A DNA stretch of 49,652 nucleotides. Origin: a virus (taxonomy: Duplodnaviria > Caudoviricetes). The notes beneath the pieces are model-generated. The model worked only from the letters and a program-made list of their open reading frames with translations. It was not told the origin of the DNA and made no database searches. This document shows, piece by piece, positions 1 to 49,652 of this stretch; the first letter of the stretch is position 1, and each line of letters starts with the position of its first letter. The position numbers and the translations under genes were made by a program. Location: positions 1 to 49,652 of IMG/VR virus record IMGVR_UViG_3300027956_000478. One strand, written 5' to 3'.

Positions 1-472
1 GTTCGAGTTCAGATTGAAGGTTACCGAGAGAATCAATAGCTACAATAAATCTACCCTGTAATTTCTTTTCTTGAACCGAAGTTAAAAATTTATACAACGC
101 GTTTCGGGTTTGTTCGATACTAACACACGGTACATATTTGACCTTAGATACATCCAAACCAATACGAGTAGCGCCTTCTGCATCAATAGCATTTTCGGTA
201 TCAAAAATAACAGGAATAAGACCTTCTTTTTGAGCGTTAGCAAGAATCTTTTGAACAAATAGTGATTTACCTGTCATCGATTCGCCTGCTAGCATAACTA
301 CTCTACCCTTAGGTATACCACCATAAACGGAACCTGATACAATTGCGTTAAGTACATAACTACCTGTATCAATCCAGCTATCTACTCTACTCAATGTACT
401 ATCGGAGAGATAAGTAGCAAACGGGTTAATTTCATCAATACTATCTAATGCACTTCGTACGTCTTTATCCAT
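1..472 (-). CDS. uvsX: UvsX RecA-like recombinase (runs off the left edge; not in the ORF track)
   Basis: Manual translation from ATG at 472 gives MDKDVRSALDSIDEINPFATYL...IDTGSYVLNAIVSGSVYGGIPKGRVVMLAGESMTGKS (Walker A)...IFDTENAID...IVAIDSLG (Walker B). Confidence 0.93.
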   Translation of the reverse strand, partial: MDKDVRSALDSIDEINPFATYLSDSTLSRVDSWIDTGSYVLNAIVSGSVYGGIPKGRVVMLAGESMTGKSLFVQKILANAQKEGLIPVIFDTENAIDAEGATRIGLDVSKVKYVPCVSIEQTRNALYKFLTSVQEKKLQGRFIVAIDSLGNLQSELE

Positions 473-478
473 ATAGAT

Positions 479-506
479 ATAATAAATACTTTACTCTAAA
501 AATCAA
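479..506 (-). promoter_or_regulatory. sigma70-like promoter of uvsX
   Basis: TTGATT-N16-TATTAT, then 6 nt to ATG. Confidence 0.6.
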
Positions 507-509
507 GAC

Positions 510-555
510 AAAAAAGAACCTCCCTTGGTGCGCATTGTTAAGAGGCGTGGGAGGT
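510..555 (-). terminator. Stem-loop plus U-tract; terminator-like or small structured RNA
   Basis: ACCTCCC (518-524) pairs with GGGAGGT (549-555) around a 24-nt interior; TCTTTTTT follows on the minus strand, downstream of ORF 577-924. Confidence 0.5.
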
Positions 556-576
556 GTTGTTAGATTTATTTAATAT

Positions 577-924
577 TTAGTCTTCAAATAGCTTAATTAC
601 CTCTGCATCACCTGTAGGAGCTGCTTGCGGTTGAGGAGTATTAATGCCATTATATTGGGCAATAATTTTGCTATCAAGTTGAACTTCAGATTGAACAATA
701 CTAGAGCGGTTAAATGTCCAGTGATTTGCTGCTCGTGAAGCTTGTTCTAGAAACTCCATAAAGATATATGGAATAGATTGAACTTGAAGTTGACCTGTTT
801 GCGGGTTAGGTTGAACGTGAATAATAACAGGGTTATTTAGGGTAAGTGTTGCTTCTGTTTCAGAAACAATCTCACCGATAACTGTACGTCCAATATGATC
901 GATAATAGTAGTAATTTTACTCAT
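577..924 (-). CDS. Hypothetical protein, possibly Sm/SH3-like beta-barrel
   Basis: 115 aa ORF; beta-rich pattern (TVIGEIVSETEATLTLNNPVII) like small T4-like phage proteins. Confidence 0.65.
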   Translation of the reverse strand: MSKITTIIDHIGRTVIGEIVSETEATLTLNNPVIIHVQPNPQTGQLQVQSIPYIFMEFLEQASRAANHWTFNRSSIVQSEVQLDSKIIAQYNGINTPQPQAAPTGDAEVIKLFED

Positions 925-949
925 GATATATTATATTATAGTAAAGATT

Positions 950-1189
950 TTATTTTTCAACCTTTTTATTATCAGAAAGTGACTTATCAACTTGGCTTTT
1001 CCAAGTGAGAATACCCTTCCTCATTGCTTCGATGCCTGGGTGATTATTAACACCTGACCCATCATCATATCCCATCATAATATTAGAAACAATCTCTAAT
1101 ACGCTATTAATGCCAATGTTTTTACCTCTCCAAAAAGCAGGATGTGCTCTCGGTGTATTATCAAATTCAGGTTGATCTAAATATTCCAT
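950..1189 (-). CDS. Hypothetical protein
   Basis: 79 aa ORF in operon context; TTGCAT...TATAAT-N6-ATG upstream. Confidence 0.65.
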   Translation of the reverse strand: MEYLDQPEFDNTPRAHPAFWRGKNIGINSVLEIVSNIMMGYDDGSGVNNHPGIEAMRKGILTWKSQVDKSLSDNKKVEK

Positions 1190-1230
1190 ATTGATATTAT
1201 ATAGGTGTTAAATTCTATTATGCAACTAAC

Positions 1231-2358
1231 TTAAAACCCAAATAGATCATCAAGTTCAGTTTGTACATTATCTGTTGGCTTTCTAATACGCCAACCTACA
1301 GAGTTATAGAAGCGTTCAATCGAATTAAATAGAATCTTTTCAAACATTAAGACATAGTCGATTTTAAAAAGATTCTTAAACTCTGCATTATAGTTATACT
1401 TAAAGCCAATATTTGTAATACCATACTTGTTTTGTTTTTCTACGTAGAGATATCTAATTTTATCTCCGGAAGAAATAGTCTCACTCTTACCGTCAATTTT
1501 TGACATAATCAAATTATGATAATATGCTGACTTAACATGAATAGGCATACCTTTAGCAACTAAAAACTCTCTACACAACGGTGCATATTTCTCATACCCC
1601 TTAATACCCATAACGAAAGCAATCTCCTCTGGCATAAGACTCTTAAACACATCAAACGTTTCATTAAGAAGCTTATTAGTCTGATTTTGAGACTGAGTTA
1701 ACAGCATTGTTTCGATAATCTTTTTAGCGTAAGGTTTAATAGCATTAGGCATTGTTGTACGTACAACTTCAACACCTACATACTTGAACTTATCTACTTT
1801 AAGCCCTTCGTCGTCAAGAATATGCATAACGTAACGTTTCTTCTGAAGAAACACAGCAACATCTGCAATACATTCACGCTTAAACACAAATCGACTATCT
1901 TTTGTAAGTAGGTTTTTCTTTGCCCATGTGGTAATACCTGCATTTAGATAATCTTCAAGATCATTTACAGTTTTATAAAAATCTGCAGATACTTCATTAC
2001 CATCTTTCAAAGGTACTTTATCTTTAATACAACCTAAGGAGAAGTAACACGAGTCTGTATCAGAATACACCCAACTTTCATTAAGGGTATGCTTATCAGT
2101 AATATTAAAATTTGTAGTTAAGTAATCTTGTAGTAGCTTACCTGCATGCTTAATAACAGCTTGACCAGTTAGTGTTACAGACGATGCAATATCATCATCG
2201 CCAATAGGAGCTTGTTTATTACCCATATATCCGTAGACAGAATTTAAAAGTACTTTTTGTACCATCTGTAATGTATGGTATCTACTTACATCTAGCTCTA
2301 GTCGTTCTTTCTCTTTTAAGAGCTCGTCTCTTCTTTTTAGTAGTGCCTGTTTATCCAT
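1231..2358 (-). CDS. gp43: Family B DNA polymerase, C-terminal subunit (gp43B: second finger helix, palm, thumb)
   Basis: Motif B KVLLNSVYGYMGN, motif C YSDTDS, KKRY, KYVGVEVVRTT, C-terminal clamp-binding-like LDDLFGF. Confidence 0.95.
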   Translation of the reverse strand: MDKQALLKRRDELLKEKERLELDVSRYHTLQMVQKVLLNSVYGYMGNKQAPIGDDDIASSVTLTGQAVIKHAGKLLQDYLTTNFNITDKHTLNESWVYSDTDSCYFSLGCIKDKVPLKDGNEVSADFYKTVNDLEDYLNAGITTWAKKNLLTKDSRFVFKRECIADVAVFLQKKRYVMHILDDEGLKVDKFKYVGVEVVRTTMPNAIKPYAKKIIETMLLTQSQNQTNKLLNETFDVFKSLMPEEIAFVMGIKGYEKYAPLCREFLVAKGMPIHVKSAYYHNLIMSKIDGKSETISSGDKIRYLYVEKQNKYGITNIGFKYNYNAEFKNLFKIDYVLMFEKILFNSIERFYNSVGWRIRKPTDNVQTELDDLFGF

Positions 2359-2388
2359 ATAAATGCCTGTTTAACCATAAATAAATAT

Positions 2389-3246
2389 ATGAGCAATAAT
2401 GAAAAATATTATGTTTATGCTTATTTTGATCCTATGATCGAATATTATTGTACCTTATGTGAGCAAGAATTCAACGTCAAACCTGTATATATAGGTAAGG
2501 GTAGAGGAAAAAGATATCTTAAGCATCTACATAATAATAAAAAAACTAAACTTACAAATCTCAATAAATTTTTAATAACAAATAATATTGTTCCATGTTA
2601 TAGTATTTTAGAGTACTTTAATAACGAGGCAGATGCTTTTAAGAGGGAGATTGAATTAATAGCTACGGTAGGTAGAGAGAATATAGATACAGGCCCTCTA
2701 TACAATTTAACAAACGGTGGTGAAGGTTCAGCTGGTATAGTACTTACTAATGAACAGAAGGAAAATAGGAGTAAATCAATGTTAATTTTTTGGAATAGCT
2801 TAGATAAAATGAAAAGAGAAAAAATTGGACAAAAATCTCTTGCTAATAGACATCCTGATAATGTGGCAAGAGGGATAAAGAGTACTTTAGATACAAAACA
2901 CAAGTGGTCTACTTATTATAAGCAGCAAGTAGAAAACGAAAGATATAATAGCTGGAAGCAGAGTTATTGTAATACAGATATCAAGAGACAACAAAGATCG
3001 TTAAAATGTAAGATTGCCAGCAGTAAAAGAGAGATGTATTTTATTACCTTTATATTAGTAAGTACAGGCGAGGCTAGAACATCTTTTTTAAAAGATATGA
3101 TAAATGAAGGGTACGGTAAAGATGCATTAGAATGGAGAATAAAAGGTAAAACAGATATAGCTTTACCTTATAAGGTAAAACATCTAAATGATTATATTAT
3201 AATCCAAAAAGTTGAAAAGAAGATCTATTCTAAGCACTCAAGTTGA
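2389..3246 (+). CDS. GIY-YIG-type homing endonuclease between the two gp43 halves
   Basis: YYVYAY...YIGKGRGKRY...AFKREIELI...LYNLTNGGEG; TAAATA late promoter at 2378-2383; overlaps the gp43A 3' end by 22 nt. Confidence 0.85.
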   Translation: MSNNEKYYVYAYFDPMIEYYCTLCEQEFNVKPVYIGKGRGKRYLKHLHNNKKTKLTNLNKFLITNNIVPCYSILEYFNNEADAFKREIELIATVGRENIDTGPLYNLTNGGEGSAGIVLTNEQKENRSKSMLIFWNSLDKMKREKIGQKSLANRHPDNVARGIKSTLDTKHKWSTYYKQQVENERYNSWKQSYCNTDIKRQQRSLKCKIASSKREMYFITFILVSTGEARTSFLKDMINEGYGKDALEWRIKGKTDIALPYKVKHLNDYIIIQKVEKKIYSKHSS

Positions 3247-5966
3247 GTTTCTATTTCCTTTAATTCATCCTTAACTTTTGATAAATCTACCCTTGCAGAC
3301 ATTAGCTTGCTTTTTGTATCTTTTCTCTGATCGTAGTAGTGATCAAGAAATTCAGGAATAATACCTTGCTTCTTCTGCGTAAATAAGAAACCTGCCTTAG
3401 TAATAGCTAATTCTTCTTGTTTAATAAAAGCGCTAAACTTTTCTTTCGTTAAGTTAAATGATCTACCTGATACATGCTTTACAGTATAGTTATCATCATC
3501 TACTTTTTCTATCTTACCTACTTTCGTTTCGGGTGATAGATTAAGCGCAATCATAACGTTCGGATATAGCGAGTTAGCATCAAACGATACTACATTCTCC
3601 TTAAAGCCGTGCTTAGGTTCAGCTACATAGGCACCTGGATTCTTTCCTTCAGCTTGGTTACGAACGAAAGTAGATATAACCTCTTTACGTTTACGTGCTT
3701 TAATCGTAAGAGCTCCGTTGATGACTGAAATAGTACCCATCGCACCTTCAAGCGTTGTCAAACCTACATAAGAAAGCATTCGTAATAGCGATACATATTG
3801 TAACTTCTCCTCAAGTCTAACAAGGAGGTTAACGTCTTGAATGTTATATTTTACAAATGTATTCCAATCAGTCTCAGAAAGTGTAGCTAGGTTAATATCA
3901 CCATAATCAACCTTACGTTCATTAAGTTCAATCTCACCAATAGCGTCAAGCTTGTAAGATTCACGCAGCTTTAAGCAAAACCTCTTATAGATATCGAGAT
4001 AGTCAATACATGCAACGCCATTAATATAGTAACGCTTAACCTCACGACCGAACTTACCCCTAATCATTCTATCATATACTTGACCTACAGGAGACAACCT
4101 ATTTACATACTCTTGACCTAATAATCTTTCAATACGGTTAATGATATAAGGAATATCAAACCCCTCACAATTGTGTGTATGTATACCGTTACATAAGAAT
4201 GTATGTGTTTCTGTTGTTATATCGTACATTTGCACCTCTCTACCTGTCTTGGTAATAGGTAATATCCTAACTACATATTCATCAGCACCACCATACATCC
4301 ATTGTATTTTATTAGACGCAGTATTTTTAATAGTTCGATATTTTAAATTGCTTAGTTTGGTTTTTCTATGTGTATGTCTGATATATAAATTTTCTAAAAA
4401 TTTCTGATTTATATTATTACTATTTACAGTAATATAATTCTTATGCAAACGCGATTGAACACCATTCCATAGTAGTAATTCTTGAAGGTCATTTAAAAAT
4501 TTATATTTAGTGCAGTCGTAATTACATAAAGAAATACCATTCTGCTCAATCCAGCCATCACCGTCGATCATACCACTAAAAAATGCCTTGAATTGAGAAT
4601 AAGATAATCTAGATAGTAGTTCTACATCTGGTTGCTTAGAGTCACTTTTGTTATAAATTAAATTGTGCAATACACGAACTTTATTATTATTACATATCTG
4701 CTTGGTATATGAAATAAACTCTCTATTATTAAACCTGGTTATACACTCAGTAAATGGTTTTAGATTTTTGTTATGCTCTTTTGCAAACGCTGCTGTATAA
4801 CTTGCGATTAAATCGCTATATTTACTTGTCAACCTATAACACTGCTTACTCTTATCATATGTACCATCTGTAAATATAAATCCCATTAGTTGTAGTATCT
4901 CTAAAGATATACTCTCTTTTTTTCTTATAATAAAATTATCACAAACACGTCGCGTTGTAGTAAAGTTAAAAATATAACTATCCTGATCCTCATCAACTAT
5001 GACGTCTCTAAGTGCTGGCACGCTTTCTACAAATTCTTGATAGTTTAAGTCACTATTATTATTAGTACCTAGATGTTTGACAGCATAGAAATCATAAACA
5101 ACTTGATCACGCTCAATATCTGCTACACTTAATTCTACAATATTTTTAGTTAAGGTTTTAAAATTTTTATAATCTGTCTTTTTTCTTCTATAAACCATAA
5201 ATCTATGATCTTTAGAGCACAGAACACTACTACCATGCTCCGTCTTAATCTCGTACTCAGACTTTATACCTGTATTCATAAAGTTATTTATACAAATACC
5301 ATGTCTTTTAAGAGGCTTATTCTCGAAGTTATTCGATAAATCCTTAATTTTAACTATACGATCCTGTAACCATACATGTTGATTTTCTTCTATACAGTTC
5401 CAACCACTAAGAATATCAGGGTAGTCGGATTCTATATACTCGATAAATTTAATAAACAGAGCCCGCTCATTTTTGCAGTGATAGTATACTACATTATCAG
5501 CAGTATTTGTATATGGAGCTAACCCAAAAGTATTAAACTTCTTAGTAGTTGTATCATAGCATGTAATAACATTTACAGGGTGAGTAGGGTCTTCTGTATT
5601 CGGAAAGCTGCTAGGTGAAAAAGTTTCGATGTCAAAAAATACAACCTTTAGTGGGTGTTGAGTAAATTCAGGAGCTTCATTCTCACGCCAGAACGCTTCT
5701 AGCAAGTATTGCTGTACAGTAGGAATATTTTCGAATAACCTACGGTTACCAGAATCAGCAATATACTTATTTCTATCGTACTGCGTATTAAATGTACGCT
5801 TCTTAACCTTTGTACCGTAAATGGACGTCTTATCGCCGTCAGGAGATTCGAGATACAGGTACGGGTTGAAAGTTACATCGCGTGTAATACGCTTACCGGA
5901 CTCATCCCAAGTAAAAAGCTTGATCGATTGATCTCTGCTATTGTATATTGCGTTTCGATATGCCAT
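3225..5966 (-). CDS. gp43: Family B DNA polymerase, N-terminal subunit (gp43A: exonuclease, motif A, first finger helix), intein-containing
   Basis: ExoI FFDIET, ExoII GWN[intein]CEGFDIPY, ExoIII YNIQDV, motif A SFDANSLYP. Confidence 0.95.
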   Translation of the reverse strand: MAYRNAIYNSRDQSIKLFTWDESGKRITRDVTFNPYLYLESPDGDKTSIYGTKVKKRTFNTQYDRNKYIADSGNRRLFENIPTVQQYLLEAFWRENEAPEFTQHPLKVVFFDIETFSPSSFPNTEDPTHPVNVITCYDTTTKKFNTFGLAPYTNTADNVVYYHCKNERALFIKFIEYIESDYPDILSGWNCIEENQHVWLQDRIVKIKDLSNNFENKPLKRHGICINNFMNTGIKSEYEIKTEHGSSVLCSKDHRFMVYRRKKTDYKNFKTLTKNIVELSVADIERDQVVYDFYAVKHLGTNNNSDLNYQEFVESVPALRDVIVDEDQDSYIFNFTTTRRVCDNFIIRKKESISLEILQLMGFIFTDGTYDKSKQCYRLTSKYSDLIASYTAAFAKEHNKNLKPFTECITRFNNREFISYTKQICNNNKVRVLHNLIYNKSDSKQPDVELLSRLSYSQFKAFFSGMIDGDGWIEQNGISLCNYDCTKYKFLNDLQELLLWNGVQSRLHKNYITVNSNNINQKFLENLYIRHTHRKTKLSNLKYRTIKNTASNKIQWMYGGADEYVVRILPITKTGREVQMYDITTETHTFLCNGIHTHNCEGFDIPYIINRIERLLGQEYVNRLSPVGQVYDRMIRGKFGREVKRYYINGVACIDYLDIYKRFCLKLRESYKLDAIGEIELNERKVDYGDINLATLSETDWNTFVKYNIQDVNLLVRLEEKLQYVSLLRMLSYVGLTTLEGAMGTISVINGALTIKARKRKEVISTFVRNQAEGKNPGAYVAEPKHGFKENVVSFDANSLYPNVMIALNLSPETKVGKIEKVDDDNYTVKHVSGRSFNLTKEKFSAFIKQEELAITKAGFLFTQKKQGIIPEFLDHYYDQRKDTKSKLMSARVDLSKVKDELKEIETQLECLE
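4170..5396 (-). mobile_element. Intein with LAGLIDADG endonuclease (409 aa) in the ExoII motif of gp43A
   Basis: Starts CIEENQHV after GWN and ends THTFLCNGIHTHN before Cys+1; block B CSKDHRF; LAGLIDADG-like LMGFIFTDG and FFSGMIDGDG. Confidence 0.93.
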
Positions 5967-5976
5967 TCTTAGTTAT

Positions 5977-6004
5977 AGTATAAACCATAACAAATAATTA
6001 TCAA
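5977..6004 (-). promoter_or_regulatory. sigma70-like promoter of gp43A
   Basis: TTGATA-N16-TATACT, 10 nt from ATG. Confidence 0.55.
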
Positions 6005-6008
6005 CCTA

Positions 6009-7220
6009 TTAAGGATTCCAACGCTTGAGATATTTCCTCTCTGGTGAGCCGTAAGGTGTATTAAGAACTTCAAGGTAGCAACCGATATTTTCATCGAGTT
6101 CTAAGAACCTGCTCGCGCCAATTTCTCTAAACCTTTCTGTATTACGGTAATATGCAGCTTTATTCTTAAGAATTGCTGCAAGTTTCTCTTCTAGCTCTTC
6201 TCCTGTTTTAAACTTAAGCTCTGCTGGTGCTACTTTATACGTTTCCATATCTTGAACAAGACATGGTAGACCTAACACACACGCTTCAATAAATTTAATG
6301 TCTGACTTAGAGTTATTAAAGCTATTATCCTGTAAAGGAGCGATCATTATTTGAGCTCCAAGATTAGCAATAAATCCAGCATACCTATTGAGTGATTGCC
6401 ATTGATGAAACTCGATTTTACCACTTTCAACTAACGGTTGTAAGGGTGGTGGGAAAGATCCGACGAATACCCATTGATATTTGTCAATTGTACGTCTTAC
6501 TACATCAATTACGTGTGAAAAGTCATCAATACCGCCGTTTTTATTGTCTACGTCGTAGTGAGCGCCTGAACCTGTATAGAGGACTCTCGGTTTACGTTTA
6601 TTTTTGTCGTAATTATTCCAAATACGCTGTTTATTATAATGGTGACCCATCCAATGATATGGAACGAAGTTAGGTACAACAGTAATTTCTTGTTTACCAG
6701 TTCGCTTCTGGTATAACTTACGCATATAATCACAGGTAACTGTGACTTCGTCGCACATATTAATAATTTCTATACAATTATTACGAATTTCTTCGTTATC
6801 GAAAGCAAATTTAAATTTATTATAATCAGGAATATCTTCCCTAAATACAACATCATCAACTTCGTATACTAACTTAAATCCACTTTCTTGCTGGATAGAT
6901 TTAAGATATTTAACGAATTCTTTTTGATCATTTGATGCTTGTCGTTGTATCTTAACACACTTCACACCTTTATACCAGCGTGGGTCAAATATCATAGCGG
7001 TTTGAGATTGAGAACAACCGTAACCTTCAGAGTTAATTAGTAATTCAGGCCATAATATACGCCAGAAACCACATCCTGAATAATCCGCTAAATAATTGAC
7101 GTATCTTGGAAGTGATAGTTCTTTAGGCTGTATATTTTGAACAGGTTGTATTACAACATTGCTTGCGAAAGGTTGAACAACAGCATTAACAAAAGGGCTG
7201 ACGAATGGCTGAACGTGCAT
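6009..7220 (-). CDS. Glycosyltransferase-like protein (GT-B type)
   Basis: DYSGCGFWRI, YEVDDVVF, IAPLQDNSFNNSKSDIKFIEA; TAAATA at 7228-7233 upstream. Confidence 0.75.
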   Translation of the reverse strand: MHVQPFVSPFVNAVVQPFASNVVIQPVQNIQPKELSLPRYVNYLADYSGCGFWRILWPELLINSEGYGCSQSQTAMIFDPRWYKGVKCVKIQRQASNDQKEFVKYLKSIQQESGFKLVYEVDDVVFREDIPDYNKFKFAFDNEEIRNNCIEIINMCDEVTVTCDYMRKLYQKRTGKQEITVVPNFVPYHWMGHHYNKQRIWNNYDKNKRKPRVLYTGSGAHYDVDNKNGGIDDFSHVIDVVRRTIDKYQWVFVGSFPPPLQPLVESGKIEFHQWQSLNRYAGFIANLGAQIMIAPLQDNSFNNSKSDIKFIEACVLGLPCLVQDMETYKVAPAELKFKTGEELEEKLAAILKNKAAYYRNTERFREIGASRFLELDENIGCYLEVLNTPYGSPERKYLKRWNP

Positions 7221-7235
7221 CTTGGATTATTTACA

Positions 7236-9044
7236 TTAATATTCTGAATACTCCACTCGTCTTGTAATTCCGTCGCGTTTCTCAAGAAAAATAATGTCAC
7301 CGGTTACAGCCTTTAAAGATTCTGTTCTATGAGATATAACAATAGTACATTCATCAAGCGATTCAACACGCTCCTTCAATATTTCTGTAATGAGCTCAAT
7401 ACCCTTTTGATCGAAAGAAGAGTCAAATAGCTCGTCATATATTGCAATATTGTAACTTACACCGCCTTGTAAACGTCTAATATCTGAAAAAGCGAATAAA
7501 CAAGCAAGATCGATAGATTTACGTTCAGCTCCTGAAAAGTTAAAGTAGGAACAGATCTTATTTTTATCGTTAACAATTTCTTCTTCAAAATATTCATTGA
7601 ATACACATGTAGAATTAGAATCGAGCTTCTTAAGATAAAAATATAACTTATTATTAAGCAGTTCGAGCAACTTATTAACAATATATGACTTAACACCTTC
7701 CTCAGATACAATAAATTTAACAATATCGAGCTTACTTAGCTGCTTATTAATAGATAAAACAGTATTCTCTAACTCTTTTAGTCTTATTTCCGTAATACTA
7801 ATTAGTTCATCAAACTCATTACTATCATTCGCAAGTGCATCAATATCATCTTTAAGTTCTTCCTGCCATTTATTGAGTTTATCAATACTAGTTTGAATGT
7901 TTACCTTAGATTGTAGCTGTAAATTAGCATTATTAAGAGACTTTGTTGTCTGTTGTATCAAATCTTTAATCTTATCTTTAAGATTTTTTGCTTCTTGAGT
8001 CTTAGTTAAAGATAATTTAACCTCATCAGCCATTAACACCAGTTCACTCTTAAGAAGTTGACGTTCGCCTTCAATAGTCTCTTTATCATGATCAGCTATT
8101 GAACGTAAACACACAGGACACTTGGATTCATCAGTACCAATCTTATTGTAATGATCTTTTTTATGATTTAAAACAGACTTCTTACTAGTACTTTCCTCGA
8201 TAAGTTGTGATATCTTATCATCACACGTAATTAACTTACCCTCGAGATCTGAAATTTGCTTTTTATACTTGTCGATATTAGTCTCACACTCAATATTATC
8301 TATCTTTTTAGTAAGTTCAATTATCTCTTGACTGTTATTACTTTGTCTTGTAAGGTAGAGCTTACGTTTCTCTTCTTTTTTCTCTAAACTCTTTGTTTTT
8401 TGTTGATTGTAACCATTAAAAGTGGTAGTTACTTCTTCTAGTTTAGTGTTTTGTACATCGTATTCCTTTTTAATCTCATTATATTCAGATCTTAATACAG
8501 TAATCATCTTACTGAACACTTCCATACCAAAAATATCTTCAATAAACCGACGCTTTTCGGTTTTATTTTTTGCCATAAACGGAATTGCATTATTAACTGT
8601 CATAATAACACAATTCTGAAAGATTGCAGGTGATGCGCTCAATACTTCACAAATATATTTTGTAGTATTCGCTATACTATCACGTGTTTTATCAGTACCA
8701 TCCTTGAATACTGTAAGTTTTGTTGGTGATAGTGTACGTATTACCTTGAATTTATTGTTACCACGCGGTGAATCTACTTCAAAATCAAGTTCTACATGCG
8801 TTTTACCACCAGTAATATTGTTAACAATAAGATCTTTTTTAATTTCACGTAGTGTTTCACCGAATATAGCGAAATAAAGAGAATCAGCTACGGTAGACTT
8901 ACCTACAGCGTTACGTCTTTCGGGTTTATCTATATTTCTACCTGTAAGTACGTGTAATCCGCGTTTAAAATTAATAATTACAGGTTCTTCCCCCACGGAA
9001 AGGAAGTTCTGGATAGCTATTCTGGTAAAGTTAACTGTTTTCAT
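7236..9044 (-). CDS. gp46: gp46 Rad50/SbcC-like recombination ATPase
   Basis: IQNFLSVG, Walker A NAVGKST, Zn-hook CPVC, signature FSGAE, Walker B YDELFD, ISH; start taken at MKTVNF. Confidence 0.93.
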   Translation of the reverse strand: MKTVNFTRIAIQNFLSVGEEPVIINFKRGLHVLTGRNIDKPERRNAVGKSTVADSLYFAIFGETLREIKKDLIVNNITGGKTHVELDFEVDSPRGNNKFKVIRTLSPTKLTVFKDGTDKTRDSIANTTKYICEVLSASPAIFQNCVIMTVNNAIPFMAKNKTEKRRFIEDIFGMEVFSKMITVLRSEYNEIKKEYDVQNTKLEEVTTTFNGYNQQKTKSLEKKEEKRKLYLTRQSNNSQEIIELTKKIDNIECETNIDKYKKQISDLEGKLITCDDKISQLIEESTSKKSVLNHKKDHYNKIGTDESKCPVCLRSIADHDKETIEGERQLLKSELVLMADEVKLSLTKTQEAKNLKDKIKDLIQQTTKSLNNANLQLQSKVNIQTSIDKLNKWQEELKDDIDALANDSNEFDELISITEIRLKELENTVLSINKQLSKLDIVKFIVSEEGVKSYIVNKLLELLNNKLYFYLKKLDSNSTCVFNEYFEEEIVNDKNKICSYFNFSGAERKSIDLACLFAFSDIRRLQGGVSYNIAIYDELFDSSFDQKGIELITEILKERVESLDECTIVISHRTESLKAVTGDIIFLEKRDGITRRVEYSEY

Positions 9045-10090
9045 TATATACAATTCTTATACAACTCAAATGTGTAGTCTAACACTTCTTTTTTATTGTC
9101 TATCTCGAGTAGGTTTACAAATTCTTCAATAGCCTGTGATATATCGATACCGGATAGGTCTTTCTCCTTATTATCATTACTAATTTTGTTATAGTTAATG
9201 TCATAGTCAATAGCTAATGTTTGTGGTCGTAATTGATTAAGCTTTGTAGTTAAAATATTAAGATCTTCTTGTGCTATATTACGATCTATCTTTAATTTAA
9301 CAATATTATTACTAAACAACTCCCGTAATTCTGTAGTTATTGTATTATATGTTATTAACTCACTAAGACTAATCTTAATATATAAGGGAGATATAGTATT
9401 TTCAGTAAAGTTATACTCAAGAGTATCAAGATCTAATATATAATAACCTTTTTTATTATCAGCGTCACCGAAATCCATTTGGAAAGGGTTACCTACATAC
9501 AGAATAGTACCTGCTCCGAACTTTTTCTCATGTCTCATATGAAAATGACCTGAAATAATTAGGTTACTACGCTGTAAAAGGTCTTTTATACGCATACCCT
9601 CTTCACATACCTTGTATGTATTCATTTTAAACGTCTCGATCTCAAAGTGACCGAATATAACATCACTTTTAGGTATATCGTTTATATCAGTATTCCACGG
9701 ACATAGAGTAATAGTACGATCAAAAGCAGTAAATGTTACAACACTATCGTAAATAGTAACATTATCACGCGTTTTAAAGATAGAGAGTGAGTTTACATCA
9801 GTTCTATGCTTATAAAACACGTCATGATTACCTGTTATAGCAATTAGGTTAAAGTCTTTAAAGATATCTAGTATATCTGCAGATACTTGTAGTGTATTTA
9901 CAGAGATCTCACTGCGATTATGATGCCAATCACCGCAGAAAACTATATCCTTAATATTTTGACGTTTAAACTCACTCGCAAGCCAATTAGCCCATGTAAT
10001 TGCTATCTCATGCCATTGTGTGCTATTAGTATGTATGCCTAAATGTAGATCTGATACAATACCTATTCTTGGTTTATTAATCTTGATCAT
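9044..10090 (-). CDS. gp47: gp47 Mre11/SbcD-like nuclease
   Basis: SDLHLG, GDWHH, GNHD, GHFE, SGHFH metallophosphoesterase motifs; start taken at MIKINKP. Confidence 0.93.
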   Translation of the reverse strand: MIKINKPRIGIVSDLHLGIHTNSTQWHEIAITWANWLASEFKRQNIKDIVFCGDWHHNRSEISVNTLQVSADILDIFKDFNLIAITGNHDVFYKHRTDVNSLSIFKTRDNVTIYDSVVTFTAFDRTITLCPWNTDINDIPKSDVIFGHFEIETFKMNTYKVCEEGMRIKDLLQRSNLIISGHFHMRHEKKFGAGTILYVGNPFQMDFGDADNKKGYYILDLDTLEYNFTENTISPLYIKISLSELITYNTITTELRELFSNNIVKLKIDRNIAQEDLNILTTKLNQLRPQTLAIDYDINYNKISNDNKEKDLSGIDISQAIEEFVNLLEIDNKKEVLDYTFELYKNCI

Positions 10091-10511
10091 ATTCTTCATC
10101 ATCATCCAAAATAGGTTTTACATAAATATAAGCTCCCCCATTTTCAGGATCGGTCATAATATCTTCGTATAACTTTTCACGATAATTCTTTTCAGCTTCG
10201 TGATGTCTTTTCTCTTTTTTAATACGATTAATAAATGCGTTGAATGCAATCGTTGTAAAGTATGAAAATGGATTCGATTCAGTATCAAAACTATATTTTT
10301 TTCGTGATAAAGCTGAATACATCTTAATAAGAGCATCACCGATCATATCATCTTTATAAGTATAGTTAATAAAGTTACTATTATAGCTTAAACCATAAGC
10401 AATCTTTTTTACATTCTCAGCGAGATCATCAGTTAACACATCTGTATCATAAAACCTCCTTAAGGATTCCTTAAATTCTTTAGGACTTATATAATAATCA
10501 GCTTTGGACAT
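10077..10511 (-). CDS. gp55: gp55 late-transcription sigma factor
   Basis: NFINYTYKDDMIGDA, NPFSYFTTIAFNAFINRIKKEK. Confidence 0.93.
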   Translation of the reverse strand: MSKADYYISPKEFKESLRRFYDTDVLTDDLAENVKKIAYGLSYNSNFINYTYKDDMIGDALIKMYSALSRKKYSFDTESNPFSYFTTIAFNAFINRIKKEKRHHEAEKNYREKLYEDIMTDPENGGAYIYVKPILDDDEEYDQD

Positions 10512-10517
10512 ACCCTT

Positions 10518-10545
10518 ATTGTATTTACCATATCGAAAATATCAA
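10518..10545 (-). promoter_or_regulatory. sigma70-like promoter of gp55
   Basis: TTGATA-N16-TACAAT-N6-ATG. Confidence 0.6.
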
Positions 10546-11993
10546 CATATATCTACATTTTTTTCTGAATATGCTATTTTCTCTTTCTTATATATTTCTA
10601 CTCGCTTTTCACAGTGTTTTTCACCGTAATGTAACATATCACACAAATCTATAATAATTAACCGGGTTTTATTAGAGTGTAACCGTAATCCACGACCTAT
10701 GGACTGTACCGTACGTATAAAGGACTTACCTCCCGCAGCAAATATGATGTTATGAAGGTTTTTTATGTTAACACCAGTAGAAAAAATAGCACTAATAGCG
10801 ATACATATAACATTATCGTCACTTTCCATAATTCTTTTAATGTTTTCACGTTCTTCTACTGTTATTTCACCACGAATAAAGTATACTTGCTTAGTTTTAC
10901 ACGATTTCTCTAAGATTTCATATAATATTTCACCGTGTTTGATGTGATTTACCAAAATTAGTGTATTATTTGCTAACTTATGGCATAATTTTGCAATTAG
11001 TTCATTTCTTTTACTGTTTTCGTATATAAAATCTAATTCATCACGATAAGCACTATCTGATATACGTGGAATACGTACATGTCCGTAGTTAATATTAAGG
11101 ATTTTAACCTCAACATTTGTTAAAAAGTTCTCTTGTCGTAACTCTGCACTTGTTTTTTCATACAATATAGGACCTAATTTACCAATTAGAAACCATTTGT
11201 CTTCATTATTATCAGGTAGAGTACCAGTAAACCCATAACGATGCCTAGTTTTTATTTTTGTAATAACTTTACTAATTTCACTCGTTGATTTTATTTTATG
11301 ACACTCGTCTATTACAAGCAAATCAATATATTTTACCCAATCTGATTCAGTAAAACGTGATAATAGTATACCTATATTACAAATAATAACATTAGCTGAT
11401 AAATCTGGCTTAGTTGTACCTGTCCACTTTGTAAGACTGTAAGTTACACCACTGTCGATGAACTCTTGATACGTTTGAGATACGAGAGACAAGTCGGGTA
11501 CGAGCATAATGCACTTAAAAGTACTCTTATTATTACTATTACGATAATAATTTTCAATAAGTGCTGCGGTAGTAAGTGTTTTACCCGCTCCCGTACCTAG
11601 AATACATGTACCCCAACCTAATTTTAAAGCTTTATTGAGTACATCTGCCTGATAATCTCTTAATTCTAAGTTAAAGTTAGTATAGGTTTCATTATTTGAA
11701 CCTATATGTAAGGCTTTTGTTAAATTATCTGAAATTGTAACATCTAAAATAATTTGTTTTTCAATAAAATACCTTCTGATCTCCCAATAAAGACCGATAT
11801 CACAAATACCTGTAGGTGTAATTACATATTTTCTCGTTGGAATCTTTACACCGCGAGCTTTAAACCGACGTTGCATAAAAGATGCATTTTTATTTTCAAC
11901 ACTAAAATGCTCTCTTAAGTTATCAAAGGTAAAACTATCGTCACTACGTATTAAGAGCTTATTTGTAGATTTGTTATAATCTAATTCGATCAT
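10542..11993 (-). CDS. uvsW: UvsW SF2 DNA helicase
   Basis: LRDYQ, GTGAGKT, DECH, GFTGT, QSIGRGLR. Confidence 0.93.
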   Translation of the reverse strand: MIELDYNKSTNKLLIRSDDSFTFDNLREHFSVENKNASFMQRRFKARGVKIPTRKYVITPTGICDIGLYWEIRRYFIEKQIILDVTISDNLTKALHIGSNNETYTNFNLELRDYQADVLNKALKLGWGTCILGTGAGKTLTTAALIENYYRNSNNKSTFKCIMLVPDLSLVSQTYQEFIDSGVTYSLTKWTGTTKPDLSANVIICNIGILLSRFTESDWVKYIDLLVIDECHKIKSTSEISKVITKIKTRHRYGFTGTLPDNNEDKWFLIGKLGPILYEKTSAELRQENFLTNVEVKILNINYGHVRIPRISDSAYRDELDFIYENSKRNELIAKLCHKLANNTLILVNHIKHGEILYEILEKSCKTKQVYFIRGEITVEERENIKRIMESDDNVICIAISAIFSTGVNIKNLHNIIFAAGGKSFIRTVQSIGRGLRLHSNKTRLIIIDLCDMLHYGEKHCEKRVEIYKKEKIAYSEKNVDIC

Positions 11994-12385
11994 AATTGCT
12001 CCATTTTTTGAATTTCAATAATATTTTTAATATCAAACCCCATTCCACTCATAATTTTCTCTACTTTCTCCAAATATTCAATGACAAACTCGTAGTCTTT
12101 AATTTCATTAGCAATATTTTGCAAATCTTCTGTCGATTCCGCAGCTACTTCCGCTGATTGTTGTGTAATTCTTATAGGAGCGTCAGCAACAATACGTTTT
12201 ACAAGTGATTCTTTTAAAGTTTTCTTACGTTTATTAAGTTTATGTAGTGTGATTTTAGCATCTATTAGACGAGCAGCCCAATAATGCTTACGAGCTGGCA
12301 GTTTTAACTGTATGTCTTTAATATTAAAGTCATTTATTACAAGATCTTTACCAATCTCATCTTTATATCGTTCTATCAATTCCAC
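11990..12385 (-). CDS. uvsY: UvsY recombination mediator
   Basis: Helical protein next to uvsW with C-terminal GFDIKNIIE; GTG at 12385 chosen because TTGATT-N17-TATAAT-N6 precedes it. Confidence 0.75.
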   Translation of the reverse strand: MELIERYKDEIGKDLVINDFNIKDIQLKLPARKHYWAARLIDAKITLHKLNKRKKTLKESLVKRIVADAPIRITQQSAEVAAESTEDLQNIANEIKDYEFVIEYLEKVEKIMSGMGFDIKNIIEIQKMEQL

Positions 12386-12410
12386 ATAATCATTATAAAT
12401 ATAAATAACC

Positions 12411-12662
12411 ATGAAATCAACTGTAACTTTCAAAGAATTTTTTAAAATGTATGTAGAAAATATGACAGCTGGTGGTGTCGTGGGTGGTAGTAGTGAGGGA
12501 TTTAGTCCTGATAGTCCTTTCAGTAAAGATTCTTTTGCACCTGGTAATGCTAAGAATTATACACCGAGTGGTCCTCCTGTAATACAAAGAAGAAAACCTA
12601 TTAATACTATAATCAAAGTAGGTAAGAAGAGAAAGCCTACAAAGCGTAAATATAAAAAGTAA
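12411..12662 (+). CDS. Small late protein with a capsid-targeting-like N-terminus and a basic C-terminus
   Basis: MKSTVTFKEFFKMYVE; TATAAATA at 12394-12401 and 12400-12407. Confidence 0.7.
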   Translation: MKSTVTFKEFFKMYVENMTAGGVVGGSSEGFSPDSPFSKDSFAPGNAKNYTPSGPPVIQRRKPINTIIKVGKKRKPTKRKYKK

Positions 12663-13117
12663 TGGATTTAGGACACTGGACAACGTCTCTTATAGTAGAG
12701 AATGATAATATACCTTATGGATTTATATATAAAATTACGTGTCAGAGTAATAATAAACAGTATATTGGTAAAAAACAGTGTAAAACTATATTTAAACGTA
12801 AGCCTCTAAAGGGTAAGCGTAATAAAAGGCATGAAGAACGTGAGACAGACTGGAAGATCTATACATCTTCATCACGTGAACTTAATGAAGACATAATAAC
12901 TTACGGTAAAGAAAACTTTAAGTTTGAAATTTTGCGGTGGTGTAAATCAAAATTTGAATTATCATACTTTGAAGCTAAACTTCAATTTGAAGAGGAGGTA
13001 TTGCTTAAAGATGATTATTACAACGGAATTATTAACCTACGAATTGGAAAACCAAAAAACGGAGATGACTATAGAACACAAGATACCGCGTTACAATCTC
13101 AGATTATTAAACTTTGA
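12662..13117 (+). CDS. Small Seg-like GIY-YIG nuclease
   Basis: YGFIYKIT...QYIGKK...GKENFKFEIL...YYN. Confidence 0.8.
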   Translation: MDLGHWTTSLIVENDNIPYGFIYKITCQSNNKQYIGKKQCKTIFKRKPLKGKRNKRHEERETDWKIYTSSSRELNEDIITYGKENFKFEILRWCKSKFELSYFEAKLQFEEEVLLKDDYYNGIINLRIGKPKNGDDYRTQDTALQSQIIKL

Positions 13118-13589
13118 CTTTGTTCTCAAAGAGACTTTTTGTAGATTTAATAAAGATATAGAGCTATACGGTGTCAGTAATAATTTTAAAAAGAAAGATA
13201 CGCAAAAATTATTTATTAATGCATTGATAATTGCTATTTGTGAGCGAATGAAAAAGGATAAGACTGCACTGTATATTAATAAAAATACATTATATTTAAA
13301 TAATGATGAAAGAGATACAATACTCAATTTATCCCTCAAAACTATTAAAAAACTACCTTTTCAGTTTATACTTAGCGATATACCAGTTGATTATTTTGTT
13401 AACAAGATACATAATAATGTTGTTGAGTCGGTAATATTACTTGAAACACAATTATATTACACAATTAATTACGATACACTCAAGTACTCTTTTAAGGGTT
13501 TAGTTAAATTTTTAAAGATATATGAATTAAGCTATCTTTACGATGTATACTTCAAGCAGTTAACTAACAAATTACTGGTTGTTAAATAA
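13065..13589 (+). CDS. Hypothetical protein
   Basis: Long ORF; ATG at 13065 (MTIEHK) preferred over the 12924 start, which lies deep inside the previous gene. Confidence 0.6.
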   Translation: MTIEHKIPRYNLRLLNFDFVLKETFCRFNKDIELYGVSNNFKKKDTQKLFINALIIAICERMKKDKTALYINKNTLYLNNDERDTILNLSLKTIKKLPFQFILSDIPVDYFVNKIHNNVVESVILLETQLYYTINYDTLKYSFKGLVKFLKIYELSYLYDVYFKQLTNKLLVVK

Positions 13590-13597
13590 ATAAAGAT

Positions 13598-13972
13598 ATG
13601 AGTAAGTTTTTAAATATAGTAGAAAATAATCTACCACCTCAAGATCTCGATAAAAAAAGAGAAGCCTTACGAGAGTTACAACAGCTTTTTGCTAGTAAAG
13701 ATATTACATCTAGTCTTAAAACTTTTAGCGATATTGTTACTATTACTGTAGGTGATAAAATTATTGATTTAGAACTTAAAAATATATCGAAAAAAATTGG
13801 CGAAGAGGATGGTGAGGATGATGTTGTATCTGGAATACTTAATACAGATCCTTTACGCTTAAAACGTAATCCGGTAGCACTTAAAGCTAGAAATGATATA
13901 ACTACCGCAGTTGCAAAAGTCGCAAAAAAAATTACAACTGCTGCTAATCAATCAAATACAATGTCTTATTAG
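13598..13972 (+). CDS. Hypothetical late protein, probably virion-associated
   Basis: TAAATA at 13587-13592; N-terminus MSKFLNIVE. Confidence 0.7.
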   Translation: MSKFLNIVENNLPPQDLDKKREALRELQQLFASKDITSSLKTFSDIVTITVGDKIIDLELKNISKKIGEEDGEDDVVSGILNTDPLRLKRNPVALKARNDITTAVAKVAKKITTAANQSNTMSY

Positions 13973-13977
13973 AATTT

Positions 13978-14670
13978 ATGAAGACAGATCAATTATTTAA
14001 AGAGTATTATAGAATACTTAACGAACAGGAACCTGCACCTGCACCGGAAGCTGCTCCTGCAGAAATGGCACCACCTCAAGAAGCTGCCCCTGTTGAGACT
14101 GAACAGGAAGACACAGGAATAAAGGAACTTGCTGAAAATGAGAAATATGTCATTAAGATTTTAACTAACGCGTTCATCTTTAATCCCACTCTATTTGATA
14201 GTAATAAGAGTAAGTATATAGCTAATAAGATAGAAAATATTAAACAAACTGTAAACGTACCAGTAGCAAAAGTAGTAGAAGAAATAAAGAGTATTCTTAA
14301 TCTCGATAGCAGCTTACGTGTTGAATCAAAGACCTTGAGTATTTTAAAAAAATATATGGTTATGTTAGAACAGCCTGCTGATGCGACTGAGCCGCAAGCA
14401 GATACAGCACCAGTTACTGCTGTAGATGCAAAACCGGTTGAAGATGATTCTACTTTAAATAAGTTAAATTTAGCAGAAATATTTCCGCTGTATAAAGAAC
14501 TTATATTGCAATCCTTAGCGCATGTACCAACAGAAGAAGAGCTAATAATCTTAAAGCCTGTTGTTAATGAGTTTGCTGATTCAGATCCTGAAAAAATAGT
14601 AACTGTAATTAAGGATCTCTTGAATCAAGAATCAGATATAGATATTGAAAAGGATCTTGCAAATGCGTAA
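13978..14670 (+). CDS. Hypothetical acidic protein, probably virion-associated
   Basis: MKTDQLFKEYYRILNE followed by a Pro/Ala/Glu linker; second LEQPAD linker. Confidence 0.7.
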   Translation: MKTDQLFKEYYRILNEQEPAPAPEAAPAEMAPPQEAAPVETEQEDTGIKELAENEKYVIKILTNAFIFNPTLFDSNKSKYIANKIENIKQTVNVPVAKVVEEIKSILNLDSSLRVESKTLSILKKYMVMLEQPADATEPQADTAPVTAVDAKPVEDDSTLNKLNLAEIFPLYKELILQSLAHVPTEEELIILKPVVNEFADSDPEKIVTVIKDLLNQESDIDIEKDLANA

Positions 14671-15760
14671 TAGACAATTATCAAATATATACGGTAATAT
14701 AGTAGGTAAACCGGTTAACTCGCGTTTATATACGAATGTGTTGTATGAAAAAGATGAAAAGCTAAAGAAGTATAGTAAAAAAGAACTTGCAACTATTATT
14801 GCAGCACAAGATATAAACCTTGAGGTTGGATCATCTGGTAAAGATGTAAGATTACAACCGATAGCTTCTTATGATTCAGGTAAGTTTATTCAAACACTTG
14901 AGGATGCTGGTTTAAAAGTTATAAGAATAGCAAAACCAGGTGAGGAAGGATCTACCTCCGGCCAGCTTCGTACTTATATAGTGCAAGATGAAAATGAAAA
15001 TGAGTATCCTGTTGTCTTAGGTAAGGGTAAAGGGTTCGGAACTATTGACGAAGACCTCGTTCTCAATAGTTTAGATGATCAAGTTAAAGCTTTACTTTTA
15101 CAGAATGATGTTGAATATATTAATATTGATATAAACGGTTACGTTCAAAAAGTTGACGGTATTAAATCTACTCCAGGTACACCTAAGAGTGATTTTAACT
15201 TTACATATAAAGGTAAACCAGTATTGTTTATATCACATAAAGCAGGTAAAAAAGCTACTGATTATCAACAGTATGGTGGTACAACATGTAAATCTGGTAA
15301 GGATATTTGTCAACACGAAGAAGTAGAGGAATTTGTTGAACAAATTAGAGATATATATCCTGATGGTATGCCTCCTGGTAAGTCTTTATGGAAAAAAATT
15401 AAAGATCCAGAACTCAAAAAGCTTTCTCTTTATGGAATGGATTATGGTCAAAAATATGGTGTAGATAATGTTAATGCATTATACCAAGGTAATATGACAA
15501 TCGTACCAGGTAACGATGATACATATGAGCTTGATGCTCACCATGTTGTGTATAATGGTGACATCCCTACAGGTGATTATGAACCTGTATTATATGGAAG
15601 ATATAGCGGTTCACGTGGTGGTAACCACGGTATTAAAGACTTAAGAACTTCAATTTCACCGATGGCAAAAGTATCAAAAAATACCCAAGATATTAAACTA
15701 AATAAAGCTAATATAGCAGCTATAGACAACCCAGATACTGAAATAGAAGACTTATTATGA
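14663..15760 (+). CDS. Putative PD-(D/E)xK-family nuclease
   Basis: TPKSDF...FISHK...YQQYGG pattern; start taken at MRNRQ. Confidence 0.55.
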   Translation: MRNRQLSNIYGNIVGKPVNSRLYTNVLYEKDEKLKKYSKKELATIIAAQDINLEVGSSGKDVRLQPIASYDSGKFIQTLEDAGLKVIRIAKPGEEGSTSGQLRTYIVQDENENEYPVVLGKGKGFGTIDEDLVLNSLDDQVKALLLQNDVEYINIDINGYVQKVDGIKSTPGTPKSDFNFTYKGKPVLFISHKAGKKATDYQQYGGTTCKSGKDICQHEEVEEFVEQIRDIYPDGMPPGKSLWKKIKDPELKKLSLYGMDYGQKYGVDNVNALYQGNMTIVPGNDDTYELDAHHVVYNGDIPTGDYEPVLYGRYSGSRGGNHGIKDLRTSISPMAKVSKNTQDIKLNKANIAAIDNPDTEIEDLL

Positions 15761-17460
15761 TAGATTTTAAACATTATTACCACGTTATTGTTGAAGGAGG
15801 CAATGTATTTAAGCAATTACCAACTTCACGTATTCAACTAGCTAACATTAAACCAACAGTTGATATGCTCTCAAATATTGTTGGTATTAATCTTAATAAG
15901 TGTTTATTAGGTAGTACAGGTAAGAGAGAATCTTCTGGTGATTTAGATATAGCTATTAATAATCAAAAGTATACAAAGGATGAATTAACTACTGTATTAA
16001 AAAACTGGTGTGAAGAACGTAACTTAAATCCAAAGGATTATATATCACGAACAGGTATAAGCGTACATTTTAGGTCACCTATTGTTGGCAGTGAAGAAGA
16101 ATTTGTACAAACTGATTTTATGTTTGTACCAGATGTTAAGTTTGCACAATTTGTGTTAGCAAATGATGAAGCAGTACCATATAAAGGTATGCATAGAGCA
16201 GTTATACTCTCTAATCTCGCTAAAAATATTAACTGTAAATGGAGTGGTGTAGCAGGTATTACTGATAGAGCTTCAGGTGCTGTTGTAGAGGGTTCAAATC
16301 CAGATAGAGTAGCGCAAATACTATTAGGTGATAAGAGTGCAAAAGCTCGTAACTTAAAAACAATACCAGATATTATTTCATTCTTATACAAGAAGTATGA
16401 TGATACGAATATAGTATTATCAATATTAGCTGACGCAAGGCAAACAATCCTAAAGGATGGCTTAGATATAGCTACTTTTTTACCACAACAAAAAATTACT
16501 GAGAGTACTACAGCTGAAGGAACACGTGTTGGTGTACAGCATCTATATTCAGAATATAAACCAGGTCAATACTCTATGAGTTTTGAGAATTTTGTTAATT
16601 TTATCGATGTACTTCAAGATACACAAGGCATTATTCAACCAGGCAATTCAAGTGTATCGGAAAAAGCCGACGGTTTGAGTGTAAAGTTCGGTATTAATCC
16701 GGAAAATAAATTCTTTCTACAAGGTAGCTACTCAGGTCCCGTAACTAACGGTGATTTTTCAGGTAAAATAAAACACGCTCCTACACAAGCAGCTTTTGAA
16801 AGTAGTTTCGGTAAGATAAAAAGTATCGTAACTAAAACTTTAAGCAAATACAAAAAAGATCTAGATTTAGATGGTATAAGAGTACAAGCAGAATGGCTTT
16901 ATTCACCCTTTGCTCTTACGCGTGAAGAGAATCCTAATGTTGTATACTTTGTAGCTACTAACTATGATAGAGATAAGCTAGGTGTATGGTCTACATTCCC
17001 TATTATTAATATAACAGATTATAAAGGTAATGAATTGCCTGATGACATCAAATATGATATTACAAAAAGTATTGTAGATCTATCAACTAAGGATGTAAAA
17101 TTCTTACCGCTTGATATAGATGTATTCAACCCTATTAACTTATCACAAGAAATGCAGTTAGCTAATCAAGAGATAACTAATTTTATATCACAAAATCCTA
17201 ATTACAAAGAAATCCTTAATAATCCTTCTAGAAAACGTGAAGATCAACAAGAGAAGAAAGCCTTAAGGCAACATATTGTAAGAGTACTTTTACCTATTCA
17301 GAAAAGAATGCACTTAAAAATCTTAAATGAGCTTAATAAGCTAGCAGGTAAACTAGGAGAATATGAAGGATTAGTAATAAAACTTAATGGTGTAAATAAC
17401 AAACCATTTATATTCAAGGTTATATCACCAACATTTCACAAAAACAAAGGTAGAATATGA
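15757..17460 (+). CDS. Pol-beta-superfamily nucleotidyltransferase fused to an RNA-ligase-like domain
   Basis: N-half GSTGKRESSGDLDIAI...VQTDFM; C-half SEKADG (motif I), QAEW, YEGLVIK (IV), FKVIS (V). Confidence 0.65.
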   Translation: MIDFKHYYHVIVEGGNVFKQLPTSRIQLANIKPTVDMLSNIVGINLNKCLLGSTGKRESSGDLDIAINNQKYTKDELTTVLKNWCEERNLNPKDYISRTGISVHFRSPIVGSEEEFVQTDFMFVPDVKFAQFVLANDEAVPYKGMHRAVILSNLAKNINCKWSGVAGITDRASGAVVEGSNPDRVAQILLGDKSAKARNLKTIPDIISFLYKKYDDTNIVLSILADARQTILKDGLDIATFLPQQKITESTTAEGTRVGVQHLYSEYKPGQYSMSFENFVNFIDVLQDTQGIIQPGNSSVSEKADGLSVKFGINPENKFFLQGSYSGPVTNGDFSGKIKHAPTQAAFESSFGKIKSIVTKTLSKYKKDLDLDGIRVQAEWLYSPFALTREENPNVVYFVATNYDRDKLGVWSTFPIINITDYKGNELPDDIKYDITKSIVDLSTKDVKFLPLDIDVFNPINLSQEMQLANQEITNFISQNPNYKEILNNPSRKREDQQEKKALRQHIVRVLLPIQKRMHLKILNELNKLAGKLGEYEGLVIKLNGVNNKPFIFKVISPTFHKNKGRI

Positions 17461-18002
17461 TTAATTTTAAACAATTTTTTGAAAAGTTAGAAAACGTTGA
17501 GACGATAGCCGTACTACCTGGTGGGTTTAAACCACCTACAAATGGACACTTTCAAGCACTAGAGAATCTATTACAAAATGCAGACAAAGGAGTTGTATTT
17601 ATAGGTAAGAGTCCTCGTGATGGTATAGATCAAGAGATGGCATATCAAATATGGTCGATTTATAAACCATACCTATCTAAGCCTGTAAGTATTGAAAAAA
17701 GTCCTATAACACCAGTTAAGTCAACGTATGATTTAGCTGAAGAACATACTAATGTTAATATAATAGTAGGTGCTGGTGCAAAAGATGAAGATATGACCAG
17801 ATATAATTCTTTTATCAAAAACCCTGATAAGTACCCACATGTTGTTGTAACACCTATTAGTATACAGGGTGGTGGTATAAGTGGTACTGAAGTGAGAAAT
17901 ATGATTGCAGCTAAAGATCCTTCTGTTGTGAATTATTTTGTACCTCAACAAATAAAGGAAACAGATAGAGAAAGAATAAAGAGTATCCTGGGTATAGCAT
18001 AA
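17457..18002 (+). CDS. Cytidyltransferase-like (HxGH superfamily) nucleotidyltransferase
   Basis: PGGFKPPTNGH and ISGTEVR motifs. Confidence 0.8.
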   Translation: MINFKQFFEKLENVETIAVLPGGFKPPTNGHFQALENLLQNADKGVVFIGKSPRDGIDQEMAYQIWSIYKPYLSKPVSIEKSPITPVKSTYDLAEEHTNVNIIVGAGAKDEDMTRYNSFIKNPDKYPHVVVTPISIQGGGISGTEVRNMIAAKDPSVVNYFVPQQIKETDRERIKSILGIA

Positions 18003-18010
18003 ATAATGTT

Positions 18011-18481
18011 ATGTTAAAACGTAAAGATCAAGATTTACTTTCTGAAGCCTACGGTCAAATAGGTCATCAAGATTTAAGTGCGCCGAGTTTAATGGGTAAA
18101 CCGGTAATGATAACTATGGATATGCCTGGTGCAGAAGTATCTGGAGGTAGCGATCACGGAGAACATCACCATGAAATTGATATGGAAGAAGTTGAGATGG
18201 CGATATCAGATCTTAGTAAGTTATCTAAACTATCACATAAACTACTACACATGCTTGAAGATCAACAATCTCTTGAGGGTTGGGTAGCTGCTAAGATAAC
18301 AAAAGCAACAGATTATGTATCTTCTGTTTTTGATTATATGACAGATGAAAGTGAAGATAGCTGTGGTTGTTCAACTCATTCTGACGATGAAGGAATATAT
18401 ACACAGGGTTATGAGGATACCCATGAGTGTCCGTATGCAGCTGAAGGTTGTAAATGTGGAGGATGTGATGAGTGCCAATGA
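18011..18481 (+). CDS. Hypothetical late protein with His-rich and Cys-rich segments
   Basis: LEGWVAAKITKATDYVSSVFDYM core; HGEHHHE; C-terminal CPYAAEGCKCGGCDEC; TAAATA at 18000-18005. Confidence 0.7.
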   Translation: MLKRKDQDLLSEAYGQIGHQDLSAPSLMGKPVMITMDMPGAEVSGGSDHGEHHHEIDMEEVEMAISDLSKLSKLSHKLLHMLEDQQSLEGWVAAKITKATDYVSSVFDYMTDESEDSCGCSTHSDDEGIYTQGYEDTHECPYAAEGCKCGGCDECQ

Positions 18482-18921
18482 GAACGTTTAAACAATTCTA
18501 CGAAAAAACAGTTATAGGTCTCATTGAGGAGATGGAAATAGCTGGGCTAGGTAAGATCAAAGTCAAAATTGATTCTGGTAACGGTGCATACAATGTATTA
18601 CACGGTGAAGATCTTACACAACAAGGTTCTAAGGTATCCTTTACTACAATTAACGGTAAGCGATTAATAAAAGATATTGTCGATACCGTAAGTATTAACG
18701 TAGGTGCAGGTCATGTAGAGGAACGACCAGTTGTAAAATTTAGAATAAAGTTTGCAGGTACTGAATTTGATGATGTACCATTTAGTATCGGTAATAGAAC
18801 AGAAAACGAATATAAGATACTTGTAGGTAAGGACTTTATCAAACAATTAGATGCTCTAATTGATGTAAATTCTAAGCATATTGCAAGTGATCATATTGAT
18901 GTACACTATGATACCAACTAG
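18478..18921 (+). CDS. Retropepsin-like (RimK-associated) protease
   Basis: KIDSGN catalytic-type motif, ERPVV, ILVGKDF; start MRTFKQFYE. Confidence 0.75.
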   Translation: MRTFKQFYEKTVIGLIEEMEIAGLGKIKVKIDSGNGAYNVLHGEDLTQQGSKVSFTTINGKRLIKDIVDTVSINVGAGHVEERPVVKFRIKFAGTEFDDVPFSIGNRTENEYKILVGKDFIKQLDALIDVNSKHIASDHIDVHYDTN

Positions 18922-19438
18922 GTGACTGTCTAGCTGTCCATGTAGCAAATTCTTTATCGTGTATAATATAAGCTCGATACTGATCTACAACACTTAATTC
19001 GTTAAAGTTAGGTAATTTACGACAGTTACAATCTACACCAATAGCTACAGCATAAGGCGTCAGAGGAATATCGGTTGTAATAATATTATGTACATTTTTA
19101 CTACACCACTCAATAAAAGTTCTTGTAAAATGTTCCTTTGAGTCAGGCCATCTATACATACGCTCAGTAAACATTTCGAGAGTATGATTTACAAGCCATT
19201 CAAAGTTAGATTTAGTTTCTCTAGCCCATATAGAACATTGATGCTTAGCATAACCTTTACCGGATTTACGTGGTTTACCTGATTGCGTTCTAGGAGTAGA
19301 AGGATGGTCTAAGAGTTCTTGAGGAAAAGCATGCGCTAGCATAATAGCACCCTCAATTTGCATTTTAGACCTTACGTGTTGATCACAAAGATCCCGTGCT
19401 GCTAACACGGGATCGTCGTTAGTTACGAAAATATTCAT
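18872..19438 (-). CDS. Pyrimidine-dimer DNA glycosylase / DenV-like protein
   Basis: MNIFVTNDDPVLAARDLCDQHV..KM..E...ML, HQCSIWARE, YRAYI..K...W..R..PSW. Confidence 0.75.
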   Translation of the reverse strand: MNIFVTNDDPVLAARDLCDQHVRSKMQIEGAIMLAHAFPQELLDHPSTPRTQSGKPRKSGKGYAKHQCSIWARETKSNFEWLVNHTLEMFTERMYRWPDSKEHFTRTFIEWCSKNVHNIITTDIPLTPYAVAIGVDCNCRKLPNFNELSVVDQYRAYIIHDKEFATWTARQSPSWYHSVHQYDHLQYA

Positions 19439-19520
19439 AACTTAGTATATGTAAGTTCCTTTACTTAAGTTTAAGTTATCATATTTTGGTTAAACAAGAA
19501 ATTATGACTAAATAATATAT

Positions 19521-20147
19521 ATGCACTATTATGTCTATAACTGGGTAAATCCTAAAACAACAGAGGTTTTTTATGTTGGTAAGGGTAAATATGCTAAATG
19601 CTATGATAGAGCTTATAATAAACATCACGCGGGCAGATGTCAAAAAAAGAGAGAAAAACTACATTCTGAAGGTTATTCTGATGTGGATATAGTTCACATC
19701 ATAAAGGAGTTTAATACAGAACTTGAAGCTCTATCTTATGAAACAGAGCAAATCAATACATACGGTATTATAGAAGAGGGTGGAACGCTATTTAATTTCC
19801 GTAAAAATGGCACCGAGGCTGGCAGCTATCAAAAATATAGAGATAGGGATATTAAGGATATTATTAAAGCGTATGAATCAGGTATGACTATGTTAAAAAT
19901 AGGTGAGATGTATAATGTACATGAAACCACAATTCGAAAATATCTTAAAGAAAGTAACGCCATAATAAGACGGCAAGGAAAAGACTTAAAGAACCCACCT
20001 CCAAACTTTAACGATGCTTACGAAAAAGTATTGAGAGGTGAGCTTAGGAGGTGTGATCTTAAAAAGGAGCTTAATACTAATACGTATCAGAATATTTTAA
20101 GATGGATTAAAATATATGAGAGCTCTATCTCGGCTCTGCCATCTTAA
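19521..20147 (+). CDS. GIY-YIG-type homing endonuclease with a C-terminal HTH
   Basis: YYVYNW...FYVGKG...ALSYETEQI...LFN; [24 protein letters not shown]; TAAATA at 19509-19514; overlaps the folE 3' end by 23 nt. Confidence 0.8.
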
Positions 20148-20793
20148 TAAAATCATAAAATTCCAAACGCGTTTTTGCGTCAGTCATAAAGTCTCCAGAA
20201 AGCTTACTAGTTACCATATAACAACCATCATGTCTCACTCCTCGATTACATGCACATGTATGTTGAGCTTTAATTAAAACGGCAACACCTAAATTACCTA
20301 TACAAGCGGTGTTAATTGCGTTATGAATCTGTACACTCAACCCTTCCTGAATTTGCGGACGGCGAGCATAAAACTCTACTATTCTATTAAGCTTACTAAG
20401 TCCAATAACCTTACCGTCGAGACTAGGAATATAAGCGAGATGAGCTACACCTGTAAAAGCTAAATGGTGATGTGAACAAAGAGACTTAACAGGAATATTA
20501 CATTGAGCTACAATACCATCATAACCCTCATTCGGAAATGCAGTTACATTAGGTTGACTATCATAACAACCGGTTGCAATATCATTAACAAAAGCCTTTG
20601 CAACTCGCATCGGCGTATTATCTGAGTTTGGATCATTACGCCAATCAAAGCCCAAAGCATCCATATATTTTTCATAAGCTTTAGCTGCACGTTTAATAAT
20701 AGCCTGCTTTTCTTTCTCTGTACGTGGAGCATTTCCGTTTGCATAAGGTAGTTTAATAGTCTCACCAATTTCTGAATTATCAAAATCTTCCAT
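20125..20793 (-). CDS. folE: GTP cyclohydrolase I
   Basis: [40 protein letters not shown]; start at 20793 lies 7 nt after TTGAAA-N16-TATAAT. Confidence 0.95.
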
Positions 20794-20842
20794 AATCACA
20801 ATTATAAGTAATAATTTATAGATTTCAACTATAAATATTAGT

Positions 20843-21673
20843 ATGCACAAAGTTTCGCAGCGGGAATTAATAGGAGAAGGGTTTTTAGATGTAATGCGTC
20901 GTGCAGGTAGTATCGCAAGAGCAGCAGTAAAAGGTGTAGCAAAAGGTATATACTCAATGGATCCTAGCGGATTTAATACAATAGCAGCACCGTTTAAAAC
21001 TATTGCAGCACCTATAACGGGTGCTTTAAAACAAATTAAACAAGATGATCCAAAGAAATTCGTCTTGCAAGAGTTAAAAGCGTCGTATTACAAAACCTTC
21101 AACCCCAACAGTATAGAGGTTTTAGAGGTTAAAAAGGATACAACATCACAACAAAATGTTCAATATTTACCTAAAGTTAATACGAGTACAAATAGATTTA
21201 TTGTTAGTTTTAGAGCGGAAAGATTTATACCAACAGGTGGCTCGTCACCATCAGAAACTTATTATGCTTATGTTTTTAGAAGTGGAGAAAAAAACGAATT
21301 TTCAATGGATGTAAGAGATAAAGAGGGTAATCCAATACAAGGTGAAAAAAGTAAAGAAGCTAAAAAACCTACTTTTAATAGTATTATAAAAAACTACCAA
21401 TCAAAAGGTAATGTTATTACAGTTGCCTTATTATCAACTATTATTACCAAAAATCTAGGTATTAGTGAACGACAATACGCAAATAAGCTATCACCAGGTG
21501 CGACGGGTATGGATGGAGTTATTATGGATATTACGAATAAAACAGCCGTTCAGGATGTACTTAACGCGGATGATATTAAAAGTGTTTATCAAGTATTACA
21601 AACACGTGGTTTAACAGAAAAAGTTAAAGTATCTCAAAAAGTTTTACTTGAACAGTTGAAAAATTTATCGTAG
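20843..21673 (+). CDS. Hypothetical late protein, probably virion-associated
   Basis: TATAAATA at 20830-20837; [10 protein letters not shown] at the N-terminus is echoed by KVSQKVLLE at the C-terminus. Confidence 0.7.
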
Positions 21674-21683
21674 TATTTATACT
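21656..21683 (+). promoter_or_regulatory. sigma70-like promoter of queD
   Basis: TTGAAA-N16-TATACT-N6-ATG. Confidence 0.65.
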
Positions 21684-21689
21684 ATAGAT

Positions 21690-22334
21690 ATGAAATCAAA
21701 TGCTGTTTTTCAGTCAACAAAAGTAATCGAGCTCGGTTCATGCGCATTTAGACAATGGCGAGCATCACATTCACACTGCAGATTCCTTCATGGATATCAG
21801 CTCAAAGCTAAACTATGGTTTAGCGGTTCATCGCTCGATGATAAGAACTGGGTAGTTGATTTTGGAGGTTTAAAAGAACTTAAAGCTAAACTAAATAGTA
21901 TATATGATCATACAACTACTGTTGCTGCAGATGATCCTGAACTAGAGACGTTCAAGCAGTTACATGATAAGGGTATTATTCAACTATATATTCTAAAAGA
22001 TGGTGCGGGGATTGAACGTGCAGCTGAAGTTGTCTTTAATATTGCACAAGAACACATTAACTCTATTACTAACGGTCGATGCTGGGTAGACAAAGTTGAG
22101 GTTTTCGAACATGAAGATAATTCTGCGACTTTCGGTAGTAATGAACTCAAGTATAATACCACGACAGGTCTTAATTTTAATCAAAATCCTCTCCTACAAG
22201 TACAGGAAACTACTACAACTACTACAACTAATCAACAAGATCCAACACCACCATCACGCGCGGCAAATGTTGGACCAGGTCCTATTTCAAACAATATGGG
22301 TAATCCGTTCGCAGGTACTTCGTGGGGTGCTTAA
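21690..22334 (+). CDS. queD: 6-carboxytetrahydropterin synthase with a low-complexity C-terminal tail
   Basis: CAFRQWRA.SHCRFLHGY, WVVDFGGLK, YDHT, VEVFEHEDNSA. Confidence 0.9.
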   Translation: MKSNAVFQSTKVIELGSCAFRQWRASHSHCRFLHGYQLKAKLWFSGSSLDDKNWVVDFGGLKELKAKLNSIYDHTTTVAADDPELETFKQLHDKGIIQLYILKDGAGIERAAEVVFNIAQEHINSITNGRCWVDKVEVFEHEDNSATFGSNELKYNTTTGLNFNQNPLLQVQETTTTTTTNQQDPTPPSRAANVGPGPISNNMGNPFAGTSWGA

Positions 22335-22585
22335 TGACGCTTGGCGTCTAGTACCTTAACAATAAACTTAAGGATCTTACTTCTAACGATTTCAGATTCT
22401 CTAAATTCGAATGCGTGGATTTTTTGATCCACGCATTCGCCTGTATCAAAGCGTTCGTATATTTCTTGAAAACCTGATAACTTACCGATATCACTTTGAT
22501 TTAAATCGCCACAAATAACATATTTTGTATTCTTACCAAAACGTGTTAATATTGTAACAAGCTCAGGTTTAGATAAATTCTGCGC
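22331..22585 (-). pseudogene. phoH: Displaced second copy of the phoH 3' end (84 intact codons plus stop, no start codon)
   Basis: Manual translation AQNLSKPELVTILTRFGKNTKYVICGDLNQSDIGKLSGFQEIYERFDTGECVDQKIHAFEFRESEIVRSKILKFIVKVLDAKRH*; about 52/84 identical by hand to the C-terminus of ORF 23609-24352. Confidence 0.92.
22408..22439. repeat. Perfect 13-bp inverted repeat (possible bidirectional terminator)
   Basis: CGAATGCGTGGAT-TTTTTG-ATCCACGCATTCG. Confidence 0.85.
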
Positions 22586-23857
22586 GTTTAGTATAAATAA
22601 TTTATATGAATAAATTTATACAAATTTTAAAAAATAACGCTGACAATAACAAATATACGAAGCGGTATATTGCTCTTATTGATTATTATTACCATAATAA
22701 AGTTAATTCAGTATATACAGAAAAGCATCATATACTACCCAAGTCATTTAGTGATATTAGTATTACAGATATAAACAATAGCGATAATATTGTTATATTA
22801 GACGCTCGTGCTCACTTTATAGCACATCTATTACTTACTAAAATGTTCACAACAAATAAATTAATGAATAAAAAAATGAATTTTGCTTTTTTTCAAATGA
22901 AATTAACAAATAAATTTCAAGATCGTAGGTATATAAACTCTAGATTTTATTCTAAAGTAAAAAAACAAATTGCAGAATATACAAGACTTTATAAAGGAGA
23001 GTGTGTTAGATATATTGACAAGAATGATATTTTATACAATAAAAAATATAAAGATTATATAACAGATGGATATTCATTAGAAATGACACCTGAATTTAAA
23101 GTAGGTCGTGTGGGTAATATGAAAGGAAAAAAACATTCATCAAAAACAAAAGAGCGAATGAGTATTGCTGCAAAGCGTATAATTCATTATGGGTTGCTAA
23201 ATATGACATTAGAGCAGAAAAAAGCAGCTATAAATAGAGGGCAGGAAACTAAAAAGCAGAAACTATCTGTGGATCCACATATATATGATGAAAGTCGTGC
23301 ACGTGCAAGAGAAAAAACCAAAGAACTATACAGATCTGGAGTTTTATCTAACAAAGGAGAAAATAATAGTCGCTTCGGTAAACCTGTCTCAGAAAAACAA
23401 AGGCAAAAAACATCTGAAATTAAACAGAGACGTTCTAATAGTGGCTATACACATAAAGAGACATATTTTATGTATGTTAAGCCAGCATTAGATCAAGGAC
23501 TAACACTTACGGAAATTGCTATAAAGCATCCCTACTATACAGGTAGTAAAGCTAATAAAGCATACCATTTACGTCAAGTTATTAAAAAAAATATACAGCA
23601 GTATAAAGTCATTGATTGCATTTAAGTTTTCTAGCTATAAACTTAAGAATTTTACTTCTAACGATTTCAGATTCTCCAAATTCAAAGCAGTGAATGTTAT
23701 TCATAACACTTTCCTCGTCGTTGAACGAGTTATAAACATTAACAAACCCGGAATTTTTAATATTACTCTGATTTTTATCGCCGCAAATAACATACTTAGT
23801 GTTTTTACCAAAGCGTGTAAGGATTACTTTTAATTCGTCTAAATCGTTATTTTGAGC
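22586..23857. mobile_element. Homing cassette: late promoter, HNH endonuclease and replacement phoH 3' end
   Basis: Deleting 22586-23857 in silico fuses phoH ...IVDE in frame to the displaced AQNLSK... end. Confidence 0.8.
22606..23625 (+). CDS. HNH homing endonuclease (Mob-like) with NUMOD3-type repeats
   Basis: TEKHHILPKS...NIVILDARAHFIAHLLL; GKKHSSKTKERMS; TATAAATA at 22592-22599; overlaps the phoH 3' end by 17 nt. Confidence 0.88.
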   Translation: MNKFIQILKNNADNNKYTKRYIALIDYYYHNKVNSVYTEKHHILPKSFSDISITDINNSDNIVILDARAHFIAHLLLTKMFTTNKLMNKKMNFAFFQMKLTNKFQDRRYINSRFYSKVKKQIAEYTRLYKGECVRYIDKNDILYNKKYKDYITDGYSLEMTPEFKVGRVGNMKGKKHSSKTKERMSIAAKRIIHYGLLNMTLEQKKAAINRGQETKKQKLSVDPHIYDESRARAREKTKELYRSGVLSNKGENNSRFGKPVSEKQRQKTSEIKQRRSNSGYTHKETYFMYVKPALDQGLTLTEIAIKHPYYTGSKANKAYHLRQVIKKNIQQYKVIDCI

Positions 23858-24352
23858 TTCATCTACGATAACTAGTGCATCATTAAAGGTTAAACCTCTA
23901 ACAAAGTTAACCGGTATAGCTTGAATAATATTGTTTGCTTTGAGAGAATTACATGTACCTGTACCTGTAATTTCTGTTATTTTTTCTATAAGAGGCATAG
24001 CGTACGGTGAGAACTTGTCATCTATCTCTCCCGGTAGAGCCCCAATGCTACGTGATGCCGACTCAATAACTGATCTAATGTATATAATGCCTGTTATCTT
24101 CTTCTCCTTAAGCAGCTCGAGGCCTGCTAACACAGCAATATAAGACTTTGCAGAACCTGCAGGTCCGGCTACGAAAGCCATATTCGTGTCATCATCTTTT
24201 ATACAATTATAAAACTGTTGATGATTAGTGTTGAAGTGGAAGGGTTTCTTGATTTTAAAATCAAGCATCCAGTTTTTTTGAAAAGAAGCTTCTATTTCGG
24301 AAACTTCCTCCAAACCAGCAGTTTTGCGCTTACGCGCCACTTTACGGGTCAT
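23609..24352 (-). CDS. phoH: PhoH-like ATPase
   Basis: GPAGSAKS, IGALPGEIDDKFSPY, FVRGLTF, IVDEAQN, ILTRFG, CGD..QS, IVRS. Confidence 0.93.
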   Translation of the reverse strand: MTRKVARKRKTAGLEEVSEIEASFQKNWMLDFKIKKPFHFNTNHQQFYNCIKDDDTNMAFVAGPAGSAKSYIAVLAGLELLKEKKITGIIYIRSVIESASRSIGALPGEIDDKFSPYAMPLIEKITEITGTGTCNSLKANNIIQAIPVNFVRGLTFNDALVIVDEAQNNDLDELKVILTRFGKNTKYVICGDKNQSNIKNSGFVNVYNSFNDEESVMNNIHCFEFGESEIVRSKILKFIARKLKCNQ

Positions 24353-24367
24353 ACTTAAATTATTTAA

Positions 24368-24682
24368 TCAAAAGTAATTATTTTACAGTCTACTTATAGT
24401 ATAATTAAACCTCACTTCCAACAAGCAGAGCTTGAATATGAGGTTATTACTGATAATAATAAAACGATTTGGTTAGATATAGCGATTCCAGATTTAAAAA
24501 TTAATATTGAATATGATGGTATATATTGGCATACTAAAAATAAAACTACAATATCACTATCAGATGAAAACCGGGATGAATTTCTACGTAATAAAGGGTG
24601 GAGAGTATTCAGAATTAGATCTATGAGAAATTTAACAGAAGAAGAGTTGAAAACAGAATTTAATAAGCTACAATTAATTTAA
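24368..24682 (+). pseudogene. Vsr/DUF559-like endonuclease domain with no ATG at its 5' end (not in the ORF track)
   Basis: Open frame ...IIKPHFQQAELEYEV...WLDIAIPDLKINIEYDGIYWH...DENRDEFLRNKGWRVFRI...; bounded by TAA at 24365-24367 and 24680-24682. Confidence 0.75.
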
Positions 24683-24684
24683 TT

Positions 24685-25446
24685 ATGAGTATCGATTGTG
24701 ATAAAGAAACATTATTTCTCTCTAGCGACAAAGTCTTCTATACCTGCGAGGGAGAAGGTGAATATGTAGGTAAACCTTCTGTTTTTATGAGACTCGCTAG
24801 TTGTAACTTGACTTGTGCAGCATTTATTTCTGAGGATTCACCTAACGGATGTGACTCCTATATCTCTTGGTCGGTAAAAAATAAAATGACCTTCAATGAA
24901 ATTTTTGAATTACTTGAAACAGGTAATCATATTAACCATCTTAAAGAAGGTGCGATTTTTAAGCTTACAGGTGGTGAACCTCTTGTTTCTGGTAAGCAAC
25001 TTATTAAGTTTATCGAAGCTTTTGTGGTAAAGTATCAGTTTCTACCTCAAATAGATTTTGAAACAAATGCAACTATTATGCCTGATCCTAGATGGGTGAC
25101 TGAATTTAAGGCTACATTTACCACATCTCCTAAACTAACCACTAATGGAGATCCTGAAGAAAAAACATACAAACCTGCAGTTCTCAAATGGCATAAGGAG
25201 AATGGATCTGGTTTTAAGTTTGTTATTACCTGTTCAGAAGATATTAATGAAATCTGGCGTAAATATGTGTTGGATAATAATGGAATTAATGTACCTCTAA
25301 AGCGTATCTGGTTTATGCCTTGTTGTGGATCACGCATTGAGCACATCGAGAGAGCACCAGCTGTTGTCGAATATGCTAAGGCAATGCGTGTCAATTTTAG
25401 TCCTAGGCTACATCTACTCGTATGGGATAAAGCGTTATCTGTTTAA
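24685..25446 (+). CDS. queE: 7-carboxy-7-deazaguanine synthase (radical SAM)
   Basis: FYTCEGEG..VGKPSVFMRLASCNLTC...CDS, LTGGEP, FETN, SPKL, FKFV, FSPRLH. Confidence 0.92.
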   Translation: MSIDCDKETLFLSSDKVFYTCEGEGEYVGKPSVFMRLASCNLTCAAFISEDSPNGCDSYISWSVKNKMTFNEIFELLETGNHINHLKEGAIFKLTGGEPLVSGKQLIKFIEAFVVKYQFLPQIDFETNATIMPDPRWVTEFKATFTTSPKLTTNGDPEEKTYKPAVLKWHKENGSGFKFVITCSEDINEIWRKYVLDNNGINVPLKRIWFMPCCGSRIEHIERAPAVVEYAKAMRVNFSPRLHLLVWDKALSV

Positions 25447-25475
25447 TAAACTAATATTGCCGTCTAAATAGTTAT

Positions 25476-25829
25476 ATGAAGCTTAGTTTTATATTCACTA
25501 CACTTAATCAGTTAAAAATCGATCATTGGCAAACTAAAAGCTTTGCTGAACATAAAGCTCTAGGTAAGGCTTATGAAGAACTAGATGAGTTATTTGATTC
25601 TTTTGTAGAAAAATTCTACGGTCGACAAGGAATTACAGAGGATAAAGTAACATATACAATTAAGTTAGACTCTTATAAAGGTGACCTAGTAGCACAGTAT
25701 GACCAACTACGTAATTCTGTTATTGAATATCTTGATTCTATTACACAAAACCGTAATGACTTAAAAAATATTCAAGACGAAATAGAAGGTGCATTCAATC
25801 AGCTTCTATATAGATTACAGCAAAAGTAA
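25476..25829 (+). CDS. Ferritin/Dps-like four-helix protein
   Basis: HWQTKSFAEHKALGKAYEELDELFDSFVE...NQLLYRL; TAAATA at 25465-25470. Confidence 0.75.
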   Translation: MKLSFIFTTLNQLKIDHWQTKSFAEHKALGKAYEELDELFDSFVEKFYGRQGITEDKVTYTIKLDSYKGDLVAQYDQLRNSVIEYLDSITQNRNDLKNIQDEIEGAFNQLLYRLQQK

Positions 25830-25860
25830 TTTTTAGCTGTACATATATATAACTTAAAAT

Positions 25861-26520
25861 ATGCCTTACCTTAACCATAATATACCTACGATAACTTGCT
25901 TAATTCGTAACGAGTACTTGTTTAATCATGAATCAGGATTTGATGAATATACACCTTGTGATGTTCATACAGTAACATCTATAGAGAAGAGAGTTCCATT
26001 ATTTGAAGGTTTTTTGACTAATGGAGTCAATTGGACTCGTAGACCTATTACAGCGTTTTGCTGGAAGCCATGTAAACCTGTACCGTTGGAGCACGCAATG
26101 TATTGGGACTGCTTTAGTCCATATATTGACGTTCAAGTTCGCACGAGAATGAAAGGTCTCAGAGCCTTACTGATTACACCGCTAAATACCAAAGAAGCGG
26201 GTGAATATATGTTCACGTTAGATTGGGGATGGGAAAATAAAAGTATTTTGGATACAAATTTCTCCGAAACACCAGAGCATAAATGTGCTCATATGTTCAA
26301 AATGGATAATGGAAACTTCTATGCTTACCCTAACAATCGAATTATATGGCATGATAATGCATGGGTAGACAAACCTATTGATAGAAATCCTGGTTACAAA
26401 ATTGATTTAACCACATATAGTGTGGAAAATAAAAAATCTATATTTACAGACTATAGTTATATGACCGAGTTTACTTCTGACCCCCAGCAAACAGATACAG
26501 AAAAAACTTATTATAAATGA
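25861..26520 (+). CDS. Hypothetical phage protein
   Basis: 219 aa ORF; WDCFS, YMFTLDW, EHKCAH, GNFYAYPNNRIIW. Confidence 0.75.
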   Translation: MPYLNHNIPTITCLIRNEYLFNHESGFDEYTPCDVHTVTSIEKRVPLFEGFLTNGVNWTRRPITAFCWKPCKPVPLEHAMYWDCFSPYIDVQVRTRMKGLRALLITPLNTKEAGEYMFTLDWGWENKSILDTNFSETPEHKCAHMFKMDNGNFYAYPNNRIIWHDNAWVDKPIDRNPGYKIDLTTYSVENKKSIFTDYSYMTEFTSDPQQTDTEKTYYK

Positions 26521-27119
26521 AGTCTTATAAAGTACTTGTACTAAATAAATTTTATTTTCCTTTAGCTGTGGAGGATGTTGAGAGAACATTCGGTAATATA
26601 TTCTCAGGGTCCGTTATACCTCTTGATATTAGTTATGAGATGACTGATGAAAATACAGTTAATCTAGAGAATATCGAGTATTTTATGCCTATATCTAACG
26701 TTAAGGAATGGTTAGAACTACCTATAAGACCCTTTGATGAATATATTCAAACAGCTAGAGGACCTATTCGTATACCTTCTGTTGTTATATGCTCACGGTT
26801 TGATAAAGTTATATATAACAAAATTCAATTCCCTACCAAACAAAACATACTTAAACGGGATAACTATACCTGTGTATATACAGGTGTAAAGTTAGCCAAA
26901 GAGAATCTTAGTGTAGATCATATTATACCTAAGAGTAGAGGTGGTAGAGATACATGGGAGAATATGGTATGTTGCGATAGGCTTCTTAATTCTAAAAAAG
27001 CATCTTTTACACTAGATCAAGTTGGCTTAAAACTGAGGTATAAACCGTATAAGCCAAAGAATGGAATGGCGTTAGATCTTTATAAAGATGAATGGGCTTC
27101 TTTCTTGAAAAATCTATAA
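26517..27119 (+). CDS. HNH (McrA-like) endonuclease
   Basis: VLVLN..Y.P, NILKRDNYTCVYTG, SVDHIIPKSRGGRDTWENMVCC...N..K. Confidence 0.85.
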   Translation: MKSYKVLVLNKFYFPLAVEDVERTFGNIFSGSVIPLDISYEMTDENTVNLENIEYFMPISNVKEWLELPIRPFDEYIQTARGPIRIPSVVICSRFDKVIYNKIQFPTKQNILKRDNYTCVYTGVKLAKENLSVDHIIPKSRGGRDTWENMVCCDRLLNSKKASFTLDQVGLKLRYKPYKPKNGMALDLYKDEWASFLKNL

Positions 27120-27137
27120 TACAGATTATATAATTGT

Positions 27138-27908
27138 ATGAGAATCGCAGTTTCTGGTACAGCTAATACAGGTAAATCAACTCTTGTTAAGAATATATTG
27201 GCTGTTTGGCCTAACTACAAAACGCCTTCCAAGACCTATAGAGATATTATTAAAGAAAAGAATCTACCGCATTCTTCCAATACTTCGATTGACACGCAGT
27301 GGGATATTTTAAACTTTATGTTAGATCAGCTACAAGCTACTAATAAAAATTCTAATATTGTTTTTGATAGATGCCCACTTGATAACCTTGCGTATACTCT
27401 ATGGGCTCACGATCATGAAGTTGAAGGCTTTACTAAGGAGTATGTCGATAAAGCAATTAGACTTACGAAAGAATCTATGAGACATTTAGATCTCATCTTA
27501 CTTCTCAAATATGATCCAGCTATTAAGATAATCGATGATAGTTTACGTGATACGGATGAAACATTTATTAAAGAAATAGATGATATTTTTGACGCTCTAT
27601 ATCTACAGTATAGAATGAATTACGAGGCAGATATATTTTATCCGAAAGATGATTCACCGGGTGTTTTCGTTCTACCTACCGATCCACAAAAACGTATCGA
27701 TATGATCTCTGATTATCTTACACCGACAGGTGAACTATATAGTGAAGAAGAATCTATCTTTAACCCAGAAAAGATGAACGAACTCGAAGCACTTGTAAAG
27801 CAGCAAAAAGCAGCGCTTGAACAGGAAGAGGCTGAAAAAGCTCTCTTTGAAAAATTCGGTATGGCTAAGACTACTAAGCCAGTTGACCCCCGACAATTCT
27901 TACAGTAG
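27138..27908 (+). CDS. P-loop NTPase / nucleotide-kinase-like protein
   Basis: MRIAVSGTANTGKSTL, VFDRCPLDNLAY. Confidence 0.8.
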   Translation: MRIAVSGTANTGKSTLVKNILAVWPNYKTPSKTYRDIIKEKNLPHSSNTSIDTQWDILNFMLDQLQATNKNSNIVFDRCPLDNLAYTLWAHDHEVEGFTKEYVDKAIRLTKESMRHLDLILLLKYDPAIKIIDDSLRDTDETFIKEIDDIFDALYLQYRMNYEADIFYPKDDSPGVFVLPTDPQKRIDMISDYLTPTGELYSEEESIFNPEKMNELEALVKQQKAALEQEEAEKALFEKFGMAKTTKPVDPRQFLQ

Positions 27909-28410
27909 CTCTATCCGTTGTAGTTAAGTTGTAATTTTTATCTTTTATAAAGATATCAATATAACCTGTAGTTAAATCTGCTAATGAGCTAGGTCCTGCA
28001 AAAGAAGATAGAAATGAATCGGTTGTAAAACCGTATAGATTATCTTGGAAGCTTCTTGTAAAATTGACACGTACGGCAGATGTTGATTGAAATACAAGAG
28101 ATGATATATTTGAACCTTTTATAAGTTTAGGACCTGTACTATTATATCCTGATAAACTAAAAACAGCATATGTATCTACTACACTACTCAAAGATATAAC
28201 TTGAGAGCTTAGTGTTAATATATTAGTTGTATTTGTTGTTATAACATCACCGAATGTTGTATTATCTAATGTTATAATAAAATTTGAAAAATCTAAAATA
28301 GACGTCGCAGTAGGTGTTTCTACTATAAGAAAGTCGCCGCTAATAATATCACTAATCTCAGGAAGTTCTTTTATATTTAAATAAGTATTTTTACCGTCTG
28401 TACATGCCAT
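27874..28410 (-). CDS. Putative virion structural or fibre-associated protein
   Basis: NIKELPEI..I.SGDFLIVE N-terminus; Ser/Thr-rich; TAAATA 5 nt upstream (28416-28421). Confidence 0.6.
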   Translation of the reverse strand: MACTDGKNTYLNIKELPEISDIISGDFLIVETPTATSILDFSNFIITLDNTTFGDVITTNTTNILTLSSQVISLSSVVDTYAVFSLSGYNSTGPKLIKGSNISSLVFQSTSAVRVNFTRSFQDNLYGFTTDSFLSSFAGPSSLADLTTGYIDIFIKDKNYNLTTTDRATVRIVGGQLA

Positions 28411-28464
28411 ATATGTATTTATTGCAGTTGATCTTTTATTATAGGTGATATAATTAACAATGTA

Positions 28465-29313
28465 ATGATGGTTACTAAAGACAAGATAGGTATAGGAGTT
28501 ATTACTTGTAACAGACCGGATTACCTTAAGAACTTATTGGATAGTATAAAGTATTGTAATTGGGCTGACCTTATTATTATAAACGACGGTGAGAAGTTAG
28601 AACTACCAGGTTACAATTACTACATTCATACTAACGAAACTAATTTAGGTGTAGGTAAATCCAAGAATAAAGCTATGCAACACCTTTTAGATAAAGGTTG
28701 CGATTATATTTTTATTATAGAAGATGATACAATTATTTTAGATGATAGTGTATTTCATAAATATATAGAAACTAGTAAGAAAACAGGTATACAACATTTT
28801 AACTTTGGACCTGGAACACCATTTAATAGAAAGCAGGAAATAGTAAACTACGATCTTCATAATAGACATCTCTTAGATAATGAATCTAAACCTAACCCTA
28901 AACTGACTGTCGCATATAGTAACGACATATCTATTGATCTTTATGAACACGTTGCTGGTGTCTTCAGCTTTTTTACAAAAGAGATTTTACAAAAAGTGGG
29001 GTTGAATGATGAGCGATATATCAACGCATGGGAACATGTAGATCATACCCTAAGAATAATAAAACAAAATGGACATCCTCCGTTTTGGTGGTTTGCAGAT
29101 ATACACAATAGTTCTGATTATATTATGATACCGAAAGAAGCTATTAATGATAGCTCTACGTCTAATGATAAAGAAAAATGGTTTGAAAATATAACCCAAG
29201 GCAGAGAATTATATCGTAGTATACACGGATTTTATCCTAATATGTGTCCGCATACATATAAAGAAGACGTTATCAAAAATCTTAAAGATATTAAATCTAA
29301 ATGGACGAGTTAA
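28465..29313 (+). CDS. Glycosyltransferase family 2-like
   Basis: GVITCNRPDYL, IINDG, NLGVGKSKN, FIIEDD, EHVD. Confidence 0.85.
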   Translation: MMVTKDKIGIGVITCNRPDYLKNLLDSIKYCNWADLIIINDGEKLELPGYNYYIHTNETNLGVGKSKNKAMQHLLDKGCDYIFIIEDDTIILDDSVFHKYIETSKKTGIQHFNFGPGTPFNRKQEIVNYDLHNRHLLDNESKPNPKLTVAYSNDISIDLYEHVAGVFSFFTKEILQKVGLNDERYINAWEHVDHTLRIIKQNGHPPFWWFADIHNSSDYIMIPKEAINDSSTSNDKEKWFENITQGRELYRSIHGFYPNMCPHTYKEDVIKNLKDIKSKWTS

Positions 29314-30716
29314 CTTTAATTACATGTTCATATAATACACCTGATATAACACTAACAATGTTAAAGTCGTGGATGTATGTTCATAATAGAACGCAGAGAC
29401 TTATTGTTTGTGATAATTCTACAAATAGTGATACAAAAAATTTACTATATGATCACAAGGTTCCGTATATTTCATATCCAGGCATGAGTCATGGTAACGG
29501 TGTTAATGAAGCATTGAAATTATGTAAAACAAGGTATGCTCTTCTTGTTGATACTGATGTTATATTTCTAAAAGATCATAGCTCTATCTTTCAACAATTT
29601 AAGGATATGGATCTAACTGTTATGGGTAAAGTAGAGGGTGATCGAAGTGGTAAATCTATCTATAATAGAGTTAACCCGTGGCATTGCTTTATTGACGTTG
29701 AAAAAATTAAACAACATAACATTACATTCTTCGATGAAAGGAGAATGAAAGATAGTTTTAAGACAGATAAAATATATGATATTGGATCTACCTTCTTGGA
29801 AGATATTAAGAAGCATAACCTTAAAATTGGTAATGTAGATCTTTCAGCTAGTTATTATGTACACCTAGAAGGTATGAGTTGGTATAAAAATAAGTTTGAT
29901 AGTACTAAAGAAGATACCGGTATTGACTTTGGTGGAACACATAACAACCCAGCCTATGTGAGCGCATATGAACAGAAACACATAGCTTTTCAAAACATAA
30001 AACAGCAATACGAGGATGTTAAAATCGTAGATAAATTTATATATGAAGAACCTAAACTGCTAATTAAATTTCCTACAAGGGGTAGAGTAGATAAGTTCTT
30101 TAATACACTAGATAAGTACTATGAACTACTATCTGGTAAGTGTAATGTTGAGTTTTTAATTACATGTGATATAGACGATATATCTATGAATAACTCTACA
30201 GTTAAAGATAGATTTAAAAAATATAATAATCTAGAGGTTGAATATGGTAATAGTAAGACTAAAATTGAAGCTATTAATGCTGGTGTTATGCAGCGTGATT
30301 TTCAAATTGTATTACTTGCATCAGATGATATGATACCGGTAGTTAAAGGTTATGATGCAATCATAATTGAAAGTATGTGTATAAGCTTTCCGGATTTCGA
30401 CGGTGTGGTCTGGTTTAACGACGGTGTGCAGCAGGATAGACTTAATACCCTTTGCATTTTAGGTAGAGCATATTATAATAGATTTAATTATATATATAAC
30501 CCTGAATATAAGTCACTATGGTGTGATATGGAATTTACACAAGTCGGTAATAAGTTAGGTAAACAAAAATATTTTAACCAAGTTATTATTAAGCATGATC
30601 ATCACTCTGTAACAAACCAAGGTTTTGATGAAACATATTCACAAAACGAACTATATGAAAGTGAAGATAAGCTTACCTTCATAAGGAGACAAAACACTCA
30701 ATTTAATGCAAAATAA
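29301..30716 (+). CDS. Two-domain GT-A glycosyltransferase
   Basis: Domain 1 ITCSYNT..VCDNS..LVDTDV; domain 2 KFPTRGR..LASDDM..WCDMEF. Confidence 0.8.
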   Translation: MDELTLITCSYNTPDITLTMLKSWMYVHNRTQRLIVCDNSTNSDTKNLLYDHKVPYISYPGMSHGNGVNEALKLCKTRYALLVDTDVIFLKDHSSIFQQFKDMDLTVMGKVEGDRSGKSIYNRVNPWHCFIDVEKIKQHNITFFDERRMKDSFKTDKIYDIGSTFLEDIKKHNLKIGNVDLSASYYVHLEGMSWYKNKFDSTKEDTGIDFGGTHNNPAYVSAYEQKHIAFQNIKQQYEDVKIVDKFIYEEPKLLIKFPTRGRVDKFFNTLDKYYELLSGKCNVEFLITCDIDDISMNNSTVKDRFKKYNNLEVEYGNSKTKIEAINAGVMQRDFQIVLLASDDMIPVVKGYDAIIIESMCISFPDFDGVVWFNDGVQQDRLNTLCILGRAYYNRFNYIYNPEYKSLWCDMEFTQVGNKLGKQKYFNQVIIKHDHHSVTNQGFDETYSQNELYESEDKLTFIRRQNTQFNAK

Positions 30717-31458
30717 AATACAATTTTTTATAGTCATACACAATATTAGTATTATCGATGTGTTTGAAAGGTCAGGTAAATATAGTAAACTACCTAATTA
30801 TACTTACCTTTTAGTAGGTAATACAGATAAAGACTATTCATCTGATAAAATTATTCAATGTAATAAATTAACAAATAATATCGAACAAAAGAATAATTTT
30901 CTAGCATATACAGGGTGGTATGCGTTAGTCAATAATGCTGAATTATTAGGTGATTATGAATTTACATGTCTATTAGAATATGATACAGATGTGGAAGAGT
31001 ATTTTAATTTAGACGATATTTTACTACGTTTAAATAATACAGATGTAAGTGTTTGGGGTATAACGGGTATGGAGACACACTCCGGTATTTTTGAAAAGAG
31101 CCATTTTACAACAGGTCTATTCACGTACTTTAAAGAAAAAAATATTAAAGAAATTACAACTAATAATAAAATGTGGATGACTACGAATAACATGTTTTTT
31201 AGAACAGATTTTTTAAGAGATTATATAACTGATAAATTTACAACAGACTTTTTTAATCATATAGATAATGATAAAATGTCTGGTCATTTTTTAGAGAGAT
31301 TTTTATCAATATACTGTTATTATAGAAATGTTAAATTTAATATACTAGATAATTCAGGACTTATACATCGTGGTTATGATAGTCATTCCACGCAAAATAT
31401 ATATCATAGCGATAGAGGCTATAAACAATTTAAAAATATTATTAATATTCATGACTAA
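30706..31458 (+). CDS. Putative glycosyltransferase-related protein
   Basis: Lies in the GT island; LLEYDTD and HFLERF motifs. Confidence 0.55.
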   Translation: MQNKIQFFIVIHNISIIDVFERSGKYSKLPNYTYLLVGNTDKDYSSDKIIQCNKLTNNIEQKNNFLAYTGWYALVNNAELLGDYEFTCLLEYDTDVEEYFNLDDILLRLNNTDVSVWGITGMETHSGIFEKSHFTTGLFTYFKEKNIKEITTNNKMWMTTNNMFFRTDFLRDYITDKFTTDFFNHIDNDKMSGHFLERFLSIYCYYRNVKFNILDNSGLIHRGYDSHSTQNIYHSDRGYKQFKNIINIHD

Positions 31459-32176
31459 AAAAATACTCGTATCGTTTGCTACTAATCCTAAATGGTATAG
31501 ATCACAACAACAGCTAAATAACAGTGCTAAACTAGGTGGTTTTGATGGTGTTATTAGTTACACGGATAAGGGCAGGGATTGGGAATTTGTAAAAAAATAT
31601 AGTGATATAGCATGTACAAGAGGTTATGGTTATTGGCAATGGAAGCCTATTATTATTCTAGATGCTTTAAGTAAACTTAATGATGGTGATATAGTTGGAT
31701 ATGTTGATAGTGGTAATTTAGTAATTAATAGTCTAGATTATATTTTTAATGCTTGTAGAGAACAGGATATAGTTTTATTTGATAATAGAGATGGTAACTT
31801 CCAAAAGGAAACTCATAGAAATAAGGAGTGGACAAAGCGTGATTGCTTTGTCTTGATGGATTGCGATACCGAGATATATTATAATGCACCTCAAGTAGAT
31901 GGTGCATATCAGTTTTATAAAAAGACACCTAAAACAATTGAATTTCTGAAAGAATATATGAGCTTTTGTTCTAATGATAATATAATTTCAGATTTACCAA
32001 ACATAACAAAAGACAACTTACCTGAATTCAAGGATCATAGACATGATCAGTCTATACTATCATTAATGGCTGTAAAATATAATATACAATTACTACCCGA
32101 ACCATCAGAATGGGGTAACTATTTAGAAGATAGACCATACCCTCAATTATTCCTTCACCATAGAGGTACAATATGA
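31451..32176 (+). CDS. Putative glycosyltransferase
   Basis: RGYGYWQWKP, YVDSG, HRHDQSILS; start taken at MTKK. Confidence 0.7.
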   Translation: MTKKILVSFATNPKWYRSQQQLNNSAKLGGFDGVISYTDKGRDWEFVKKYSDIACTRGYGYWQWKPIIILDALSKLNDGDIVGYVDSGNLVINSLDYIFNACREQDIVLFDNRDGNFQKETHRNKEWTKRDCFVLMDCDTEIYYNAPQVDGAYQFYKKTPKTIEFLKEYMSFCSNDNIISDLPNITKDNLPEFKDHRHDQSILSLMAVKYNIQLLPEPSEWGNYLEDRPYPQLFLHHRGTI

Positions 32177-33018
32177 AATTTTTAATTATACAAGAAAACG
32201 GTCGTCACGAGAATAGTAAACATCTTAGAGAGTGTAATAGTATGCAGCGCGCTTTACGTAATAATAATGTAGAGTGTGATGTTTGGGGACTTGGACATGA
32301 TAACTATAGTACTATACCTGACTATAATAGTTACGATGTAATTATTAATCTCGAAAATTATGATACAGGTTGGATGCCAAGTTTATCGCATATTATAAAA
32401 CCTTTAAAGTTTTTATGGGCTATAGATAGCCATGTTAGAGGTTATGATTACTATAAAGATGTATTTAAAGAGGGTAAATACAATCACATTCTACAAGCGA
32501 CTAAGTATTATTTAGATAAAGATAGTCTTTGGTTTCCAAATTGTTATGATGATGAGTTTATAAAACCTACAGATGTTGAAAAGAAATATTTTGTAGGTTT
32601 TTGCGGAAACTTTGTTAATCGTAAACCTTACTTTGATTATATAGGTTCACGTACTCCATTTAAGTTAGATATTGATGTGAGGGGTATTGATATGGTTAAT
32701 GCTATAAATTCGTATCATATACAATTTAATATGAATATTGCGAATGATATTAATTATAGAAGCTTTGAAACAATGGGATGTGGTACAGCTCTATTAACAA
32801 ATTATAACCCGCAGTATGATGAATTAGGGTTTAAAGAAAATAATAATGTCTTTTACTATAGAACTGTGCAAGAAGCTATTGAAATTATCGAGTATCTTAA
32901 AACAGATAAAGAAAAAATTGAACAGGTTGCTAGGTGTGGTTACGAGTTTGCTTCGTCGAAGCACACTTTTAATAAAAGAGCGAGTAGCTTGTTGAAATTT
33001 ATAAACACTATAATATAA
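32173..33018 (+). CDS. GT-B glycosyltransferase (CgeB-like)
   Basis: FCGN, INYRSFETMGCGTALLT, HTFNKRA. Confidence 0.8.
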   Translation: MKFLIIQENGRHENSKHLRECNSMQRALRNNNVECDVWGLGHDNYSTIPDYNSYDVIINLENYDTGWMPSLSHIIKPLKFLWAIDSHVRGYDYYKDVFKEGKYNHILQATKYYLDKDSLWFPNCYDDEFIKPTDVEKKYFVGFCGNFVNRKPYFDYIGSRTPFKLDIDVRGIDMVNAINSYHIQFNMNIANDINYRSFETMGCGTALLTNYNPQYDELGFKENNNVFYYRTVQEAIEIIEYLKTDKEKIEQVARCGYEFASSKHTFNKRASSLLKFINTII

Positions 33019-33054
33019 TAATATATTAAAATTAATATCGATTACAATAAAAAT

Positions 33055-33588
33055 ATGATTCATAGTAAAACAAGAACAGAATTATTAAGTTTAATTCCGA
33101 AAAAATGTAAATTTTTAGAACTAGGTGTATTTAGAGGCGAATTCGCTAAAGAAATACTACAAGTAGTTAGTCCTTGTGAATTATACTTAGTTGATATTTG
33201 GATGGGTGAGATGGGATCTGGTGATAAGGATGGAACAAATTATGTAAAAATAAATGATATGCAATCTGTTTATATTGGATTGCTTCATCAGGTAAAAAAT
33301 AAATCAAATATTCACTTAATTAGATGTGAGTCTGTACCGTTCTTACAATCCTGTGAAGAAAATTATTTCGATGCAATATACGTAGATGCAGATCATTCAG
33401 AAACTGCTGTATATAATGATATGGTTAATTCGTTAAGAGTTATTAAGCAAGGTGGTATGCTTATGGGACATGACTACCACCACCAGATTAAAACAGCTGT
33501 TGATAGATTCTGTTCCGATTATAATCAAACAATTATTGATATAACAGATGATGGTTGCCCAAGCTTTGTAATTAAAGTTAAAAAATGA
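33055..33588 (+). CDS. Class I SAM-dependent methyltransferase
   Basis: LELGVFRG, FDAIYVDADH, GGMLMGHDY. Confidence 0.85.
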   Translation: MIHSKTRTELLSLIPKKCKFLELGVFRGEFAKEILQVVSPCELYLVDIWMGEMGSGDKDGTNYVKINDMQSVYIGLLHQVKNKSNIHLIRCESVPFLQSCEENYFDAIYVDADHSETAVYNDMVNSLRVIKQGGMLMGHDYHHQIKTAVDRFCSDYNQTIIDITDDGCPSFVIKVKK

Positions 33589-34532
33589 AAATAGTAGCAT
33601 TCCATTCTAATGAATTAAACGTCAGAGGTACTAACGTTGCGATGTACGATTATGCTGTATATAATGAGAGTATATTAGGTAATAAATCGTATATTATTTC
33701 TAATGCTAATGCAGATCTATCTGCATTAGATAAATTTAAAAATAGATTTGAGGTCTTTTTATATGATAAATTTGAAGATAGCTATGCTTTTGCGGTTGAG
33801 AAGGACATAGAATATGTATACTATGTTAAAGCAGGTGATAGAGACGGTAGAGAAATACCTAATACTAAATCTTTAATACATGCTGTTTTTCAACACAGAG
33901 ATGAACATGGAGATGCGTATGCATATATCTCAGAGTGGTTAGCACGGCGAATGAACATGCCTGAAAACTATATACCGTATATGGTTGACATGCCTATCGC
34001 TAAGAAAAATTATAGAGCTAAACTTGGTATACCTGATGATGCTATTATTATAGGTAGACATGGTGGGTATATGGAATTCGATCTACCGTTTGTATATAAT
34101 TCTATATACAATGCTCTTACCGTAAGAAATGACATATACTTTTTGTTTATGAACACAAAAGCTTTCGGTAGAAAGCATAAAAATATTATTCATATTCAAG
34201 GCACTTATGATATGCAGCATAAATCGGATTTTATTAATACTTGTGATTATATGATACACGGTCGTAATATGGGTGAAAGTTTTGGTTTAGCTATTGGTGA
34301 ATTCTTATATCATGATAAGCCTGTTATTAGTTGGAGTGGTGGTAATGATAGAAACCATGTTGAGATGATGAGTGATAAAGGTATTTGGTATAGTAGCGAA
34401 ATGGATTTAACGTCGTTATTATCTACCATCAGTACAAATAACAATCCGAAAGGCTACTATAAGTCTATAGTTCAAAAATTCGCACCTGAAGCTGTTATGA
34501 ATCAATTTAATAAAATCTTCTTAAGTATATGA
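33585..34532 (+). CDS. GT-B glycosyltransferase
   Basis: RGTNVAMYDYA, GRHGG, GESFGLAIGEF. Confidence 0.8.
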   Translation: MKIVAFHSNELNVRGTNVAMYDYAVYNESILGNKSYIISNANADLSALDKFKNRFEVFLYDKFEDSYAFAVEKDIEYVYYVKAGDRDGREIPNTKSLIHAVFQHRDEHGDAYAYISEWLARRMNMPENYIPYMVDMPIAKKNYRAKLGIPDDAIIIGRHGGYMEFDLPFVYNSIYNALTVRNDIYFLFMNTKAFGRKHKNIIHIQGTYDMQHKSDFINTCDYMIHGRNMGESFGLAIGEFLYHDKPVISWSGGNDRNHVEMMSDKGIWYSSEMDLTSLLSTISTNNNPKGYYKSIVQKFAPEAVMNQFNKIFLSI

Positions 34533-35290
34533 GTAGAGTAGATTTTTTTCTCGTTACATATGATAGACTCTATGATAAGGTTGTAGATAAGCTCTCTACA
34601 GAGGAGCTAGAACACGTTACATGTTATAATATTCAAAAGAAGGTAGATAAAAATATATCAACATTAATTCAGAAGCAAATTAATGAGTGGGAGCTACCAT
34701 GGAATGATTATAGCTATCAAACAAAACAGTTCTACGAATACAGTACAATTGTACATCTATATAAAAATCAACATTTACTAGAGCATACAACACATGTTGG
34801 ATTGCTACATTATGATGTAATATATAACACTAACTCTATCAATGAGATTCACGACGAGCTAGAAAAAAACCAAAATGTTATTTTCTACCAAAAAATAAGA
34901 CCAAGCGAGCAATTATCACTATCTTTGTTTGAAGTAACAAAGCTTTGCGAATTTATGAGTGAGCGAATTGGTGTATATATTGACCCTAATATTGCTTGGA
35001 ATAACGGATGGATCAGCGAATCACTTAGTGTTACACCTAAAGATATTTTTCTAAAGTTCGGTGAATTTTTATTATATAACGGTGATCAAATTGAATCAAT
35101 TTTAAAAAATAACATATGGGGCATTATGAATCATTGTCCTCATAGAATATGTGGTATAGTCGAGCGTATGTGGGGATTCTACCTTGTAAGTCAAGGTTTA
35201 CCACTTAAACAACTAAACGTAATACATGATTGGAACTCATACCAACATCGACATATGGCAATGAACGGTACAGGAACAGCAACAATATAA
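34529..35290 (+). CDS. Putative glycosyltransferase-related protein
   Basis: Lies in the GT island; VGLLHYD and GIVERMWG motifs. Confidence 0.55.
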   Translation: MSRVDFFLVTYDRLYDKVVDKLSTEELEHVTCYNIQKKVDKNISTLIQKQINEWELPWNDYSYQTKQFYEYSTIVHLYKNQHLLEHTTHVGLLHYDVIYNTNSINEIHDELEKNQNVIFYQKIRPSEQLSLSLFEVTKLCEFMSERIGVYIDPNIAWNNGWISESLSVTPKDIFLKFGEFLLYNGDQIESILKNNIWGIMNHCPHRICGIVERMWGFYLVSQGLPLKQLNVIHDWNSYQHRHMAMNGTGTATI

Positions 35291-35293
35291 TTT

Positions 35294-35851
35294 ATGAACG
35301 AACAACTACAACAAATAATTAATGTAACTAAAGAAGAGCTTGATAAGCTCGATACCTCAAATATTGATAATTTACAGATAGAAAATTTTCCTTGTTATCA
35401 TGGTGCAAGCGGAAGAGAGCATTATAGGCTATTAATCTTTATATCGCATATCTTTAATAATAAAATTCTCTTTGATATTGGTACAAATCAATGTAGATCA
35501 GCTATAGCATTATCCGTTAATAAAAACAATCAGATCAAGTCTTACGACTTAATTCAAATATTACCTACAAACCCTATTATAGATAATGTACAATTTATAT
35601 TAGGAAATACAACAGATGATAAAGATTTATATAATTGCCCTTTCATCTTTCTCGATGTGGATCATGATGGTACCTATGAAAATATTTTCTATAATTTCTT
35701 AAAGGAAATAAAGTGGAGAGGTATATTAATGTTAGACGATATACATTTAAACGAGGCTATGCAGGTATTCTGGAAGAGTATATCTGAAGAAAAGTACGAT
35801 TTAACATCCAAAGGTCATTGGAGCGGTACAGGTTTGGTTATATTTAAATGA
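35294..35851 (+). CDS. Methyltransferase-like protein
   Basis: FDIGT, IFLDVDH, MLDDI, GHWSGTG. Confidence 0.7.
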   Translation: MNEQLQQIINVTKEELDKLDTSNIDNLQIENFPCYHGASGREHYRLLIFISHIFNNKILFDIGTNQCRSAIALSVNKNNQIKSYDLIQILPTNPIIDNVQFILGNTTDDKDLYNCPFIFLDVDHDGTYENIFYNFLKEIKWRGILMLDDIHLNEAMQVFWKSISEEKYDLTSKGHWSGTGLVIFK

Positions 35852-36648
35852 ACAATGTTTTGAATATTAATAGTATTCTCAATGCTGCTAATTATGAGCA
35901 GTGTTGTGATTTTGTTTTTTCACCTGTTGAAGGTAAATATGTAACAAAAGAGTTTTTTGAGCGCAATGGTACTATTTTTTGTAAGACAGATTTTATAATT
36001 CAGTTATTTAATAGTATTAAAGATTCATGTCGTCATTATAACATAGTAACTCATCATTCCGATTACCCGATAGACGAGCAGTTATTTAATAGGAGACCGG
36101 GGTGTATTAGCAAGTGGTATGCTATAAATCCATCCTATAATCATCCTGACTTAATTGCAATTCCTTTAGGACTTAAAACACATAAAGGATGCTATTTTGA
36201 ACCTCAATATATGACGGAGTGGTTTGCGTATAATATTCAGAGACTTAGAGATAAAAAGAAGGAAAAAAATATTTACTGTAATTGGAATATTACTAATTTA
36301 GAACGTAATAATATAGCTAATAATCTCGTATCAAACAACCTTAATATAACATATGATACAAACATACCTTTTAATGAATACATTGAAAGAATGTCGCAAC
36401 ATAAATTTGTTATATCACCACCCGGTAATGGAATAGATTGTCATAGAACTTGGGAGGCTTTATATGTTGGTTGTATACCGATTGTAATTAAGAATGACAT
36501 ATATAATGGTTGGTATGATCTACCTATATTACAAGTCAGTAGCTATAGTGATGTTACTCAAGAAATACTAAATAATTTCTTGAGTAAAGAATATAGTAGT
36601 AATAAACTACATATTGAATACTGGGAAGATCTGATTAATTATTCTTAA
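35848..36648 (+). CDS. Exostosin/GT47-like glycosyltransferase
   Basis: FVISPPGNGIDCHRTWEALYVGCIPIV. Confidence 0.8.
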   Translation: MNNVLNINSILNAANYEQCCDFVFSPVEGKYVTKEFFERNGTIFCKTDFIIQLFNSIKDSCRHYNIVTHHSDYPIDEQLFNRRPGCISKWYAINPSYNHPDLIAIPLGLKTHKGCYFEPQYMTEWFAYNIQRLRDKKKEKNIYCNWNITNLERNNIANNLVSNNLNITYDTNIPFNEYIERMSQHKFVISPPGNGIDCHRTWEALYVGCIPIVIKNDIYNGWYDLPILQVSSYSDVTQEILNNFLSKEYSSNKLHIEYWEDLINYS

Positions 36649-37736
36649 TGAGCAAAAAGCTTAAAGTTCTTGTAGTAGGTAATTGTTGCTTACAACATTT
36701 CCCTTTATTAGATTACGGTGGTATTGAATCAAGCGTTGAGCATTTATGTACAGGTATACACCATCATTTTAAGGAAAAAATAGATTTTTGTGTTATTGTA
36801 CCGAAGATTCTTGAAAATAGAGAATATACTAGCACATATGGATTTAAAATTATTGAAGCAAACTATATAGGTTGTACTATTTCAAATATACATCCCTTAT
36901 ATTTTGCACAGGAGGTTAGGCAAATTGTTCAATCTTCAGAGCAAAAGCCTGACGTTATATGGTGTAATGGTGATTGGTCTGCAAAGGTACTATATGATTT
37001 AAATATACCTATTATATGCACTATTAGTGATAGTGGTCCGTGGATTGAAGGTAAATATATATACCAACCTACGGTTTATTATAGATTTATTTCCAAGTTT
37101 TTATACGACCTTGTTTTACAGGATGAAGAAACAAACGATTTAGTACGTAATGTAAAGAAAAATAGTTTCTGGTGCTATACAGGATTAGATGATAGTGAAT
37201 TTATCTTAGATGAGAATAAAGAAGATTATCTACTATGGGTCGCAGGTCTTGGTTGGGGTTTAGAAGGAAAAGGTTTAGACGTATTTATTGAACTAGCTAG
37301 AAGGCTGCCTGAAGAAAACTTTGTTGCATACGGTACTGGTGATTCAAATCTCGAGAATTATCTGTACAATATCTCAAAGGAATTACCCAATTTTAATTTT
37401 AGAGGTAAATTAAGTCGAGGAGATGATCATGTAAATGCTTTTAAAAAAGCTAAATTATTTTTCATGATGACAAAAACACAAGAAGCTCTCGGTAGAACGA
37501 ATATAGAAGCTCTTTCAAAAGGTACGCCTGTTATTGGGTCAACATGCGGCGCTGTACCAGAATTAATTAATTACGAAAACGTAGGATTTGCCTCAGATAA
37601 TATTGATGATATTATTGATGTTATACGTAATAAAAAATTCAATTACCGTAAATGCTTTGAATTTGCTAAAACAAACTACCATGTTAAAACGGAGATTGAA
37701 AGTCTCCTAGAATTTACAAAACAAATAGTACATTAA
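36648..37736 (+). CDS. GT4-like glycosyltransferase
   Basis: YGGIE, KGLD, EALGRTNIEALSKGTPVI...GAVPEL. Confidence 0.85.
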   Translation: MSKKLKVLVVGNCCLQHFPLLDYGGIESSVEHLCTGIHHHFKEKIDFCVIVPKILENREYTSTYGFKIIEANYIGCTISNIHPLYFAQEVRQIVQSSEQKPDVIWCNGDWSAKVLYDLNIPIICTISDSGPWIEGKYIYQPTVYYRFISKFLYDLVLQDEETNDLVRNVKKNSFWCYTGLDDSEFILDENKEDYLLWVAGLGWGLEGKGLDVFIELARRLPEENFVAYGTGDSNLENYLYNISKELPNFNFRGKLSRGDDHVNAFKKAKLFFMMTKTQEALGRTNIEALSKGTPVIGSTCGAVPELINYENVGFASDNIDDIIDVIRNKKFNYRKCFEFAKTNYHVKTEIESLLEFTKQIVH

Positions 37737-37778
37737 AATATACGTTGAATTAATCTATTTATACATTATTATATTGTT

Positions 37779-38360
37779 ATGATTGCTCAACAACATATAT
37801 ATGACGGTTCACTAATTCACTCCCGCTTTGCATACCGCTTCTTTAATAAAGAAGTATCTCCTTATGGTAATATTGTAGCTTTTAGAGCTCCTATGTTTGT
37901 AAGTGACAACTTGATTGATCTTGAGGATTCCTTAACTAAGGACTATATTTTCAGCGATGACGCTATTAACTTCTGCTGGGAGATTCCAAACCTCTGCCCG
38001 ATTGGTGCTGTAGCTTTCCAACGACTACTTAATACTGCAATTGCAAATATTCTATCTCGATTAATTCAAAAACCTATTCAAATGAAAGGTGACGATCTCA
38101 TGGTTCATGATACATTCCTTGGATCTGATAAGACTGAACGTAAGGTCGGTAAGGTAAGTGTTTCTATTACTTACTCGAAGGATAATGTTGCAATTGGTCA
38201 TACTGGCATTAACGTTAAAGCAGGTGCTAAAGCTCCTGGTTTTGCGTATAGTTCTAACCTAAGCGATGAAGATGTAAATGTCTTTATCGAGACTGTTGTT
38301 GATTACTTTAATAAAGAAGTTAAAGATATTCAAATCTCAACTAGTAAAATTATTGTATGA
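37779..38360 (+). CDS. DUF366-like protein (lipoate/biotin-ligase-like fold)
   Basis: YDGS.I...FAY, LIDLED, FQRL, GDDL, KVSVSI, HTGINV; TTGAAT-N16-TATTAT-N6-ATG promoter. Confidence 0.7.
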   Translation: MIAQQHIYDGSLIHSRFAYRFFNKEVSPYGNIVAFRAPMFVSDNLIDLEDSLTKDYIFSDDAINFCWEIPNLCPIGAVAFQRLLNTAIANILSRLIQKPIQMKGDDLMVHDTFLGSDKTERKVGKVSVSITYSKDNVAIGHTGINVKAGAKAPGFAYSSNLSDEDVNVFIETVVDYFNKEVKDIQISTSKIIV

Positions 38361-38734
38361 ACTTCTTCGACTTACTAAGAAAGTTACTTTTTAGTAAGAA
38401 GACTGTTGCTGAAGATCTTGATAATGAAGGTCTTCAGCAATTTACACCTTATATGGTAAATAGGTGGTTATCTTTTTATGGTACTAATCAAGCAGTGTTT
38501 GTCAATGAAACCTTAAACCGTTTTACAGGCCTACACGATGATAAAAATGAGATGTATAAGTTATATTATAACTTAATACCAACTTGTAAGTATAAGAAGA
38601 TCTCTTATGTAAAGAAAAAGAAAGAGAAAGAAGAAAAGGAAGATACAAATATTCCTATTATAGCACGTAATCAAATGATATCACAACGCGAGGTAAGTAT
38701 ATACCTTGACTTTATTAAAACAGTACATAATTAA
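38357..38734 (+). CDS. gp62: Clamp loader small subunit, gp62-like
   Basis: FTPYMVNRWLS...VNE.LN...IP..K.KK pattern. Confidence 0.65.
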   Translation: MNFFDLLRKLLFSKKTVAEDLDNEGLQQFTPYMVNRWLSFYGTNQAVFVNETLNRFTGLHDDKNEMYKLYYNLIPTCKYKKISYVKKKKEKEEKEDTNIPIIARNQMISQREVSIYLDFIKTVHN

Positions 38735-38738
38735 CTAC

Positions 38739-39161
38739 ATGGCATCAAGAAGCATTGACACTCTAGCACCTATGGCAAGTCTTATTGACTTATCTTCACA
38801 TTCAGATGGTGATTTTGGTCTAGAAGATTTAGAATTAACATTTATTTTAGACGATATTATTCTTGTTGAATATATCGATTTAACTGCTGACGGTGATGGA
38901 ATTATACGTAACGGTATCTACATACCGACAAACACCATCACAAAAGCTTGGAGAAAAGCTAGAGTAATTCTTGCTGGACCAGAGGTAAAATATACCAAAG
39001 TTGGAGATATTGTTTTATTTCCGAGTAACTTAGGTATTACTGTAGCGAACGTAGCTGTCAAAGGACACGGTAATATTAGTAATGGTGTATTCTTAAACGA
39101 GAATAGAATTTTTGGAATTTGCAAAGTAAAAGAAGATGATAGTATCGCAGCAAACGCTTGA
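38739..39161 (+). CDS. groES: GroES-like co-chaperonin
   Basis: DDIILVE...GIYIP...ARVILAGPEVKYTKVGDIVLF...LNENRIFG; start taken at MASRS. Confidence 0.7.
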   Translation: MASRSIDTLAPMASLIDLSSHSDGDFGLEDLELTFILDDIILVEYIDLTADGDGIIRNGIYIPTNTITKAWRKARVILAGPEVKYTKVGDIVLFPSNLGITVANVAVKGHGNISNGVFLNENRIFGICKVKEDDSIAANA

Positions 39162-39513
39162 GACATTACTTTTAAATAATGTCCTAGATTTAAGATTTAC
39201 ACGTAGGGTACCTGTTGAAGGTAAGCCACCTACCCGGAGAATGATTTGCACTAAATCATATGATTTATTAAATTCTACAAACGGTAAAATTGTCTTAAAC
39301 TACATCCCACCTAAACACGGTAAGCAGGTTAATGAGGCTATAACTAACACTTGTGTTGTATGGGATATATTGATGCAGAATTATAGAGTTGTTTCTGCTG
39401 ACCAGGTTGATGTTTTGAGAGAGATGCCTGCAAATAATGAATTTTGGCAGACCTTCAACAATGAAATATATCCGATGTCTACAGATCAAAAAATAAACTT
39501 TATGAACTCATGA
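39136..39513 (+). CDS. Hypothetical protein, possibly WYL/SH3-like
   Basis: LRFTRR...RRMICT...VVWDI...YRVV. Confidence 0.6.
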   Translation: MIVSQQTLETLLLNNVLDLRFTRRVPVEGKPPTRRMICTKSYDLLNSTNGKIVLNYIPPKHGKQVNEAITNTCVVWDILMQNYRVVSADQVDVLREMPANNEFWQTFNNEIYPMSTDQKINFMNS

Positions 39514-39854
39514 CACTAGAAATTTATAATAAAATATTGCAAAACTTTCTTCAATCAAAAGTTATAATTAAATGCGATAATAAAGTGTTAAAAACAGGTA
39601 AATTGACGTTGTTTAATGTTAAACAGTATTTTATTAAATTTTATATTGAAACTGATAAAAAAGAAAATAAAGTTTTGGAGCTACCTTACCCCTTTCTAAT
39701 TGACTATGCCGGTGAAGGTATTTGTACGTTAAATTATAAAGTAAGTTCATTATGTAACAATACTCAACCGGTAATAGGTAGACTTAAAACGTGTAAGACA
39801 AATGCGTCACATAAAATTTACGATAATGTCGTTAGTATTATCCCATTGAATTAG
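39510..39854 (+). CDS. Hypothetical protein
   Basis: 114 aa ORF coupled by an ATGA overlap. Confidence 0.65.
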   Translation: MTLEIYNKILQNFLQSKVIIKCDNKVLKTGKLTLFNVKQYFIKFYIETDKKENKVLELPYPFLIDYAGEGICTLNYKVSSLCNNTQPVIGRLKTCKTNASHKIYDNVVSIIPLN

Positions 39855-39881
39855 AAGGGAACTAGCATATAATCATTATAT

Positions 39882-41519
39882 ATGCTAAATGGTTTATTAC
39901 AAAAATTTCCGGAACCGTTTACTCCGAATAAGTCTCAAGTTAAACTAATTAAAAATATTGAGCAAGCGTTTGAGGAAGGTTATAAATTTGTAGTTTGTAG
40001 TGCGCCTACAGGTTCAGGTAAGTCATTTATTTCAAAAACATTAGGTAATGATTCCAAAGAACCTTCTGTAGATTATGTTGATCTCGTAGAATCATATCAA
40101 ATATATAAGCAGAATAATTTGGGTGGTTATCAAAACGAAGCAGAAGATGAAAAGCCTTTTGGAGCCTTTGCTCTGACTATTACTAAAGCTCTGCAAGATC
40201 AGTACAAGGAATTATTTGATGATGTAGATGTCCTTAAGGGTAAATCAAACTATCAATGTAGCTACGATGAGAACTTTACTGTAGAAAATGCTCCGTGTGT
40301 TCATATTAAAAGTCTAAAAGAAGATTGTTGGAAAAAGAATAGCTGCCCGTATTACAACGCAAGAAATAAAGCTCTTGTATCTAGGTTCGCGACTCTAAAC
40401 TATAATATGTTTTTTGCTCTACCGTCACATGTAAAGCGTAAGCAATACCTTATTTGTGATGAGGCTTCAGAACTAGAAGATCAACTTGTAAAGGAATTCT
40501 CATGTCAAGTTAATTTTGATTTTCTAAAGAAGTCGATGGTTATTATTAGACCGTTTCCAAGTAATACAGATTACGGTAAAGTAGGTAAATGGGTTAACAC
40601 CTTATGTCAAGATATTGAAGAGCGTGTTGAAGAGTTACGTGATGAAATTACAAACAATAGCGGTAAGCAAACCCCCTTAGCTCTTAATGAGCGTAAGAAT
40701 GAGGTTATCTTACTTCTGAATATTCATAGTAAACTTCGAGCTATTGTAGATACATGGCATGATAGTGAGTATCTTTTTGAACGCGTAGCTAAAGGAATTA
40801 ACTTTATGCCGCTTAAGGTTGACAAATTATCCAGATATCTATTTGAGTATGCTGATAAAGTAGTTCTTATGTCAGCAACAATTATTGACCCTGCTAATTT
40901 TTGTAAAACTCTCGGTATTGATAAGTTTAAATATATTGAAGCAGAGTCTACTTTTGATCCGAAGAAAGCTCCGATCTACGCTAATACAAAAATTAAATTA
41001 AACTATAATAACATGTTAGCAAATTTACCTAAGATTGCTGATCAAGTTAAACAAATTTGCGATCATCACGCTAACGATAAAGGTCTCATACATACACAGA
41101 CAAATACTATTACGAAGTATTTACAAGATAATGTTAAATGTTCGAGGATACTATTTAGAGAACCTGGCGTGCGTAATGAAGAAATTTTAGATAAACATTT
41201 TAGTTCTGATAAACCTACTATCATGGCATCACCTTCCATGTCGCATGGAGTAGATCTAAAAGATGACTTAGCACGCTTTCAGATTATTATTAAAGCGCCT
41301 TATCTACCTACTAACGATAAACGAGTAGAGAGAATGATGAAATTAGATTTTAATTGGTATACAAATAAAATGCTTAGTTCATTAATACAGGCCTGTGGTC
41401 GTGGTGTGAGATCTAATAAAGATCATTGTGTAACATATATTCTTGACGCAGCTATTGTAGAAAATATCGTTAAGTATAAACATAAGATACCGAAATATTT
41501 TCTAGATAGATTTGTGTAG
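39882..41519 (+). CDS. DinG/XPD-family helicase with a probable Fe-S cluster
   Basis: APTGSGKS, LQDQY, KGKSNYQC with four Cys, DEA, MSAT, GVDL, QACGRGVR; TTGAAT-N16-TATAAT promoter. Confidence 0.88.
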   Translation: MLNGLLQKFPEPFTPNKSQVKLIKNIEQAFEEGYKFVVCSAPTGSGKSFISKTLGNDSKEPSVDYVDLVESYQIYKQNNLGGYQNEAEDEKPFGAFALTITKALQDQYKELFDDVDVLKGKSNYQCSYDENFTVENAPCVHIKSLKEDCWKKNSCPYYNARNKALVSRFATLNYNMFFALPSHVKRKQYLICDEASELEDQLVKEFSCQVNFDFLKKSMVIIRPFPSNTDYGKVGKWVNTLCQDIEERVEELRDEITNNSGKQTPLALNERKNEVILLLNIHSKLRAIVDTWHDSEYLFERVAKGINFMPLKVDKLSRYLFEYADKVVLMSATIIDPANFCKTLGIDKFKYIEAESTFDPKKAPIYANTKIKLNYNNMLANLPKIADQVKQICDHHANDKGLIHTQTNTITKYLQDNVKCSRILFREPGVRNEEILDKHFSSDKPTIMASPSMSHGVDLKDDLARFQIIIKAPYLPTNDKRVERMMKLDFNWYTNKMLSSLIQACGRGVRSNKDHCVTYILDAAIVENIVKYKHKIPKYFLDRFV

Positions 41520-41533
41520 ACTAAATATACTTA

Positions 41534-44413
41534 GTGAAGTCTCAGAGTTATAATTTTGAAATAAAAGATCTATTGACACAATTTTTATGTGCTTTTGATG
41601 ATGTAGTAATTAAGAGGTATGATAAAGATAGAAATGCATTAGAGAATATAGAAGTTCGCTATGTATTAGCACCTAAACAACGTGTAATGTATGATATCGT
41701 TAATAAAGCGCAAAACTTAACATTACCCGTTGTAGCTGTAAACGTTACAGGTATATCACGAGATACCACTAGAGTTTTTAACAAACTTGATAGTGTCTAT
41801 AACCCTAGAGGTGAGGCAAATAATAGCACTATAATGATGCCTGTACCAATTAATATTGAAGTTAGTATGTCAATATTAGCAAGATATATGCAGGATATGG
41901 ATCAAATACTATCAAATTTTATACCATATAATAATCCATATATTATACTTTCGTGGAAGGAGCCAGCAACTACAGCATTTGACCCTGTTGAAATTCGTTC
42001 TGAAGTATTATGGGGTGGTTCAATAAGTCTTACAGAGCCAACTGATACTACATACTCGGATAAGTTTAGAATAATAGCTGATACTTCATTCACTATTAAA
42101 GGTTGGTTATTTAAAAATCAAAACGAGATATCTAAGCAGATTTACTTTATTGATAATAACTTTAGAACAGCAGGTAAAAATTTAATATTAACAGACGATA
42201 ATTACAACTCTATCGTTACTTCTCTATGTAATTATACTGAGACGGAAACTATTAGTATTTCTGCTATACCAACAATAACAAATATATTCTATAACATATC
42301 AGGCAATCTAAATGAGATAAGAAATAATTTCTCGTTAAATCAACAAATTACTAGTAACAATAACTTTATGTTTTATGGTACTAATTATGATAAGGTTACA
42401 ACTATATTGTTAAGTTCAAATAACACTATTACAGGTACCGTAAGTACTATTAACCCACCGTATACAGATACTGTGACAGGTACTGTCTTAGATCCGATAT
42501 ATTATAATATTGTAAATGATAATATTATAACAATAAATCTACCTTATTTACAAGACCCCGGTAATTTTAATTTTATTATTTGTAACCCTGTCGGTTGTAC
42601 AAACTCTATACTAGTAAATAATTTCACCTTTACTATTCCTGATATAACTCAAATCTGTGTTGATATTAATGATTCACGAATCAATCAAGGAGGAGGTTCT
42701 AGATTCATTACATTTTTTGGGAGCTTAACAGCGGGTGGATTTTATAGAAATATAATAGAACCTACAGGTGATCCATTTTGTGTTGTGATACTAAATGCTA
42801 GTATAATTTGGAATAATGTAGATAACGAATGGGTATTTACATACGCTTCTTCACCTTCTATATCTAGCACAGGATCATCCAATCGATACAACCCTATAGG
42901 CGCATCTTTCCAGGTTAATGAAGGAAACTATTCAGTTAGTGCTGACGTAATTGGATATGGGTATTGTGTAGGACCTGATAGCGACACCTGTGTATTTGAA
43001 TGGAATACAGATACCTATTACGGCACTCTCAGTGGAAACCCATGGTCTACATCTATTAATGGTAGTCGAATTAGATTTAACGTTGAAGATAGTATAAATT
43101 GTGGTGGTAATAATAATTTAACACAAGGCGGAACTGCAACATCAACTATAACTACAGGGGCTTCAGCTATATCTCTTGTAGTTAATATTAGCGGAATTGC
43201 TGAAGAACAAGCTCCTATGTTTGAGAATCTTACCCTTTATCTTAATAATAATATTATGGCAACAGGTACATCACCAGGAACTATTGGAGGTGGAACATGT
43301 GATATGGGATCTGCAGTAATTACATATAACATCGCACCTCCGTATATTTTACCGCCATTTAGTGTTAATACAATTCGACTTGAAATGGATACAGTAGATA
43401 GTCGATATCATGTTGGTGCATATTACCAAGCTGACTTTGCTTGCGCAACACTATCATCAGTACCTATTGAACAGACACAACTTTGTATTACACTTACTCA
43501 TTTAAGCACAGAACAGATAACGCTTTTAGGAAGCTTATCAGCAGGTAATTTTACCGGGTATACGTCTGAGTTTGGATACGAGGTTGGTATAGATTGGAGA
43601 AATATTAGTGCTGGTGTGTGGGAGTGGGTAATGACTTACGATACAGGTGTAACTATACTATCTTCCACTTCTAGTACAGGAGCTACAAGTCGATATAATC
43701 CTATCAGTGCAGCCTTCCAGATTGATAATGGTGTTGTTTCAGTAAGCTCTATTGTAAATTCTTTTAGTTCTTGCTCTGCAGTGTCGTTATCAGCGGATCA
43801 AACAATATTATGTGCTAACATACTTACTTATGACGGTATAAATTCTACAGATAGATACTATACGCTTTCCGGTAGTCTTAGTGCTGGTTATTTCTCTTGC
43901 CAAGTAACAGGTACAGGACCTCTATCAGATGGTACTGTTGTACTAGAGTGGAGCGGTACAGAGTGGGTAGGAACAAATACTGCTAGCCCAACAGACTATA
44001 CATCTGGCGATACCTCTAACAGAGATGATCCGTCAAATATAATTTTTGCTAAAACTGCAAGTGGAGGACCCGAACCGTGGTATGTTGTTATAGGGGGTTT
44101 CGGGTTGTGTTGCGGAGATGAACAAACATCAGTAGTTGTTAATCTCGATTATTGGGATGGTGCAGATCAAAATGTAGATTTAACTCTTACAGGTAGCTTA
44201 TTTGAAGGTAGCTTTACAGATGGTACTTACACGCTTGAATGGGACTTGTATGGACCTGCAAATGGTTGGACTATAACAGCAAATAATGGAGTTATAGTTG
44301 ATACCTGGCTTGATAATACCAGTCATTGTTTACCAATCAGTGCAGTAATCTCGCAGTCTGATACCGGAGGCCCACCACCAACTATATTCACCGTATTAGG
44401 CTGGGGATCCTAA
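41534..44413 (+). CDS. gp15: gp15-like tail sheath stabilizer with a ~590 aa C-terminal repeat extension
   Basis: N-terminal VRYVLAPKQR, MPVPINI, DMDQILSNFIPY, FTIKGWLF; TAAATA at 41522-41527; GTG start. Confidence 0.75.
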   Translation: MKSQSYNFEIKDLLTQFLCAFDDVVIKRYDKDRNALENIEVRYVLAPKQRVMYDIVNKAQNLTLPVVAVNVTGISRDTTRVFNKLDSVYNPRGEANNSTIMMPVPINIEVSMSILARYMQDMDQILSNFIPYNNPYIILSWKEPATTAFDPVEIRSEVLWGGSISLTEPTDTTYSDKFRIIADTSFTIKGWLFKNQNEISKQIYFIDNNFRTAGKNLILTDDNYNSIVTSLCNYTETETISISAIPTITNIFYNISGNLNEIRNNFSLNQQITSNNNFMFYGTNYDKVTTILLSSNNTITGTVSTINPPYTDTVTGTVLDPIYYNIVNDNIITINLPYLQDPGNFNFIICNPVGCTNSILVNNFTFTIPDITQICVDINDSRINQGGGSRFITFFGSLTAGGFYRNIIEPTGDPFCVVILNASIIWNNVDNEWVFTYASSPSISSTGSSNRYNPIGASFQVNEGNYSVSADVIGYGYCVGPDSDTCVFEWNTDTYYGTLSGNPWSTSINGSRIRFNVEDSINCGGNNNLTQGGTATSTITTGASAISLVVNISGIAEEQAPMFENLTLYLNNNIMATGTSPGTIGGGTCDMGSAVITYNIAPPYILPPFSVNTIRLEMDTVDSRYHVGAYYQADFACATLSSVPIEQTQLCITLTHLSTEQITLLGSLSAGNFTGYTSEFGYEVGIDWRNISAGVWEWVMTYDTGVTILSSTSSTGATSRYNPISAAFQIDNGVVSVSSIVNSFSSCSAVSLSADQTILCANILTYDGINSTDRYYTLSGSLSAGYFSCQVTGTGPLSDGTVVLEWSGTEWVGTNTASPTDYTSGDTSNRDDPSNIIFAKTASGGPEPWYVVIGGFGLCCGDEQTSVVVNLDYWDGADQNVDLTLTGSLFEGSFTDGTYTLEWDLYGPANGWTITANNGVIVDTWLDNTSHCLPISAVISQSDTGGPPPTIFTVLGWGS
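42647..44410 (+). repeat. Four diverged ~100 aa protein modules in the gp15 extension
   Basis: Recurring GSL(T/S)AG.F, W...W, (S/N)RYNPI.A.FQ and Cys pattern at about 42647, 43475, 43799 and 44123. Confidence 0.75.
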
Positions 44414-44511
44414 CTAGATAAGATTATTAAGTAATAATAATTTTCTTACTGGTAACCTATAGCATAACAAATAACTTTACTTTTGGTAACTAGTGAATAA
44501 ATATGATGTAG

Positions 44512-46326
44512 ATGGCTGGCGATACAACTTCAAATCAGAATAAAAACTATACAGGTAACGACGGTAGATCGTCTACATTCGGTAGAAACTTAGCAGCTTT
44601 CATACAGAATAAACTACCCTACGCGAATATTATCGATACTGAGAATAATCAACTGAATCCTAAATATAAGGTTTTCGCCGATGCAGGTCTACGTAGAACA
44701 GAAGCATTAGCTAAAAACTCTGTTTCTATATCGAATGAATATAACAATCTACCGATTGGTTCAATAGGTAAAGACTCTTCCTTCGGTCAAGTAATGTATG
44801 CTAATATTCAAGAGAATAAAGGCGCAAGATTACGTGACTATAGAATCATGGCTGCCTATTCAGATGTAGCTGATGCTCTAGACGAATTGTGTGATGAGGC
44901 TATTAACACCGATGAAAACGGTTGTGAACTAACACTTAAGTTAAGACATGTAGAGATGTCATCGAAGGATAAGACTAATCTCGATGAAGAGTTTAATAAA
45001 TTTGCAGAATACTTTGACTTTAAAAATAAAGGTTGGCAATACTTTCGTCAATTATTAGTCGAAGGAGAGTTATTCTTCGAGCTTATTATTCATAAAGATT
45101 ATATACAAGAAGGTGTTCTTGGTGCTATTAATCTACCAACTGAATTAATTGACCCTGTATATAATAATATTCAGAATATGATGGTAAGAGGTTTCATATA
45201 CCGTAAACCTATTTTTGATCCTAAGAACCCCGAGAAGCAAGAAAAAGTAGAGCATATTCCTCTTGATCAAAATCAAGTTATATATGTTAACTCTGGTGTA
45301 ATGAGTGAATCAAAAACAATGATTCTACCTTTCCTTGAAAATGCAAGACGCGCTTATAGACAGCTTTCACTTATTGAAGATGCGATTGTTATATACAGAC
45401 TAGTTAGAGCACCAGAGCGCCTTGTATTCAATGTTGATGTAGGTACTATGCCTGCACCTAAGGCAGAAGCTTACCTCAAAAAGCTTATTGCTAACTACTG
45501 GTCAAGTAAGACCTTTGATGTTGATCAGGGTGATGTAGTAAAGAAATTTAACCCACAATCAATGCTAGATGCGTTTTGGTTTCCAAAAAGAGCTGGTTCA
45601 GAAGGTTCAAGCGTAAGTCAGCTTGCCGGTGGTCAAAACTTAGGTGAGTTAACTGACCTAATGTACTTTGTTAAGAAACTTTATCGTTCACTTAAAGTAC
45701 CAACTTCAAGACTAGACCCAGCAGATGCATTTAGAGATGGTGCTGAAATCTTAAGAGAAGAACTTAAGATGGCAAGGTTTATCATCAGACAGCAGCAACG
45801 TTTTGCAGCTGGTATCAAGCGCGGTTTTATTACTCACTTACAGCTTAAGGGTATTTGGGAGAAACTCGACCTAGATAATAGTAACATTAGCGTAGAGTTT
45901 AATGTCCCTACTAACTTCTATGAAATGCGTGAAAATCAAAGACTCGAGCAACGAGCTTCTAATTATTCAAGTATAGCGAGTAATGAGTTTGTTTCTAAGA
46001 CATATGCACAGAAAAAATACTTGCAGTGGAAAGATAAAGATATTCTTGCTAATAGAGAGTTCTTACGTAAAGATGCTGAACTTCAGTGGGAATTACAACA
46101 GATTACAACCCTTGGACCTGCTTGGAGAGAGCAAATAATTGCTGCAGATGTAGCAGGTCCTGAAGCTGGTGGTATGGGACCTGAAGCTGGTGGTATGGGC
46201 GGCGGTATGGGTGGTGTTCCACCAGCTTTCGGTGGTGGTGAAGCTGCAGTAGGCGCTGCTCCTCCAGGTGGTGAAGCTCCACCAGCAGAAGGAGCTCCTC
46301 CGGAAACACCTCCTCCAGCGGCATAA
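44512..46326 (+). CDS. gp20: gp20 portal protein
   Basis: IEDAIVIYRLVRAPERLVFNVDVG.MP..KAE.YL, DAFWFPKR, LKVPTSRL, ILREELK. Confidence 0.95.
   Translation: MAGDTTSNQNKNYTGNDGRSSTFGRNLAAFIQNKLPYANIIDTENNQLNPKYKVFADAGLRRTEALAKNSVSISNEYNNLPIGSIGKDSSFGQVMYANIQENKGARLRDYRIMAAYSDVADALDELCDEAINTDENGCELTLKLRHVEMSSKDKTNLDEEFNKFAEYFDFKNKGWQYFRQLLVEGELFFELIIHKDYIQEGVLGAINLPTELIDPVYNNIQNMMVRGFIYRKPIFDPKNPEKQEKVEHIPLDQNQVIYVNSGVMSESKTMILPFLENARRAYRQLSLIEDAIVIYRLVRAPERLVFNVDVGTMPAPKAEAYLKKLIANYWSSKTFDVDQGDVVKKFNPQSMLDAFWFPKRAGSEGSSVSQLAGGQNLGELTDLMYFVKKLYRSLKVPTSRLDPADAFRDGAEILREELKMARFIIRQQQRFAAGIKRGFITHLQLKGIWEKLDLDNSNISVEFNVPTNFYEMRENQRLEQRASNYSSIASNEFVSKTYAQKKYLQWKDKDILANREFLRKDAELQWELQQITTLGPAWREQIIAADVAGPEAGGMGPEAGGMGGGMGGVPPAFGGGEAAVGAAPPGGEAPPAEGAPPETPPPAA
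46156..46197 (+). repeat. Two 21-nt tandem repeats (GPEAGGM) in the Gly/Pro/Ala tail of the portal
   Basis: GG(T/A)CCTGAAGCTGGTGGTATG twice. Confidence 0.85.
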
Positions 46327-46341
46327 TAGATAAATAATTAT

Positions 46342-47487
46342 ATGTCACTCGCCTGTGAAGTATTACCCGTATCTGCATTTCAGTCTACTAATTTAAATAG
46401 TCAAATAGAGACATTTTCTAATTTAGGAGATAGAATAAAGCGAGCTCTTGGTTACCCGCTCATTACACTTGAGATACATCAAGATCAGCTATTTCAAAAT
46501 ATACAGATTGCTGCAGAATACTTTTCAAAATTCGCAGGCTTTACACAAGAATATTTAATTTTTGATTCAAGTGTATATGAAAAAAACAGAGGTATACGAC
46601 TTGATCATTTATTTACTTTATCTAAAGCTGGTCTTACTGATGAACAGAAGATAGCTAATAAACCTTCACGTCCAGGTGTCGATTTTACAGTTGAGTTACC
46701 AAATACAGTGTATGTAGCTACATCTGCTGTTAATTCTTCTTTCTTTTCAAGCTCTTCAGCTCTATCCAGTCTATTTGTGAGTGGCTTACCTCTTTTTGAA
46801 ATTGTAGATAAATCGCTATATAGAACCCTAACATCTTTTAATTTTAGTTTAACAAGCATCTTTAAAGAATCTGTTCAGAAGTCCGTATCCTTACAATCTC
46901 AAGAAGCTTCACCTACACAATATTCTAATGTTTTTGATTACGATGTAATGGATTATCGTAAGGTGGTTTCAGTTGTAGATTTTGAAGAGGGTTCAAACCA
47001 AGGGATTAACTCTTTGTTTACCTTAGAGCAAACTCTAGCACAACAAACATACTTTAGTTATGCATTAGGTAATTACGGTTTCGATCTTGTATCTTGGTAT
47101 ACAACTAAAGAGTGGATGGAGACTCGTGAAAAACTATTAGCGACAAAACGCGATCTTAAGTTTGACTCACGAACACAATACTTAGAAATATATCCTCAAC
47201 CAGGTTCGAGTAGATTCTATGGTGTTATATCGTGTTGGTTAGAGCGTCCATTACGTGACTTAATTAAAGAGCAGTGGGTATATGAATATGCATTAGCATT
47301 GACAATGATTACTATAGGTAGAGTACGTAGTAAATTTACAGGTGTTAACTTGCTCGGCGGTGGTAGCTTAAATTACGACTTACTTGCAGAGGGTACATCT
47401 AAGAAGAAAGAGCTTGAAGATATGCTTACAACTGGTGCTGCAGCTGGTTACGGAGACGCTGATCCTTGTATGTTCTTTTTGGGTTAG
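46342..47487 (+). CDS. gp13: gp13-like neck protein
   Basis: IKRALGYPLITLEI..DQ, WVYEYALAL...G..RSKFTGVNLLGGGSLN, PCMFFLG. Confidence 0.85.
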   Translation: MSLACEVLPVSAFQSTNLNSQIETFSNLGDRIKRALGYPLITLEIHQDQLFQNIQIAAEYFSKFAGFTQEYLIFDSSVYEKNRGIRLDHLFTLSKAGLTDEQKIANKPSRPGVDFTVELPNTVYVATSAVNSSFFSSSSALSSLFVSGLPLFEIVDKSLYRTLTSFNFSLTSIFKESVQKSVSLQSQEASPTQYSNVFDYDVMDYRKVVSVVDFEEGSNQGINSLFTLEQTLAQQTYFSYALGNYGFDLVSWYTTKEWMETREKLLATKRDLKFDSRTQYLEIYPQPGSSRFYGVISCWLERPLRDLIKEQWVYEYALALTMITIGRVRSKFTGVNLLGGGSLNYDLLAEGTSKKKELEDMLTTGAAAGYGDADPCMFFLG

Positions 47488-47537
47488 TATTTATTCAAAA
47501 TAATGAGGATTACTGTCACCTTACCATAAATAAATAT

Positions 47538-48365
47538 ATGGATAAGAAGTATTTTATTTTACTAAAACAACATATGAAAACAGGATTAAAATATCTTTGC
47601 TTTCATCACGGTACAAAGGATAATTGTTTTAAATATACAGGCTCTGGTACATATTGGAAAAAACATATTACTAAGCACGGGACAGATTTAATTAGCACCA
47701 TTATATTGTTTGAATCAACAACAAAAGATGAAATACGTGATCAGGGGCTAAAATATTCAGATCTTTGGGATGTTGTTAATTCAAAAGATTTTGCTAATCT
47801 TGTACGGGAGGATGGATCTGGAGGGCACGAAGCAATGCATACACCTGAAGTACGTGAAAGAGCAGCTAATACACTTAGAACGAGGCTAATCGCAGGTAAT
47901 AGAACTAAAAAGGAGCGACAAAAGGGTATAAATCAAAGTATACGTATTAAAGAATACGGATTTACAGAAGCAGAGCTTAAAGCTCAAAAAGAAACAAGTA
48001 TACGTCAGTTAGGCAAGACAATGAAAGAACGTCTTAATGATCCTAACTATATTGACTCACGTAAAGGTAAATCAGCAAAAGAAATATTTGGAGAAACATA
48101 TAAAGGACCGTGGAATAAGGGAAAGACAGTAAATGAATTAAAAGGACGAGACTATATAGATCCAAGATGCAAACCCTTTATAATTACTTCACACTTAGGT
48201 ACGTATAAATATAATAACGAACGAGAATTTTTATCTACGACTAAGATTTCACCGGTAATACTAACAAAATTAAAACGTAACGGTAAATATGTAGTGAAGC
48301 GTCAATCTAATACCTTACATATATTTAGACACGGTGAAACAATATATTATAACGAATTAAAATGA
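47538..48365 (+). CDS. Seg-like GIY-YIG homing endonuclease
   Basis: KQHMKTGLKYL...YTGSGTYWKKHI.KHG...FANLVREDGSGG; ATG at 47538 lies 5 nt after TAAATA. Confidence 0.75.
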   Translation: MDKKYFILLKQHMKTGLKYLCFHHGTKDNCFKYTGSGTYWKKHITKHGTDLISTIILFESTTKDEIRDQGLKYSDLWDVVNSKDFANLVREDGSGGHEAMHTPEVRERAANTLRTRLIAGNRTKKERQKGINQSIRIKEYGFTEAELKAQKETSIRQLGKTMKERLNDPNYIDSRKGKSAKEIFGETYKGPWNKGKTVNELKGRDYIDPRCKPFIITSHLGTYKYNNEREFLSTTKISPVILTKLKRNGKYVVKRQSNTLHIFRHGETIYYNELK

Positions 48366-48793
48366 GTTCTAATTACAGACAAGGTAAGTTTACACCTATT
48401 AATAAAGATAAATTTATTGGTGCATACGCAAACTATAGATCTGGACTTGAGCTTAAATTTATGAGATTTTGTGATAATAACCCTAATGTAATTAAATGGG
48501 GTTCAGAAAATGTGGTTATACCGTATATAAGTCCATTAGATGGTAGGGTACACAGATATTATGTAGATAACTTTGTTATAATAAAAGAAGGTAATCTAAT
48601 TAAAAATTATTTAATAGAAATTAAGCCTTCTAAACAAACACAACCACCTAAAACTAAGTATAAAAATAAGGCTCATCTAATATATGAACAATCAACATGG
48701 GTTGTAAATTCTGCTAAATGGGCAGCTGCTCGTGAATTATGTAAGAAAAGAGGGTTTGAGTTCTTAATTCTTACAGAAAAGGACCTTAATTAA
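48362..48793 (+). CDS. gp4: gp4 head completion nuclease
   Basis: YRSGLELKFM, WGSE...IPY.SP.DG.VHRYYVD, IEIKP, N.AKW.AA, ILTE. Confidence 0.92.
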   Translation: MSSNYRQGKFTPINKDKFIGAYANYRSGLELKFMRFCDNNPNVIKWGSENVVIPYISPLDGRVHRYYVDNFVIIKEGNLIKNYLIEIKPSKQTQPPKTKYKNKAHLIYEQSTWVVNSAKWAAARELCKKRGFEFLILTEKDLN

Positions 48794-48825
48794 TAGATTT
48801 TTATACATTTAACATAAATATAATT

Positions 48826-49491
48826 ATGGCATTGAAGCTTAACCTATTAGTAGAAAAACCAGCGTTAGACGATCAGTTTGAATACGTCGTCGAAGAGAGT
48901 AACAGAAACGCTCCATCAACGTTATTCATTAAAGGTCCGTATATGATGGCGGAGGGTGTTAATAAGAATAAACGCTTATACCCTATTGATGAACTAAGAC
49001 AGGAAGTTAAGCGTTACAATGAAGAAATGATTGTACCAGGGAGAGCTATGGGAGAGCTTAATCATCCAACGACTGCTGATGTTGACCTCGAACGTGCTTG
49101 CCATATTGTTACAGAGATGTATGAAGATAATAATGTCTTCTACGGTAAATCAAAAGTTCTTTCTACACCATGTGGATTAATAGTAAAATCCCTTATTAAC
49201 GACGGTGTTAAGGTAGGTATGTCTTCAAGAGCTCTCGGAACACTTGAAGAAGGCTCTACACATAATACTGTAAGAAATCTTAAACTTGTTGCTGTTGACT
49301 GTGTCGCTGATCCATCATTTCCTAAAGCTTTTGTTAATGGTATACTTGAATCCAAACAATGGGTAGTTGCTGTTAATGGTAAGTATGAAGAAGTTTATGA
49401 AAACTTTGAAAAATCAATCGCTAACTTACCTCGTAGAGATGCAGAATTTTTCTTAAGAGAACAAATCTTAAAATTCATACAATCTATATAA
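48826..49491 (+). CDS. gp21: gp21 prohead protease
   Basis: NKNKRLYP, GELNHP, STPCG, GMSSRALG, DCVADPSFPKAFVNGILE. Confidence 0.95.
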   Translation: MALKLNLLVEKPALDDQFEYVVEESNRNAPSTLFIKGPYMMAEGVNKNKRLYPIDELRQEVKRYNEEMIVPGRAMGELNHPTTADVDLERACHIVTEMYEDNNVFYGKSKVLSTPCGLIVKSLINDGVKVGMSSRALGTLEEGSTHNTVRNLKLVAVDCVADPSFPKAFVNGILESKQWVVAVNGKYEEVYENFEKSIANLPRRDAEFFLREQILKFIQSI

Positions 49492-49499
49492 ATAATAAT

Positions 49500-49652
49500 A
49501 TGGCAAAAAAATTAGCTAAAAAAGATTACGATAAAGACGGTAAGGTAGAGGCACCTGCTGAAGAATACAAAGGTGCTAAGTCTAAAGCTATTGCAAAAGC
49601 AATGGGTAAAAAAAAGAAAAAAGCACCCATTACTGAATCAGAAGATGTTGTT
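49500..49652 (+). CDS. Late protein, partial (runs off the right edge)
   Basis: TATAAATA at 49487-49494; MAKKLAKKDYDKDGKVEAPAEEYKG...PITESEDV. Confidence 0.65.
   Translation, partial: MAKKLAKKDYDKDGKVEAPAEEYKGAKSKAIAKAMGKKKKKAPITESEDVV

Follow-up and report, generated by a model that had tools for sequence, protein, structure and literature searches.

The window analysed here, a stretch of 49,652 nucleotides from a virus of the Caudoviricetes, carries the genes of a T4-like phage, and at one of its loci (table 1) phoH holds an insert at DE|AQN, which the present analysis confirms. All the parts described in the first-pass annotation are present: phoH itself, an HNH reading frame antisense to it, and a second phoH C-terminus, stop-free and start-less. 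This stranded segment begins, as had been noted, at AQN of the DEAQN motif, matches positions 128-204 of the Pfam PhoH model (2.4e-12), and agrees with the end in use in 52 of 84 aligned columns (62%; 65.8% identity over the tblastn segment). The insert measures 1272 nt, a multiple of three, so that its removal yields an in-frame phoH, again as claimed. Only about 20 nt of it are non-coding, and the replacement phoH end overlaps the HNH stop by 17 nt. The shared TTAA of the stranded and queD stops is likewise there, and is common to 12 of the 13 HNH-free relatives examined. The exchanged tract may extend further 5' in phoH than the edge of the insert: over codons 136-150 identity to relatives drops to 0.76, against 0.86 among the relatives themselves.

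Table 1. The interrupted phoH locus and its parts, in window coordinates
Feature	Position	Strand	Remarks
phoH ORF	23609-24352	-	Pfam PhoH 4.6e-48
Native phoH 5' part, codons 1-165	23858-24352	-	Walker A GPAGSAKS; Walker B ending ...VDE
Insert without counterpart in HNH-free relatives	22586-23857		Replacement end, HNH gene and promoter-like motif
Replacement phoH 3' end in use	23609-23857	-	82 codons + stop
Free-standing HNH endonuclease gene, antisense to phoH	22606-23625	+	339 aa
T4-type late-promoter-like motif TATAAATA	22592-22599	+	6 nt before the HNH ATG
Predicted HNH recognition site/operator	22535-22585	-	First 51 nt of the stranded end
Stranded native phoH 3' end	22331-22585	-	84 codons + stop; stop-free, no start codon
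queD-like gene (PTPS family)	21690-22334	+	Pfam PTPS; stop overlaps the stranded stop (TTAA)
25-nt block, identical to 23652-23676	22377-22401	-	Conserved block, no dedicated repeat

An arrangement of this kind might be an assembly chimera, or a chance local duplication with no tie to the nuclease, and the 25-nt block common to both ends is a place where short-read graphs can break. We give this explanation hardly any credence. The same cassette occurs in a different phage genome (L001/L081), with 4 differences in 2022 nt, where queE is inverted and the folE insert is absent, and it is also found in contigs from four runs of four other studies. The junction 23857/23858 is bridged in all four of these runs and the junction 22585/22586 in three of the four, among the pieces listed; this check covered 4 of 20 listed runs, excluded the possible source run, and yielded no single piece covering the whole stretch. 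Furthermore, another locus (L191) has the same AQN junction and a full stranded end next to an HNH protein 45% identical to that of the window, and the link to phoH extends over the whole nuclease family (see below). The end in use of L191 differs from the window's and is 58% identical to L191's own stranded copy. In one run (X4) an HNH-free allele co-occurs with the element, with a loose end at 22555. Of the other candidates from a flank screen, L210, L225, L258 and L138 were inspected (L122 and L246 were left out) and discarded as paralogue pairs or low-complexity matches. The 161 HNH loci give at least 4 further cases of a gene end duplicated across a free-standing nuclease gene.

The first-pass annotation had also suggested that the 25-nt identity could permit excision or chimeric ends. 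The block loses its special standing, given that, of the 12 closest HNH-free relatives listed, 7 have the same 25 nt. Excision through it is rejected, both on this ground and because a joint of 23858 to 22585 was absent among the pieces listed from the 4 runs.

The comparison with relatives identifies the stranded end as the native one, as had been proposed. It is closer than the end in use to all 21 closest phoH relatives (76-88% versus 56-70% amino acid identity); with L001 set aside, these 21 closest loci all lack the HNH gene. The phoH 5' part is 84-93% identical to the 21 HNH-free relatives, and groups with L002/L005 at 99/98. Separate trees of the three segments agree, with branches of 0.076 for the 5' part, 0.13 for the stranded end and 0.74 (DNA tree) for the end in use, a long branch. 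L169, whose match has a stop codon, was left out of alignment A3. Moreover, 18 of 70 residues of the end in use differ at positions invariant among 12 close relatives. Judged from its sequence, the end in use is thus foreign or fast-evolved; the mobile unit stands as the first-pass annotation had drawn it, while its description of the phoH 3' half as "recoded" was an understatement. Tree tests reject neither a placement of this end inside the host clade nor one outside it (p-AU 0.21-0.45). Among the 36 loci that a protein scan of viral contigs gave, L001 alone exceeds 70%, and no donor or HNH-free carrier of the NDLD-type end, that in use here, was found. A DNA pattern for this end returned two records, the contig of L001 and a chance hit within a neck-protein gene. 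That neither search gave an HNH-free carrier is as had been expected.

Could the stranded end still be used, with the insert removed or bypassed at the RNA or translation level, by an intron or a ribosome hop? An insert divisible by three in front of a stop-free end would be compatible with this. Yet Rfam intron families gave no match at E up to 1 between 19000 and 25000 (two sub-threshold matches are unrelated), and the insert itself brings a complete in-frame end with a stop. The stranded end is also drifting: it departs from its relatives at 7 of 70 invariant residues, the 5' part at 3 of 136 (Fisher p 0.033), and it has G62R at a near-invariant column. Other family members retain only some 17 codons of it, one of them with a stop. 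A bypass is accordingly very improbable. As for transcription, the TATAAATA-type motif, assigned on the T4-type late-promoter consensus, shows no enrichment over the window (11 occurrences, with 17.3 expected), and TAAATA also precedes the ATG in L191, L272 and L277. No RNA library is among the 20 listed runs with the sequence, which has no bearing on expression. Scans for sigma-70 promoters (12 versus 11.9 expected) and terminators (0 versus 1.1 expected) remained at chance.

Whether the hybrid gene yields a working PhoH is a separate matter. The frame is fused exactly and open in the window. That the insertion keeps the gene functional is nevertheless uncertain, because the Asp of GDxxQxD, present in 56 of 56 distinct HNH-free ends, is replaced by Asn in the window's end in use, which also has a one-residue deletion, and because L001 has a nonsense codon in this end, one of its only 4 differences. 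The same changes would fit the disruption of a dispensable gene, with the end in use a hitch-hiking donor fragment and PhoH no longer fully working. We consider this quite unlikely, since the end in use retains 28 of the 31 most conserved columns (L4, T11 and D32 are lost) and shows, relative to 12 relatives, a dN/dS of 0.18 (dS 1.55, dN 0.28), while the L191 end in use keeps the Asp.

The HNH protein is composed of an HNH domain, a family-specific middle module (about residues 120-175), NUMOD3 repeats, for which there is a Pfam match, and a C-terminal helix-turn-helix-like part; it matches PHROG 655, "homing endonuclease" (4.3e-31). Residues E39, H41, H42, N61, H70 and H74 are intact, and among 62 family members all are invariant except N61, which is near-invariant. 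The Pfam HNH model is matched by 48 of the 62, the window's own protein failing at E 0.01. Searched against solved structures, the family profile finds the HNH domains of McrA, a maturase, Cas8 and IscB (best E 0.0014), while a 26-protein profile has no solved relative below E 0.1. The predicted model of the nuclease domain (pLDDT 92) has strands at 38-42 and 62-66 and a helix at 67-80. Fold searches with the whole protein and with the nuclease domain gave no significant match: for the latter the top Foldseek rows are Cas8-HNH at E 2.5 or worse, and the best VIA score (Z 4.2) belongs to unrelated helical rows. Helix-turn-helix chains are weak matches to residues 282-339 (best Z 5.4, rmsd 2.2, 53 aligned). 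Among 50,697 deposited phage records there are 41 weak matches; the 25 of these that are listed have E values of 4e-10 or worse and none covers 80%. In genome contigs, none of 133 pattern matches was confirmed as a family member.

In the loci examined, this HNH family is bound to phoH. All 12 distinct members adjoin the gene, although the counts overstate independence, the L325 contig being 92% identical to L111's and nine L272-type records being identical. The middle module is present in 16 of 171 HNH loci, which are exactly the 16 that hold phoH (seven distinct elements), and the five members found afterwards all lie beside phoH as well. Of 19 pattern loci, eight did not match the queries and were excluded. 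An HNH-domain profile found no family member in L002-L109 or L297-L304 other than the second record of L001; by the nuclease domain alone, the first seven members form two starred groups rather than one. A full stranded end is kept in only 2 of the 12 members, and in the case of L272 the HNH-free relatives give no sign of end replacement.

What the members have in common, a point absent from the first-pass annotation, is a look-alike of the first 51 or so nucleotides of the stranded end, antisense and 10-22 nt before the HNH ATG, in 12 of 12. In 11 of them this site copy scores above all 135 control HNH genes; the exception, L313 (-8.5), falls below the best control (-7.2), and scores are modest in the co-directional members. 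The first seven copies all outrank the 135 control upstream regions, and were reached by 0-7 of 1000 shuffles. In the five prospective members the copy is found in the same register each time (0, 0, 0, 1 and 19 of 1000 shuffles). A second training set for these scores still held the closest clade's duplicates, L083-L093, and was not relied on. The corresponding site in the end in use scores between -22.6 and 30.2 in all seven elements scored, below the training range of 38.3-63.4, with L110 having a higher score for the site in use (2.3) than for its upstream copy (-4.3). The site accounts for 2 of the 3 near-invariant columns that are changed in the window's end in use, and for 2 of 4 in L191. 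The copy persists in members that have lost the rest of the stranded end, some of them with a remnant of only about 17 codons. The 17-codon copy of L272 resembles the window's clade, while all seven HNH-free relatives of L272 carry the in-use type there; it differs from its relatives' phoH type, and thus the site copy appears to travel with the nuclease.

On this basis, the start of the stranded end is likely to be the target of the HNH enzyme, a right-hand recombination arm and an operator similar to that of I-TevI. We judge it probable that this is a homing HNH enzyme which cuts or nicks the Walker-B codons of phoH and brings a substitute end of 82 codons, the stranded stretch of some 50 bases being its likely binding site. 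A simpler view accepts the end replacement and takes the short copies as decaying leftovers, or as recombination arms only, with no role as operator. The window and L191 do still hold the whole end, in a drifting state, the L277 copy has a stop codon, several co-directional copies score low, and the geometry of insertion would by itself place the copy beside the promoter. Against mere decay, the register and the 10-22 nt distance are constant in proteins only 30-45% identical to the window's, and 8 of 51 positions are invariant among the first seven copies; each of these is the first or second base of a codon and is conserved in 62 HNH-free sites as well. Furthermore, the copies of seven co-directional members are inverted with respect to phoH, an orientation in which they could not act as arms in place. 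We therefore regard the leftover or arm-only explanation as unlikely.

Returning to a target that doubles as operator, a complete cycle can be envisaged. In a mixed infection the enzyme would bind the DNA that codes for xQNLxxxELxTILTRF in an HNH-free phoH, and a break would follow near DE|AQN. The left broken end would recombine with the donor phoH 5' part and the right one with the site copy ahead of the HNH gene; the recipient would thereby acquire the donor end, the HNH gene and the promoter, while its own end becomes stranded. Since both arms lie within phoH sequence, shared downstream genes would not be needed. Immunity of the end in use is likely, given its changes at conserved positions of the site, and the stranded copy is likely spared because the upstream half is missing. 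Bound to that copy, the enzyme would shield the late promoter next to it and so repress its own gene in the manner of I-TevI, and over time the stranded end would decay to the site alone. That a single 50-base piece serves as stranded target half, operator and right-hand recombination arm in a homing cycle free of splicing is put forward tentatively, as a scheme somewhat short of probable. If true, phoH alone would suffice for the element's moves between distant phage lineages, each invasion would rebuild a stranded gene end, the repeated divergence of the phage phoH Walker-B region would be driven by the element, and the enzyme's target could be read from the DNA ahead of its own gene.

The family thus offers a series from fresh insertion, with a full stranded end, to an old state with the 50-base copy only, in either orientation. 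The target of the HNH family is predicted to within about 50 bases, and cleavage, immunity and autorepression become testable; this also suggests that the targets of free-standing endonucleases may perhaps be readable from promoter regions in general. Phage phoH is widely used as a diversity marker, and caution is in order, as the gene can combine two histories that meet at the Walker-B motif.

Among known systems, a group I or II intron differs in that no ribozyme core was found here in the Rfam scan and only the 20 or so non-coding nucleotides are available. Aeh1 mobE, which reportedly splits nrdA into two peptides, is similar in that an endonuclease gene interrupts a host gene and no self-splicing element is involved; there both halves are translated, whereas here one end is replaced and the other lacks a start codon. 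The available text of PMC10448857 describes an endonuclease gene that splits its host gene into two peptides. As in the Mob family of T4-like phages (MobA and MobE, intronless homing), an N-terminal HNH domain is combined with a separate DNA-binding part (PMC2988022 and PMC2790892, as far as their available text goes), and the gene lies next to a conserved target gene, with a resident allele that is different at the site; MobE itself nicks a conserved coding block (available text of PMC2790892). The lack of a self-splicing intron or intein and the patchy occurrence among close relatives are shared with free-standing HNH enzymes. According to the available text of the same two papers, the cuts of known free-standing enzymes lie hundreds to thousands of bases away from the gene that encodes them; in contrast to the Mob type, the insertion point here coincides with the predicted site, as in intron-encoded enzymes, and the end of the host gene is duplicated. 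For I-TevI, encoded in the td intron of phage T4, the available text of PMC2988022 describes a copy of the homing site without the cleavage part, located at the late promoter and acting as operator. The likeness lies in a predicted homing-site-like sequence at the endonuclease's late-promoter-like motif in 12 of 12 members, the difference in that such autorepression is described for intron-encoded enzymes, while the putative operator is here the stranded half of the invaded gene itself.

The literature gave no paper on gene-end replacement in phages, in line with the first-pass annotation, nor on a phoH-targeting endonuclease; few subscription papers were covered, and a published phage case may exist. 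Neither is present in the available text of PMC10448857, PMC2988022, PMC12724721 or PMC13565253. The closest described case is, as had been suggested, fungal and mitochondrial: the mORF gene hybrids of Allomyces macrogynus atp6 and of Glomus atp6, atp9, cox2 and nad3 (available text of PMC3630166), to which C-terminal duplications of atp6 and cob beside homing endonuclease genes can be added (PMC6279837 and PMC7487136, likewise from their available text). As these sources portray the mORFs, there too the endonuclease gene arrives with a divergent C-terminal segment in frame and without splicing, and the native end lies downstream, closer to the ends of relatives than the copy in use. For the fungal mORFs, the available text of the three papers does not describe a site kept as an operator. 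The present element differs, moreover, in its phage genome, in an HNH rather than LAGLIDADG or GIY-YIG enzyme, in targeting an auxiliary gene, and, in the window, in a nuclease gene that is antisense with its own promoter-like motif instead of co-transcribed. The locus extends to phages a way of invading genes that is known from fungal mitochondria, with the alleles before and after invasion in hand.

The locus proved to be organised as the first-pass annotation had described, with phoH followed by an antisense ORF and by a second, stop-free and start-less C-terminus that begins with the AQN of DEAQN, according to ORF coordinates, Pfam matches and alignment (see table). The window derives from a T4-like phage with portal, tail sheath stabiliser, family B-type polymerase and helicase genes (PHROGs). 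The insert carries a replacement phoH 3' end (the end in use), the HNH gene and a motif that resembles the late-promoter consensus TATAAATA and is not enriched in the window. A gap of 20 nt separates the start of the HNH ORF from the stranded phoH end, which is identical to the end in use in 52/84 aligned columns. An assembly artefact was ruled out by a separate phage genome (L001/L081; queE inverted, folE insert absent), in which only 4/2022 positions of the cassette stretch differ, and by contigs from four studies (4 of 20 listed runs, a possible source run being left out). Among the pieces shown, junction 23857/23858 is bridged in 4/4 runs and 22585/22586 in 3/4, while no single piece covers the whole stretch and none of those listed joins 23858 to 22585. 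In run X4, an HNH-free allele contig (SQNLSLSEL type, to judge by its loose end) coexists with the element-bearing form.

Features of the phoH cassette, of other mobile-gene traces and of related loci
Feature	Location	Strand	Remarks
phoH	24352-23609	-	Pfam PhoH 4.6e-48
End in use	23609-23857	-
Insert	22586-23857		1272 nt
HNH ORF	22606-23625	+	339 aa; antisense to phoH; end shares 17 nt with phoH stop
Stranded phoH end	22585-22331	-	Pfam PhoH positions 128-204, 2.4e-12; no ATG
Native-end codons 51-70	22334-22440	-
folE insert	19469-20137
GIY-YIG/HTH gene	19521-20147	+	antisense, in last folE codons
Nuclease-like remnant	~24380-24680	+	between phoH and queE; start-less 3' part
DNA polymerase region	1231-5966
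Polymerase ORF, first part	3225-5966	-	intein-like insert, terminus HN-C
GIY-YIG-like ORF	2389-3246	+	antisense
Polymerase ORF, second part	1231-2358	-
Separate HNH protein	26517-27119	+	Pfam HNH, HNH_4, HNH_5
Nuclease-like ORF after phoH	L300:2840-3713
Nuclease-like ORF after phoH	L304:1779-2651
Endolysin stranded copy	L176:3352-3447	-	29 aa matched
Head-tail adaptor stranded copy	L255:3304-3417	-	38 aa matched
Topoisomerase II subunit stranded copy	L182:351-449	-	17 aa matched

Sequence comparison indicates that the stranded copy is the native phoH end, as had been proposed. From 95 phoH relatives found, 80 loci were kept, and the 21 closest ones, L001 aside, were compared (84-93% identity in the 5' part; all devoid of the HNH gene): 21/21 match the stranded copy (76-88%) better than the end in use (56-70%). 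The queD gene directly follows phoH in 19/21, and the TTAA overlap of the phoH and queD stops, expected of a native end, is common to 12/13 relatives examined. In DNA trees (23 and 26 rows, picked from 115) the window phoH 5' part clusters with relatives L002 and L005 (99/98, branch 0.076), and the branch of the stranded end measures 0.13 versus 0.74 for the end in use; the latter reaches 0.88 in a 65-row protein tree. Compared with 12 close relatives, the stranded end shows dS/dN of 0.83/0.083 (relatives among themselves 0.76/0.051), and residues invariant in these relatives are changed at 7/70 positions versus 3/136 in the 5' part (Fisher p 0.033, the relatives not being independent). The stranded end, stop-free so far, thus appears to be in early drift. 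Codons 51-70 of the native end are 95-98% identical in DNA among the 12 relatives, including at synonymous sites, a level that the remainder of the gene does not approach.

The end in use (dS 1.55, dN 0.28, ratio 0.18 against the 12 relatives) may be either of foreign origin or a product of fast local change: no donor emerged from a protein scan of viral contigs or a DNA pattern search, and one-clade tree tests rejected no placement (p-AU 0.45, 0.21, 0.32). The suggestion that the gene remains functional is uncertain. Of the 31 columns that are the same in 95% or more of 56 distinct HNH-free ends, 28 are retained, but the Asp of GDxxQxD, present in 56/56 of these ends, is N, one residue is missing in the alignment, and one of the four L001 differences is a nonsense codon that would remove the last 19 residues, which could reflect either an error or true decay. 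The 25-nt identity between the two ends, suggested earlier as a possible route to recombination, needs no special explanation, since the same block is unchanged in 7/12 closest HNH-free relatives.

Family evidence identifies the antisense ORF as an HNH protein. It matches PHROG 655 (4.3e-31) and Pfam NUMOD3, and a profile of 62 family members matches the HNH domains of McrA, a maturase, Cas8-HNH and IscB (best E 0.0014). Pfam HNH is matched by 48/62 members, the window's own protein not among them; its residues E39, H41, H42, N61, H70 and H74 are intact. Structure searches with the whole protein and the nuclease domain gave no significant match, and an Rfam search no intron around the cassette.

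Judging from gene context, this HNH family is tied to phoH. Its middle module, modelled on 26 homologues, occurs in 16/171 HNH-bearing loci, exactly the 16 holding phoH, although the flanks of some loci are short and 19 had been retrieved by pattern from the same module. The 16 represent seven distinct elements (window/L001, L191, the L272 type with nine identical records, L277, L110, L111, L192); a later module scan gave 18 loci, and 5/5 new ones adjoin phoH. Among 12 distinct members, five are antisense to and convergent with phoH and seven lie co-directionally downstream. L191, whose HNH is 45% identical to that of the window, has the same design: a full stranded end that starts at the same AQN, and a different end in use, the two ends being 58% identical. 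In two HNH-free L272 relatives (L300, L304) an unrelated nuclease-like ORF follows phoH, which suggests a hot spot for genes of this kind at the phoH end.

A putative copy of the predicted HNH target, the first ~51 nt of the stranded end (22535-22585), precedes every HNH gene of the 12 members. In L272 and L277, ~17 codons of phoH-like stretch from xQN were seen by eye directly behind the promoter-like motif (VQNFSKNELITILSRF; SQNVKLFELLT*VTRFG), and with a protein profile each comes first of 11,948 positions, ahead of the site in use. A nucleotide matrix trained on 62 distinct HNH-free sites was applied in antisense, 5-34 nt before the automatically chosen ATG, to 142 distinct HNH genes. The seven phoH-linked genes, not scored blind, took ranks 1 to 7 (52.9 to -4.3; reached by 0 to 7 of 1000 resamples), the 135 controls averaging -25.0 (best -7.2). 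Five later members, scored blind, gave 19.1, 13.3, 10.0, 4.7 and -8.5, at 10-14 nt before the ATG in unchanged register (reached by 0, 0, 0, 1 and 19 of 1000 resamples); L313 is the weak one, and the L325 contig is 92% identical to that of L111. The site in use scores below the training range in 7/7 elements scored and below the upstream copy in 6/7. The seven co-directional members have the copy in the opposite orientation to phoH, so that it moves with the nuclease gene. That of L272 resembles the window's clade; 7/7 HNH-free L272 relatives carry the site type of its own phoH, so end replacement cannot be demonstrated there.

Further observations concern other genes of the window. The folE insert, missing from L081, changes the folE C-terminus (...KMAEPR versus ...KMASVK in L081); beyond it stand the final 8 nt of the former end, a miniature of the cassette design. 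The remnant upstream of phoH, putatively Vsr/DUF559-like, matches the tail of a complete ORF in L013 at 97.7% identity, has related ORFs in L003/L004, and is absent from most relatives. The polymerase is split in two by an antisense ORF, and the stretch with the separate HNH gene is conserved in L002, L005 and L007, unlike that of the mobile HNH gene. In L001/L081 queE is only 73.5% identical, phoH, cassette and queD 98-100%; queE types among close relatives (L002-L020) of 74%, 87% and 93-96% point to frequent exchange on the 5' side of phoH.

In the simplest reading, the HNH protein would bind DNA coding xQNLxxxELxTILTRF and break it near DE/AQN. Donor repair, in which upstream phoH would serve as the left arm and the site copy as the right, would yield exactly the window's structure, and would explain the constant xQN junction and the presence of the element beside differing downstream genes (queD in the window, a kinase-like one in both L272 and L277). 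The stranded end may have given rise to the operator first, or the operator may regenerate stranded ends. The cassette is real and its anatomy and history are well supported; enzyme target, operator and arm roles are predictions.

In fungal mitochondria, endonuclease ORFs with a replacement C-terminus create gene hybrids (PMC3630166, PMC6279837, PMC7487136). No phage case appeared in the literature covered (including PMC10448857, PMC12724721, PMC13565253). Our own screen found short stranded C-terminal copies beside antisense HNH genes of other subfamilies (L176, L255, L182). What the analysis adds is a phoH-bound HNH family whose predicted target doubles as likely operator and recombination arm. 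Known free-standing phage enzymes cut far from their own gene (PMC2988022). With the I-TevI operator, described there, the window shares its geometry, a site without the upstream half beside a late promoter, and an operator role is predicted by analogy; MobE nicks DNA next to a conserved block of coding sequence (PMC2790892), as the window HNH is predicted to do.
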